Of a stretch of DNA of 64,000 nt, positions 1 to 64,000 are shown one piece after another. Both the position numbers and the translations under genes were made by a program. The notes beneath the pieces are model-generated. The model had not been told where the DNA came from, searched no databases, and was given only the letters and a program-made list of their open reading frames with translations. The DNA comes from Paramecium tetraurelia (lineage: Eukaryota), in the NCBI GenBank assembly GCA_000165425.1, contig CT867997.1, positions 496,001 through 560,000 on the forward strand, written 5' to 3'. How positions within the stretch are numbered: the stretch's first letter is position 1; the number at the start of each line of letters is the position of its first letter.

Positions 1-2
1 TT

Positions 3-988
<986 letters not shown>

Positions 989-1015
989 ATCCCCTGGCCT
1001 TAATGGCTAGGGGAT
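989..1015 (+). promoter_or_regulatory. GC-rich hairpin right after the TrxR stop codon (possible Sec-redefinition element)
   Basis: ATCCCCTGGCC-TTAAT-GGCTAGGGGAT forms an 11-bp stem (one G-U) with a 5-nt loop. The structure is seen directly; the function is inferred. Confidence 0.55.
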
Positions 1016-1111
1016 GTTTTAAGCAGAAACTCCGCCTAACCTTTAATAGAAGTATTCTGAGACTGATTTCGAGGAAGGAAGACATTTGTTTGTTTTGAAT
1101 AAAGAACAAAC

Positions 1112-1157
1112 TTAATGAAACATTTATTGGAAATAAAGCATCGATAAATGTTGAAAA
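1112..1157 (+). promoter_or_regulatory. SECIS element in the TrxR 3' UTR
   Basis: ATGA at 1115-1118, stem AACATTTATTGG (1119-1130), apical loop starting AAA (1131-1140), pairing arm TCGATAAATGTT (1141-1152), then GA (1153-1154). This is the canonical eukaryotic AUGA..AA..GA layout, about 130 nt after the in-frame TGA. Confidence 0.9.
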
Positions 1158-1277
1158 AAGATGTTTTTTGGATTTGAAATTTGTTAAAGAGTATTTCTCA
1201 AAAATATATATTCAACTTTTAGATTAAAGATATAAGGATATTAAAGATAATAATTATTTTAAGGACAACAAAATGAT

Positions 1278-2370
1278 TCAATTTAATAGTTTTCCTAGTT
1301 CTTTTCTTCCTTAAATAACTAAATTGTGTTGATTTCCCAATTCTCCAAATATTTCTATTAACTTTTTTTAAGCCTTCTTGTCAGCCCAATTCTTATCCTT
1401 TTTAACAATCTAAAATAACTAAGTAAATTACAGTTAGAAGTGATTTAATAGCCAATTCATTGTTTTTTATACTAAGAGCTTCCAAAGCCAAGTCAAAATA
1501 TAGATCATAATTTTCAGGATTGTCATTTATTCGTACTAAAATATTTTCGATTTCAGGAGTCATGGATTTTATTTGCTTAACAAGTTTATATTGATCTTAG
1601 ACTAATTAATATAATTATTTTGTATTCATGTCTTCTAAATCATCTTTGTATTGTTTATCGAATAAATCTAAAGTTTCTTAGATTTTATTTAAATCTTCCA
1701 TCAAAACATATGCTAGTGCTTTGAATAATAAATATTTTGGATGTTCCTTTTTAACGTTATCTCTTGCCAATGCCTCAGTCGTTAAAGTCATTAATCCTTA
1801 ATAATTCTTGCTATCAAACAGTTGAGCCATTTGTTCCAATATCATTTGTTCAACGTTTTCACCTCTCAATATTCTTGATATTTATTCGACGATAGTCATA
1901 AATCTATCAAACTTTCCATTCTTGAAATATCCATCAACAAATTAGTTATTGTATACCACACCTGCAAAGGGCACAGAATTAATTTACAATTGAGTGATCA
2001 AATTAGGATGTTTATCAATGTCAATGTTGATTATTGTTGAGACATCTGAATATTTTTCCATGTTTTTAATCAATACCTCTTTAAATTCCTTGCATTCTAA
2101 AGACCATTGGGCAAAACAATAAACAATGATAATTTTCTGATTGCTTTCTTAAACTAGTTGATTAAAATGGTCTGCATCAATGACATCCACATGCTACAAT
2201 TTATTATCCACTACTATGTTGTCATAAAAGTTTTATGCTTAATTCTTCAATTTATTCATGATTTCATCTGAGAATTTAGGATCTTGGTTTTGTTGACTAA
2301 ACATGTAAATAGCTGGAGCATGGAATTTCAGACTTCTAAAAATTGGAGTTCTAAAGAGTTTTCTGATCAT
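1278..2370 (-). CDS. CnoX/YbbN-like thioredoxin-domain + TPR protein with probable mitochondrial presequence
   Basis: Starts MIRKLFRTPIFRSLKF (Arg-rich, no acidic residues). Trx fold IIIVYCFAQWSLECK..IDIDKHPNLITQLQINSVP. C-terminus IVKKDKNWADKKAQKKLIEIFGELGNQHNLVIQGRKELGKLLN resembles the YbbN C-terminal TPR. One intron near 1409-1432. Confidence 0.8.
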
Positions 2371-2546
2371 AATTAAATTATATCAACAAAAATTAATTAA
2401 ACAGAAATAAAAAGTAGAAAACTAATACTTAATTGAGAACTTTTAAATTGTAAGTGGATCTTTAAATTCAATTGACTTGCAAAAATAACTAAAAATTATT
2501 ATCAGCAACTTAATTAATTATTGCTATAATTTTATTAATTCTTAGA

Positions 2547-4327
2547 ATGAATCAATAGGAGAATGCGATAAAAGGTGTTCTAAAACAATAATTAATCGTT
2601 GACTCTGAAAGTGGTCCATATAAGACTATTCAGGAAGCCATTGATAGGGCAGAACCTAACACAGTTATAAAAATAGCTCCAGGACTTTATTCCTCCAACA
2701 TTGTTATCAATAAACCCGGATTGCGTCTGGAACCTAAAGAAAAGGTTGGAGATATCATTATAGTTGTGTCCTCCAAACCTACTATTTTGGTGGATTTAAA
2801 AAAGGACGAACGTTGCACCTTGATAGGATTGAAAATGTCACACAGTGGAACAAGCGAAGAGGTGGAGGAATTAGAAAAATTGATAGAAGGTTAGGAGATG
2901 GCAAAGCATCTCTTTGGGAGTCATGAGGATGGAGCTGGTGGTTTGGAGTAGAATCCAGATGAGGAGTTTGTAAGCAAAGTGACAATAGATTCTAGTTTGA
3001 ATTGCGTAGTGCTATTGAATGGAGGCAAACTATTTATGGAAGATTGCATTATCGCATTAAAGTAAGAATAACATCAAATTTAAGTTTCATCGTGAAATCC
3101 TTTAAAGGCATATTGCCAGGTATAGCTGTGAATCAAAATGCTGAAGCCCTATTCATTAGATGTGAAATCAAAGGCACTTCCTCAAAAAATTAAGATGCCA
3201 AGACAATAGGTATTATAGTGAAATTAGGAGATTTGATTATCAAGGATAGCAAGATCCACAATCATACATATGGTGGTATATTGATATAACAGGCACCAAC
3301 TAATAAAAATGTTCGTGTTATGAATAGCAAAATAATCCAAAATAAAAAAGTGGGAATACATGTTGTTGGGTCAGATGCAATTCCTTAAATAGAGCAATGT
3401 AGAATTGAAAATAATGAAGGACCAGGAATTAAAGTAGGTATTGGAAACAGGGCCAGGATTTATGGAAACGAAATAAAAACTAATGTTGTAGGAATAGAAG
3501 TGCTATCTGCTGATCCGTAGATATTTAATAATAAAATTGATAAGAATTTCACTGATGGCATATTAACCAAAGTATTCGAACAATTAAGATGTGATGGTAA
3601 GATTAAAACTAATCAAACAATATCTGGAAATAAGGAAAATGGTATTCATTGCACTGGGTAAAATAATTATACCAGGATCGAATAGAATGCCTTTATAGGA
3701 TATAATAAGAAGGCAGGAATCAAAGCTGATACTGAATCTCGTATTTCAATATATAAGAACAAGATTACAAAAAATCTAGGTTAGGGTGTATTATTAGTAG
3801 AGACTTCATCTGCTGTCATTGAAAAAAATGAAATTACTGATAATATCAAAGCTAATATTGCCTTAGGCGGTGCCAATTCTGTAGATACATTTATAGTCGA
3901 GAATAAAATTCTGGGAGGGAGATGTGAAGGTATCTTCTTAATTGAATGTGGAAGGTGTTGGATATTTAGAAATAAGATTGCTGAAAATGTAATATTTTAC
4001 TTATGTAGATAGAATGATGGAATTGTTTGTATAACAGCTGTTCCAATTATTAGTGGAAACGAAATTTAAAAGAACAAAAGCAATGGGATTATGATTATTA
4101 AAGATAGTAGACCTGAAATCATTGAAAATAAAATAAATCATAATGATGGAATAGGATTGTTTATTAGGGATAAAAGTCATGGAAAAATACTTAAAAATGA
4201 GATTAATGCTAATGAGATTGAATTAGTTGTTGAAAGGAGGAATCCTTCTTTGGAATCTATTGTATAAGATAACTAAGTATCTGGAGATATTAGGATACCA
4301 TAAAATTATGATTGTACAATTTAATGA
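2547..4327 (+). CDS. Parallel beta-helix (PbH1/NosD-like, FBXO11-type repeats) protein with C-terminal CaaX
   Basis: YKTIQEAIDRAEPNTVIKIAPGLY followed by many N-x-I-x-x-N-x-x-x-G-I repeats. Two short introns. Ends NYDCTIQ-TGA. Confidence 0.85.
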
Positions 4328-4379
4328 AAAATTTAAAATACTTAAATTTATTAATTCCAAATAAAATATAAATACACTC

Positions 4380-5223
4380 TTTAATTTATATACCTATGAT
4401 TGGAACTAAAGGGAAGAGGTTACTGAAATTTTTATATCACCTCTCTATGCTACCCCAGAAGATGGGATACTTTAAGCAATATATAAAAGACACTTGAGAT
4501 TACCTGAATGTGGTGATTTCAAACCTATGCCAACAGTAGATGTTCCGAGTAGCTTAGATTAGATTAGAGAATTTTGATTGTCTATCGTAGTTTCAGGTTG
4601 GGTAAAAAGTGGCTTTGGTCTAAGTGATATTTTTAAATGAATTTCTTTCAGACTCAACCATTTTTGCTCAATAAGATGTGGTTGCTCATTATTTATTAGG
4701 AGATTTAAGTTGAACTTAGAGGATTCAATGCAAATCAAATGGCAGATAATATTTTTATTTGGGCTAGGATAGTGATTGGTTTGAAGGCAGTTTAAGATAA
4801 AACTAACTTATTCAAGCATTACCTAAAAACATTTTAATCTTGGATAAAGTTTTTGAGAGCTAAATCAATCTCTAAGCCATTCACATCAATTTAGAATTAT
4901 GAAGAGATGAAATTTAGACTAGTAGCAAAGATCATTATTTACTTTATGTTTTGCTCAAGGACCTCATAAAATATTCATATTAAAATAACATTGATGTTCT
5001 ATGCATATGATGCAAGTGTCCTTAGATGATATTATTACCTTTAAAATATAATGAGTACTTTGCGAGTAGCCACTGCCATTGCTAAACATCAAGAAATTCT
5101 AGGAAAAAAAGAAACTTGAATTTATTAATAAGGCTAAATCATACCAGGAAAACACTGTCCATTATATAAATGATCGCAAAGCAAAAATGAAATAGATGCT
5201 CTAATAATAAATACTGATATCAT
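4380..5223 (-). CDS. Hypothetical protein or decayed gene
   Basis: Hydrophobic start MISVFIIRASISFLLC and a long TGA-free frame from about 5098 to 4380. Joining them needs a 17-nt intron or a frameshift at 5099-5115, and no clean stop was found. Confidence 0.3.
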
Positions 5224-5303
5224 TTTTATTAGAAATTTGATTCTAGATATATGAGATAAATTTAATAAAGAATTTTATTCTAAAAAATCAAGTATGTTCT
5301 GTT

Positions 5304-8300
5304 TCAACTTTATTCCTATGATTGGATCGGTCTGATTTAATTTTATTAATTAACCTTATTTTAGTAGAATTCTTAGATCAAATAGTAGGTTAGATATATT
5401 AATGTCCCAAGAGTAAAGATTAAAGTTATTATCCACCCAACTAAGACACTTTTACTAGTTAGAATAACGAATGCTCCAAAATAGAACTATTATTTGCTAT
5501 TATATATACATAACATAAAATTAGCAATAAGGATCTTTCTACGATATTAAACCATTTTATATATGAGGGATTGAGTCTAAAATGGAAATAAATTAATCCA
5601 GCCATCACTGCAAAAGAGAAAAGCATTTAATACTAATATGCTGATTCTTACAAATTCGAAAATACTGAACTTGACCCCAGTATCAATAGCTTAGCTTATA
5701 TATATAAGACTACAAAATTCGATTTGTATTTTAAATCTAATGAACGATCCATGAATTGAAATGTAGGTTATAAATATGTTGAAAGTGGATAGTAAATTCC
5801 ACATCCTATTATAGCAAAAGAGATATATAAAAAATGTATGTCGCTCATACATTCTACCGAGGGTTGTCTTACTAAAGTATATGGATATTCACTGTAATCG
5901 CAAATGAAAGCATCGATGTATGTCTTCATGACAAATATAAATTATCCACTAATAATTTATATGGTTTTACTCACCCAGAATCTGAAGCTTTTAATTCCTG
6001 CTATTGATCCATCTTCATCAAAACCAAATGAATTATCAGCTATTTATTTACTAGCTTATAATCCTAAAACTATATAAGCTATACTCATTGTCAAAGCCAT
6101 AAAGAAGAAAAAATTATATTCACTCCAAATAGCTGAATAATCTACAGACTTGATAGGCTTGAATTCAGACTTCTCTCCAAACCAACCTACTTGAGAGTCA
6201 AATGATAGCGTAATTAATCCATATAGATCATAAACTCTTAGGAATACAGCTAATAGATTTGTTATTGTAAGTTTAAAGTGGAATTCCTGCTCATTTGCTT
6301 TCCTATCAAATTTATTAAATTCTTCTACCAAAACTCTGCACACTTATTAAGCCACTTTGGTCCAATCTTCATTTATTGGAATAGCTTTAGGTTCTATTGG
6401 AGCAATTTTGCTGTAAAGATCTGCCAATTAGTTCATAAATTTTTGGGTATATTTTTTGGGTGTTATCCAAATAGCAATGTGTATCTCTTTGCAAATTTCC
6501 CAAATCTTCTTTTCCCATTTGTGTGGAATTTTCTTTTTGTAATTGTTTTCAATTTCTAGTATTTTCTACTAATATTTATCATTAAGATCCTTTTATTCAG
6601 CAGACTACAAATCATTTAATTTATCTGTTTCTATTCGTGCTGGAACCTATATTTTATTTAAACATCTTCTTTCATCTTTGAATTTCTCAATTTTTATAAA
6701 ATTATGTTCTTAAATGACACTTGAAACACCCTTAAATTTTGTTATTTATTCATAAAAATTAGGATAATCATTAACAAAATGATAATAACTTGCAATAGCT
6801 AATTCTTAAACAGTCTCTTAATAAGAACGATCTTCATACTTAAAATTATCGTATATTAATAAGGCAAAGTCTTCTTCAGATAGAATAAACCCTTCATTTC
6901 TTTCTTCAAAACTTTAATATTACTTTAATATTTCATAATCCTTTTCTAATTTTAAGACCTCCAATATATTTGACAAATCACCTTTATTAATAAAATAATG
7001 ATAGACAGTTATCCAAAATCTTTCGGCTCTCCTGGAATCTGACATCATGGGTTAAAATTAATCAAGATATTTAGTATCTTTTGATAAAATAGTTGAGTGT
7101 CTTTATCTTATTCTTTTTTTTATTTCTATTCTTTACTCAAAACTTTATTTTTATTTTTCTAATTCTTATAAGTCTTTCTATTTATTATGTTCATTTAATT
7201 CCATATCCTCTAAATCATAAAATCCAAATTTGCACAATAGGCAAGAAAACAAACAATCTTGAACTTTATACAAAAAGCCTTGCTCTTCTTCTTAATTTCT
7301 TTATTTAATTGTATCGGCAGAAGTTAATGATGCCATTTCTACTTCATTGTCACTTAAGGATTTCCTTATTTTAAGTCGTTTTCTTTCTTAAATCTACTCT
7401 AATTTCTTTTTGTTTTCAAAATCTTATTTTGTTACAAGAATGTATTTAATATTGTTATTTTCTGCAGGATCTGGATGTTCATACATATTTACTGGATCCC
7501 CTTTGATTAAATCTGCCTCTAACTTACTCGAATTTCTATGCTGAACATATCTAACAAATAATAAAGATGAAATCTCTTCAGTTGCATAAACCCCATTTTC
7601 AGAAAATTCCTTCATAACTGCTCTAAGAACTTCTTTCTTCTTCATTTCTAATTGTTCTTTGTTTAACAAAACAGAATAAAAAATAGACAAAACTGTAACA
7701 CTTATTATAATAATTAAAATAGAATAAGCAACAGCTAATTAAGCAAATAAGGCAAATTCTGTAGAAGAGTTTTCAAAATAGTCTGCAAAAATTGGAAATA
7801 TGGTTCCAATTGGACCTATTATAAATGTCCATCCGATAATTACTACTAGTGGTTGAATAAATTATTAATAGATGACTGATTCCTGTTTTAATGAAATCTA
7901 AAATTTATAATACAAAAATGATAAAGGTACTCCAACCGTATTTGCTAATAAAGCATTTTTAGTTACTTCACTCTAAATGGTTAGTGCTATTGGCAATAAT
8001 ACTATTAATGGAAGAATGATTCCCACTGTAGTAAAATCCTACATTCTATTTAATAATTTTTGAGTATAAGTTTGATTTTCTTTCTAGTCAATATCTTTTT
8101 ATGTTTGTTCTTTAACTTCGAGAGATAAAGCATGACTTGTTAGAATAAATAAAATTGTATGTATACTTAGCAACCCTATTATCTAAAAGTATAAATAATA
8201 ATTTACTGTTCCCTTTTTTGTTCCAGTAGCTGTTTTTGGTTCATTCCAAGCAAAATAACAAATTAAATAAAAAGATATTATATAGCATATCGAATTATAC

Positions 8301-10026
8301 CAAACCGCATAGCTATTTAAGTTTACATACTCGTAAGCGACAAACTATAAATTTTCTGCCTATTTTGGTAATTTCAATAAGTAGATTATTACTATAATAA
8401 TATAATAAATGATTAAGAATATTATTGGAATAAGTCCAGCACTAGCCAACACAAATGCTCCTATCTATAATCCCTTATCATCAAAATACTCAGAAAATGT
8501 TAATAAAATTCCAAAAGGTATGGCAAAGGAAAAACATGAAAAAAGCATCACAAACAGCTTTTGATTTCTCTTTTCAGATCTAAAGTACCCAACTGTCAGC
8601 CACATTAATGATATAATTAACGGGCATATGCCTATTAATCTTGAAATTGACTTGATATACTCGTTTTCAATAGTCGAACTCCATACTTTAATACATATCA
8701 CACTAAGCGCAGCACCAAATAGTAAGGGAGTGTAGAGATACAAGTTCTATCTCTTGAATCTTGAGTTGCTTATGCATATTCCAAATATTATAAAAATTGG
8801 TAGAGCTAAAATTAAAAAGCCAAAAGTAACAATCTACTCAAAATCATGTGATTATAATCCTATTATTAAATTTGCATAGCAAAATATCTCAATAATTACA
8901 TAACTAATTGTAATCATCCATGGAACAAACTTTTAGAGTTTTAGCTTTTTGAATATCTGTTTTGCTCTTTTATTCATATTATAATTTAAATACTCATTTT
9001 TTATATCATTATCAGCATACTTTAATAATGAGAGCTAATATAAGTCGTATTTTATTGTCTTCTTTGGTAAATAAAATAGTCCTTTGATTAGAAAAATAGA
9101 GAATAAAAATATAACTAAAAATGTAGATGGAGCTATTATCTTAGATATATTATCAATAATGTATTCTACTTTAGTTGATTAAATAAGGAGTACAAAGGCA
9201 ATTATTTTAAAGAGGATAAAATATGAAACTAATACACAAAAACCACAATTAAATATTGTCGCAATAACAGCTGATGATACTCTTCTAATATATTCTAAAA
9301 GTCCTCTATTTATTAGAGAATTTATAAAAATCGCAATACTTACTATGCAATATCCTATCCCTATATAGTCTTATGAGAATCCATCTTAATTTCCAAAAAT
9401 ATTGAGATGGTATCCTAGTAGAACAAAAATTGGAATTATTATTAAACCTATAAATAGAAGGATCCAAATTAGATAGTTTTTAATTTATTAACAACTAAAA
9501 TTTCATAAATTATTACATTTATGATGATATTGTATAAAAAAAAGCATATACAGGCAATTGATGAGCTATTTATTAACGTATTTTATCATTTTTTATGATT
9601 TAATTATTTTCGATTGCCTAAAATAAAATTCAGTTTTACTATAGATTCTGAGAGAACACTGAAGTATGCACTCCAATATACTATTGTTATGATAAGCTAA
9701 TTTAGATCAAAACTTATTCTGTATTGTCTAGGACTACAAGTGAAAAATGCATTAAATCTGTCTTCAAATTGATTGTATTTTTTAAAAAATTATTCTACAT
9801 ACAATGGTTATTATGGGGTTTTAGCATTTTCTTTATTCTCAAGAAGTGCACTTAATTCTTATGCATCTTCACTTTCTGGGATAAAGAATTTGATATTTTG
9901 ATCTTTCAATTTTATAATACATTATGGTTAATTTGATTCCTATTCGCTACTAAAAACTATTTTATATCTTGAATTCTATTCATTTGGTTCAGATATGTGA
10001 TTGTTTGATTCTTCTTAATTAATCAT
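5304..10026 (-). CDS. Large multi-pass membrane protein of unknown function (about 1500 aa; could be two genes)
   Basis: Long ciliate-code frame with many hydrophobic helices (e.g. YLIWILLFIGLIIIPIFVLLG, LIGICPLIISLMWLTVG, VGWIITLIFTLGTLIYLTYYL). Includes ORF-track pieces 8465-8743, 7424-7690 and 6056-6343. Confidence 0.65.
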
Positions 10027-10799
10027 TCTCCTAAATTCTATATAATAATTTATTTAAATTTAAAAAATAAAATCATTTCATTAACATGTAGTCTTTCTGA
10101 CTTATTTTCAGTTAGAAGATTTTAATCTCCCTTTCCCCTTTATTTTTTAATGTTCTCTTATCCATCTTCCTTTTGAAATCATTCAAATAAAAGAAATTTT
10201 TCATAAAATCTAATTTCTTTCAATTAACTCCTTTTCTTGTTAAAAGTATTATTGCAATCCTAATTTTGTTATTATTCCTTTAGCAATTCCATAATTAAAA
10301 CTCTTTCTGGAGTATCTCTTTAGAATTAATTAAAATCGACCTGTCTTTACATTCGGTTGCTCAATTATTCAGCCTTTTAAATCTATAATTCATTTACAAT
10401 CCAGTAATCTCCCTAAAATAAGCACTCAAAAAGGATTTGGGATATTTTCCAAAAAAATTATTTTGTTATTCTTCAACTCGTTTTAAGTAGTAAATTATAG
10501 ATTCTCATTTAACTGCTTTACTTCTAAAACATTGAAGAATTTCATTTTTAAATTATTCACAATCCAAAAAATTAAGTAATTCCTATCTATATTTGATTTA
10601 TCTAAATCTTAAATCTAATCATATCAGCAGGTCGTAAATCAAGTTAACTTGAATTATAATACCTTATTTGAAACGGTGGTGTCCTTTCAGTGAATCTGAA
10701 CGATTGTGAATGTATGTATAATCATTCAAATTTATAAATATTATTTTTTAATAAGAAAATGATATTGGAGTAAATTAATTATTAATGATTGTTATGCGA

Positions 10800-11962
10800 T
10801 CAATATAAACCATTCTTCTTTACATATGGGTTGTTTTATTGATAATTATCATAGTTTTTTGGCTTACCATCTTAAGTAAATAGACTAAATGTACTAACAT
10901 TTGAGTGAGCAATTTAGTAAGCTAAAATTTAATCTTATTTTTACATGCTCCACCACCAGCATTATATGCAGGTCTACCATAACCAACATCATTGTAAGAA
11001 CTTTTAGTTGGTTATTAGTATTATTTTTATGGCATTTGAGATATTGGAGACTTTTGGACCATCTTTGTTTATTATTGTTCATATGTTGGCTGCTTATGTG
11101 TCGCTTTAACACTTTATGAATAACCTTTCTGACTGTACTATTATTATTATTATTAATATTGTGGTTATTTCTATTATTAATATTATCTTGATTAAGGCTG
11201 ATTATTATAATTTTACTGATATTAATTGCCCTTCCCATATTTGGTAGGTTGCTATTTATTTGACACTCCATATGATTAACCATATTATTGATGACCAAAA
11301 GGATTACCTCTACCTTCTGCTATTTCTTATTATCTAACTTTCCTCATCTCTCTCATAGCCTATTAAAATTCAAGATGCTCCTATTTCCATTTACCGGTTT
11401 TTTTGGGTTTTAAGTATTTGGCAGCCCTTTTGTTCTATTCCTGTTATTATTCTTTTATTTTTTAAATATCTGGTTCAGGTCCAATACACACAGATTCATG
11501 TTTTCTGATTCTATCAGGATTGAATCTTCTTCCACATTTTCTGCACTACAAAGTTATTAAATTCATTTACCCCAACAAGAGCCATGACTTATTAGGGTTA
11601 TTCATATAACACCTGCTGTGACTTTTGGCCAACTTTTGTTCCACCTTATTACCTTACTTATTTCTCTTAGTTCAACTTTTGTAAAACCTACTAAGCTAAA
11701 ATAGTCAATAATTTATTATTACTAGTGGGCATCTATTATCTGTGACCAGGATCCATATTAATCAAATCATTTTGGTACTTTTTAATGCAAGTTTTTTAAT
11801 GAATTTCAAGAGAAGCTGTTCCAAACTCTCTCCCACAAATTGTGCCTAAAAATAGATATATTCTGTACAAAGCAATGATTTTGGTCGTACTGCGAAACCT
11901 CCTCCATTTAGGTAATTCAAATTGTTATCATTTGTTTTTTAATTTGTATTTGTTTTTCTCAT
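10800..11962 (-). CDS. C2HC zinc-finger protein (zf-C2HC_2, ZC2HC1/ZNF474-like) with Q/G/Y-rich tail
   Basis: [26 protein letters not shown] and CRKCGRRFNPDRIRKHESVC. Short introns. Ends YVKKNGLY-TGA. Confidence 0.85.
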
Positions 11963-12414
11963 TAAATTATTATTAAAACATAAGCAATCAAAAACTAATT
12001 GCATTAATACTAAATAAACTCATATCTGAGGATTATAATAATATATTAATATATTTATAAATAAGTATAGTTCTGTAATTTTAGTTAGGATTTATTTTCT
12101 CTAGTTTATTGAAAATATCTTCGATAAATCCAAATTCATTTATTTTAAACAATTCATTACATGTTTTGAGTACAAAAACTTACTTTATATATACTGCATG
12201 TTTTTTAAAAATAACATTCAGTTTTAAGGGTTTAGCACGATAAATTCATCAATGACCTTTAATTTTAATGAGAAATTTAATGTTTATAGAGAGGATTTAC
12301 TATTATTCATTTTATTTGATGTTTCCTTATCCATAACAATATTTTACATTTATATTGTTATATTTTATAAAATAGTATCAATAAAATAATAACATATTAT
12401 AAAATAATTTGAAA

Positions 12415-13857
12415 TCAAAATTCTAAGATCCTTTGCATAATTTCTTTATCTGGAAATTTTTAAATATCTTAAAGATCTGCCACATAAAAACATTCATTCA
12501 GTCTTGCCGTTCTCAATGTTTTATTTAAGTATTTTATCATATATGTTGCTAATAATTGATGTCTATTTAAAGTTCCTAAGTTAGCAGATAAATTGGTCTA
12601 ATGTTCTTCAAGTATTGATAATAATTTCATCATATCAAAAGCTAATGATTAATAATTTTCAGGGCAATTATCAATAAAAGCTTGTTTCATCTATTTCAAT
12701 TAAGTTATACAATATAAACCTCTTTCATCGTTGAAAAACTTCTGCTATTCTTTCAAAAACTTTGAGTTTTCTAGCTGTTATAGCCAATTAAAAGAAAACC
12801 ATCTTAAATTTTAGGCTAAATCTTAAAATGATTATTCAAATTGTTATATGAAAAAACTAAAATTAAATGCACTTCTTGCAAAATTTAGTTGATTCAAATA
12901 TATTCTTTAATTAGCTTCAAATTCAATTTACAAATAATTTGTTATTAGAAATTTCCTGTAATCAGTTTAATCTGGTTCCACTTCTTCTAATATTCCTGCA
13001 TATTATCGTTTAGTATTCTCTTATTATTATTATTCTTAAATCAGTGGATTCTAATAAATTTCGTCCCAATTTATTCTATTTTCTTCATGAATTTACAAAC
13101 ATCCTTAAATTAATTATTATAATTAAGAATTATCTAATTGAGGTACAATAATTGGTTTACAAATTCTTTCTTACAATTGAATTATATTCTCAGCATTTAT
13201 AGGAGGTTTTTAGAATAGTAATTCATATAATACCATACCTAACGACCAAATATCACATTTAGAGGTGTAAGGTTATCTTAAAATAACTTACGGCGCCATA
13301 TAAAGTGGAGTACCTGCAATACTTGTCATCAAATCATTTTCGAAATCAATCTTTTTTGCAAATCCAAAATCTGCTAGTTTAGTTATTCCCTAATGCAAAA
13401 GTATATTGGCCGGCTTTAAATCTCTATGGATTAAAGAGTTTTAATAGAGTTGGTGATACCTAAATATATTTCATCCAATACCCATTCAAGATTTATTTTA
13501 GGATATTGACTACAGATTTTGAGTCTAATTTACCTCTTTTAATTATATCTCTTAAATCTCCACCATTACAAAATTCTGATATAATATAAAAATTGTTTTG
13601 AGTTTCATAGAAATCTAAAAATTTAACAATATTTTTATGATTAAGTTACTTCATAGATCTAATCTCATTTAGTAATTGTTAAGTATTAGTCTACTCTTTT
13701 ATTTTATATACGTTACTTGATTAATCATCCTTCTATCTATCACTTTAATTGCCACAGGTAATCCATCATTTGAGATCCCCTTATAAACTGTGCCATATGC
13801 ACCTTTACCAATTAGATGATTCATATTGAACGAATATTTCCCAACAATCTTTTACAT
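12415..13857 (-). CDS. Ser/Thr protein kinase (ULK/ATG1-like, ciliate-expanded family)
   Basis: IGKGAYGTVYKG, VAIK, HRDLKPANILL, KLADFGFAK, GTPLYMAPQ, CDIWSLG. Confidence 0.92.
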
Positions 13858-15219
13858 TTTAAGTTAATAAAATTAAACGATAACATTTTGTATACAAAAT
13901 AAAATGGAATATTATTATAGTATTATATCACAAAATAGTATAGTTGCTGATTAACTAATTTTGAATTCTCAATTTATCCTTTATATTTAAGTGTTTCAAG
14001 ACATCCCATCCTCTCCGAATTTCTTCTTCAATCTCTTTCAAATAATTAATTTTGTTTAATAAATCACGATTAATAGTTCTTGAGATGAGTAATTTCTATC
14101 TGATTGTCCTTTATTACAAATTATTGATTCATTCTTAATTATTTTATCAAACTACTTTCTCACACAATATTGATTTCTAAATGCCAAAAATATTTGGAGT
14201 CTTGATTAAATTTCATTCAGTATGCTGAAGAATCCAAAACAAATGAGATGCTTATTTAAATCCTAAGAAAACTTTAGACTTAACATTTTTTATGTTTTCA
14301 TTTATCCTCTTTGAAATTGAAACAAAAATGAAAGTCATCAAGTAATGATTAATCGTTTTAATAAGGAATTGAGATTTTAGAGTAGATGTGTGATTACGAT
14401 TAACACACTTCAAGAAAATCCATCACAAACAATACAATACTTATTTTTATAGCAAAATTAAAACTTTCAATAATTGAATGTATTATTTAGCAGTCCACTA
14501 TAAGTATTGATTCTATTTGTCTTAGGATTAAGCATGCAATTCTATTTGATATTTCTTCAAGGCCGTAGCTCATTAAATAATTGTAATAATATATATAATC
14601 AGTAATGGGTTTTCGTAATATCCGCATGAATTTTCAGCAGACCGTACGTGATTTTACATCATAAGAATATAGTTTTATTAATCAGTGTAACTATGACTAA
14701 AGTCCATGAAGAATTGTCACCATTTATGAAAATCATCATAAAATAAAAATTTATTAAATTAATGAATTTTTTTTATCAAAATAATCTGACTTTAAAGTCG
14801 AAAATCATCCCTATACCAATTTATTTAGCATTTTATAAAGTCGAAATATTTTCACTTTAAAATTTTTCCAAAACCTCCTGACTAATTTAACTTATAAATT
14901 TTTAAAATGACTTCTCAGATAATTCTATTTTATTCTCCCCATAACAATCTCTTTAATTAAGTGAATTCGTTAACTAAGGAGGAGAGATCAATCAAAAAAT
15001 TAGACTTGAGATAATAATTAAAAATAAAATATGAACTAATCTAATACTTAAATATTAAATTTTGACTGTTATTAAATCAAATTTATAATTTTCATCTTTT
15101 AAGATGGTATGACTTTTTTAGTTTTCAAGAACATTTAAAGTATGTTAATTATCATAAATAAATATGTAATGTTTAAGAATTGATTGATTATAATATTTTA
15201 TGTTTTTAATAAAAATTAT

Positions 15220-17997
15220 TCATTTCTAGATTTTAAATCTATCTTATTTATTTGCTGTGGGCTGTGGTACAACAATGGGTTTTATATTCCTAAAATATTA
15301 AGATGCATAATTATACCAAATCTTTTAAGCATACTCATGAATAGTTCTATCGCTACTAAACTTGCCTGATCTGATAGAATTGTAGAATGCTTTCTTAGCC
15401 CATTAAATCTTATCTTGATATAATTGATCAATCTGAAGAAATATTGGATGTATAACATACTTTAATTTGAGCTTAGGCGTAATGATAGAAGTCATGTCCC
15501 ACTAAATAGAAATCATTTCTATTTGTAATTGAGTCTAATAGTCCATGATGATCGTGTCCAAATATACCTGATCTTATAGCTTAGATAACATTCCAAAGAG
15601 GTTTTTGAACATATTGATAGGGATCAGAGTTTTTCATATTGTCAATCAATTTACCAACTTCTTCTACTCTTGCACCAAAAATGAAAATATTATCAAGTCC
15701 AACTTCTTCTGCAATTTCAATATTGGCACCATCCCAAGTTCCTAAAATGATTCCACCATTCATTACGAATTTCATATTGGATGTTCCTGATGCTTCTGTG
15801 CCTGCAGTTGAAATATGTTGAGAAATATCAGAGGCTGGTATAATGATTTCTGCTGATGATACATTATAATTGGGTAGAAACACTACCTTCAAGTAATGAT
15901 TAGTATCCAAATCATGATTTACGACTTCAGCAACAGCATTAATTAATTTGATAATTCTTTTAGCATTCAAATATCCAGGAGCTGCCTTTCCTCCAAAGAA
16001 AACAGTTCTTGGTGCGAATTTTCTTCTGCCTTCAGTAGGAGTATCCTTTAATAAAAGATATCTATAGATGACATAAAGGATGTTCATGAATTATCTTTTG
16101 TATTCATGAATTCTCTTAACTTGAATATCAAATAGAGTATCTGCATTAACTTCTACATTGCAATATTGTCTAACCCATTTGATGAGTCTTAATTTATTAT
16201 TTCTTTTGACTTTCATAAACTAGATTAATGCCAATTGATCTTCGCATTTGTCCTCTAGAGTTTTCAACATATCCATATTGAGTACCCATTCATCTGTGCC
16301 TAACCATTCATCGTACAATTTAGCCAATTGTTGATTGCATGATCTGAGCCATCTTCTTGGTGCAACACCATTAGTGATGTTAATGAACTTCTTAGGTCTC
16401 ATTTCATAATGATCCTTAAACAAATCAGTCTTCAATAAATCTGAATGGATTCTTGCAACACCATTAACCATATGTGATCCAATGATTGATAAATTAGCCA
16501 TTCGGATCTTTTTCACTGGGCCTTCTTCGATAAGTGAAAGTGCTGATAATTTGTGTGCATCTCCTGGGAATTTAGCACTTACCTTATTCAAGAAAATCAT
16601 ATTAACATAGTAGATAATTTCAAGATGTCTTGGTAATAAACTACCTAGCAAATCGACACCCCATTTCTCTAAAGCTTCAGGTAATACTGTATGATTTGTA
16701 TATCCAAAAGTCTTGGAAATGATTTCCCAAGCATTTGCATGAGTCATACCCTCTTGATCAATCAAAATTCTCAAGAGTTCCAAAATAGCTAAAGAAGGAT
16801 GAGTGTCATTTAATTGAATGGCTACCTTCTCTGGTAGAAGGGACCAATCTCTTCTTACTTTTTTAAATCTTCTGGTAATATCTTAAAGAGTAGCACTAAC
16901 TAGTAAATATTCTTATTTCAATCTGAGTTCTTTTCCAGCATAGGAACTATCATTTGGATATAAGACTGATGTTATGTATTCTGCTTTTTCTCTGGCTTCT
17001 AATGATTTGAAATAATCTCCTTCATTAAAACTAGTAAAATCAAACTCATTTGCTGGCACAGATCTCCACAATCTCAAAGCAATAGTATTGAATGTCATAT
17101 ATCCTGGGATTGGAGTATCGTAAGCTCTGGCTACTATTGTTTCCTATTAGGTCTAATAAAGATTTATACTCCTGCTTCCCATAATGACTTTTCTTGACCA
17201 TTCTCATGTCTCTTGACTACTCTTCCATAAAACTTGACTGGATATTACACATCCAATCTCTCGATTTCCCAAGGGTTACCCTTCTCTAACCAGTAATCAG
17301 GTGCCTCCACTTATTACCCATTTTGAATCAATTACTTGAATATTCCATAACTGTATCTAATGCCATAACCAAAGGCTGGGTAATTCAACGTTGCTAGTGA
17401 ATCTAAAAAGCAGGCTGCTAAACGACTAGAAAATAATTGATTATTTATACCCTAATCCACCATTTCCTAAGGCTGGATCTACTTCTTCATCATAGAGGTC
17501 TTCCAATTTGTAACCCAATTCTTGAACTGCTTCTGTGTAAGAGTCTTATAACCCTAGATTTCCTACAGCGTTTTATAGACATCTTCCAATTAGAAATTCA
17601 ATTGATAAATAGTATACTCTCTTGCAATCCTATTCATGAAAATACAATTGAGTATCATTAAAACTTTCAATCAATCTATCTCTTATAGAGTGAGACACAG
17701 CTTAATAACAATGTACTTAATGGAAATCAAATCTTGTTCTTGCAAGTGAAAATTCAACATGATTCACTATCTGCTCCTAAATACTTAATTTTATATTGGA
17801 TCATCATACCTTTTCTTGTCAGAAGGCAAGTAATTTTACATCAAATGCCACAATCTTTCATGATTAGCCAAGCTTTGCGTAGATCCAAACTCAGGTCTAA
17901 ATAATTAATTCATATTTGAATTGGACCCACAAAAGGATTTCCTAGACATTAAGGTCTTCGATTCACTGTTTTACATCTACTTTTATAAACCTGACAT
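15220..17997 (-). CDS. PYG: Glycogen phosphorylase
   Basis: [56 protein letters not shown], and the PLP-lysine motif [10 protein letters not shown], then GKFSSDRTI. Several short introns. Confidence 0.97.
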
Positions 17998-18050
17998 TTT
18001 ACCTTAAGATATTTATATATAAATTATTTATATACAAAACAAACAAACAA

Positions 18051-19119
18051 TCAATTGTGAAATAACTTAAATTTATTTTAGTCATCATCAAATAGTTGTT
18101 AATGTAATTATAGGATGCTTTAATCGTCGATCCTAGTACTCTGCTTGATATAACTATTAATCTGTTTGCTCCTATAAGGCTTGATGATGTTGAGATCGTC
18201 CTTTCCAAAATGACTTTGAATTGATCCAAACTTATATTCTATATTTGGATAGTTTTTTATTTGTGAATACATAGCCTATTTTTTAACTGAAACAGTAGGT
18301 CTCATAGGACTTATTGATCTTGATAATTTAGTACTGAAATTTTTAGAAGAGTAGTAATTGCTTTACTTAATAGGTGTCAAATGATTCTTGCTTATCAATT
18401 CAGGAATTGGTATTTGATGCCATTGATTTCTTAGCGAAATTGGATCTTTGGACTGCTTAATGATTTCAACAATCTCATTATTATTAAATCTACTCTAGGT
18501 ATACTGATTTTCAGATTTGTTATAGAATATTCCAATTCCATTTAATTATCCATTTTTAAAATCCCCGATATACTTGTCTCCTGACTCAAAAATTATGCCT
18601 CCCTTACCATCTAATTGTTAATTCAGGAAGTAGCCATATTCAAACTTATTCTGCTTAGTGTCATATAACACTCCGATCCTTCTGTTTTCATTTTAGTTTT
18701 AATTGATGAGAGTACTAAAGTAGAGCTAAGTCTCATTCATCAATTTCCAATTCTTGAGTTGTGTTTTCAATAGTATCAACTAAGTTATTTAATTATATTA
18801 CAAAATAGGAATTGTTCAATTTGTTTATGATGTCTAATTCTTCTTAATCTTAAGTTTGGGTATTGTCCACAATGGTTTCTCCATTGAAGTATTCGTACTT
18901 TATCAATCCTACTTATAAGCCGTTCTCGTATTTGCAATACTTGAATTTATTAGAGTATATGAGTTAGCAATATCCATGCAAAAGTCCATTGTTAAATTAA
19001 CCCACTATAATATTATCATTATTAATGAATAATCCCACTCCGCTTATTTTGTTATCCATCCATTATCCATAATAAAAAGACCCATTACTCCAATAATAAC
19101 CTCTCTCTTTTAATAACAT
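18051..19119 (-). CDS. MORN-repeat protein (start uncertain)
   Basis: YWSNGSFYYGQWMDNKISGVG, GQFNNGLLHG, GDKYIGDFKNGQLNGIG. One 22-nt intron. Confidence 0.75.
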
Positions 19120-20310
19120 CGTTAATTTTATTTTTATAAAACATTTAATAATTTAAAATGATGAACGCACATCATTGATCAACTCAATTTACATCATTTT
19201 AAGAGTATTATTAATTATTGCAACATAAATAAGGTTGCTTCAAATCTGCAAATTAGTTTATATAGGAGAATGAAAAAATAGAAATCCTTTTCAAAAGAAT
19301 ATCACAAATTATTTATCATCTTTGAAGACTATCATAGTTAAGTAAGAGAATATAAGAATTTTAATTAAAGTTGTTCTAAGTTCTCAGATTATAAGATCCA
19401 AATCTTAAGAATTTAAAGTTTATCTAGACTTTAAATATTATCATTCAAAAGTGAACTTTATCATCCTTAACCATGATACCAATACAAATTTGAACATTTA
19501 AAAGCTTAGAATACTACTTGTTATATATAATGAGCTTTTCTAAAAAGAACTTGAAATTGAACTTATTTGATTATTTAAGTTAAGTAATGAAATAGATATA
19601 TGATTATTAAAATTTGAAGTTTCATCTCTTTATTAATTACGGATGATGGATTATATATCTTAATTTAAGTTTTCTAATAGAATTTCAGATCTATATATCC
19701 TCCTTACAGTATGAGTTATAAAGGATTGATGAAATTTTACTCTAGATTAAAGATTATTAAGAATATTAGTGAACTTGAAAACTTGATGCATACGTGGTTG
19801 TTAGGGCAGTTATAAATATTTTTAATCAGTTAAGTTTTTGAAGTGATTAAAAATTGATTCATTATTAATATTAGAAAAATACAATATCTTATATTTATTT
19901 GACATCTTCATAGAATAAGTAATGAAATTTTTTAATATTAACTAAAAAGGATCATCATCCTAAGACTTTTGGAATATAAATTTATACTTTTATATTATTA
20001 GGATATTTAGCTTTTCTGAAAATACATTAATAACAAATTACAATAATAGTTAATTAATATTTATTAGAATTGATACTGAGTATAAATAATCATGAATTCG
20101 ATTAATATTTATTTACGTTAAACTAATGAATATGGTGTTAAATGCAATAAGTTTTCACTATTATAGATAAATCTGCAGTTTTTAATTTAATTCCATAGTG
20201 AATAATCAAGATAAATGTATATGAATCTGCAAGAATATATTACAAAATAATAATAATAAAAGATAGAGAAAGAATATTTTATAAATTTATTGTTTATAAT
20301 AATAAAATTA

Positions 20311-20746
20311 ATGTTTGGTTAGAATGTTGATACTTAAGACCTAAAGATTCTTAAATGTGTGCATGATTACAAAATAATGAGCAAGAAATTAAAGATTCGT
20401 GCCTTTGCCTAGTTTCATTAATGTTAATATAACTGCGTAAAAGACATAAATTCCAAAACAGTGGAGACTTGTTTCAAGCAATGTGAATTAGGTAATATTA
20501 ATGCACAAAAATTCATTAGAATTGGATAATTACTTTGAGGAGAAGTAGAAGAGAAAAATAGGGAATAAAGTGTTTTATGCATTACCTATTTATAACAATT
20601 CTGATCCATCAAAGCAATATCTTATTCCGTAAGATTAGTAAGGAGAATATCAAAAAAAGACTATACAATTTGAAATCGAATCTCAACGTAAATTAAATGA
20701 ATTGAAAAACATTCTAGATGAACGTGGCAAGATTTATAAGTTGTGA
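20311..20746 (+). CDS. Small twin-CX3C protein (small-Tim-like, probably mitochondrial intermembrane space)
   Basis: MFGQNVDTQDLKILKC..FHQCQYNCVKDINSKTVETCFKQCE. Intron 20492-20519. Ends ERGKIYKL-TGA. Confidence 0.7.
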
Positions 20747-20810
20747 TTTATATATACACATATATCTATATAATGTAAATAAAATTAATTTTTTAATTCT
20801 GTAGCTACAA

Positions 20811-22137
20811 ATGGCCACTCATTATAGATTAGATGAATAGCATCATTTGCTTTCAACTCATAAAACAAAGTTCCAATTACCAAAGGGACACTTCCTATTT
20901 ACATCTGAAAGTGTTAGCGCTGGTCATCCTGATAAATTGTGTGACTTCATTAGTGACAGCATTCTTGATGCCTGTTTAGACCAGGATCCCAATTCTAAAG
21001 TAGCTTGTGAATCAGCATGCAAAAACTCTCTTGTTATGGTTTTCGGTGAAATCACAACAAATGCTTAAGTGCCCTATGAGACAATCGTCAGAGAAGCAAT
21101 CAAAAACGTTGGTTATGATAACATAAGTAATCCAATTAAATATTACGTCATTTTAGGCAAGGGATTGGACTACAAGAATGCATCCATAATAGTCTCACTA
21201 GACCAATAATCTAGAGAGATTAATCAAGCTGTCGTGGGTGCTAAACACGAAGACGAGATTGGCGCAGGAGATTAAGGATTAATGATAGGATATGCATCAG
21301 ATGAAACCCCTGAATTGATGCCATTGACTCATCATCTCTGCAATAAACTAATTGCAAGACTCCAGGAATGCAGAGAAAAAGAAATCTGTCCTTGGATGAG
21401 ACCAGATGCTAAAGTTTAAGTTACCGTTGAATACAAAAGAGATGGTGCAACATTCTTCCCCGTTAGAATTCACAATGTCTTAATCTCATAATAACATGAT
21501 GAAAAAATCACACATAGTGAAATATAAGCAGAATTACATTCTCATGTTCTCAAGTATAACTTAATTCTATTTTCAAAGGCATGTTTTACCTCAATAATAT
21601 GTTGACGAACATACTCAATACCATTTGAATCCATCCAAAGCATTTACTGTGGGTGGACCATATGGTGATGCAGGATTGACTGGTCGTAAAATCATTGTAG
21701 ATACTTATGGTGGATGGGGTGGCCACGGTGGTGGTGCATTCTCAGGAAAGGATCCCACTAAAGTTGATAGAAGTGCTGCTTATGCTGCCAGATGGGTTGC
21801 CAAATCATTAGTAGCCTCTAAATTATGCAAGAGAGTCATGATTTAAGTTGCCTATGGTATTGGTATCAGTGAACCATTGTCAATTTCTGTTAATTCATAT
21901 GGAACACATGCAGAAGGTTATGATGATGATGATCTATCTGAAATTGTCTAAGAAAGCTTCGATTTGAGACCAGGAGTTATTATTAGAGAACTTCAATTAA
22001 GAAGACCCATTTATGCTAAAACTGCTTCAGGTGGTCATTTTGGTAGAACTGAATCTGAATTTTTATGGGAAAAACCAAGAATTATAGATATTGTTGCATG
22101 GAAAGCTAATAAGGAATAATAATAATAATAAAAATGA
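20811..22137 (+). CDS. MAT: S-adenosylmethionine synthetase
   Basis: [58 protein letters not shown]. Two introns. Ends KEQQQQQK-TGA. Confidence 0.98.
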
Positions 22138-22174
22138 ATTGATATTATGTTAAAAATATAAATAAACAAGTAAT

Positions 22175-25100
22175 TCATGATTTTTTTTTATTTAGTTCAG
22201 CTCCTATTAATTTTAGCTATTCCCTTAATTACAAATTTTCAATCATTGTTTTCTATCATAATGACTTTATATTTATACTTCTATTATCTCTTAAACATTC
22301 TATTTCTTCTTCAGTTACTGGATTAATTTAACATCTTCTTATTCTATCCTATATTTTATAGAATATTAATTCTTACAAATCAGCTTCAGTTAGATTCGGA
22401 TATGCTTTACTAAGATGATATGCTAACAATTAAATGTATGAAACTTTTTCTTCTAAATCATTTGTCAATTTAACTATCTTTCCTGAAAATTGATCCTTTA
22501 TTGTTTTATTCTGCATTTCCAATTCTTTTATTCTATTTACTAAAGACTCCACAACTATTTTATCTTTCTTTGTCAATGGAGCTTCAGACACTTATTTCTA
22601 TCTAGCCTAAAAATCTTTCATAGCATGCACGTCCTTTATTAAACTTTATATCTCTCCTTACAATTAAGATATTCGTTATTATTTCTATTGATTATCTTTA
22701 TTTAATTCTTCTATCTCTCTTGTACTTAGCATATTAAAATCATCTAATTATTTCTATAAAATTTAACAATCCTTTAATGATTCATTATACTAAGATTCCA
22801 AAATTTTAAAATCTTACAATTATGATTAAAGTAGCTTTTCTAATTCAATTATTTTAGTGTTTCTCCTATCCAATTCTTCTTAAGATATTTCTAGTTACTT
22901 CTTCAATTTCTCTAATTCTTCCACTGTCTCAGTCAATTTTTCTTAAACCTAATAATTTTAATTAACTTTACCTTTTATTTCTACCTCTCAAATTACTTCA
23001 ATTGCTTTCTTAAACTTTCTAATTCCTCCGATTATTTTTGATTTTTTTCTTATAACTCTTTGGTTAATTGTGTATTGTGAGTAAATATATTTGCTTTATT
23101 CTCTTGCTCTGCTACTAATGCAAGTGCTTATTAAAGTTCACTTTCCAATCTGAATCTATCTTCTGAAATTACTCTTAATTCCCTAAGTTCTTGATGACAT
23201 AACTTTAAGTCATCTTTCAATTATTCATTTTACTATTTAAATAATCCAATTTCCACATTTAATTTCGAATTAATTATACTTTGCTCCTCAATTATTGATT
23301 ATAAGGCTGCACATTTCTCTGTAATAGCCTCCATAGATGTAGAGGTAGAGTTTCTTGAAGATTTTTAATGCAGCATCCTTGCTTAATCTTCTTATAACTA
23401 CTTCAAAGAAGCAAGTTCACTTTATAATTACCTAATTTGGTTTTATTATTCCTTTGACTTATTCTCTAGTATTTGATAATCCTTTTAAGGAATTTTCTAT
23501 TAGATCTCACTTAATTATGCCTATTCATAACTATGATTTTTAAAAAAAGGAGTAGGATTCGTTAAATTTGTTGAATCCTAACTTTATTTGGTTTATAATT
23601 ATTAGGTAATTGTTTATACTTATTCCTAAGATTATAGAATTTATATCTTTTACTCTTGAATTTTTTCTTTAAGCTCTTCTATTAAATTATTTTATTGTTC
23701 TTTTTCTTGTATTAGCTACTATTAGATTTGCAAATGTTCTCTTTATTATTTCAAAATTTAAGAATTCAACTCCTCTATTTAATCCTTTAACTCATTATTC
23801 TGAGCATTATTTTAAATATCTGATTTCTCTTAATCAGGCCCCTTTTAGAGTTCTTAAATTTTTAACTAAAGCTCTTGATTTTCAGTTTTAAGTTCTTTGC
23901 ATTTAAAATCCAACACTTCCATTTCATTTAGACTGTTTTACATCATCCTTCCTTCACTTTCAACTGTATTTAATTGTTACTTTAGTTCCTAGATCAACCT
24001 GTGTAAGTCATCAATCTATGACTCATGCTTCTGCTTTATTGATAATAACTTATTTTCATATTTCTATTCCATTTGATAAAGTTCCTCTTAAAATGCAGAT
24101 AATTGGAGATTTAATTATTCTAATTAAGTATCTTTCTCTTTTAGTTAAACTTAAGATATTTGTAAAGATTAGATCATCTCATCCTGTTCCATTCTTTATT
24201 TTTTTAACAAATCCACTTCCTACTATTATTCTTTAGACTTTTTCTCAAATTGCTCTTAATATAATTATTTCTATTCTAAATTCGTAATTTCGATTTATTC
24301 AATCTACAACTGCAATCCCTCAATTTCTTCTTGCATTCTTTGTTTTTATTCGTTGAATATTTATGCTGCTGTTTCAAATTCATTACGTAATTGCAACAAA
24401 CTATTTTAATTCTCCTAATTGATTTTCACCTCCAAATTATTAGAATTCGATTCTAATTCAACCTGATGGGAATTTTTAAGCAAAACTATTTACTCTTCTT
24501 ACTCTTGTATTTTATTATTAAAAACAACAATATGATCCTTCAGCTATTGAATTTCAGATAAATATTATTATTCCTACTCTTTCATTTATTAAGTTGCTGC
24601 ATGAAGGTTTGATTAAGTTGATTCTAATAATACACCTTGAGTATTGAATTCACTTAATAGTTTGATCTCCTTTTCTTACTCTTACTTCAAACTTGCTTAC
24701 ATTAGTTCTAGGTCTTCATGCATTTTATCTTGTTTCTCCACTAACTCTTAGACTTATTACTGTAATTAATTAATTTTCTCCAAACTAACTTCATTGTTTT
24801 TTTATTCTTATAAAATTTAAGATTTCTAAATATCAAATTCCTTTTGGAATTGTTAAACCATTAGATTTTTTTGTTCTTATTCAGTTTATACACTGTTCTC
24901 TAAGATTTTATTTTCCTCCTTTATATTTTCAATTTCCTATAATAAAAGTTGAGCAGATTCCAAGTCTTTTATTAGAATTTATTTCTATGATTCTTCATTT
25001 TAGCATATTTAAGTTAAATCTTCAATTTCTTTAATATACTTTTCAATTGTATGTTTCTGTTACTCCTTAAATTATTGTGATTCCTATTAGCAATCTAATA

Positions 25101-27498
25101 GCAATTATTTTTATATTTGAATTTCATTTGAAAGTTCACTAATCTATTGGTCATATTAATTGATTATCTATAATCTTTGTGCATTTAAATTACTTTGAAG
25201 TGTCTCCTCATACTATTTAGTAATTTCTTCTCGTAATGAAGAGCATTTAGCTTCTAATATTTATCTATCACTTTCCAATTTTGTACTTAATTCTAAAAGG
25301 TCTTATTGAAGTTAATCTATTTTTTTATCCTTTTGACTTTCATTTTGAATATTTATTTCAATTTCAGAGCCAAAATTCTAATCTTTTGTTTTATTCGATA
25401 ATAAAGATATCTCTTACATCAATATTTTAGTATTTTAATCATTTTATTAAGATAATTATTCTAAATCATTCACCTTTAAATTAATCGATTCTGTCCATAA
25501 TACTAATTATGATTAGAAGGATTATTTAATTTCTTCAAGTTATTTAATCGTATTCTCTTTTTCATTGATTTATGAAGTTAATGTTTCAACTTAATTTTTA
25601 AGTTCTAATAATGTCTCTTCTTATTATTATAATTTTAAATTGTAATTATTGTTTTCTTCTTATAATTTAGATACATCTATTGATTGTTATTCAATATTCT
25701 ATCTTAGATTAATTAAAATTTCCTCTTTTTCTTGTAATTCTATTTTTATTTATTATTTAGAGTTTGTTATTTCCTCTTAGGCATTCTATAATTCTTATTA
25801 GATTTAAGCTTTTTCCAAACTGCTACTTTCTTTGAGTTTATCAAATTAAACTAAATAGTCCTAATTTTTTTATTACAATTCTTAAACTGTTCTTTCATAT
25901 TCATTTAATTTTTATTATAAATTTTCTTTTGAATCAATTTCCAATATTAATTTTTCATTATTTTAATGTATCTCTTAATTAAGCTTTTCAATCTATTCTT
26001 TTTAAGTTTAATGCATTATTTCTAAATTCTAAATCTACAAATCTTATTTTTCACAATCTGCAATTTAGTTATTCAGCTTTTCAATTTGACTGTTTAAATC
26101 TTACTATTAAATAGTAATAACCTAATTATTTTGGATTTGCTATTGTAATTGATTGTTCAATTCTTTAATTTTATCTTCTGAAATTTACTTTTCATCCATT
26201 AGCTACTATTGGAGAGACTTAATGGTATTTTAAAAGTTCTCTATATCTTGAAGTGAGTCATTTTCAAATGATTTATATGTTTGTTATTATTCTAGAAGTT
26301 TTGATTCCAATTAGCTTATTTTCATTTCTGCCATGTCTTTCTCCTCCAATAAATTTAAGCATTTTATATCAAAACGCGATTTTTGTTCAATTTCCTTCTA
26401 ACACTATTCTTTTAGTTTTATTATTTGTTTTTGCGATTCTTCAATTTACTTTTTAAATAAAGTGTTTTCATCAATGATCTATGTAATAATGTCTTCCTAT
26501 TATTTAATTTTCATTTTTTATTGTTCATTATTATTATTAATGGATTATGATTTTTATTTTAAATCTTTAATTTCAGCATTTGCTTTTTCTATTTATTCTT
26601 CGAAAGATTTAATAGTTTTTTGATTTTTTTGTTCCGATGAAGACAATTATTGATTTAACTAATGAATTTCATTCTATATTTTTTTAATTTATTCATTTTT
26701 TTCATTTAGTTATCTTTGTACTGACTGTTCAAGTTTGACTTTTTCATTATTGACATCATGTGTTTTTTATTACTCTTTTCTCAATTATTCAGCCAGATTC
26801 TATACAATAATTTTATTATCTTATTTGATGATGTCAATCAGATTATTTTATTCCTTCTCTTGTATTTTATAAGAGTCTATTTCTTTTTTTAATTTGGAAA
26901 TCATATCTAAATTACTTTAATGCTTCTACATTTCTTATTATAATTTGTCCTTAGATGATTCTGATTTCTATAATTTTTCTATTAAGGACTCTATATCAAT
27001 TCTATGTTAATTATTCTATTCTAATTAAACCTCTTAAAGTTAATTATATTTTTGTTCTGATTTTTTCAAAGTATTCTGTACTTTATCATATTCCATTTGC
27101 ATATTGTCTAATTTACTCTAATACTCTTAAATTTATCTTTAATATTCCTCATTTTTATGATTAAAATCATTTTCCAATTCTTAGATTTATTTTTATTAAG
27201 AAGATTGCAAATTGCTATATTAAATTTCTAATGAGGCGTATTTTTTAATTTATCCCTCAAGTTCAAGTTTCACGTTCTCAAAATTTTATTGTAATTATTC
27301 GAATTATTAATTCTTTTCATTTGCATTCTTTAAAATTTAATCCTCATTAATTTAATGTGCCTTTGATTCTTCATCTTAGCCATTATTTAAATCCTACAAA
27401 TTATTATTAGTTTCATCTTAATTTTAGTATATTACTTCTGTTTAGTGATTATTTTGATCATTTTCTACAGAAATTAATTCTTCTGCTTAATTATCCAT
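22175..27498 (-). CDS. Very long coiled-coil protein (about 1740 aa) with GRIPAP1-like C-terminus
   Basis: Continuous E/Q/K/L heptad-rich frame from MDNQAEELIS. After short introns it ends NVQEIIEKTMIENLQLREQLKLIGAELNKKKS-TGA. Confidence 0.8.
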
Positions 27499-27884
27499 AT
27501 AAAAAAAATTATATTGGGAAAGTCAATTAATTCTTTCTATATAATTTAATTAGGAAGAATTTATTCATTTCTATCCTACCTAAAATACTTGTACTTGCAC
27601 TGAATGAGATTTCAACTAAAAATGCATTTAGTATAATTATAAAATGTTGGCAGAATAGTTTATAAAATTTTTATCTGTAAAATGTCATTAAATTATTATA
27701 TTTGCTTAAATCTATCAATTTGAAGAGTCTTGTTTGATATAGGAATAGCAATGTGCACAAACTCAACTATTTGCATCCCTAATCAACTAAATTTGCACTA
27801 ATTTATTCTGAGCTAAACCTCAATTTTAACAAGAAGACATCTTCAGGAAATCTATTTCCATTGTTATAAATAATAATAAAAAAA

Positions 27885-28592
27885 ATGTTCTTGTTTGAAA
27901 AAAAGTCGTAAAGAAATAGTACAGAATAGTAATCATTAAAAAGGTTACAAAATGACATGCTTGATGAAAAATTACAAGAATTTGATGATGATACCTGTGA
28001 AATTAATTTTAAAATGGTTAGCTCAATATTATAAATTGTTATGATTCCAAAAATTGGACCTTATGGATTTAAAAAGTTTTTTGTATTCCTTTATCTAATT
28101 ATTAGTTTTTCCTTGATTTTAGAATAAATTACCCTTATTCTCCTCCTAAAATATAAGCAGAATCAGATATCCCCCATCCAAACATAGATAGGAGAACTTA
28201 AACGTTTTATTTATAACTTCTGGAACCACAGAATTGGAGACCAATTTATGGGTATTTATGAAACATATAACAGTTTGACTGATATCATCAAAGCTATGAA
28301 ATAGACATTAATTTATGTAGATTTCACACACATACCAAATGAAGCTACTTGCCTCTTAATGGCTCAAAAAATATTATAACAAAATTAAACTCTTCAAGAA
28401 ATTGATTTCGAGTTGATTCATTTTGAAATTAGTGACAATTTTAAGATAAATTTTGAATTAAATGCAAACGAATTTTCTAATGAGGAATATAATTACTCAA
28501 GAATTTCTTAAGAACCAGCAACTATTAATTTATTAAAAACATAAAGACATACTTAAAATGATAGAATCATTTTTAATAATATAAAAAGTTGA
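27885..28592 (+). CDS. Ubiquitin-conjugating (UBC/E2) fold protein lacking the catalytic Cys
   Basis: SLKRLQNDM..IPKIGPYG..NYPYSPPKI..IPHPNIDRRTQTFYLQLL..WRPIYG. Two short introns. Confidence 0.8.
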
Positions 28593-29760
28593 ATATATTC
28601 TAACATTTGTAAATTAAAATACAAATAATCAATTTTAAATAAAAATTTACAAATTTACAAATATCTTTAAACAATTATTGTATTTATATATTATTAAGAT
28701 TTAAAAATATAAAATTTCTACATACATTATCAAGTTTCACAATAATCTTATGTTATTTTTAATAAAACCCTATATATTATTCATTGAAAATTATAAAGTT
28801 ACATGTAATTTGAGTTACCTATTCAATTTTAAAATTCTTTATGTAATTTGTTATACATTTTTCTCTTTCCAAATAAATTCTCAATATCTACTTTACCTTT
28901 GCAATTACTTCAAAAAAAAATAGACATTTAACTTTTTCTACTCTTATACGTTGCACACTCAGAAAAAATTATCTTATTCTCCATTTTAATCAATTTTCTT
29001 TGTAAGAATTCTATCTATTAATGAACAGCACTACTTAGAGTTTAGAATTAGAAAATTGAATTACAATGTTATCTCTCTATCCTAGTTCACATTCTTAAAT
29101 ACAGATTCTAAAATGTTCTTTTGAGCTAATTATATATTTAAGAATAAATTCTTCAATTTTTAATAACTTAAATTCAAGTTTCCAGCAACATTTCTTTTTC
29201 ATTTTTATACAATCAGCAACCAATTAGCCTTAGTGTATTTTAACTATTAATTTGTTCCATCTTCACCTATTCTATTCTAAAACATTGTTAAACTATTATA
29301 AGTAATTATTTTCTTTGTATCTAATAGCATCCGGTTAAAATTTCATAACCTTTAAACTTACTCTATCCTAAATTAATATTTTAAGTAATGTAAGTATTTA
29401 ATATTAAGAGAGATTGTAATAAACGCGTAAATATTCCTGCTACATTTGTATTAAATATGAATTAAATATAAAGTCTAAATAGCTTAATCCTATATTTTCT
29501 ATAATATTAATCAAATATTAATGGTGGAACTAAGATCTGATATTTCAGAGCAAGGATCTAATTGTAATTGTTTATCTATATTATATAAGGGACAGGATTT
29601 ATGTTAGATTTGAATTTAATTTAAAAAAATGTTTGATAAAGATTATTTAATTTTGGATATACATTATGTGTTGCATTATAATATTAAATCGGTGTTAAAT
29701 AACATCTTAAAAAGACACTTTAAATTTTATTAGATTTGATATCAATAAATTTATTTAATA

Positions 29761-31413
29761 ATGGGAGCATGTGGTGGTAAATCAGGAGGAGATAAGCAAC
29801 AGGCGATGTCGAAAGAACAGAAACGTAAGCGAATTATTTTGAGTCTTAGAATTGGCTGTAAATAAATTCGAGGTTGGCCCCAACATCTTTGTCAATTTAA
29901 AGTAGGGTGATATAACTGATACTTATATCATTAACAAAATATTAGGAGAAGGTATTAACATAGAATTATCAGTCAGGTTCGTACGGATAGGTGAGACTGG
30001 TTTAACATAAGAAGACTGGCTAATAAAGAGCAATGAAGCAAATATAAAAAAAAAAAATTCTCAAGGAACAAGAAGACGCTATGTTTAGTGAAGTGGCCTT
30101 ACTAAAAGATATGGATCATTAGAACATCGTCAAATTATTCGAATTGTATCAGGATAGTCAAAATTACTATTTGGTTACCGAATACTTGAATGGAGGGGAA
30201 TTGCTAGATAAATTAACAAAGTTGTCAACCTTTAACGAGAGAACAGCAGCAGATTACATGAAATAAGTATTATCAGCCCTCTCTTATTGTCATGCATAAA
30301 ATATTATTCATAGGTAATCAAAAATTTCGAATTATGTAGGGATATGAAACCATCAAATATCATGTTAGCATCTCCAGATCCCAAATCTCCTATAAAAGTC
30401 ATTGATTTTGGTACTGCCAAAAAATAATTAAGTGGAGAATCTTAGACTTAAGTTATAGGAACAGTACTTATACTCTCTAATTTTTATTATAGCCGTTGTA
30501 CATAGCCCCTGAAGTCATCGACAAAAATTATACTGAAAAATGTGATATATGGTCATGTGGAGTAATTTTGTATTAAATACTAACTGGTAAATTCCCATTC
30601 GACGTCAAGGTCTAAAGTTTACAGCAATTGTTCAACAATATCAAATCAGGAAAATATAATTTTAATTCTAAAGAGTTTACTAGTTTATCTTTTGAGGCTC
30701 AAAATTTAATCAAATCTATGCTTTAATTGGATCCCAAGAAGAGACCATCAGCAAGTGAGATTTTGAATGATCCTTGGATCAAAGAAAAAGCAAAAGAGGA
30801 TAAGATAAGTTTGGATGTAATGAACGATTTAGGCAAATTTCATGTAAAGAATATTATTCTATTATTCTTAGAATGAAAGTAATATGAGAGCAGCCATTTT
30901 ATAATTGATTGCTGGTGAAATGATGACAAATGAAGAAAAAGACTAATTAAACTAAACCTTTTAGAGTATGGATAAAAACAAGGACGGATAACTGTCGAAA
31001 GAAGAATTAGTCTAAGGTATTTATTAGTTCCATAAAATAGCTTACAGTCAGGTTTTTAATGATGAATTAAAGGCTAAGCATTTAGTCGAGGATATTTTTA
31101 CATAAATTGATTAAAATAATTCAGGAAAAATAAGTTACACAGAATTTCTGGTTGCATCATCTAAATAAAATACGATTTTATCAAAAACTAAAATAGATTA
31201 AGCCTTTAAAATGTTTGATAAGGTATTTATGATAATTATCAATAGGATGGTAATGGTTAAATTACTAAGCAAGAATTATAAGATATCATGTGTGGCGTTG
31301 ATATTGATAATGCCTAATGGGGACAAATCATAGCTTAATGTGATAAAAATGGAGATGGAATCATCTAATATGATGAATTTGCGAATATGTTATTATAAAC
31401 TGCCAAAAAATGA
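29761..31413 (+). CDS. CDPK: Calcium-dependent protein kinase (CDPK)
   Basis: MGACGG acylation motif, LGEGSYGQV, HRDMKPSN, IDFG, YIAPE, and four EF-hand loops (DKNKDGQLSKEE, DQNNSGKISYTE, DKDGNGQITKQE, DKNGDGIIQYDE). Multiple tiny introns. Confidence 0.96.
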
Positions 31414-31517
31414 TTTATTTTACATAATATTTGCATATTTGATATTTGTATTTATCATGTATTAAAAAAAGAATCTTATATTTATTGATATATATTCATA
31501 TATAAAATACATAGTAT

Positions 31518-32537
31518 TCAGTAGTTACTATAAAACCTTATGCTATCTACTTTTTCAATGTTACTTCTGAAACTACCTTAATAACATAAATCTTTTATTT
31601 TCATTGAACAATGACCATCTTTTTGATTTCTCTTCATCTAACATTCAAGTTTCTAACTCTCTTTTAAAAAGTATATGTTGCATTCCCCACTAATATGATT
31701 ATCAAAAAATTATCCCTCTGCTTTCACATTAGAATCTAACAAGATAATTCCTTCACCATTGAAGAGACCCTCGTTAAACCCACCTATGTACTTTTTAGCA
31801 TCCTAACCTTCTGTAATTATTTATAACTCTCCTTTCCCTTCTGGACATCCCTTCTCAAAAAAGCCACTATATATCAATTAGCATCCAAATTTCTTATTCC
31901 ATTATGTTAGTTTCCCTTTTCCTTCGGGTTCATCTTCTAACCATTAACCTTCATACTAATCGCCATTTTTGTATTAAAGTATTCCTTCTCCATGTTTTAA
32001 ATTATTTTAAAAATCTCCCACATATGTTCCTTCAATATTTTCTAGCTTTCCTTTGCCATTGAACTATCCCATTTCAAAATTCCCTTCGTATTTTGAATTT
32101 TGCCAAAGAAGCAATCCCTTCCCATGAAACTTATTATTATAAAAGCCACCTTTATATTCTAGTTCATTGGTTTTAAAATGTCCTTATCCTTAATATTTAT
32201 CATTAACAAAATCCCCTTTAAAAAAACAATTACCATCAAATATTAATGTTCCAAATCCATCTTTTTTGAACTCTTCATTAATAGATCCCTTGTATTTATA
32301 ATTTGGCCCATCTATTTACCACTCACTTTTTAAATCAGGCTAGCCATTTATCCAATTACCAGTCAAAGAGAGTTTATTTATACTTAATTGGCCTTCACCA
32401 TGAAATTTTCCATTAAAGAATTTCCCTTTGAAAAATGAATTATCCTCATTAAACTTTAAAGTTCCACTTCCATTCAACTTGGTACTATTTTGATCTCTAA
32501 TACCTTCAAACTTGTCTCCATTTTTAAATAATATCAT
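31518..32537 (-). CDS. MORN-repeat protein
   Basis: Repeated Y/F-x-G-x-F-x-N-G-x-x-H/N-G-x-G units along an apparently intron-less frame. Confidence 0.9.
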
Positions 32538-33058
32538 ATTATTGATTATATTATTTAATAAATAATTTATTTAGTTATACTATTTTAATAGATTCATAAT
32601 TTCTCAATTACAATATTCATCTTATTTATAATCAACTTTTAATGATCAGAACTGAAAATGAGATGCAGGTTACACTTCTATTAATATACCAAGTAAAGTA
32701 GCAGAAATGTGAAAATTAATAAGCAACTAGTAATATTCTATTTACTAAATTAAAATGTTTGACTAGCAGTGCCTTTTGATTTATAAAATGCTTCAATCAA
32801 GTTGCCATTTAGATGAAAAAGATTTGAAGAAATATTAGAATATGTAAAAAGATTTAACAAAGCTGTTAAGATTTAAAAATTGTTGAATCATTAATTAAAA
32901 AAATGATAATAATATTATAAGACTTAAAGATTCCTTAGAACTTTTAAATTTAAACTTTTTTGTTACATCTAATCGTAGTATAAACACTACTAAATTAATA
33001 TAATTAATTGAGATTTCAAAGGCTTATAGATATCTGAAGAGATTTAATTAAATTAATT

Positions 33059-34451
33059 ATGGATTTAATTGATACAAAAGTAATTGAGTTGAGTTCTAAA
33101 ACAGGTATTCCAGATGATTAATTAAAAATCTTCATTTCCTTAATCCTTTGCACATTATTTGGATTCTTTTTTAAATTATCCATTAGAGGTAATAAATTGA
33201 ATAGATGATATAGGAAGGTAAGCTAGATTGATTGCAGGATCAGTATTTGGTGTCCTAATCACTTACTATATTTATAGAAGTTAAATCGTCAATGTGTTAT
33301 TTTAGACAGTTGTGGTTTATATAATGGTTAAAGTGTTGGGGAAGAAAAGTCCTTGGCCTGTATTTGTGGAATCTATGATATTCGTGGCTGCTCATCATAT
33401 CTACAGATAATATACTGACTACGGAGGCTGGAAGATGGATGTTACTACTATTTTGATGATGGATACTCCAAAATGGACTGCATTTGCTTTCTGTGTTAGC
33501 GATGGATTGAAAACATAGTTGAGTAAAGAACAGGAAATTAGAAAGATTGCTAAATTGCCTTCTTTCTTTGAGTATTTCTCCTTTATTTTCTTCTTTGCTG
33601 GCAGTGTGTTAGGACCATGCTTTGATTACTATGACTTCGATTAATTCATAAATGAGGATAACGAATATAAAAATATTCCATCAACAATCAAGGAGACATT
33701 AAGATTATTAAAGAATGCAATAATCTGTATGGGTATCTTTCTATTTACTGAAAAATACTTCCCTTTGCATTTTGTTGCCACAGATGAATTCGGAACGTAC
33801 AATGTTTTATATTAAACCCTTTGGTTTAACATTATGGTTGCAATCCAAAGGACCAAATATTATGGAGGATGGCAATTAGGAGAAATGAGTATGGCTTCTT
33901 GTGGTATTACCTATTAAGGAGATGGAAAATTTGAGAAAATCAAAGCTATTGATGTAGATTGGGATTTGACATATAATATGAAGGACAAGGTAGAGAAATG
34001 GAACATCTCCATTTAAACTTGGTTAAGAAGATATGTCTATACTCGTATTTATACAGAAGAAGAAATGAAGAAGAGTTCATCTAAATAAAACTTTGCTTAT
34101 CAAATGACGTATGTTGTGTCATCATTGTGGCATGGATTCTATATTGGTTATTACTTTTCATTCTTCCAATGGGCTATTATGAACAATGTAAACAAGGCAA
34201 TATTCAGAGTGTCATGCAATACCAATTATTTGAAAATATTTGAAACAAACCCATTAGCCAAGATTGTTAGATGGTATGTAGCCAACACTGTCTTCAATGT
34301 ATTTGGAATTACATTTTTATTATTGAGTGTGGACCCAATTTTAAAATTCTATAGTAATATTAGGTATGTTCCTCACATTTTGTTATATGGCACATATGCT
34401 TTCTTCTTAATCACTAATTTCGGTTAGAAGAGTAAAAAATAAAAAGAATGA
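33059..34451 (+). CDS. MBOAT-family lysophospholipid acyltransferase (LPCAT/ALE1-like)
   Basis: YGGWKMDVT, GSVLGPCFDY, RTKYYGGW, WNISIQTWLRRYVY, catalytic SSLWHG. Multiple TM helices. Confidence 0.95.
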
Positions 34452-34585
34452 AAGTATATATTTTATAAAATATATAAATGTTAAATAACTCTTTGATTAT
34501 CTATATTTATTTCACAAAGATAAATAAATTAAATTCAATCTTTAGGTTACACATAGTTAATATCTGCTAATATTTATTGAGATCA

Positions 34586-34831
34586 TCAGTATTATCTTGG
34601 TTTTGAGGCAGTATTAGGTGAAAACGACGTAGTAATTTCAGATGACTATTCTTTTGACTTTTGATCTTTAATATTCCAATGAATTTGAACTGGCATTCTC
34701 GAAGCTGGATGCTACTCATCAAGCGCATATGGCATCATAATGATCTCATGAGAAGATGGAAATGTAGGAGGAGGGGAGGAAATAATGATGTCATTCTTCG
34801 TGTATTAGTGTTTTTAAATGTTGCAGCCCAT
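34586..34831 (-). CDS. Small (81 aa) hypothetical protein with MGC N-acylation motif
   Basis: Intron-less MGCNIQKHQYTKNDIIISSPPTFPSS..SKPRQY-TGA, with coding-like GC content. Confidence 0.6.
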
Positions 34832-35448
34832 AATTAATATAATAAAATAATGAAATGCAAATATTAAAAAATAAGTTAAAATATGATCTTCTAGACAGTA
34901 AAATCACCATTTATAAATTATAATATTTAACTCTATCCATTTAAAGAATTCAACTTTACACTTTTAAGTATTAGTTAATTTTCGAATCATTACACTTATC
35001 TCTTCTAATTATTTTAGAATCAGGGCTTAATTTTCTATTTATAAAGACATTTTATCTTTAACTTAATATATGATATTTTAAGAAGATATTAAATTTTAAT
35101 TATAGGCGTGCAGATTCGTCAATATAAAAATTAATAATTTTTGATTCATATTCTCAATTCATTTGAATTATTAATGAAAGAACTTAATTAATAGTTCAAT
35201 ACTATGTTATTTATACGGAATAGTAATTTCTTTTCAAAATAATAAGAATCAATCTCTATTAGGTAAATAGAATATTCAAAATTCGAAAACAAAGTTATGA
35301 AACCTTTTTTTAAATCAATAATAATTTATTATTAATGGTAGATTAGTATTCCCATATAATGTTGAAGATCATCTACTTATTTTACCAAAATAAGTGATTC
35401 TAATTTAAATAACATATAAATAATTTAAGCAATAAAATAAATATAAAA

Positions 35449-36590
35449 TCACTTTTTTTTCTTTGCCATTCCTTTCTTCTTTTTCGGCAGACTCTTTAAA
35501 TAAACATCATATCTTCTACTCTAAACCATTATTAAGAATTAATTACATTTAAATCCTCCTTCTCCATAATGGCTCTTTCCCTAATCCTTTAGTACATTTC
35601 TTCAAGATCCCAAGATCTGATTAGATGATCATATGAACCAGAATAAAGGAGTCCATTAGCAAGTGCCAAAGTTGTTACTCCATCAATGTGTCCTGAGAAG
35701 TCCTCTTTCATTTCCCAGTTTTTCATTTCATAAACCCTGATTTTTTTATCATCTGTTCCTACATACAAATATGGATCATGAACAAGCATGCATAAAGCCC
35801 ATCCATGTAAACCTACAATTACTTTAATAGGTTGTGGATTAGGCTAATCTAATTATGAGAGTTCATAGATGTGTATAAAATTATCAATGGTGCCAAGAAT
35901 CAAAAGATTCTTATGTACTAAATATGACATGATAGTAAAATTAGGGAATTGAACACTTCTAACAATGGATTATTTGTAAGGATCTACTTAGACGATGGTG
36001 TTTTTGCCATATAATAAATTAATTTCCTTATCGAAGACCACATTCATCATATTGATTGGATATCCTATATTGAATATAACTTCGCATTCATTGCTAGTGG
36101 TATCCCAGAGTCTCACAGTACCATCTAACGAACTGGATGCCAGTTATCTGATATTTAGGAAATGAATTGATGTAATCTAAGCCTTATGTCCTTGATAGGC
36201 ATAGACTGGCTCTCCAGTTTTTATGTTATTGGATTTGATGAAACCATCGTCATATCCAACATAAATGTTGAATTCAGAAAATGTTGCAGCACATATGATG
36301 TTTCCCTTCATGCTTTATTGATTTTCATCTTAATCTTATACTGTAGTGTCATCCGAGATTTTGGATATCAGAAATTTGGATGCAATTTATCTATTCAATA
36401 GATCCCAACCTTAAGTAGTTATATAAATACTTTTAACATTTCCATCTCTGGATGCAGAGTAAAGGTAATTGCCATTATTTCCATATGGACTAATCAATGT
36501 AATGATGGCATCTTTGTGTCCTTTGAGTCTGTCTTTAAATGCCTTGCTCTTAATCTGTTTAGGAGGTTTTGCAAATTATTATTAATACAT
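35449..36590 (-). CDS. WD40-repeat protein
   Basis: LKGHKDAI..LYSASRDG..WD; GHKAQITSI..ASSSLDGTVRLWD; SGHIDGVTTLAL..LYSGSYDHLIRSWD. Confidence 0.92.
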
Positions 36591-36625
36591 ATAAATATGA
36601 ATATTAATATTAATATATATATGAA

Positions 36626-38056
36626 TCAATATGACACTGATTTAATAATGTTGACTTGTTATTGATCTTCATTTGAAAATGAAATGGCTTCATAATTACC
36701 TACAATTAATAATTAAAAATACATTTTTCCTTATCAATACCAGCTACTTCAGCATCTGAATCAATTCTCAAAACAGCAAATCCTTTGAGAACTATCAAGA
36801 TGAAGAAAACAAAGAAGGCAACCCAGACTGTGATAATCAATAATCCTAACAATTAGCATCCCAATAATTTCATTCCTTTTCCATAGAATAATCCTCCATT
36901 GACATCCAATAATCCTGTAAATAAGACTCCAATGAATCCGCCATGCTAAAATATGAATTAATTGAATACCAAGAAAATAGGGACAACTTATACTGGATCA
37001 TCTAATTTGACTTTAGGTAAGGCTGTAGCTGTTAAGGTATAAACAATGCCAGCAATAGAAGCAACAATAGTAGTAGCCCAAATCTAAGATTCATGAGCAG
37101 CTGCTGAACTGGCCACCAATCCAGCCAATATTCCTCTAGAGATTGAAAATAGACTTGTTGTTTCTTTTGTGAAGTATCTTGTAAGAAAACTCCAAAATCC
37201 TCCTGCAGCTCCAGCAACCAAAGTATTAACTGCCACCAATCCTTGAACATATGGAGTTGCTTAGCCAGATTAAATTTAACCACCATTTATGAACATCCAT
37301 GTAGCGAAGAGTATGACTGTTCCAAATGCCACATAGATTGAAGTGAATGGTTAAAAGTTCAAAGAAGAATTTGGATCAAATCTATATTTTCTTGGTTTGG
37401 ATACAACTGTCACTACTAATGCAGCAACGCCAGCTGAATAGAAGATGAATCCTGATCCTGCCATGTCTTTGTATCCTAATTTAGTTAACCAACCGTTGGA
37501 ATTTGTCCAATGAACTATTGCAGGTGATACAAATCCTGAATAAAAGAGGGCCAAAACACCCCAGGCTAAGAATGTTAATCTTTCAGCTGCTCCACCTGAT
37601 ACAATTGATACTCCAATGCAGGATAATGTAGCTTTGAACACTAAAATAATAATTAAAATTAACTACCAAAATTTGAATAATCATTTTATGCTTCTGTTGC
37701 TGCCCAATTGTATGCTCCAAGCTTTGTGCCTCCCAAGAAGAATGTTCCAAAATCATCACCATAAGAAAATCCATAGCCGAACTATTTTGAATTATTAACA
37801 ATTATCTTACCAACCAATATATCAATACTGTCAAACACATTCCAAGAAATACCTTTATAACTATTGACTAGGCATTCTTATATCTAACAGATCCAGCCTC
37901 CAAAAATCCAAAACCCAATTAAGAAAAAGCTAGTACAATACCAGCAATCAGCAACCAATCTTCATCTAAATGACTTGCACCAGGTGCTCCTGCTGGTGGA
38001 TTTGAGACTGGAGGAGGATTTGCTGTGTTAGGGCTGTCAAGATAATGTTGTTACAT
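36626..38056 (-). CDS. AMT: Ammonium transporter (Amt) family protein with non-canonical pore residues
   Basis: GFGFLEAGSVRYKN, IVSGGAAER, GWLTKLGYKDMAGSG, KPRKYRF, NTLVAGAAGG, GILAGLVASSA, LDDPV, GGLFYG. Confidence 0.93.
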
Positions 38057-38086
38057 AGTTTGAAATATAAATTAATATTTTAACAA

Positions 38087-39092
38087 TCATTTTTCTTTAA
38101 TTTTAAATAAGGGAACTTTGGCCTTTGATAATTTATTTGATTTTGATTTAGGTTCAATCAATCCTCTTCTTACAAAACCATCAAATTCACTCTTCACCAA
38201 TAAATCTCCTTGAGTTACATGTCTCAAGTGACTCTTCAATTAGTCATCTAACACAAATTCATCTTATGTTACTTCCACTCTTCAAATATATATAAAAACA
38301 CTTACTTTTTATTTCCTACTTTTATTGGCACCAAATTTCTGCCTGACAATTTCCTTGCTCTCTCTAAGAGTTTCTTCTCTTTTCTTTATTACTTTCTTTT
38401 TTCTTGTCTCAACTTAGCTTCAGCATTAAGTTCTTTCTTTATTTTTTTGACTAATAAGAGTTCATGATTCTTCTTCTTTTCAATTAATCTATCAACCACT
38501 TCTTTTCCATGAACTTTTTGAATCATACTCATTTTTCTCTTCTTCTTTTTTTCTCTCTCTCTAATTTAGTTATTATTTATATTAAATACCTTTAGATCAA
38601 CTTTTATGCCTTCTCTGTTTCAGTCTCATCATTTTATAATCTCTAATGTGACCTAATTTCTTTTTTTACTACATCATCTAGTAATTCATTATAATCTTTT
38701 AATTAAGGATTGTATGATTATCCAGGATGAGGAGTAACAATTGCTTTGACTCCTGGAGTTTAAATTTTTCTGAATCTTCCTTCCTCTGCCCATACATCTT
38801 AAATTTCATTTTTTTTCTCTGGTTATTATTGCTTTTTAGTCTACTCTGCCATATTTTAGATTTTTATTTTTTCTTATTTAGATTGTTTCAATGGGTCTGC
38901 AGGCTTCTTCTTGAATCTATCCTTATTTTCATAGATATTGATAGGCTGAGCATCAACCTAAAAATCGACTGGCTTAGCGTCTTTTTATGTAAAATCTATA
39001 TTCTCAAATTCACCCATTTCCACGATGATGTTCTTTCTCCATCTTTGTGTTCCTTATCTGGCTCTCAGATTTTTTTTCTTAATATTTACCAT
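38087..39092 (-). CDS. NOP53: Ribosome biogenesis factor NOP53/GLTSCR2
   Basis: N-terminal RQGTQRWRKNI, PGVKAIVTPHPGQSYNP, and C-terminal LRHVTQGDLLVKSEFDGFVRRGLIEP. Confidence 0.85.
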
Positions 39093-39341
39093 GTATTAAT
39101 TAATTTTAATTATACATAAATTTAATTTCACTAAATATTGTTTCAACCCACCTTGACTATTAAAACATGTTCCAATCCCAGTTTTTTTAATGAATTTAGT
39201 TTGTGATAAAATAAGTGGAGAATGAAATACATTATTTTGATTATATATATCAAGAGAAACATACATAAATTAGTGAAACAAAAATGTAGAAATATTTGAC
39301 GTATTGAATTAGTATATTTTAATTATTAATCCATTTATAAA

Positions 39342-40847
39342 TCAATAGAATCGATTGTATTAATAATTCTGTTGTTGCATCATGTAAAATTGTTGCTATT
39401 AGTATAGCTATTATTACATATTGTTGTACAATTATTATTATTAGAATTATTGTAATTGTTCTTATTATTTTAATTGTTGTTATTGTTAAAATAAATTATA
39501 ATAATATGAAAGCTAATTATTATAATTAAGAACTTAACTATTATTATTATTGCATTCATCATATTAGGATATGTATTAATTACACTATTTAATTGATAAA
39601 TGAGTATCTATTTAGTTCTCATTATTCTATTCCAGCAATTTAGTTTATTTAACTATCAATTATTCCTCTTAATTTTTAGATTAATAATTGATTAAGCTTT
39701 TTTAATTTATTAAATTAGGATACACTTACTTATAATGATACTTTATTCTTGAAATATCTTCAATGGGAATATAACCCTCAGGAATCTAATCCTCTTTCAA
39801 GAAGAGCATAAATATATCATTTTCAAAAATTTGAGATATTTCATAAACCTTTTGGATATTCTGTAAATATTTACCTTCTTAAATTCCTATTCGTTAGTTT
39901 AATCAACTTAAAAGAGTAAGGCCATTTCTTTATTGGAATCCCTTCTCTCCTAACTTGATTGCATCAGAATGCTCTACACTCTTAAAATGGCATCCTTTGA
40001 ATTTTTTACAAAAAGGTCTTTCTTCAAGTACAATTTGACACATTTTTCGAATTTAAGAGCTAGAAATAAAGGGTGTTTGATTTTATGTCTGATGTTCTGA
40101 GCTGTGAAGTAATTAATTAACCCTTGGATTGTATTATCAACTTTTAATAAACATTTAGGTTAATTTTTTCTTTCCTTCTTTACAAATTATTTCTCCAAAT
40201 TCTCTGGTAAAAATGGGTCAATAATAAGTTGAATATTATTATTGAGGGCCTGTTGTCTGGCATGCTTCCGAGAATCGACAAATATATAAGGGGAGCATTT
40301 AGCATCGATAACGGATTACTGGCCGCTATTGATTTAACTAACCACCACCACTATTTGGAACTTTTGAATACTTAATTTTATCATAACATATAATACTTCA
40401 TTCTTGTATGAAGTTGTATTGAACTTTAATTATCTTATTATTGAGATGCCATTCCTGAAGACACCTTCAGAACAGCCTTTGCATCCTATGCTCTCCATTT
40501 CCATTTTCTCATAATTATGTTTTGACAATATAGATATTTGCCACTATCGTTAGTGTATTCAGTACATGATGATCCAAATCATTATCGATCTAGAAGTGAT
40601 AGTGTGGTGATATTACTTTTAATTAACACTCTAGTTCGGGGATGTTCCAAGATTTGTGCCAATTCCATCCAATATTCGTATTAAATGGAAAGGGTTTCCA
40701 TAACTTTAAGTCAAGTTAATAGCTCTGGTTAGAATTCTAGTATTTAAGAACTTTGGAAGCTTCTATTCTTAGAGCTGACCCATTATGAATAATATTATTA
40801 TTGAATGGCTGCCATTCCCATCTAACTACTTCATTTGATAATAACAT
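39342..40847 (-). CDS. Hypothetical protein with a folded N-terminal domain and Q/N/Y-rich C-terminal tail (possible transcription factor)
   Basis: KLWKPFPFNTNIGWNWHKSWNIPEL..QLKFNTTSYKNE..KFQIVVVV..SPYIFVDSRKHAR..NYFTAQNIRHKIKHPLFLALKF. One 22-nt intron. Poly-Q tail. Confidence 0.75.
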
Positions 40848-40988
40848 AGACTAATTTAATTATGCAAAGATTCAATTTATGTTATCACTTATATATGAAT
40901 ATAAAGTAATTCAAATCAAAGATTAATTAACTCTTAAATGTGAATGAAAAAAATATAACTAAGCCATAAAATTTAATTAAACTTTATT

Positions 40989-41245
40989 TCATTCAAGTTT
41001 ATGTTTATATAAAAATTAATTAATATAAGATTATTTTAATTATTATCCATATTTGTGTTTACTAAATAATATTTAATTCCTTTCTTAATTTCCTAGAACC
41101 TCTATCTATTATTTCCATAACACTGTCTTACGTACTTATGTTAAATTTTTCCTTTTTTGACCATTTTAAGACAAATCTATAAACAAGTAAATTATAATTT
41201 AGCTTCATTCTGAGGCTCTGATTGATTTTCGAAATTATCATCCAT
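40989..41245 (-). CDS. Small hypothetical protein (about 84 aa)
   Basis: Open ciliate-code frame MDDNFENQSEPQNEAK..HKLE-TGA with no recognisable motif. Confidence 0.35.
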
Positions 41246-41387
41246 CTTCTCAAAAACTTAATAAAATTTATTCTTAACCAACAAATTCTGGAGAATCAAT
41301 TAATAAATTATATAGAGTCAAGAATTCACAAAAATAATTAGAATAAATTTGCTTTATATTTATTTATTAATGTTACTAATATATACT

Positions 41388-41952
41388 TCATTATTGTGCA
41401 ATTTCCGATTCTTTTTCAGTGTCTTCTTCCGTATAAGGAATGGGAGGATCAACATCAGGGTAGAGACGCTTTGTTAAAATATAACAATGGGGAGGCTCAA
41501 TATCTGTATAGTAATTTCTTTTGTACACAGTCTTCTCAAAACCATGTCTGGAATAAAATTGAAATCCTATTTCGTTGCTAACCCACATATGCAAATATAT
41601 GGTTCTGATTTCCTCATGAGTTTTCACTCTGTTGATTAATTCATTCAATAGCTATGTGCCAAATCCCAAACGACGGTATGCATCCAAAACACCGAAGGTC
41701 ATAATATAGGCAGTCTTCTTCCCATCCTTATCCTCGATCCTGGCTGTTATAGCGCCAACTGCAATGTCATTATAATAACCTGCGCATTACTTAAATTTCA
41801 ATACCAAGAGTGGAAAAGTCTGAATAAGTGAGAATTTTTATATAAAAGTTTTCGCTATAACTTACAGGCAAGGTCTTCTAAGTGATGACCTTGAATTGTT
41901 CCAAATTTTTGTAGTTGATTTCTCCAAAAGCCAATTTTGGTTTCTATTCCAT
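41388..41952 (-). CDS. NAA50: N-alpha-acetyltransferase 50 (NatE catalytic subunit)
   Basis: [68 protein letters not shown]. One intron. Confidence 0.9.
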
Positions 41953-41973
41953 TAATAAATATATATAAAATTA

Positions 41974-42793
41974 ATGGATAGCAGAACCGAATTTGACGGA
42001 AGAATTCACTTTTTTGAATACTTTTCTCTTGAAAAATTTGAAGAGTACTTAATCATCCAATAATCATCATAGATCATTAAGAAATGCCTTGCAATATTCA
42101 ATAGGAATAATTACACAATAAGATCGATTTATATAATATTATCAATATTCAAAAGAAATCGCTTATCTGATTGAATTTTGTATTAATCTACCTTATGCCT
42201 TAAAGTATAATGCTTCTTACGCCGAATATTTTTATGGATTCTTTTTATCAGAATAAAAACAAAATAATAAAGTTAAAAGAGTTTTAACTTTGATGTTAAG
42301 GATTATGATTCCTTACGTTTTACAAAAACTACATGAATACTCAAACAACCCAAATTAAGATAGAAAAAAGAAAATTATATAATGGTTATACAGAGGATTT
42401 AAATTGATTGATATTTCAATGAAATTTTAGTACTTATTAAATGATGAACAAAAGAGCTATGCTGTTTTCTATTATTTCATAAGATAGGATCTAATCAGAT
42501 TCAAGATGGAATCCCCATACAAATATGGGATGCTATTTGTTTATTTGGGATTGAAATTTTTAGATTTCTATTTTTCCAAAAAGAATAATAATGTTTAATA
42601 AAAGAATTAGGTGATTCAAGCACCAAAATAAGTAGATGCTAAAAATGTACAGAAATACTGTCCTAAATGTAAAAGAATCCCATAGATTCCTAGTGTCTTA
42701 AAAACTACTGGATATGTTTATTGTTTAGAATGCTTACAATAAATGGTAATTAAGAATGAAATCACTAATCATCATATAATAAAATTATTTTGA
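41974..42793 (+). CDS. PEX12: Peroxin PEX12-like RING protein
   Basis: FFEYFSLEKFEESLRNALQY, YNASYAEYFYG, and C-terminal CPKC..SVLKTTGYVYCLEC. Intron near 42044-42071. Confidence 0.8.
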
Positions 42794-42794
42794 A

Positions 42795-44804
42795 TCATTA
42801 TTATAATGCAATTAACTCTATTTATGGTACAAATGATATTGTTGTTTTCTTGAATGAAACTTAGTATTTTTGATTTTGGATTAATTTCATAGCATTTACA
42901 GATGTCACAACGCATATCTAATGAAATGTTAATCAATAATAAATTACCATAACCAAATCCTTTGATTGATCTTGCATCTGCTAAGACACCATTTTATTGT
43001 CTTTTACTTGAGCAAAAAGCTATTGTGCCTCACTTAGAGAGGAACTGACAAATTTGAGGGTTTCTTAGAATGAACCGTAAGATTTCATCTTTTGGGTGTA
43101 TTCTTCAAATCTGATGGCTTTGATGTAATAACAAGCGTCAAAGATTTTCATTCTGTTAGAATATCGATGATCCATATCTTGGACTTTCTTAATGAACCCA
43201 TTTTCCATTAGGGTATAATATAACCTTGATAAACCCTGTTATTATAATAACATCTTACTCTAAAGAGACAATTCAATCCCTTCCAATATTAAATCTCAAA
43301 GTACATTTGATCAATCTATGGAGATACCTTGGGTTTCTTTTTGTTTTGGTTCTGTAATTATTCTCTTTATGAATTGGTCAATTGATTAACATAATTAGTT
43401 CGATTTCTGTCAAGAATGGTCGTCAAATACTCTAGATAAAAGTAAATGCCAGCATAATCTACATCCGAATAGAGTTCCAGATCAAATCCATATTGTAATT
43501 ATTGGATCATGGATTGTACAGCAATCTCATAACTGAAAATCATCAAAGGGTTTTTATTTTTGAAGATGTCTTGATCAATTTGATTGCTGTGATGAACGAG
43601 TATCGATAAATGAGAATAATTCTTATGAAAATCTCTGCTCTTTCTGAATTTCGATCTTAATTATTTAATTATGTATTCATAAGTAACAGGTACTAGGCAA
43701 TCTTGATATTCCTTGAACACATTTTGATATAATTGATCGAAGTTCTATGAAAACATTTTATTAAGGGTTCCGATGACGATATTAATCCACGGAGTTTAAT
43801 GGAAATAGAGGAATTAATCGTATTTAAATAGATTTTACTCTAGATAGGCTCTAATTAAAATATTCTTAGGATAATCATGAATCAAAGCACAAATTTTCTA
43901 TTAGATGCTAAAGTAATTGCGTTCTCCACTTAAATCAAGAACTGCTTCTAATTAAATTAGCATGGTACTAAAGTATTCATAAGGGTTTTCCATCTGAGGT
44001 ATTTTCCTCATGCTGATCATGGATTTGAGATGTTTAAGAATTGTCACGCTTTAATAGTTTGACATATCCTTCCCCATAGCCTTAGTTTACACTACAGCGT
44101 CAAATCTTTTTCTAATGAATTCGATGTGATCTGTTATTTATTTTTATGATTCCGCATTGAATGGTTATTAGAGAGATTGAACAATTAAACAAAAACCTTT
44201 TAGCAATTTAATTCTAGAGGAGAGCGCATCTGCTATAGTTAATTGCTTTGATTTCTTAACTTTGCCACTTAATTCGGTATCCAATGGATTTAAAGTAGTT
44301 GTCAATAACTCCTAAATAGTGGGTATTCTCTTGTTTCTGAAACTGAACACAGAGGGATTATAATCCTCTTCTCTGAGGAATGGAGCTTCCTTGATTATTT
44401 TGAAGATTTGGCTGCCTACTGTATTCAGTGTATCAAACAATGCTTTAACAAATGGATTATCCCATAAAGAATCATCATACTAATACACTAATGTGTAAAT
44501 GGTCTAAGCTAATGCATTTCCATTAAGCCAACATGTAATTTTCTGAATGACTAAATCAAAGAGTCCCACAAGCTACATAATCATTTTGAATATGGTTTAC
44601 TTCTTCATTAGTTAATTGTGATCCTGCCTTTATCTGCTGTGATTACAGTAATTTCTAAGGTGTATCAGCATCAGCCAATCCCAGTTTTACATCTATTTTC
44701 TTGTCAAATAATTCAGTTGCTGACATAGCCTCAAATAATGAAAATCCTTCTGCCAAAAGAATCTCTCCATTTTTGAGACTCCTAAGTTCTGCTGTAATAT
44801 CCAT
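42795..44804 (-). CDS. NAA35: NatC auxiliary subunit NAA35/MAK10
   Basis: MDITAELRSLKNGEILLAEGFSLFEAMSATELFDKKID, WLNGNALAQTIYTL, LREEDY, LGLMENG. Confidence 0.9.
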
Positions 44805-44830
44805 TAATTAAATTAATGTCTAAAAGTAAA

Positions 44831-45560
44831 ATGCAATTATACTAAGACTATGAATATGTACAACCCCAAGCGAATGTTAATTTAATCAACACTCACAAAT
44901 GCATTAAAGCAAAGAAGTAAAGGTTACATATATGTTAGAATACGAAAATTCAAAGTTCCCCAAATATCCAAAAATAATTAGATGACTCCAAATGGCTAAT
45001 TAATATGTTCATAAGAAACTACAACTAATTACTCATCAAAACCCTCTCAATACAGGAGAGAAACAATATTTTCTAAAAATAAGGAAAAATATCATTGTTT
45101 TCATGGATTTTATAATGTGAATCTTGGAGCTCTTTAGTAAAACGCGAATAAAGAATTATTGGATGTTGAGTCCCATTTTGTTGAGATGCAAAATAGTTCA
45201 CATAAATAGATATTCCTTCCATTGCCTCCAATTAAAGAAGTTGAAGAGTATGTGTTATACTAAGTATTTATATTAAAAGCAATAAGAGTAAACTTAAAGA
45301 AGTCAAGATAAATGAGTAACTGTATTCTTAAGACAATTTGGAATTGATTTTACTTAAAATTGACAAGTAACACAAAATTAAAATTGAGTACTATATCCAA
45401 ATAAGTTAGACCAAGCCTAATTGAAGGTTTTATTATAAATGACAAAATCTGGAAGGATCAACTTATAATTTACTTAGAATGTTATTCATTTGAAAGAATT
45501 TACGAACTGTAATTAGAATTTGAGGATTAATATGATTGCGAATAATTTCAATTATTTTGA
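44831..45560 (+). CDS. Hypothetical protein or pseudogene
   Basis: ATG at 44831 and coding-like segments, but I could not join the frames unambiguously. Confidence 0.3.
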
Positions 45561-45710
45561 ACAATTTAAAAACAAGCATTCTTTTTTGTATATTTAAAAT
45601 ATTATGTTTAAATTGAAATGTTAGAGAGATACACCTCTAAATCATCCTATTTTTAGAGAATTCTAGGATGAATCATTACAATATTTAATATATATATATA
45701 GTTATAGTTA

Positions 45711-45821
45711 TAGTCAGATAGTTTTAAGTCCATGCGTAACAAGAGTTTGGAGACCAGACTTGATTCCGCAATTGGATTTAATTCTCGCTCATCATTTGGT
45801 CAATCTGACCAGGGAAGGATC
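45711..45821 (-). ncRNA. SNORD13: U13/SNORD13 (snR45)-type box C/D snoRNA, predicted 18S rRNA ac4C guide
   Basis: Minus strand reads GATCCTTCC (45821-45813), box C ATGATGA (45795-45789), then CTTGTTACG (45743-45735) inside the stem AAGTCTG/TGGACTT, then box D CTGA (45717-45714). The two antisense elements pair with 18S 3'-end GGAAGGATC and CGTAACAAG. Confidence 0.85.
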
Positions 45822-45870
45822 GAGGAAAATAAATATATATTAATTGTTTAAATATTTATCACAAATCTCA

Positions 45871-45883
45871 AATTTTATGGGTT
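45871..45883 (-). promoter_or_regulatory. snRNA-type upstream sequence element (AACCCATAAAATT) of the SNORD13-like gene
   Basis: Identical 13-mer to the one upstream of U4, at the same distance (about -50 to -62) from the predicted 5' end. Confidence 0.75.
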
Positions 45884-45896
45884 ATTAAAATAAATA

Positions 45897-46530
45897 ATGA
45901 ATTTTTAAATCCTTGGACTTCTGTCATAATTGCCATCTAAGAAATATGTTAGGAAATTATTTGAATACGCTTATTTATTTAGAAACAAACTCAACTCATT
46001 TTAAGAATTTATGGAAACACCTGTGAGTGCTTCATTGCCTTAAGATTTATAAATGACTGAGAAATAAGCTCATACACTCATAATAGGGTTGGTAAAACTC
46101 TTAGAGAATGCAGAATTACTTCAATGGAATGAGTAAGCCATTTTGTAGCTATTTCCATCGACTTTTGATTAGCAATTAGCTAAATTGTTGACAGATTCTA
46201 TACTTTAAATCTCCGAATGTAAGTGCTTTCTAAACTCTTATTATAGTGTGCGATAAAATTACAAATAGAGAGATCTGTTAGGCAGATTCACTGATTGACA
46301 TTGATTGGAGAGTGGATATATAAATTTAGACGCATAATTAATAGAAGGTAAGGTTCTTTATAAATAATTAATAGGTTAATATGCCAGTCTTGTTTTTATA
46401 ATTGGAGACTCTGAATACTTAGAAAAATACAAAGGAGAATGTGACATTTCAGCTTAATTAAAATGAAGTTAATAATTTTCACAACAATTTGTGTAAAATA
46501 AAAGAATAATTATAAACTTTAGCTTAGTGA
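45897..46530 (+). CDS. COMMD9: COMM domain protein, COMMD9-like
   Basis: LFPSTFDQQLAKLL, LIDIDWRVDIQI, PVLFLQL, VTFQLNQNEVNNFHNNLCKIKEQL. Two introns. Confidence 0.8.
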
Positions 46531-46558
46531 TTATTATTTATATAAATTTAAAAATAAA

Positions 46559-47201
46559 ATGACAGAAAAAGTTAAAATTCTTATGTTGGGTGAAGGTGCT
46601 GTGGGCAAGTCATCCCTTTTAAGTCGTTATGTTGACGAAAAGTTTTCTGAAAATATATAGGCTACATTGGGAGTGGAGTATAGATAGAAAATTCTTATTT
46701 AAGGAGAAAGCTAAGTGACTGTTTAAGTTTGGGACACAGCAGGTAATTAAAATTCTAGAGGTTTAGGTTAAGAAAGATTCAGAGTTATTACTCCTATTTT
46801 TTATAGAAATGCTTAAGGGGTGTCTTTAGTTTATAGTGTTATTGATAAAAACTCATTTTAATAAGTTTAAACTTGGATTGATAATTTAAAAGAGCAAATT
46901 GATTGTGAATAAATCTCCATTGTTTTAGTTGCAAATAAGTGTGATATAGCATAAAGAGAAGTAACTACTTTGGAAGGGTAGCAATTAGCATAAAAAGTAC
47001 ATTGTTATTCTATTCTAGTATTAAATCAAATATTTTGAGTGCTCTGCAAGAACAGGGGCTTAAGTAAAGGAAATGTATACAGAATTAGTTTAATAAATCC
47101 TTGTTAGACGAGGATAAAATCAAAATTCTCAGAACGGAGAAAAAATTCCAAAAAATATCTAAATTGATGGAGGGGAAACATAACCACAAAAATGTTGTTG
47201 A
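46559..47201 (+). CDS. RAB: Rab GTPase
   Basis: GEGAVGKS, ATLGVEY, WDTAGQERF, NKCD, ECSAR, and C-terminal CC. Two introns. Confidence 0.96.
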
Positions 47202-47521
47202 TAAGTCTTATATAATAAATGATAGAATTTATTATCCAATTTAATTACCACATAAGTTATTTTTCAGTTCATTTGTTGAATTTTTATAGAGCCAAATTGC
47301 ATTATTAATATGATTATTCTTAAACAGTTAGAAATTTAATTACATACAAAAAGATCCAGCATTTAATAAAAATGGATTAATTTAAAATATTATGCTAATG
47401 AATCAAGGTATGGTTGTTTTAATTGATATTTATTCTTCAAATAATATATTATTATATATTTGCATATTATAGTTCTGATATTTATTTATAATAAAGCTTA
47501 TATTTAAACTATTATTTCATT

Positions 47522-48172
47522 TCACAAGTAAGGAAATTATAATAATTATGACATACTTCTGCTTACATCTGGTTACTTTTCTACTCTTAATGCATTTATC
47601 ATAGGTGACAAAGATCTTGAGTTTCTTGATTTGCTAGAGGCAAAGCTGAAAGTTACAGTACGCGAGCTTTTATTCTTATAGAAACTATTATAGGATGGAA
47701 TTTGTAATTTTGCGTGAGATTTGAGAATACTTTTTGGCTATTCGAATTTTTACAGTGAAACCTTTTTATTTCTTTTTTTTAATTAATTATGTTTCTGACC
47801 TCTAAGGATCACATCGTTGTTGTTTTAATGATGTTTAGACATCTATTGTTATTGATGATTCTGATGAATCTCATAGTTGTCATCTATATGACATAAAGAA
47901 GGGCATTAAATTAAGTTCAATCGATTAATTTCCTCAATTGTTGACCCTAGTTTAACCTTTCTTGTGCTCTGATTTCTATCTATATCAGGCTAGAAGTCCA
48001 AAATAAACTCACTTTTATAAAAGTCTTCTTCAAAAGTATCCAAGTTTTATGTCAAATTTTAAATACTAGGTACTAAAATCAATTTGTTAGGACAACTCAA
48101 GCGAGGATATCCAATTATTTTAATAATTTTTGCTCTCTAATCTTCTTATTTATGAATACAAATATTCCCCAT
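47522..48172 (-). CDS. Hypothetical N-acylated protein with SILK and RVxF-type motifs
   Basis: Intron-less frame MGNICIHKQ..KSILKSH..SSRTVTFSF..FPYL-TGA. Confidence 0.7.
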
Positions 48173-48638
48173 TAAAATTAATTTAATGCAATATCATAAA
48201 TAAAATGTAAATTTCCTTTATAGAGGTACGATAGATTTCCAGAAACTCAATCCGCAATATAACGATAATAATTTTATTAGTATTTCGATCAAAAACCAAT
48301 CTCAACATTTTCTGTTAAATAATAATATTGGAAATATAATTAAAATCACTGGGTTTTTAAATAAATTAATAAAGAAGTAAACAAGTTATATTAAGAATTT
48401 GATGATATTTGATTTAAAATTAAAAAATAGTTAATTCCCTTAATAATTTCTACAGTATCAATCACCTTCAACCCACCAATTTGTAACAATACGATTTGAT
48501 GAATTGTTGTCTATTTCAACATTGTTTTTAAAATTTCAGCTTAGAATTGATAAAATATGAAAAATAGATGACGTAAATTGAATAGTTAATAAAAATAAAT
48601 ATTAATAATATAATTAATATTTACATATAAATTACTTA

Positions 48639-50802
48639 ATGGAAGCGAAAAATAAAACTAAACCAAAATCTACTAAATAGAAAGCAAAACTATAGTAAAT
48701 AATGGCAATTAGTTTTGAAAATCTCTAGAAAAAGAGTAGTCCTTCTGACAATCAGAAACCAGTGATTTAAGAGGAACAAGAGGAATCAGCGCAATAGTTT
48801 TAGAAAATTTCGGAGGATGAATATTAAAATTAATTAGATGCTTATTATCAAGAATAAAACAAAAGATTTTCGTTTAGTTAGCCCATGCCTGATTTGTATT
48901 AAGTGTAATTGCAATAATAACAATAACAATATTAACAATTGTTGAATAAATAATAAGATGTTACTCCAGTGTCACCTAAGTATAAGCAATCCTAAAATCA
49001 AAATTAGTCTCAACAAGTTTATAGGTAATAATAGCAACAAGAATAGAATATCAATGAATCACATTTAACTAATATAACTTAGTAAAGTCCTGTGTTTATT
49101 CCGCAATTACCTATTAATTAAGTGTTCTAGTAATAATTGGATAGAAGTACTAAAAAATCAAGTCATCAGCATGAGGAGTTATTCTAAATTAACTCATAAT
49201 TGGATGATAGTCAAGACATACCATAAATGAAAAAGATGTCCATAAAATCTGAACATATTAAAAAATAATCAAGATAAAATAATTCTAATACAAATAATAT
49301 AAGTAACATTTTAGATAATTTTCTGAGTCATAGATAAAAAATAACTGATTAATCAGGACTCTATTAATCAGAATTATTTGAGTAACCTTAATTATAGCAT
49401 TTTGGTGGAGGTTAAAATGAGTAATCTGTAATTCAATAATAATCTCTTTTATAATCTATACATAATGATACAATGGAAATTGTTAAAGAACAGATATAAC
49501 AATGTCATTTCGATGATATTTATTAAAATGCAAGAAAAGACTCATCAATGTAGAAGTCTCTTGTGAATGACAAAGATGAAGAAGACTTAGATAACTTATT
49601 ATAAGATCTGTATGAATGCACAACTAAATAAATACCAAAGTAAGTTATTGAGTCAAATCCGAAATTAGTAAACTAATAAGCTTAGGAAGTAATGAGCAAT
49701 GTGTTTGAAAAGGTCCCTTAAGAAAAATAACCTTAAAATACTAAACCTGTTCCTTATTTGACAGGCAGTAAGATTATAAGTGAATAAAAAAATGACAATT
49801 CAAGTCCTGCTTATAAGAATAAATTATAAGATGAAGTTGCCAAATTTTCAACTCAGGAACAAAAGAAGGTTAGTATTGAAGATTATTTTAATTTGAAACA
49901 ACAATCATCATAAAACCAATAGAGCAACTAAACTGTTAAAACTCAATAAAATACAAACAATTAAGTATTTCATTATTAGTCTATACAAGACAAGTTGAAA
50001 AACTCAATATAAGTCAAAGAAGCTGAAATTTAAAATTAAAATTAATAGTAATCCTAAATGAGCTTCAATACTAAGCCTTTTTAAATAAGTTCTACTGATA
50101 GAAATTACAAAGCTAAACAAAGTTTTGGATATGAACTAACATTTCGACAACCCTAAAAAACATTTACTCACTATTTCACAATACCTTTTTAAATATTCCA
50201 AATTGATATAAGAACCAAATTTGAAGAGACTTTCAGAAATCAAAGTGTAAGCTGTTACTGATAACAATAAAAGTCATTTCATTTAATGTGAGTAATATGA
50301 TGCTAAATAATTTAAGGACTTATTAAAAGAAAAAGATTCTGAATTTTTTCAATTGTGTTCAACAAATTTTATACTATTTTAGCAGGGAGATGCCAATGAG
50401 AATAATTCTGCCTGGACAAAATGTTATATGCTATCTGAGAATTTAAAAAGTTATTTATTTTCTTTGGGATTTATTGTTGATAATGTAAATCTAGAAAATA
50501 TCTTAAAAGAAACTTATTTATATTAAGAAAAAAATAGCAAAGATAAATATTAATTAGACTTAGATGCAGCATACTTTAGCGTGTATCTATCATTTAAATT
50601 GATTTATCCTGATTGTGATAAATTAATGGAGGTTGTAAAGTTTTTCTCAGATTCAGAAACAAATTTAATTGAAGTATCAACAGCGAAACTAGTATTAAAT
50701 AAAATGATGGATGAAAAGTAGATTAATAATGTTTTTAAATGGCCAGACTCCTCTATCAAATATGATTAATTATTTAAAGTGTTAACTTTGTTACCTTATT
50801 GA
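48639..50802 (+). CDS. Q/N/S-rich low-complexity protein with a helical (possibly EF-hand-like) C-terminal domain
   Basis: Long ciliate-code frame from MEAKNKTKPK to VLTLLPY-TGA, with a probable intron near 50246-50273. Confidence 0.65.
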
Positions 50803-50887
50803 TAGTAGTATTATTATTATTAATCATATAAGATGATGATCAATTGAATTCATTTTATCATTAGAAACATATAAATATATAAAATTA

Positions 50888-52361
50888 ATGAAATTATTTG
50901 AGGGTCAAGAATAACCAAAGCTCAAATTGAAAATAAATAAGAAGTATGCAAAGAAGTTTTAGAAGAAAATTAATGGCTAGGATTGGAGAAATTCTAGATT
51001 AAGAAGAAAGAAGCGAAGTTTAGATTCCAGAAGAAGAAGAAAATGGAGATTTATTCAATGACAAAGCAACATAAAAGTTCATCGAAACTCTTGCCAAAAT
51101 AAAATATAAACATCCAGAAATTTATTGAAATAAAGAGATATTTTAAGAGGAAGATTTTGATGAGCCTGAAATCAGAGATGAAAAGCTAAAGAAGGTCACT
51201 TATACGAAACTCTAAGGTAGGGAGTCAAAGATGAATAAGAGGAATCAGAAGAAGAAGAAGAACCAAATATTGGCATGACTCCTAATGAAGAATAAATCTA
51301 ATTAAAAAAAAGGATTTATAGATGCAGAGAAGAATACTACTAATAAAAGAAGGACTTTTTAAAAGTTAAACAAAAGACAGTTTAAGAAATAGAGGATGAA
51401 AATAAAGAATTTGAAAAGCTATTAAAGAATAGAAGCCTGAAGATTAAGAAATATTATAAAGGTTTGGGGAAGGAAAGAGAATCGGATGAGATAGATAAAT
51501 TCCTAAGGAAATATATATTAACAAAAGATTGATTCATATAGATGATATTAATGAAATTATTGATTCATTTGAAGACGAAGAGAAATGGATGCCCAATCAT
51601 TTTAGATGGGACTGCCATGTTTGCGAAGATTATACACTTTGTCAGGATTGTAATCAATAACACTCTTAACATAAATTGAAAAGGCTTTAGTTCCTAAAAC
51701 TTGCAAGCCTCCTAAAACGGAGGAAGGTCAATAATTAATTAGCCCATATAAGTATTGTAGAGCATGCTAAATTAATACGACTTAAGAAAATGATTATTAT
51801 GAAAGTAAGTAGGATTATCTATGTGTGGATTGTTTTGAAAAGATAAAAATTAATAGAGATATGAGTTTGTAGAAGCAGAGATTTTAGACGCTAATAAATT
51901 ACTTGAAGGAAACCCTGAATGATTAAAAGAAAAACTGCCTTCTAATCTGAAGAATATCATTGATGAATACTATAGTTTAGACTTGAGAATGTCGTAGCAG
52001 GGGGAATCAAGACTAAATTTAAATATATCAATGTTGAAAAAATAAGATTTTGGATTGAAAAACGATGATTTGCTTTATGCAGATGTTAAATTATTGAATT
52101 AATATGTTTCAATAAGGAAATTGGCTCCATATCTATTAAGATGGGTCAATTAAATTAAGAAGAATAACGCTGAAAAACCATTCGCTTAAATTAGAAAAAG
52201 TACCAAAAGAAATACGAAATTAATTCTTAAAGGAATAGATCCAAGAGAGTTTTAAAAGCATAAATGAATCAAAATAACAAGTCTAATTAGAAGTGGAATA
52301 TGTAGTAGAAAATACACCCCTGTAGGTTAATTCGAAGTGACTTAAAACTTATGGAGTGTGA
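50888..52361 (+). pseudogene. KRI1: KRI1 (40S biogenesis factor) pseudogene containing ZZ-type zinc-finger remnants
   Basis: KRI1 motifs LKINKKYAKKF, DKFLRKYIL, IDEYYSLD..KFKYINV..DFGLKNDDLLYADVKLLNQYVSIRKLAPY and LKTYGV. In-frame TGA at 51126, 51920 and 52338, plus several frameshifts (e.g. about 51982 and 52040). Confidence 0.85.
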
Positions 52362-52674
52362 TTTTATATATTTGTGTTGTTAATAGTACTTAGAGTTCTA
52401 TTATTATTATTCACATTCTGATCATCATGGTAGTCAATTCGAGTTTAGGTTGTATAATTTAGTAAGATAGTATATAATGAATAATCACTTATAAATGAGT
52501 AAGATAATAGATTCATTTTTAAATTAGTATTCATAAAAAAAATGGTTTTTTTAAAATATTATATTCTCATGGTGTAGAAAGGGTTTCAAAATATTGAAGG
52601 ATGAATTTAATAGCATTATTGACTACCAAGACTACCTAAAGATCCTATTATTAAAAACACTATATAATGATTAT

Positions 52675-54032
<1,358 letters not shown>

Positions 54033-54195
54033 TTCTGGTATTACTAAAAATAAATATGATTAGCATTATTAAAATAGCTGACTATTTATATAATAATTTA
54101 TGAATCATAATTAAAATTGTTAAATTTTATAATAATCTTTAGATTTTAATAAAATGTGCAATTAAATCTTTTAATGAGTATAATTATATGAACTA

Positions 54196-54666
54196 TCAAA
54201 GGGAGCACTTGAATCTAATATCTCTATTGGGAATTTGATTGGTGGATTGGGATGTCCACTTCAAATAATTGAGTAATTCTTTATCCTCTTGTCGAATGAT
54301 ATTGCCAATGACTAGCCATTAGCTCTTTGGTCCATCGAACTCCTATTTGTTGAGAAATATAGTGTAGGTTTAATCAACTTCTCCAGATTCAATGTTCCTC
54401 TTCTATCCGATGGCTCCAAATTGAGTGTGTAACTGGTTGATTTCTGATTTCCACTTCTTATTCACAATTGGACTTGTAATTTCCATTTTTGATTCAGAAA
54501 TGTGACTCATTCTGAAATCTTAAATTTCTTATATATTGTGACAAGATTTTGGAGTTGAGTCACATTGCAATTAGAATGACAAGTAACCTTTTTCAATTCC
54601 GTCAACTTTCACATCGCAATATAAAATTTAAGCAACAACATAATTTAATAAGAACAGAATTATCAT
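54196..54666 (-). CDS. Divergent cyclophilin-fold protein with signal peptide (156 aa)
   Basis: MIILFLLNYVVAQILYCDVKVDGIEKGYLSFQLQCDSTPKSCHNI..EINQLHTQFGAIG..FDGPKSQWLVIGNII..IPNRDIRFKCSL follows the cyclophilin pattern along its whole length. Confidence 0.65.
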
Positions 54667-54699
54667 TTTTATTTAGAATAAATTTTATTTTGTCAGTTT

Positions 54700-55910
54700 A
54701 TGCAAGACATTCGCTAAATGAGGTAAAAATATGAAACCTTAAAACAATCGAATCCTAACACTCCCAAGAAATGCCTCACTCCTTCCATATCAGCTCAATA
54801 TGTTAAAACTAGTCCAGGTTTATAGATGACTCCTCCCTCGAATCCAAAACTTAAGAAAGTTTGCAATAATTGTCTGAATCGATCACTCATGAGACAGAAG
54901 GAGTGCAGAGTGTAATAGGAACGATAGGAAGATCAGGTAATTATAATCTCATTGATCAATTAGAAATTGTACTAATAAGTCAAATAATCGATAGATCAAG
55001 AAAATCAATATAGGGATTAGTTGGCTGAAGAAAATAGAAGGAAATTCTTCACTTATCACAAGATTAATGGGGATTTAATACAATAGCATCAATAGAGAGT
55101 TAAAACTGAATAATCTAATGAGAAAGCCGAAGTAGCTAACTTCTTCAAATAGTTAGAAAGGGATGAATATCTTCACAAGATTAAGAAATAAGAAAAGAAG
55201 GAATTATTGCAATAATATTATCTGAGAGATCTTAAAAATTAAATATCATTTAAGGAAGAAGAAAAGTTTCAATAAAAGTTATAAAACAACAAATCTGACA
55301 TCATAGAGTCTTAGTATTGGACCTAATTGGAGAGTGAGCAAATTCATAGTCAATAAATTAAAGCCCAATAGTAACGGTAGATGATAAACTATTGGAAATA
55401 CACATTAGGGGAAAAACAGAAATTGAAACAGGAACAGGAAGAAATGAATAAAATGGAATAGGAACAACTCAAGTATGTACAAAAAAGCAATGAGAAATTG
55501 AATAAAGCAGCTGAATTAGCAAAAAAGCAATAGATGGAACAATTCAAATAAGAAATCTAATATCAAGTTAAAATTAATGAATAAAAAAGAAAAGATGAGG
55601 AAAACAAAAAATAACAGGAATATTACACTATGATTTAATACAAACAATAAGAAGAATAACGTGAAAAATAAAAGTAACTGGATAAATCCATGGAGAAATA
55701 GGCCCTTATTAAAGAGATTGAGTAGTAGATTATTTTTAAGGTAAATATCCTTTAGTAATGTAGTAAAAAGTATAGAAAGAGCAAAAGGAAAAAGAGTTGA
55801 GTCAAAGCGAAAAGAAATTATTGATTTAGGAAGTTCCTATAAAATTGGTCTGCTGTGATGAATGCAAACATACTTGTCCATCAAAAGTTATTACTAATAT
55901 ATTATAATGA
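54700..55910 (+). CDS. Coiled-coil protein flanked by CxxC motifs (CCDC81-like, possibly ciliary)
   Basis: VCNNCLNRSLM, then a long E/Q/K/R coiled coil, then LVCCDECKHTCP. Two short introns. Confidence 0.7.
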
Positions 55911-55926
55911 TAATAATTTTAAATTA

Positions 55927-58900
55927 ATGTAATTGGATGAGAGTAATAAAACAAAGAAAAATGAGTAGTCCATCCTTAAAGAAACCTCCAAAAACAGAAA
56001 TGTAATTACCCATAATTATCATGCAAGATAGTTTCTAAATTACAAGGAAATCCTGCACGATTATAGGGATTGAAAGATAGTTTCAAATACTTTACATTGT
56101 TAAAAAAGAATCAATATTTGGAAAGAAAACAATATAGAGTTAGCAGAGATGAGACATTGGTTTGTTCCTGCATAATGTGTCCTGAAGATCAAATATAAAG
56201 GTACATTAAATCGTAAAAATAGTCGACCTTAAGGTCCATAATATTCGTATAATTGCGGTGAGAGATGCTTGAATAGATTCACTTGCACAGAATGTGATGT
56301 AGAGTTGTGTCCATGCGCAGAACAATGCAAAAACAGAAGATTTTAGAAACATGATGATGCATGTGTATATCCATTACGTTGCGGAGGAAAAGGGATGGGT
56401 TTGTTTGCTGGCGAACGTATTTTGAAAGGACAATTCATAATGCAATATGTTGGCGAGATATTTCAAATAAATAGTGCATTTGGGAGAAGACGAGTGCAGG
56501 AATATTCGGTTTGAATTGTGTGTTTATTTTAGAAATCTACATGCACTTATTTAATGAAACTCAACAATTAAGAAGTTATTGATCCAACATCGAAAGGGAA
56601 TCTAGCAAGATTTATAAATCACTCTTGTGAGCCAAATTGTATTACTGAGAAATGGAATGTGTTAGGTGAAGTATGTATAGGTATATTTGCCATACGAGAC
56701 ATAAATGAGGATGAAGAATTGACCTTTGATTATTAATTTGACGTATTTCATACACCCTTGACTAAATGTCTCTGTGGAGCTAATAAATGCAAGGGATACT
56801 TGGGATTGAAGCCAACTGATGTTACATAAGAAGAGTGGGAAGAACATCTGGAAAATATGGTATGCAAAATATGTCAAACTAAAACACCATAAGATGATGA
56901 ATAACTATTGTTATGTGATAAATGCAATTGTGGATTCCATTTATTATGTCTTGTACCTCCATTGTCATCAGTACCAAAAGATGCTTGGTATTGTTAGGAA
57001 TGCTAGGATGAGAAAAGAATATTGGCTGAATCTGAAAAAGAGAAAGAAAAAATAGAAGGCTTATTGTAGTAGAAAGTTAAATAGTTGAATAATGAGAAAA
57101 AGAATAAGAAAAAGATGGATTCATCATCTTCTTCAAGTGATTCTGATAGTGAATATGATAACAGATATAAGATGATGAAATCTTTAGAGAAATAAACAGT
57201 CAGAGAATATTTATAATAGAAATAACATTAATAATAATAAATTAATAAATTAGAGGAAGATGTCAATTATAATAAAAAAGAAGATTTGGATACTAATACT
57301 TCAGATTTACCTCTGACTTCAAAGGGCATCAAATCTACAGGCACTTCATTAAACAACTTAGATCAATTTGTTAAACAGTCCTTTGAATTTTAATCACAGA
57401 ACAGTGGTAAACTATAGTAGATGCAATCTATTGTTGATGTAGCCTAAAAAAAGTTTGAAGAACAGTATAATGATAATAATGAATTGCAATAATAAATAGA
57501 ATAGATTCAAGTGTAAAATATCTAAAATATTGATACTAAAAAGGAATGTTTTAAAATCAATATTCTTGAATAGAAAGTAGTCAAAAAGAATGCTCCATTA
57601 ATTTATAAGATTGGAAACAAAATCAGTTTTGAATAAATAGATCAATAATATGCAGATTTCTTCAAGAAGGAGAACAACTTGACTGTCATTGGTTCTGTCT
57701 AATAGATAAGTATCTTCAGATCAATCCTAATCATGATTGAATAAATTATCAAAGAGCTGAAGAAAGAACTCGGAATCATAGAAGGGTAGATTAAAGTACC
57801 CATTATCTATTTAAAAAGATTAATAATGAAATTGTAATTATTTAATTCTAATTCTTAATAGCAACAGTTTAGATAAAAAACAAGAAGTTAACATCATATA
57901 TAATAAATCATTAGCTCATAGTGAAGAGATATTTCCAATGGACAAAGCTACTCCAATTAAAATTAAGGGGTCTAAATAGAACATCGAATCAACTGTCCAA
58001 GAGATATCAAAAATCTTAAAAACATTATGTGTTTAAAGACTGTATATAAGTAGAAGTGAAACTAAGACTGTTTAGCAAAACATGTATCATCTAAAATAAC
58101 ATGCTGAGATCCGTATATCGAGAGATTCCGTTTACAATGCAAAAGGCGAACAAACTTAGAGAGATATCAATCATCCATTCTTTTACATATAGTATAGGGA
58201 GAAGGAAGTCTGTTTGATTGGAACTCTTTAACAGATTTAAGATACTAGTAATGCTATTAAATTACTTCTGGAATAAGAGACCAATAATGAAAAGGAGATG
58301 ACTTATTTCACTGTTCTCATTTCTCCACAATATAAGGAGCAATGCAAATAGGTTAAATAGAGGATTGAAAAGGATTCTTCTTCTACCAAAGTACTCTTGT
58401 TTGAAGCCTCCCATCCTAGAAAGAATATGACGATATTGATATTGTGTTTAAGAAATCAGATTAAATAAACAAAGCAAATGTTTTTTGAAATGATTTAAGA
58501 GGATTGTCAATTAAAATTGGAATAGTTTTAAGATTAAATGTCTATGTAAATGTGTAGATATGTTTTTAAATACCTTTAAAATACAATGATGACTAATGAT
58601 ATGGCATTTATGAAGAATTGGGATCTTATTACACCATATTTTTATTAATTCAACATTATGAAGTATAGAGAATAGAAATTCGATAATTGGTTTGTTAAAC
58701 GCTGCTATCCATCCTTACTTAGAGATTATGAAACCTAATTGTATATCTAATATTGTTTAGGAAAGGAAATCTAAAAGAATTTAACTGATTAGGAGTAAAT
58801 GTTGAGGAAAAGGAATTTAATCCTATTAACCCGGAAAATTCTAAATGCAATCTTAGGATTTAAAAGACATCAGCCAGAATAAGCACAAATAGATGGAAAC

Positions 58901-59670
58901 TTTTAATAAGATTCATTTAGAAGATATAACAGTTTCTAAGAAGATGACACTCCTAAATTTTAAAATTTGTCTTTAATTTCATTGATATCTCATACATCAT
59001 AATTCAGCAAAAAAAGTGATAGATAAAAGGAAAGTAGTGATAACAGTTCTTCTGATTCAAGCAATAATTAACATTAAAAAAGATAGAGCAGTTCTGAATC
59101 AATGAAAAGTAGAGATTTATCTACTAAATAAAAGCATAAATCTCATCATCATAGATATAACTATAATTAAGAGAGTTCTATTGATAGGTATGATAAATAT
59201 AAATATGAAAAATCACACAATTATGATAAATCGAAGTAGAAATATAAATATTAGAATTATAAATATGAGAGGCCTAGAACTAGTAGAAGATATTATGAAG
59301 ATAATGATCACTCCAGAAATAGGGGGTATAATAAGAGAAGTAATAATCTAAACTAATTTAAGGATCTAGCAGTGAAGGCTCACAAAAATCATAAGATTAC
59401 AGAAGAAAAAGATAGGAATCTGTAGACTCTGATAAATATAAAAATAGTAAGTATTATAGTGGATTTTAATTTGAAAGAAGACATTCCAAGAGTTACAAAT
59501 ATGATTATGAAAGTAGTTTTTTAATTTATTTATTAGAGTCTACAAAAATGCAAGAAAGCAAAGAAAGATCTCGATCAAGACAAAGAAACAAATCAGATAG
59601 TAGCGATGGTTATAGAAGAAGATCTAAATCAACTCATAAATCCAAGAAATACTATAGGAAGTATTAGTGA
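55927..59670 (+). CDS. SET2/ASH1-type histone H3K36 methyltransferase (AWS-SET-postSET) with PHD finger and RS-rich tail
   Basis: [107 protein letters not shown]; tail KERSRSR. Confidence 0.93.
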
Positions 59671-59691
59671 AAATTAAATATATAATTTATT

Positions 59692-60378
59692 ATGGATTAA
59701 GTTAAGCCAAAAGTATTTTTTGTTTTGGGAGGTACATTCTTTTCGATTAATCAATCTAGGACCTGGAGCAGGAAAGGGTACTTAAAGTGCAAAAATGGTC
59801 GAGAGGTATCATTTTGTTCACTTATCTGCAGGTGACTTATTGAGGGAGGAGGTATTAAATAATTGTATTTTAAGAGATCTAAAAAAACACAAAATGCTGA
59901 ATTGATTGAGGAAATCATTAAGAGTGGGTAAATTGTCCCAGTAACTATGATACATAAATTTCTAGAGTCACATAACAATTAGTTTACTAGAATCAGCCAT
60001 GCAAGCTAAGGGTCTTGATAAAATGTTTTTAATTGATGGATTCCCCAGAAATTAAGAGAATTTTGATGTTTGGATTAAATTGATGGGTGATAAGGTGGAA
60101 TTTAAAAAGTTATTTTATTTTGAATGTGATGAGGAGACCTTAAAAAATAGAATTAAAATCAGGGCTTAAGAAAGTGGAAGATCAGATGATAATGATGAAA
60201 CACTTGTTAAAAGATTGAAAACATACAATGAATCTACAAGACCAATTATATGTATACATTTATTATAATATAATTAGAACATTTTGATTCCCTTTCACAA
60301 TGTATCCATATAAAGGCAGACAAACCTATTGAAGAAGTGTTTCAAGAAATTACAAAGAAGTTAGATGAAATCTTATGA
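59692..60378 (+). CDS. CMPK: UMP-CMP kinase (adenylate kinase family)
   Basis: FVLGGPGAGKGTQ, HLSAGDLLR, FLIDGFPRN, GRSDDN. Four tiny introns. Confidence 0.95.
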
Positions 60379-61119
60379 TATTATATTTAGTAATGCAAGA
60401 AGATTTATTTCTAACCATCAAATATAATCCATTTAATCATATTTTAAGTAAAACTAGATCTTATCCATTTAATAAATATTGCTTCTTCTCAATCTCTAAT
60501 AATAATTTTAAACGTCATAATGTTCATTTTATTTACTAAACTTCTAACCATAGAGACCTTAACTTGATTGCCTTATTACTCATATTAATTACGAAATTTA
60601 AGTTTATGAAAGAATTATTTTAAATTATAATCAAATATTTGAAGAATAATTATAGTTTAATGATAGGGAATAATTGTTTATTAGAATTAGAAATTCCTCA
60701 ATTAATAAATATAAATTGAAAAGCTCTCAGCGATTATTTAAAATAAGCTAAAATTACAATTGAATATCCTGTTTTGAAAATGAATTAATTGTATAAGGCA
60801 ATAATTACTTAAGAAGAAATCATTTATGATGCTCTATTAAAACATATTATTATCTTTTGAGACTATGAAAGTTATTATATGAGCGAAAAACAGAAGACAA
60901 GATTATTTTGATTTTTGAAACAAAAGTGTTCTGAAATGAAAAATAGAGAAAATATCTAGTATTAATGTACAGCTTATCTATTTAAATAGATTAAGCTATT
61001 TTTAACATATAACCTGAATTATTGATTTAAATCAATCTTACAGATTTCTAATTTTATTTTAATTATAGATTTGAATTGCAGATTTACATTTAAATTCCTC
61101 TTCATAAAATATTATGATA

Positions 61120-62528
61120 TCATTCAAAGTCTATACTAAATCCAAGATGTTCAATCAAAGTCTTTTATATTTCTTATTTGTCTTTTCCCAAAAAGATTAG
61201 CTTAAATGAATTGCTATAAATTACTTTATCATTCGTCCTTGTAGGTAAGAAAGGCTTTAACATTTTATAAAATCCCATTACAAAACCAGACATATTAATG
61301 ATAAACACCTTATTTTATCTCTCTGGAAAAAACTGTAGCACCATATTCAAAAGGCTTTTGGTCATTTGGAGATCGAAATTGGAAAAGCCAAATCCATCTA
61401 CATCTAAAATGGTAATATAGGAATCTACGAATCCTTTGCAAGATCTACAGACATCCTCTAGAAAACCGATGAAATACCATTTATATCTCTCGAGATCTCT
61501 AAATATTTTAAATGAATAATTACATTTTATCAGGTTACAATTTAGACTGCTTTGTATATACAACTTATCTACCACACTTGCTTTCCCCCACAATATCCAA
61601 GATTCCTTTAAATTCTGGAAATTATTTTGCCGATAAACGATTGATTCTGTGTTGTCTTCTCCATTCCTAAGATTAATAAATATATCATACAATCCAATTC
61701 ATTATGGCTGCATATGAAGCATTGATATCGAATCTAAAATTACAAATTGCTATAATTACACCCTCTTGCAATGAGCCATCTTATCAAAGTATTACTTGAG
61801 AGCTTGTATTCACTTACAATTTAAAATAGTTTATAATAAATATCTTAGTCTTCTTAATCTAACTAAGTTACTCTATCATTTAGTAAGAATATATCATACC
61901 GATAATGTTCATTGATATATTTTTCATCAGTTTCTTTAGGTTAAAATTCATTTGTGTCATTATAGTTGCATACATATTTATTTAATTCTTCCTCATCTTC
62001 ATCTAAACGTAGTTCTGATTAGATCGATTATTTTTCAAATAATTCTGCTACTTGTAAACTTGAGTAATTAATAATGCATTCTCGTAAAAACTTTAAAAAA
62101 CTATAATTTGGTTATGATTTTAGATGTTATAGGATTGTTAAAGTTGTTCTTGATTTTTCTACTTTATAAAACACTAATTGTTAAACCATAATCCAATCAT
62201 CATACTTTCTGTGAATTCCTTAAGTGGATTCATTAATTTTGAAATAGTGATATTTATATTTAAGAGAATATATTTAATTTTTGAATTTGCATCTCTCAAT
62301 TAAGCTTCCATCAGATAACTATTCTTTCCCAATTCTAAAATATTAGACTCTCTCATCCAATGAGGAATTCAGAGGGAGTAGGAAATCAAAAACTATATCA
62401 CCTCTTTAGTAGAAGCTATTTGTTCCTGTATAAAATATTTTCAAATTTGGCAATTATTTAGATTAGATCCAATGCATTTTTTAGCATTATTTGAGAGTCT
62501 AAAGGAATTCCTGTTCTTGTTAATTCAT
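61120..62528 (-). CDS. Sec14/CRAL-TRIO lipid-binding protein with an extra N-terminal domain (START-like)
   Basis: TLIRWLIARGFDINASY..EWRRQH..GESKCGRQVVY..ILDVDGFG..LQFFPERQNKVFIIN..YKMLKPFLPTRTNDK. The frame is continuous back to MNQQEQEFL at 62528 using short introns. Confidence 0.85.
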
Positions 62529-62574
62529 AATTTAAATATATATATAAATTTCGTTTGTTTAATTTATTGAGGGT

Positions 62575-62712
62575 GTGAGTCTTTCGACCCTTCAGAAATT
62601 GGTGAACGACTTCACAAGGAAGTCGTACACTCGCATTGGAGTAGTTTTCAATTAGCAATCTCGCGTATCCGTTGGTACGTCACTTACAGCGATATTGCCC
62701 CTGAATAAGGAT
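62575..62712 (-). ncRNA. U4: U4 spliceosomal snRNA
   Basis: 5' ATCCTTATTCAGGGGCAAT (U6 stem II partner), 5' stem-loop with k-turn GTAAGTGACGT..ACGGATAC, TGCTAATTGAAAAC (stem I), 3' stem-loop ACGACTTC/GAAGTCGT, Sm site AATTTCTG (62600-62593), and terminal GAAA hairpin. Confidence 0.95.
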
Positions 62713-62760
62713 AAATCTCCAACAATTCAAGTTTAATTTATATAATGAAGGCAATTATTT

Positions 62761-62773
62761 AATTTTATGGGTT
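62761..62773 (-). promoter_or_regulatory. snRNA upstream sequence element (AACCCATAAAATT) of U4
   Basis: Lies at -49 to -61 from the U4 5' end and resembles the CCCATAAA-type element described for ciliate snRNA genes. The same 13-mer occurs at 45871-45883. Confidence 0.8.
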
Positions 62774-63534
62774 TCTATTCTCTAATTCATTTAAGTTAAT
62801 TTTAGTAATTATATATAATAAACCTAATATTGGTCATTTTAATGAAGCAGGTGTTTAGTTCCCTTATTGGCAACACACTGCTTAACGTTTCTTATGGCTA
62901 TCCTTTGGAATCCTTAATAGTATACCATAAATCATTCCAATTCAAGTAAATTCCAAATTTTGTTAACAATATCTCTTTCAATGTTAAAGTGATAAATCTA
63001 TAAATCCAAATTAGAATATTTATTAACAAATACAATCAAATCCGTAAACAAGAAGATCCAAATTAATAAAATCTAAAATTGTTGAATTGATTGCATCTAT
63101 TTTCCCCTTGTTTTAAAATCATAATCTCTTATTGCTATATATCATACAATTCTATATACATAATTTCAATAGAATGATGAAAAAATAATTTGAAATTCTA
63201 TTTCAGAATAATGAATAATCAATGATAAATGTTTCTTTAGATTTTGATGGATCATTTCTACAGTTTCATCTAAACCTTATCAATATGAAAAATTTATTAT
63301 AGAATTTCTATTTATGTATATTTAGTTCCAGAACTAATTGTAACTTACACATTCTTATATTTAATTATAAATTGGCATAGCATTAGCTAATTTAAAGATA
63401 AACTAATAATTTTCTGGTATAATATATTTTCTATTTTTCTTTAATTTAAATCTAATTAATTATAATGACTTTGGGCTTTAAGAAGGTTCTGGAAAATGAA
63501 GGAAAAAAATATTATTTTTTTTAAATTATTTCTA

Positions 63535-64000
63535 ATGGAAGTGGAACACAATACAGGAATAGATAGACTTAAATAATAGGCAGAAGATCATAAAAATAGA
63601 GGAAACGATTATTTTAAAAGATCATAATACTCTAATGCTGCAGAGGAATATGAAAAAGCTATTGGTATCAATAATCTTCCTATTTTAGAACTTTGTCCAA
63701 ATGAACCGAATTATTATGGTAATAGGGCTGCTTGTTTCCTTCAAATGAAAAAGTAATTTTTATTAATAATCTATTTAGGTATAAAAAATGTTTAAAGGAC
63801 TGTGAAAAGGCTCTAAGCTTAGACCCCAATAATGCTAAGTTTCTAAGAAGAAAGGCTTTGAGTTTGTAACATTTGGGATTGTTAACAGAGGCCAAGCCTA
63901 TTTTCGGGCAAATTGTTAGTTTAGATAATAGTGAGTAATCCATCAAGGAACATAAACAAATTAACGAATTAATCTATAATCTGTAGTAGACACAACAGAA
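63535..64000 (+). CDS. TPR co-chaperone, DNAJC7-like (3' part outside window)
   Basis: AEDHKNRGNDYFK..YEKAIELCPNEPNYYGNRAAC..CLKDCEKALSLDPNNAK. Two introns. Confidence 0.85.

What the first reader, a model, noticed from the sequence alone, without database searches (positions are those of the whole stretch)
45711..45883. Stand-alone U13/SNORD13-type acetylation-guide snoRNA with its own snRNA-type promoter
Seen: a GC-richer island between genes. On the minus strand it has a 5' extension GATCCTTCC ahead of box C (ATGATGA), an internal CTTGTTACG held in a 7-bp stem, and box D CTGA. Established: the conserved 18S 3' end reads GTCGTAACAAGG..CCG..GGAAGGATC, and U13/SNORD13 (yeast snR45) pairs on both sides of helix 45 to expose the CCG cytidine to NAT10/Kre33 for ac4C formation rather than 2'-O-methylation. 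Inference: this is the ciliate SNORD13, implying RNA-guided rRNA acetylation in ciliates. I cannot tell whether it has been annotated before.
Basis: partly seen in the sequence, partly recalled or inferred. Interest (0 to 1): 0.85.

Follow-up and report, generated by a model that had tools for sequence, protein, structure and literature searches.

The report
Paramecium U13/SNORD13-type acetylation-guide snoRNA gene
This is an expressed, independently transcribed small nucleolar RNA of a Paramecium that has the hallmarks of U13/SNORD13, the guide RNA that lets an enzyme acetylate one cytidine near the end of 18S ribosomal RNA, a guide that had not been found in single-celled eukaryotes.

Summary
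On the minus strand, 45821 to about 45711, lies a ~110-nt box C/D RNA gene. It starts with GATCCTTCC and has box C, an internal CTTGTTACG closed by a 7-bp stem, and box D. It is expressed. One run of unrecorded kind (a guess: small RNA) gives a very deep contig whose adapter junction puts the 5' end at G45821. Stranded RNA-seq reads cover only this ~100-nt island, on the strand opposite to the neighbouring mRNA. The gene shares three things with the window's U4 snRNA gene: the ciliate ncRNA promoter element AACCCATAAAATT at -62 (U4: -61), a TATA-like box, and a downstream (TA)n-TTAAAT element. The host belongs to the Paramecium aurelia complex. The two antisense elements, plus a third weaker one, pair with both flanks of 18S helix 45 and leave CCGUAGG unpaired. 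A motif scan of metagenomes found 14 loci, 8 distinct sequences. One is an AT-rich ciliate-like homologue that scores E 1e-5 against Rfam snoU13, and the stem shows compensatory changes. P. tetraurelia helix 45 is known to be acetylated, but no SNORD13 was found in unicellular eukaryotes (PMC9226516). Verdict: a new member of a known family. The guide function is inferred, not tested.

The parts
45871..45883 (-). Upstream promoter element (ciliate USE/PSE) AACCCATAAAATT. Its first base lies 62 nt before the mapped 5' end.
   Evidence: an exact 13-mer shared only with the U4 gene (62761-62773, first base at -61). It matches the Tetrahymena/Paramecium USE consensus AAACCCATAA (PMC3273799) and the Oxytricha PSE (PMC3177221).
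45847..45854 (-). TATA-like box TATTTAAA at about -33 to -26
   Evidence: Read. U4 has TATATAAA at -32 to -25. Its function is inferred from position only.
45711..45821 (-). The box C/D snoRNA, about 110 nt. The 5' end is G45821. The 3' end was not mapped and is assumed to lie a few nt after box D.
   Evidence: the X2 contig (depth 3760.7, 0 differences) covers 45723-45823 and abuts adapter letters, so the RNA starts at 45821. X22 stranded reads reach depth 72, in one orientation only, with zero depth in the flanking bins. 45683-45722 was masked as a repeat, so the 3' end is unseen.
45813..45821 (-). 5'-terminal antisense element GAUCCUUCC (counterpart of SNORD13 element 18S-A). It is complementary to 18S GGAAGGAUC: the base of the 3' strand of helix 45 plus the following bases.
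45798..45810 (-). GGUCA-GAU-UGACC hairpin. Its 5' arm GGUCA can instead pair with the 18S helix 45 loop and 3' strand UGA(A)CC, as a counterpart of SNORD13 element 18S-B.
   Evidence: the hairpin folds at -6.7 kcal/mol; the duplex of RNA positions 1-16 with 18S UGAACCUGCGGAAGGAUC is -21.1 kcal/mol.
45789..45795 (-). Box C AUGAUGA
   Evidence: TGATGA is invariant in alignment A1, but it was part of the search pattern.
45755..45761 (-). 5' strand (AAGUCUG) of the stem that closes the loop holding the internal antisense element
   Evidence: across 7 sequences 90.5% of 42 cells are paired, 4 of 7 pairs change on both sides, and 0 of 500 shuffles reach the covariation score.
45735..45748 (-). Internal antisense element AAA-C-UCUUGUUACG (counterpart of 18S-C). 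It pairs with 18S CGUAACAAGG and, past a one-base bulge, with UUU.
   Evidence: and (duplex -18.8 kcal/mol)
45726..45732 (-). 3' strand (UGGACUU) of the same stem
45714..45717 (-). Box D CUGA
   Evidence: CTGA lies 11-26 nt after the internal element in 13 of the 14 metagenome loci.
45683..45698 (-). Downstream element TATATATATATTAAAT, a candidate 3' box
   Evidence: the pattern has only 2 matches in the window, here and 32-48 nt after the U4 3' end (62530-62546); expected 0.01; (TA)5T runs occur only at these two places. The pattern was chosen after seeing both sequences.
62578..62712 (-). U4 snRNA gene, used as the internal reference for promoter and downstream elements
   Evidence: Rfam RF00015, 85.5 bits, E 1.3e-17

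Best explanation
This is the Paramecium orthologue of U13/SNORD13 (yeast snR45; plant snoR105/108/146). It is an independently transcribed, abundant box C/D snoRNA of about 110 nt. SHOWN: it is expressed from the minus strand with its 5' end at G45821. It sits behind the ciliate ncRNA promoter element, at the same distance as in the U4 gene. Its 5' domain and its internal loop are complementary to the two sides of 18S helix 45. INFERRED: in the pre-40S particle the 5' end (GAUCCUUCC, then GGUCA) pairs with the 3' strand and loop of helix 45 and the bases after it, and the internal UCUUGUUACG (plus AAA) pairs with CGUAACAAGG(UUU) just before the helix. Helix 45 is thereby held open, and a 7-nt bulge CCGUAGG presents the second C of CCG to the acetyltransferase NAT10/Kre33, which makes ac4C. 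The C/D core proteins serve as scaffold, not as methyltransferase.
For: Anatomy. Expression, strand and 5' end. The X2 contig has depth 3760.7 and its adapter junction lies at 45821. X22 reads have the first mate on + only; the neighbouring + strand mRNA gives the opposite orientation, which shows the library is stranded. Flanking bins have zero depth. Promoter and downstream elements shared with U4: with PMC3273799 and PMC3177221. Pairing: the Rfam SSU_rRNA_eukarya consensus and four contaminant eukaryotic 18S ends; 44 of 47 fetched 18S ends have the same helix 45; duplexes of -21.1 and -18.8 kcal/mol leave CCGUAGG free. Homologues: all 14 metagenome loci found by the three-motif pattern look like genes of this kind, and 13 of 14 have box D at 11-26 nt. 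L049 is 84/114 identical to the window RNA and scores 39.2 bits, E 1.1e-5, against Rfam snoU13. L055 scores 32.2 bits, E 0.0015, against the plant snoR105/108 family of the same clan. The stem covaries. Conservation: in run X9 (organism C) the RNA region differs at 4 of 126 bases, against 27 of 241 in the neighbouring gene. Host: Paramecium aurelia complex. Literature: helix 45 ac4C was detected in P. tetraurelia, and SNORD13 is required for that ac4C in human and zebrafish (PMC9226516, abstract and sections). Acetylation guides pair on both sides of a bulged target cytidine (PMC12848939, Introduction passage).
Against: Rfam snoU13 gives the window RNA only 9.3 bits, E 7.5, and nothing at E<=10 in a 601-nt scan. 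The host's own 18S could not be read because no genome is held; pairing was tested against the eukaryotic consensus only. The 3' end is unmapped because it lies in a masked repeat. No clear terminal stem joins boxes C and D. The minimum-energy fold instead pairs GGUCAGAU with AUCUGACU, which covers box D, and the fold is no better than shuffles (z -1.06). The kind of run X2 is a guess, and X22 is an oligo-dT library that should under-sample a snoRNA. Adapter ligation suggests a 5' monophosphate or a decapped RNA rather than a capped primary transcript. The homologues were fetched with the window's own motifs, so those three motifs cannot count as independent conservation. No functional test was done.
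Confidence: 0.75

Rival explanations
1. It is a U13-family snoRNA, but its job is to chaperone folding or processing of the 18S 3' end: timing of helix 45 formation, dimethylation of the loop adenines, or 3' end cleavage. On this view NAT10 acetylates helix 45 without it in ciliates.
For: The pairing would unfold the whole of helix 45 and cover the loop, which is more than is needed to expose one C. The authors of PMC9226516 leave open that NAT10 may act alone in lineages where no SNORD13 was found (Discussion passage). In Tetrahymena an unassigned long, essential box C/D RNA with rRNA complementarity (TtnuCD32) is proposed as a processing factor (PMC3273799). Whether it is related to this RNA is unknown.
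Against: In human and zebrafish, loss of SNORD13 removes the ac4C, and that ac4C is dispensable for ribosome biogenesis (PMC9226516 abstract). The host genus has both the guide-like RNA and the modification.
Confidence: 0.15
2. It is an ordinary 2'-O-methylation guide box C/D snoRNA.
For: It has canonical boxes C and D. There are weak Rfam hits to methylation-guide families at E 1.9-4.8.
Against: Neither antisense element abuts a D or D' box: CUUGUUACG ends 17 nt before box D, and the 5' element lies upstream of box C. The fifth-nucleotide rule therefore cannot apply (established knowledge of C/D guides). At about 110 nt it is well above the 55-77 nt typical of ciliate C/D guides (PMC3273799).
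Confidence: 0.03
3. It is a chance assembly of short motifs in AT-rich intergenic DNA, or a fragment of another transcript.
For: Each motif is short. A second GATCCTTCC lies 362 nt downstream.
Against: There is deep, sharply bounded, strand-specific coverage. The promoter and downstream elements are shared with U4. There are homologues with compensatory changes.
Confidence: 0.01

Closest known systems
Vertebrate U13 / SNORD13 (Rfam RF01210 snoU13)
   Same: Box C/D RNA of about 105-110 nt, transcribed from its own promoter. The antisense element is at the very 5' end. A second, weaker element lies before box C. A third internal element (CUUGUUACG) sits in a loop closed by a stem. All target the flanks of 18S helix 45 (PMC9670809, sections read; Rfam consensus printed).
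   Different: Outside the motifs the sequence is unrelated (9.3 bits). The 5' element is a perfect 9-mer here. The promoter is the ciliate USE/PSE. I could not compare stems I-III in detail because the figures and supplements were not available.
Saccharomyces cerevisiae snR45 (with Kre33 and Sni445)
   Same: A box C/D snoRNA with two guide sequences that pair on both sides of the helix 45 target cytidine and leave it bulged for Kre33 (PMC5464676, abstract in the listing; PMC12848939, passages).
   Different: snR45 is described as having little similarity to SNORD13, a shorter antisense region and a longer intervening loop (PMC9670809). No Rfam snR45 hit appeared. A Sni445-like adaptor was not looked for.
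Plant snoR105/snoR108/snoR146 (Rfam RF00304, clan CL00081)
   Same: U13-like RNAs of the same Rfam clan. One metagenome relative found here (L055) matches this family at 32.2 bits, E 0.0015.
   Different: The window RNA itself gives no hit to RF00304.
Tetrahymena TtnuCD32
   Same: An abundant 98-nt box C/D RNA of a related ciliate with a long stretch complementary to rRNA. It is unassigned to any family and reported as essential (PMC3273799).
   Different: Its sequence lies in a supplement that I could not open, so homology is untested. T. thermophila helix 45 lacks the CCG motif (PMC9226516).

Membership tests
U13/SNORD13 (Rfam clan CL00081) | Box C (RUGAUGA) and box D (CUGA) | tested here: met
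   AUGAUGA at 45795-45789 and CUGA at 45717-45714
U13/SNORD13 (Rfam clan CL00081) | Antisense element at the extreme 5' end, complementary to the 18S 3' terminal GGAAGGAUC | tested here: met
   GAUCCUUCC makes 9 of 9 Watson-Crick pairs with the Rfam eukaryotic consensus. The adapter junction places the RNA 5' end at its first base. The host 18S itself was not read.
U13/SNORD13 (Rfam clan CL00081) | Internal antisense element complementary to 18S CGUAACAAGG just 5' of helix 45, held in a stem-closed loop | tested here: met
   UCUUGUUACG makes 10 pairs including one G-U. The stem has 7 bp, with 4 of 7 pairs showing compensatory changes across 7 sequences.
U13/SNORD13 (Rfam clan CL00081) | The two duplexes bracket the CCG cytidine and leave it unpaired | tested here: met
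   Only CCGUAGG stays unpaired when both duplexes form (on the 18S end of locus L003, which equals the Rfam consensus).
U13/SNORD13 (Rfam clan CL00081) | Score at or above the Rfam gathering threshold for RF01210 (46 bits) | tested here: not met
   9.3 bits, E 7.5. The ciliate-like homologue L049 reaches 39.2 bits, E 1.1e-5, still below 46. The model has no base pairs and its consensus reads like vertebrate U13.
U13/SNORD13 (Rfam clan CL00081) | Independent transcription unit with an snRNA-type promoter | tested here: met
   The USE/PSE is identical to that of U4, at -62 against -61. A TATA-like box and a downstream element are also shared. The RNA is an isolated expression island. Which polymerase transcribes it was not tested.
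U13/SNORD13 (Rfam clan CL00081) | Required for NAT10/Kre33-dependent ac4C in helix 45 | not testable with these tools
   Only the presence of ac4C at helix 45 in P. tetraurelia is known (PMC9226516).
U13/SNORD13 (Rfam clan CL00081) | Association with the box C/D core proteins and nucleolar location | not testable with these tools
   Not tested
Canonical 2'-O-methylation guide C/D snoRNA | An antisense element of 10 or more nt ending directly upstream of box D or D' | tested here: not met
   17 nt separate CUUGUUACG from box D, and the 5' element precedes box C.

The most novel reading that the evidence does not exclude
SNORD13 is not confined to animals, plants and budding yeast. It is ancestral to eukaryotes and survives in at least two further lineages: ciliates (this gene and the AT-rich contigs L049/L054) and an unidentified GC~51% eukaryote from gut and other metagenomes. 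RNA-guided base acetylation of helix 45 would then be as old as the eukaryotic radiation. The apparent absence in protists would be a detection failure, which a three-motif pattern overcomes. A bolder corollary concerns ciliates whose helix 45 has lost the CCG, such as Tetrahymena. A retained homologue there (possibly the essential TtnuCD32) would point to an acetylation-independent role for this RNA.
Probability: 0.55. Interest if true: 0.7.

Novelty: new member of a known kind. Interest (0 to 1): 0.6.

Why it matters
The survey in PMC9226516 detected ac4C in helix 45 of P. tetraurelia. Its Discussion (passage) states that no SNORD13 counterpart could be identified in unicellular eukaryotes. 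That left open whether NAT10 acts alone there or whether the guide had simply escaped detection. This gene answers the question in favour of a hidden guide. It also makes the question testable in an organism with easy RNAi and macronuclear transformation. In addition, the same simple pattern pulls SNORD13-like genes of other protists out of metagenomes, which extends the family and gives covariation support for its core stem.

Tried and rejected
- **Rfam.** The gathering scan of the whole window found only U4. The permissive scan of 45500-46100 gave no U13, snR45 or snoR105 hit at E<=10. The 131-nt scan gave snoU13 at 9.3 bits, E 7.5, which is not significant.
- **Own genome.** None is held, so I could search neither for the host 18S nor for a duplicate copy.
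- **The look-up of sequencing runs.** No RNA holder listed. The holders' kinds are guesses, so I used only what the lay showed.
- **Run X1 (organism A).** It gave no listed piece over the RNA itself, so I draw no conservation claim from it.
- **Single-sequence fold.** Not better than shuffles (z -1.06). The RNAalifold consensus on A1 gave only 6 pairs with no compensatory change. I rejected it in favour of the hand-named stem, which I then tested.
- **Second GATCCTTCC at 45451-45459.** The covariance model gives 15.4 bits, E 0.088, in the 70-kb search. The site lacks box C and the internal element, and no reads cover it. I read it as chance or a decayed relic, not a second gene.
- **Other ACCCATAA sites (28246-28253 minus, 56008-56015 plus).** I saw no obvious RNA gene behind either.
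- **Host identification by the phosphorylase ORF.** This was misleading: the best hits are only 63-65% identical, to Tetrahymena and Paramecium alike. The 1199-aa membrane protein settled it.
- **Chen et al. 2009 (PMC2661823).** This Paramecium ncRNA survey is not held. I cannot say whether it already lists this locus as an unnamed ncRNA.
- **Earlier scan findings.** Nothing near this place or like this sequence.
- **L058.** It matches the pattern but has no CTGA within 40 nt and scores 21.3 bits. I left it out of alignment A1.

Full report
**What is there.** On the minus strand the sequence from 45821 down to about 45711 reads as follows.
- GATCCTTCC (45821-45813).
- A 5-bp hairpin, GGTCA-GAT-TGACC.
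- Box C ATGATGA (45795-45789).
- A 45-nt spacer.
- CTTGTTACG (45743-45735), in a loop closed by AAGTCTG (45761-45755) paired with TGGACTT (45732-45726).
- Box D CTGA (45717-45714).

The stretch is a GC island of 36-37%, against 20-24% either side. GATCCTTCC occurs twice in the window (expected 0.30; 4 of 100 shuffles reach 2) and CTTGTTACG once (expected 0.06; 6 of 100 shuffles reach 1).

**It is an RNA, and its 5' end is where predicted.** The run search listed 20 holders in 11 studies under three coded organism labels. None is on record as RNA, so I rely only on what was laid.
- **Run X2.** This is a tiny contig set of 2.16 million letters; its kind is a guess. One 183-nt contig has word depth 3760.7 and matches 45723-45823 with no difference. 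The letters that run on beyond 45823 are ones I recognise, from recall, as the reverse complement of a commercial small-RNA 5' adapter. The last two aligned bases also belong to that adapter, so the RNA begins at G45821, the first base of GATCCTTCC.
- **Run X22.** These are raw oligo-dT paired reads, 263 of them laid. The bins 45724-45804 reach depth 72, entirely with the first mate on +. There is nothing at 45400-45696 or 45832-45885. The neighbouring + strand gene (ATG at 45898) is covered only with the first mate on -. The library is therefore stranded, and the small RNA is a separate minus-strand unit.
- **3' end.** It cannot be seen, because 45683-45722 was masked as a repeat.
- **Run X9 (organism C).** The RNA region differs at 4 of 126 bases, while the neighbouring gene differs at 27 of 241.

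**Gene architecture.** The 13-mer AACCCATAAAATT lies at 45883-45871, with its first base 62 nt before the 5' end. It recurs exactly at 62773-62761, 61 nt before the U4 snRNA gene that Rfam finds at 62578-62712 (85.5 bits). These are the only two exact copies. With up to 2 mismatches there are 9 matches against 9.4 expected, so only the exact pair is informative.

The element matches the USE consensus AAACCCATAA. [quoted passage not shown] It also matches the Oxytricha PSE found 50-60 nt upstream of snRNAs (PMC3177221, passages). The "snRNA-type promoter" is thus real, but in ciliates it is the general promoter of independent small RNA genes.

Both genes have a TATA-like box near -30. Both are followed on the same strand by TATATATATATT(N)AAAT, at 45683-45698 and 62530-62546. 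These are the only two matches in the window (expected 0.01) and the only (TA)5T runs. I chose that pattern after seeing both sequences. It may be the Paramecium 3' box that PMC3177221 attributes to Chen et al. 2009, a paper I could not read.

**Host.** The window has 27.5% GC. It has introns of 24-28 nt, seen in the Rab gene and in the gene at 45898, and uses the ciliate code. A 1199-aa ORF (5378-8977) finds 9 proteins, all from Paramecium aurelia-complex species. The best is 95% identical over 97% of the query, in a cluster named P. octaurelia. A phosphorylase ORF gave only 63-65% identity to Tetrahymena and Paramecium alike. I cannot explain that beyond guessing at an unsampled paralogue.

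**Pairing with 18S.** No genome is held for the window, so I took the target from other tool outputs. Of these, 44 of 47 have the same 19 bases between the flanks. The flanks themselves were fixed by the pattern and say nothing about conservation. Four of four loci tested are Rfam SSU_rRNA_eukarya. The printed consensus ends in GUCGUAACAAGG, helix 45 (UUUCCGUAGG / UGAA / CCUGCGGAAG), then GAUCAUUA.

Against this end:
- RNA positions 1-16 pair with UGAACCUGCGGAAGGAUC. This is 9 contiguous pairs, then C10, GG and UCA across two bulges and one mismatch; -21.1 kcal/mol.
- The internal UCUUGUUACG pairs with CGUAACAAGG, and AAA pairs with UUU past a bulged C; -18.8 kcal/mol.
- Only CCGUAGG is left unpaired.
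- One of 500 shuffles of the RNA does as well in a whole-RNA duplex.

This is the geometry described for acetylation guides: pairing on both sides, with the target cytidine in an unpaired bulge (PMC12848939, Introduction passage). It also matches the three antisense elements 18S-A, 18S-B and 18S-C described for SNORD13 (PMC9670809, section 5).

**Relatives.** One metagenome scan used the pattern GATCCTTCC, 10-40 nt, TGATGA, 25-55 nt, CTTGTTACG. It returned 14 loci holding 8 distinct sequences. In 13 of 14 loci (7 of 8 distinct sequences) CTGA follows 11-26 nt after the last motif.
- **L049 and L054.** These are identical to each other, have 19% GC, and carry a PSE-like ATCCCATAAT at -66. They are 84/114 identical to the window RNA.
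- **Nine loci with about 51% GC.** They comprise three variants, and one record is titled as a human-gut metagenome. They come from an eukaryote I did not identify; a gut protist such as Blastocystis is only a guess.
- **L055 and L060.** These are further lineages.

Each of the 7 sequences that has box D forms a 5-8 bp stem round the internal element, and the stem sequences differ between lineages. On MAFFT alignment A1 the 7-pair helix is paired in 90.5% of 42 cells. Four of 7 pairs change on both sides. No shuffle of 500 reaches the covariation score or the percentage paired, and slid registers reach at most 55.8% paired. Realignment to a covariance model gave the same numbers.

Rfam links the set to the U13 clan (7 loci searched):
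- L049 scores 39.2 bits, E 1.1e-5, full length, against snoU13.
- L055 scores 32.2 bits, E 0.0015, against snoZ279/R105/R108.
- L050 and L060 are weak (E 0.35 and 0.54).
- L048, L052 and L058 give nothing at E<=1.

The window RNA alone scores 9.3 bits. One caveat applies throughout: the three motifs were the bait, so only box D, the stem, the spacer similarity and the Rfam scores are independent evidence.

**Literature.** SNORD13 is required for the single helix 45 ac4C in human and zebrafish (PMC9226516, abstract). The same paper reports ac4C at helix 45 in P. tetraurelia. It lists T. thermophila among species lacking the CCG motif. It states that no SNORD13 counterpart could be identified in several phyla, algae or unicellular eukaryotes (sections 23, 25 and Discussion passages). 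Its supplements, which list all candidates, were not available to me.

Full-text searches gave the following:
- "SNORD13" with "Paramecium": 0 papers.
- "tetraurelia" with "ac4C": only that paper.
- "U13", "snoRNA" and "Paramecium": only the Tetrahymena ncRNA survey, which cites plant U13.
- A 2023-onward search listed 25 of 33 matching papers. By title and abstract none is about protist SNORD13.

The locus may still sit unnamed in the 2009 Paramecium ncRNA catalogue, which I could not open.

**Mechanism and rivals.** The best reading, at about 0.75, is a U13/SNORD13 orthologue that opens helix 45 and presents the CCG cytidine to NAT10. The main rival, at about 0.15, is that the same pairing serves 18S 3' end folding or processing, with acetylation independent of it. 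A methylation guide is excluded by the position of the antisense elements relative to the boxes. Chance is excluded by expression, the shared gene signals and the covarying homologues.

Weak points:
- The host 18S was not read.
- The 3' end is unmapped.
- There is no evident terminal C/D stem. Ciliate C/D RNAs often lack one (PMC3273799).
- The adapter-ligatable 5' end sits oddly with a capped primary transcript.
- There is no functional evidence.

Noticed in passing
window 45683-45698 and 62530-62546 (minus strand): A shared downstream element TATATATATATT(N)AAAT follows both PSE-driven genes (the snoRNA and U4). These are the only two matches and the only (TA)5T runs in 64 kb. It is a candidate Paramecium 3' box.
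   Followed up: partly
window 45451-45459 (minus), model match 45374-45459: A second GATCCTTCC lies 362 nt downstream on the same strand. The family model scores it 15 bits, but it has AUAAUAA in place of box C, no internal element and no read coverage. It is either chance or a decayed tandem copy.
   Followed up: yes
window 45887-46298 (plus strand): A small protein gene (ATG 45898, 28-nt intron 46219-46246, no Pfam hit) is transcribed divergently. Its 5' end lies about 65 bp from the snoRNA start, so the PSE sits within about 4 nt of the mRNA's apparent start. In the small run X2 the first 193 nt form a contig of depth 861.
   Followed up: partly
window 45642-45671 (minus strand): An 8-bp inverted repeat TCATCCTA...TAGGATGA lies about 40 nt downstream of the snoRNA. 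Its role is unknown. The Rfam BsrC match there is a chance hit.
   Followed up: no
L048, L050, L052 (about -47 to -37 from the RNA start): The GC-rich metagenome homologues carry a conserved ATTATGGGTT upstream. This is the reverse complement of the ciliate USE core AACCCATAAT. It is either an inverted promoter element or the element of a divergent gene.
   Followed up: no
L050, L053, L056, L059, about 55-65 nt after the internal element: These variants have GGAAGGATC downstream of the gene, the exact complement of the RNA's 5' element. This recalls the 3' extension that masks the 5' antisense element in pre-SNORD13 (stems IV/V in PMC9670809).
   Followed up: no
L055 112-197 (minus strand): A selenocysteine tRNA gene (71.3 bits) lies about 170 nt downstream of the SNORD13-like gene on the same strand.
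   Followed up: no
window 15428-17182 (minus strand): A glycogen phosphorylase ORF has best database hits of only 63-65% identity, even though the host is a Paramecium whose sibling species are in the database. The reason is unexplained.
   Followed up: no
window 43148-44929 (minus strand): The next gene downstream on the same strand encodes a NAA35/Mak10-like subunit of the NatC protein acetyltransferase. I read this as a coincidence of neighbourhood, not a functional link.
   Followed up: no
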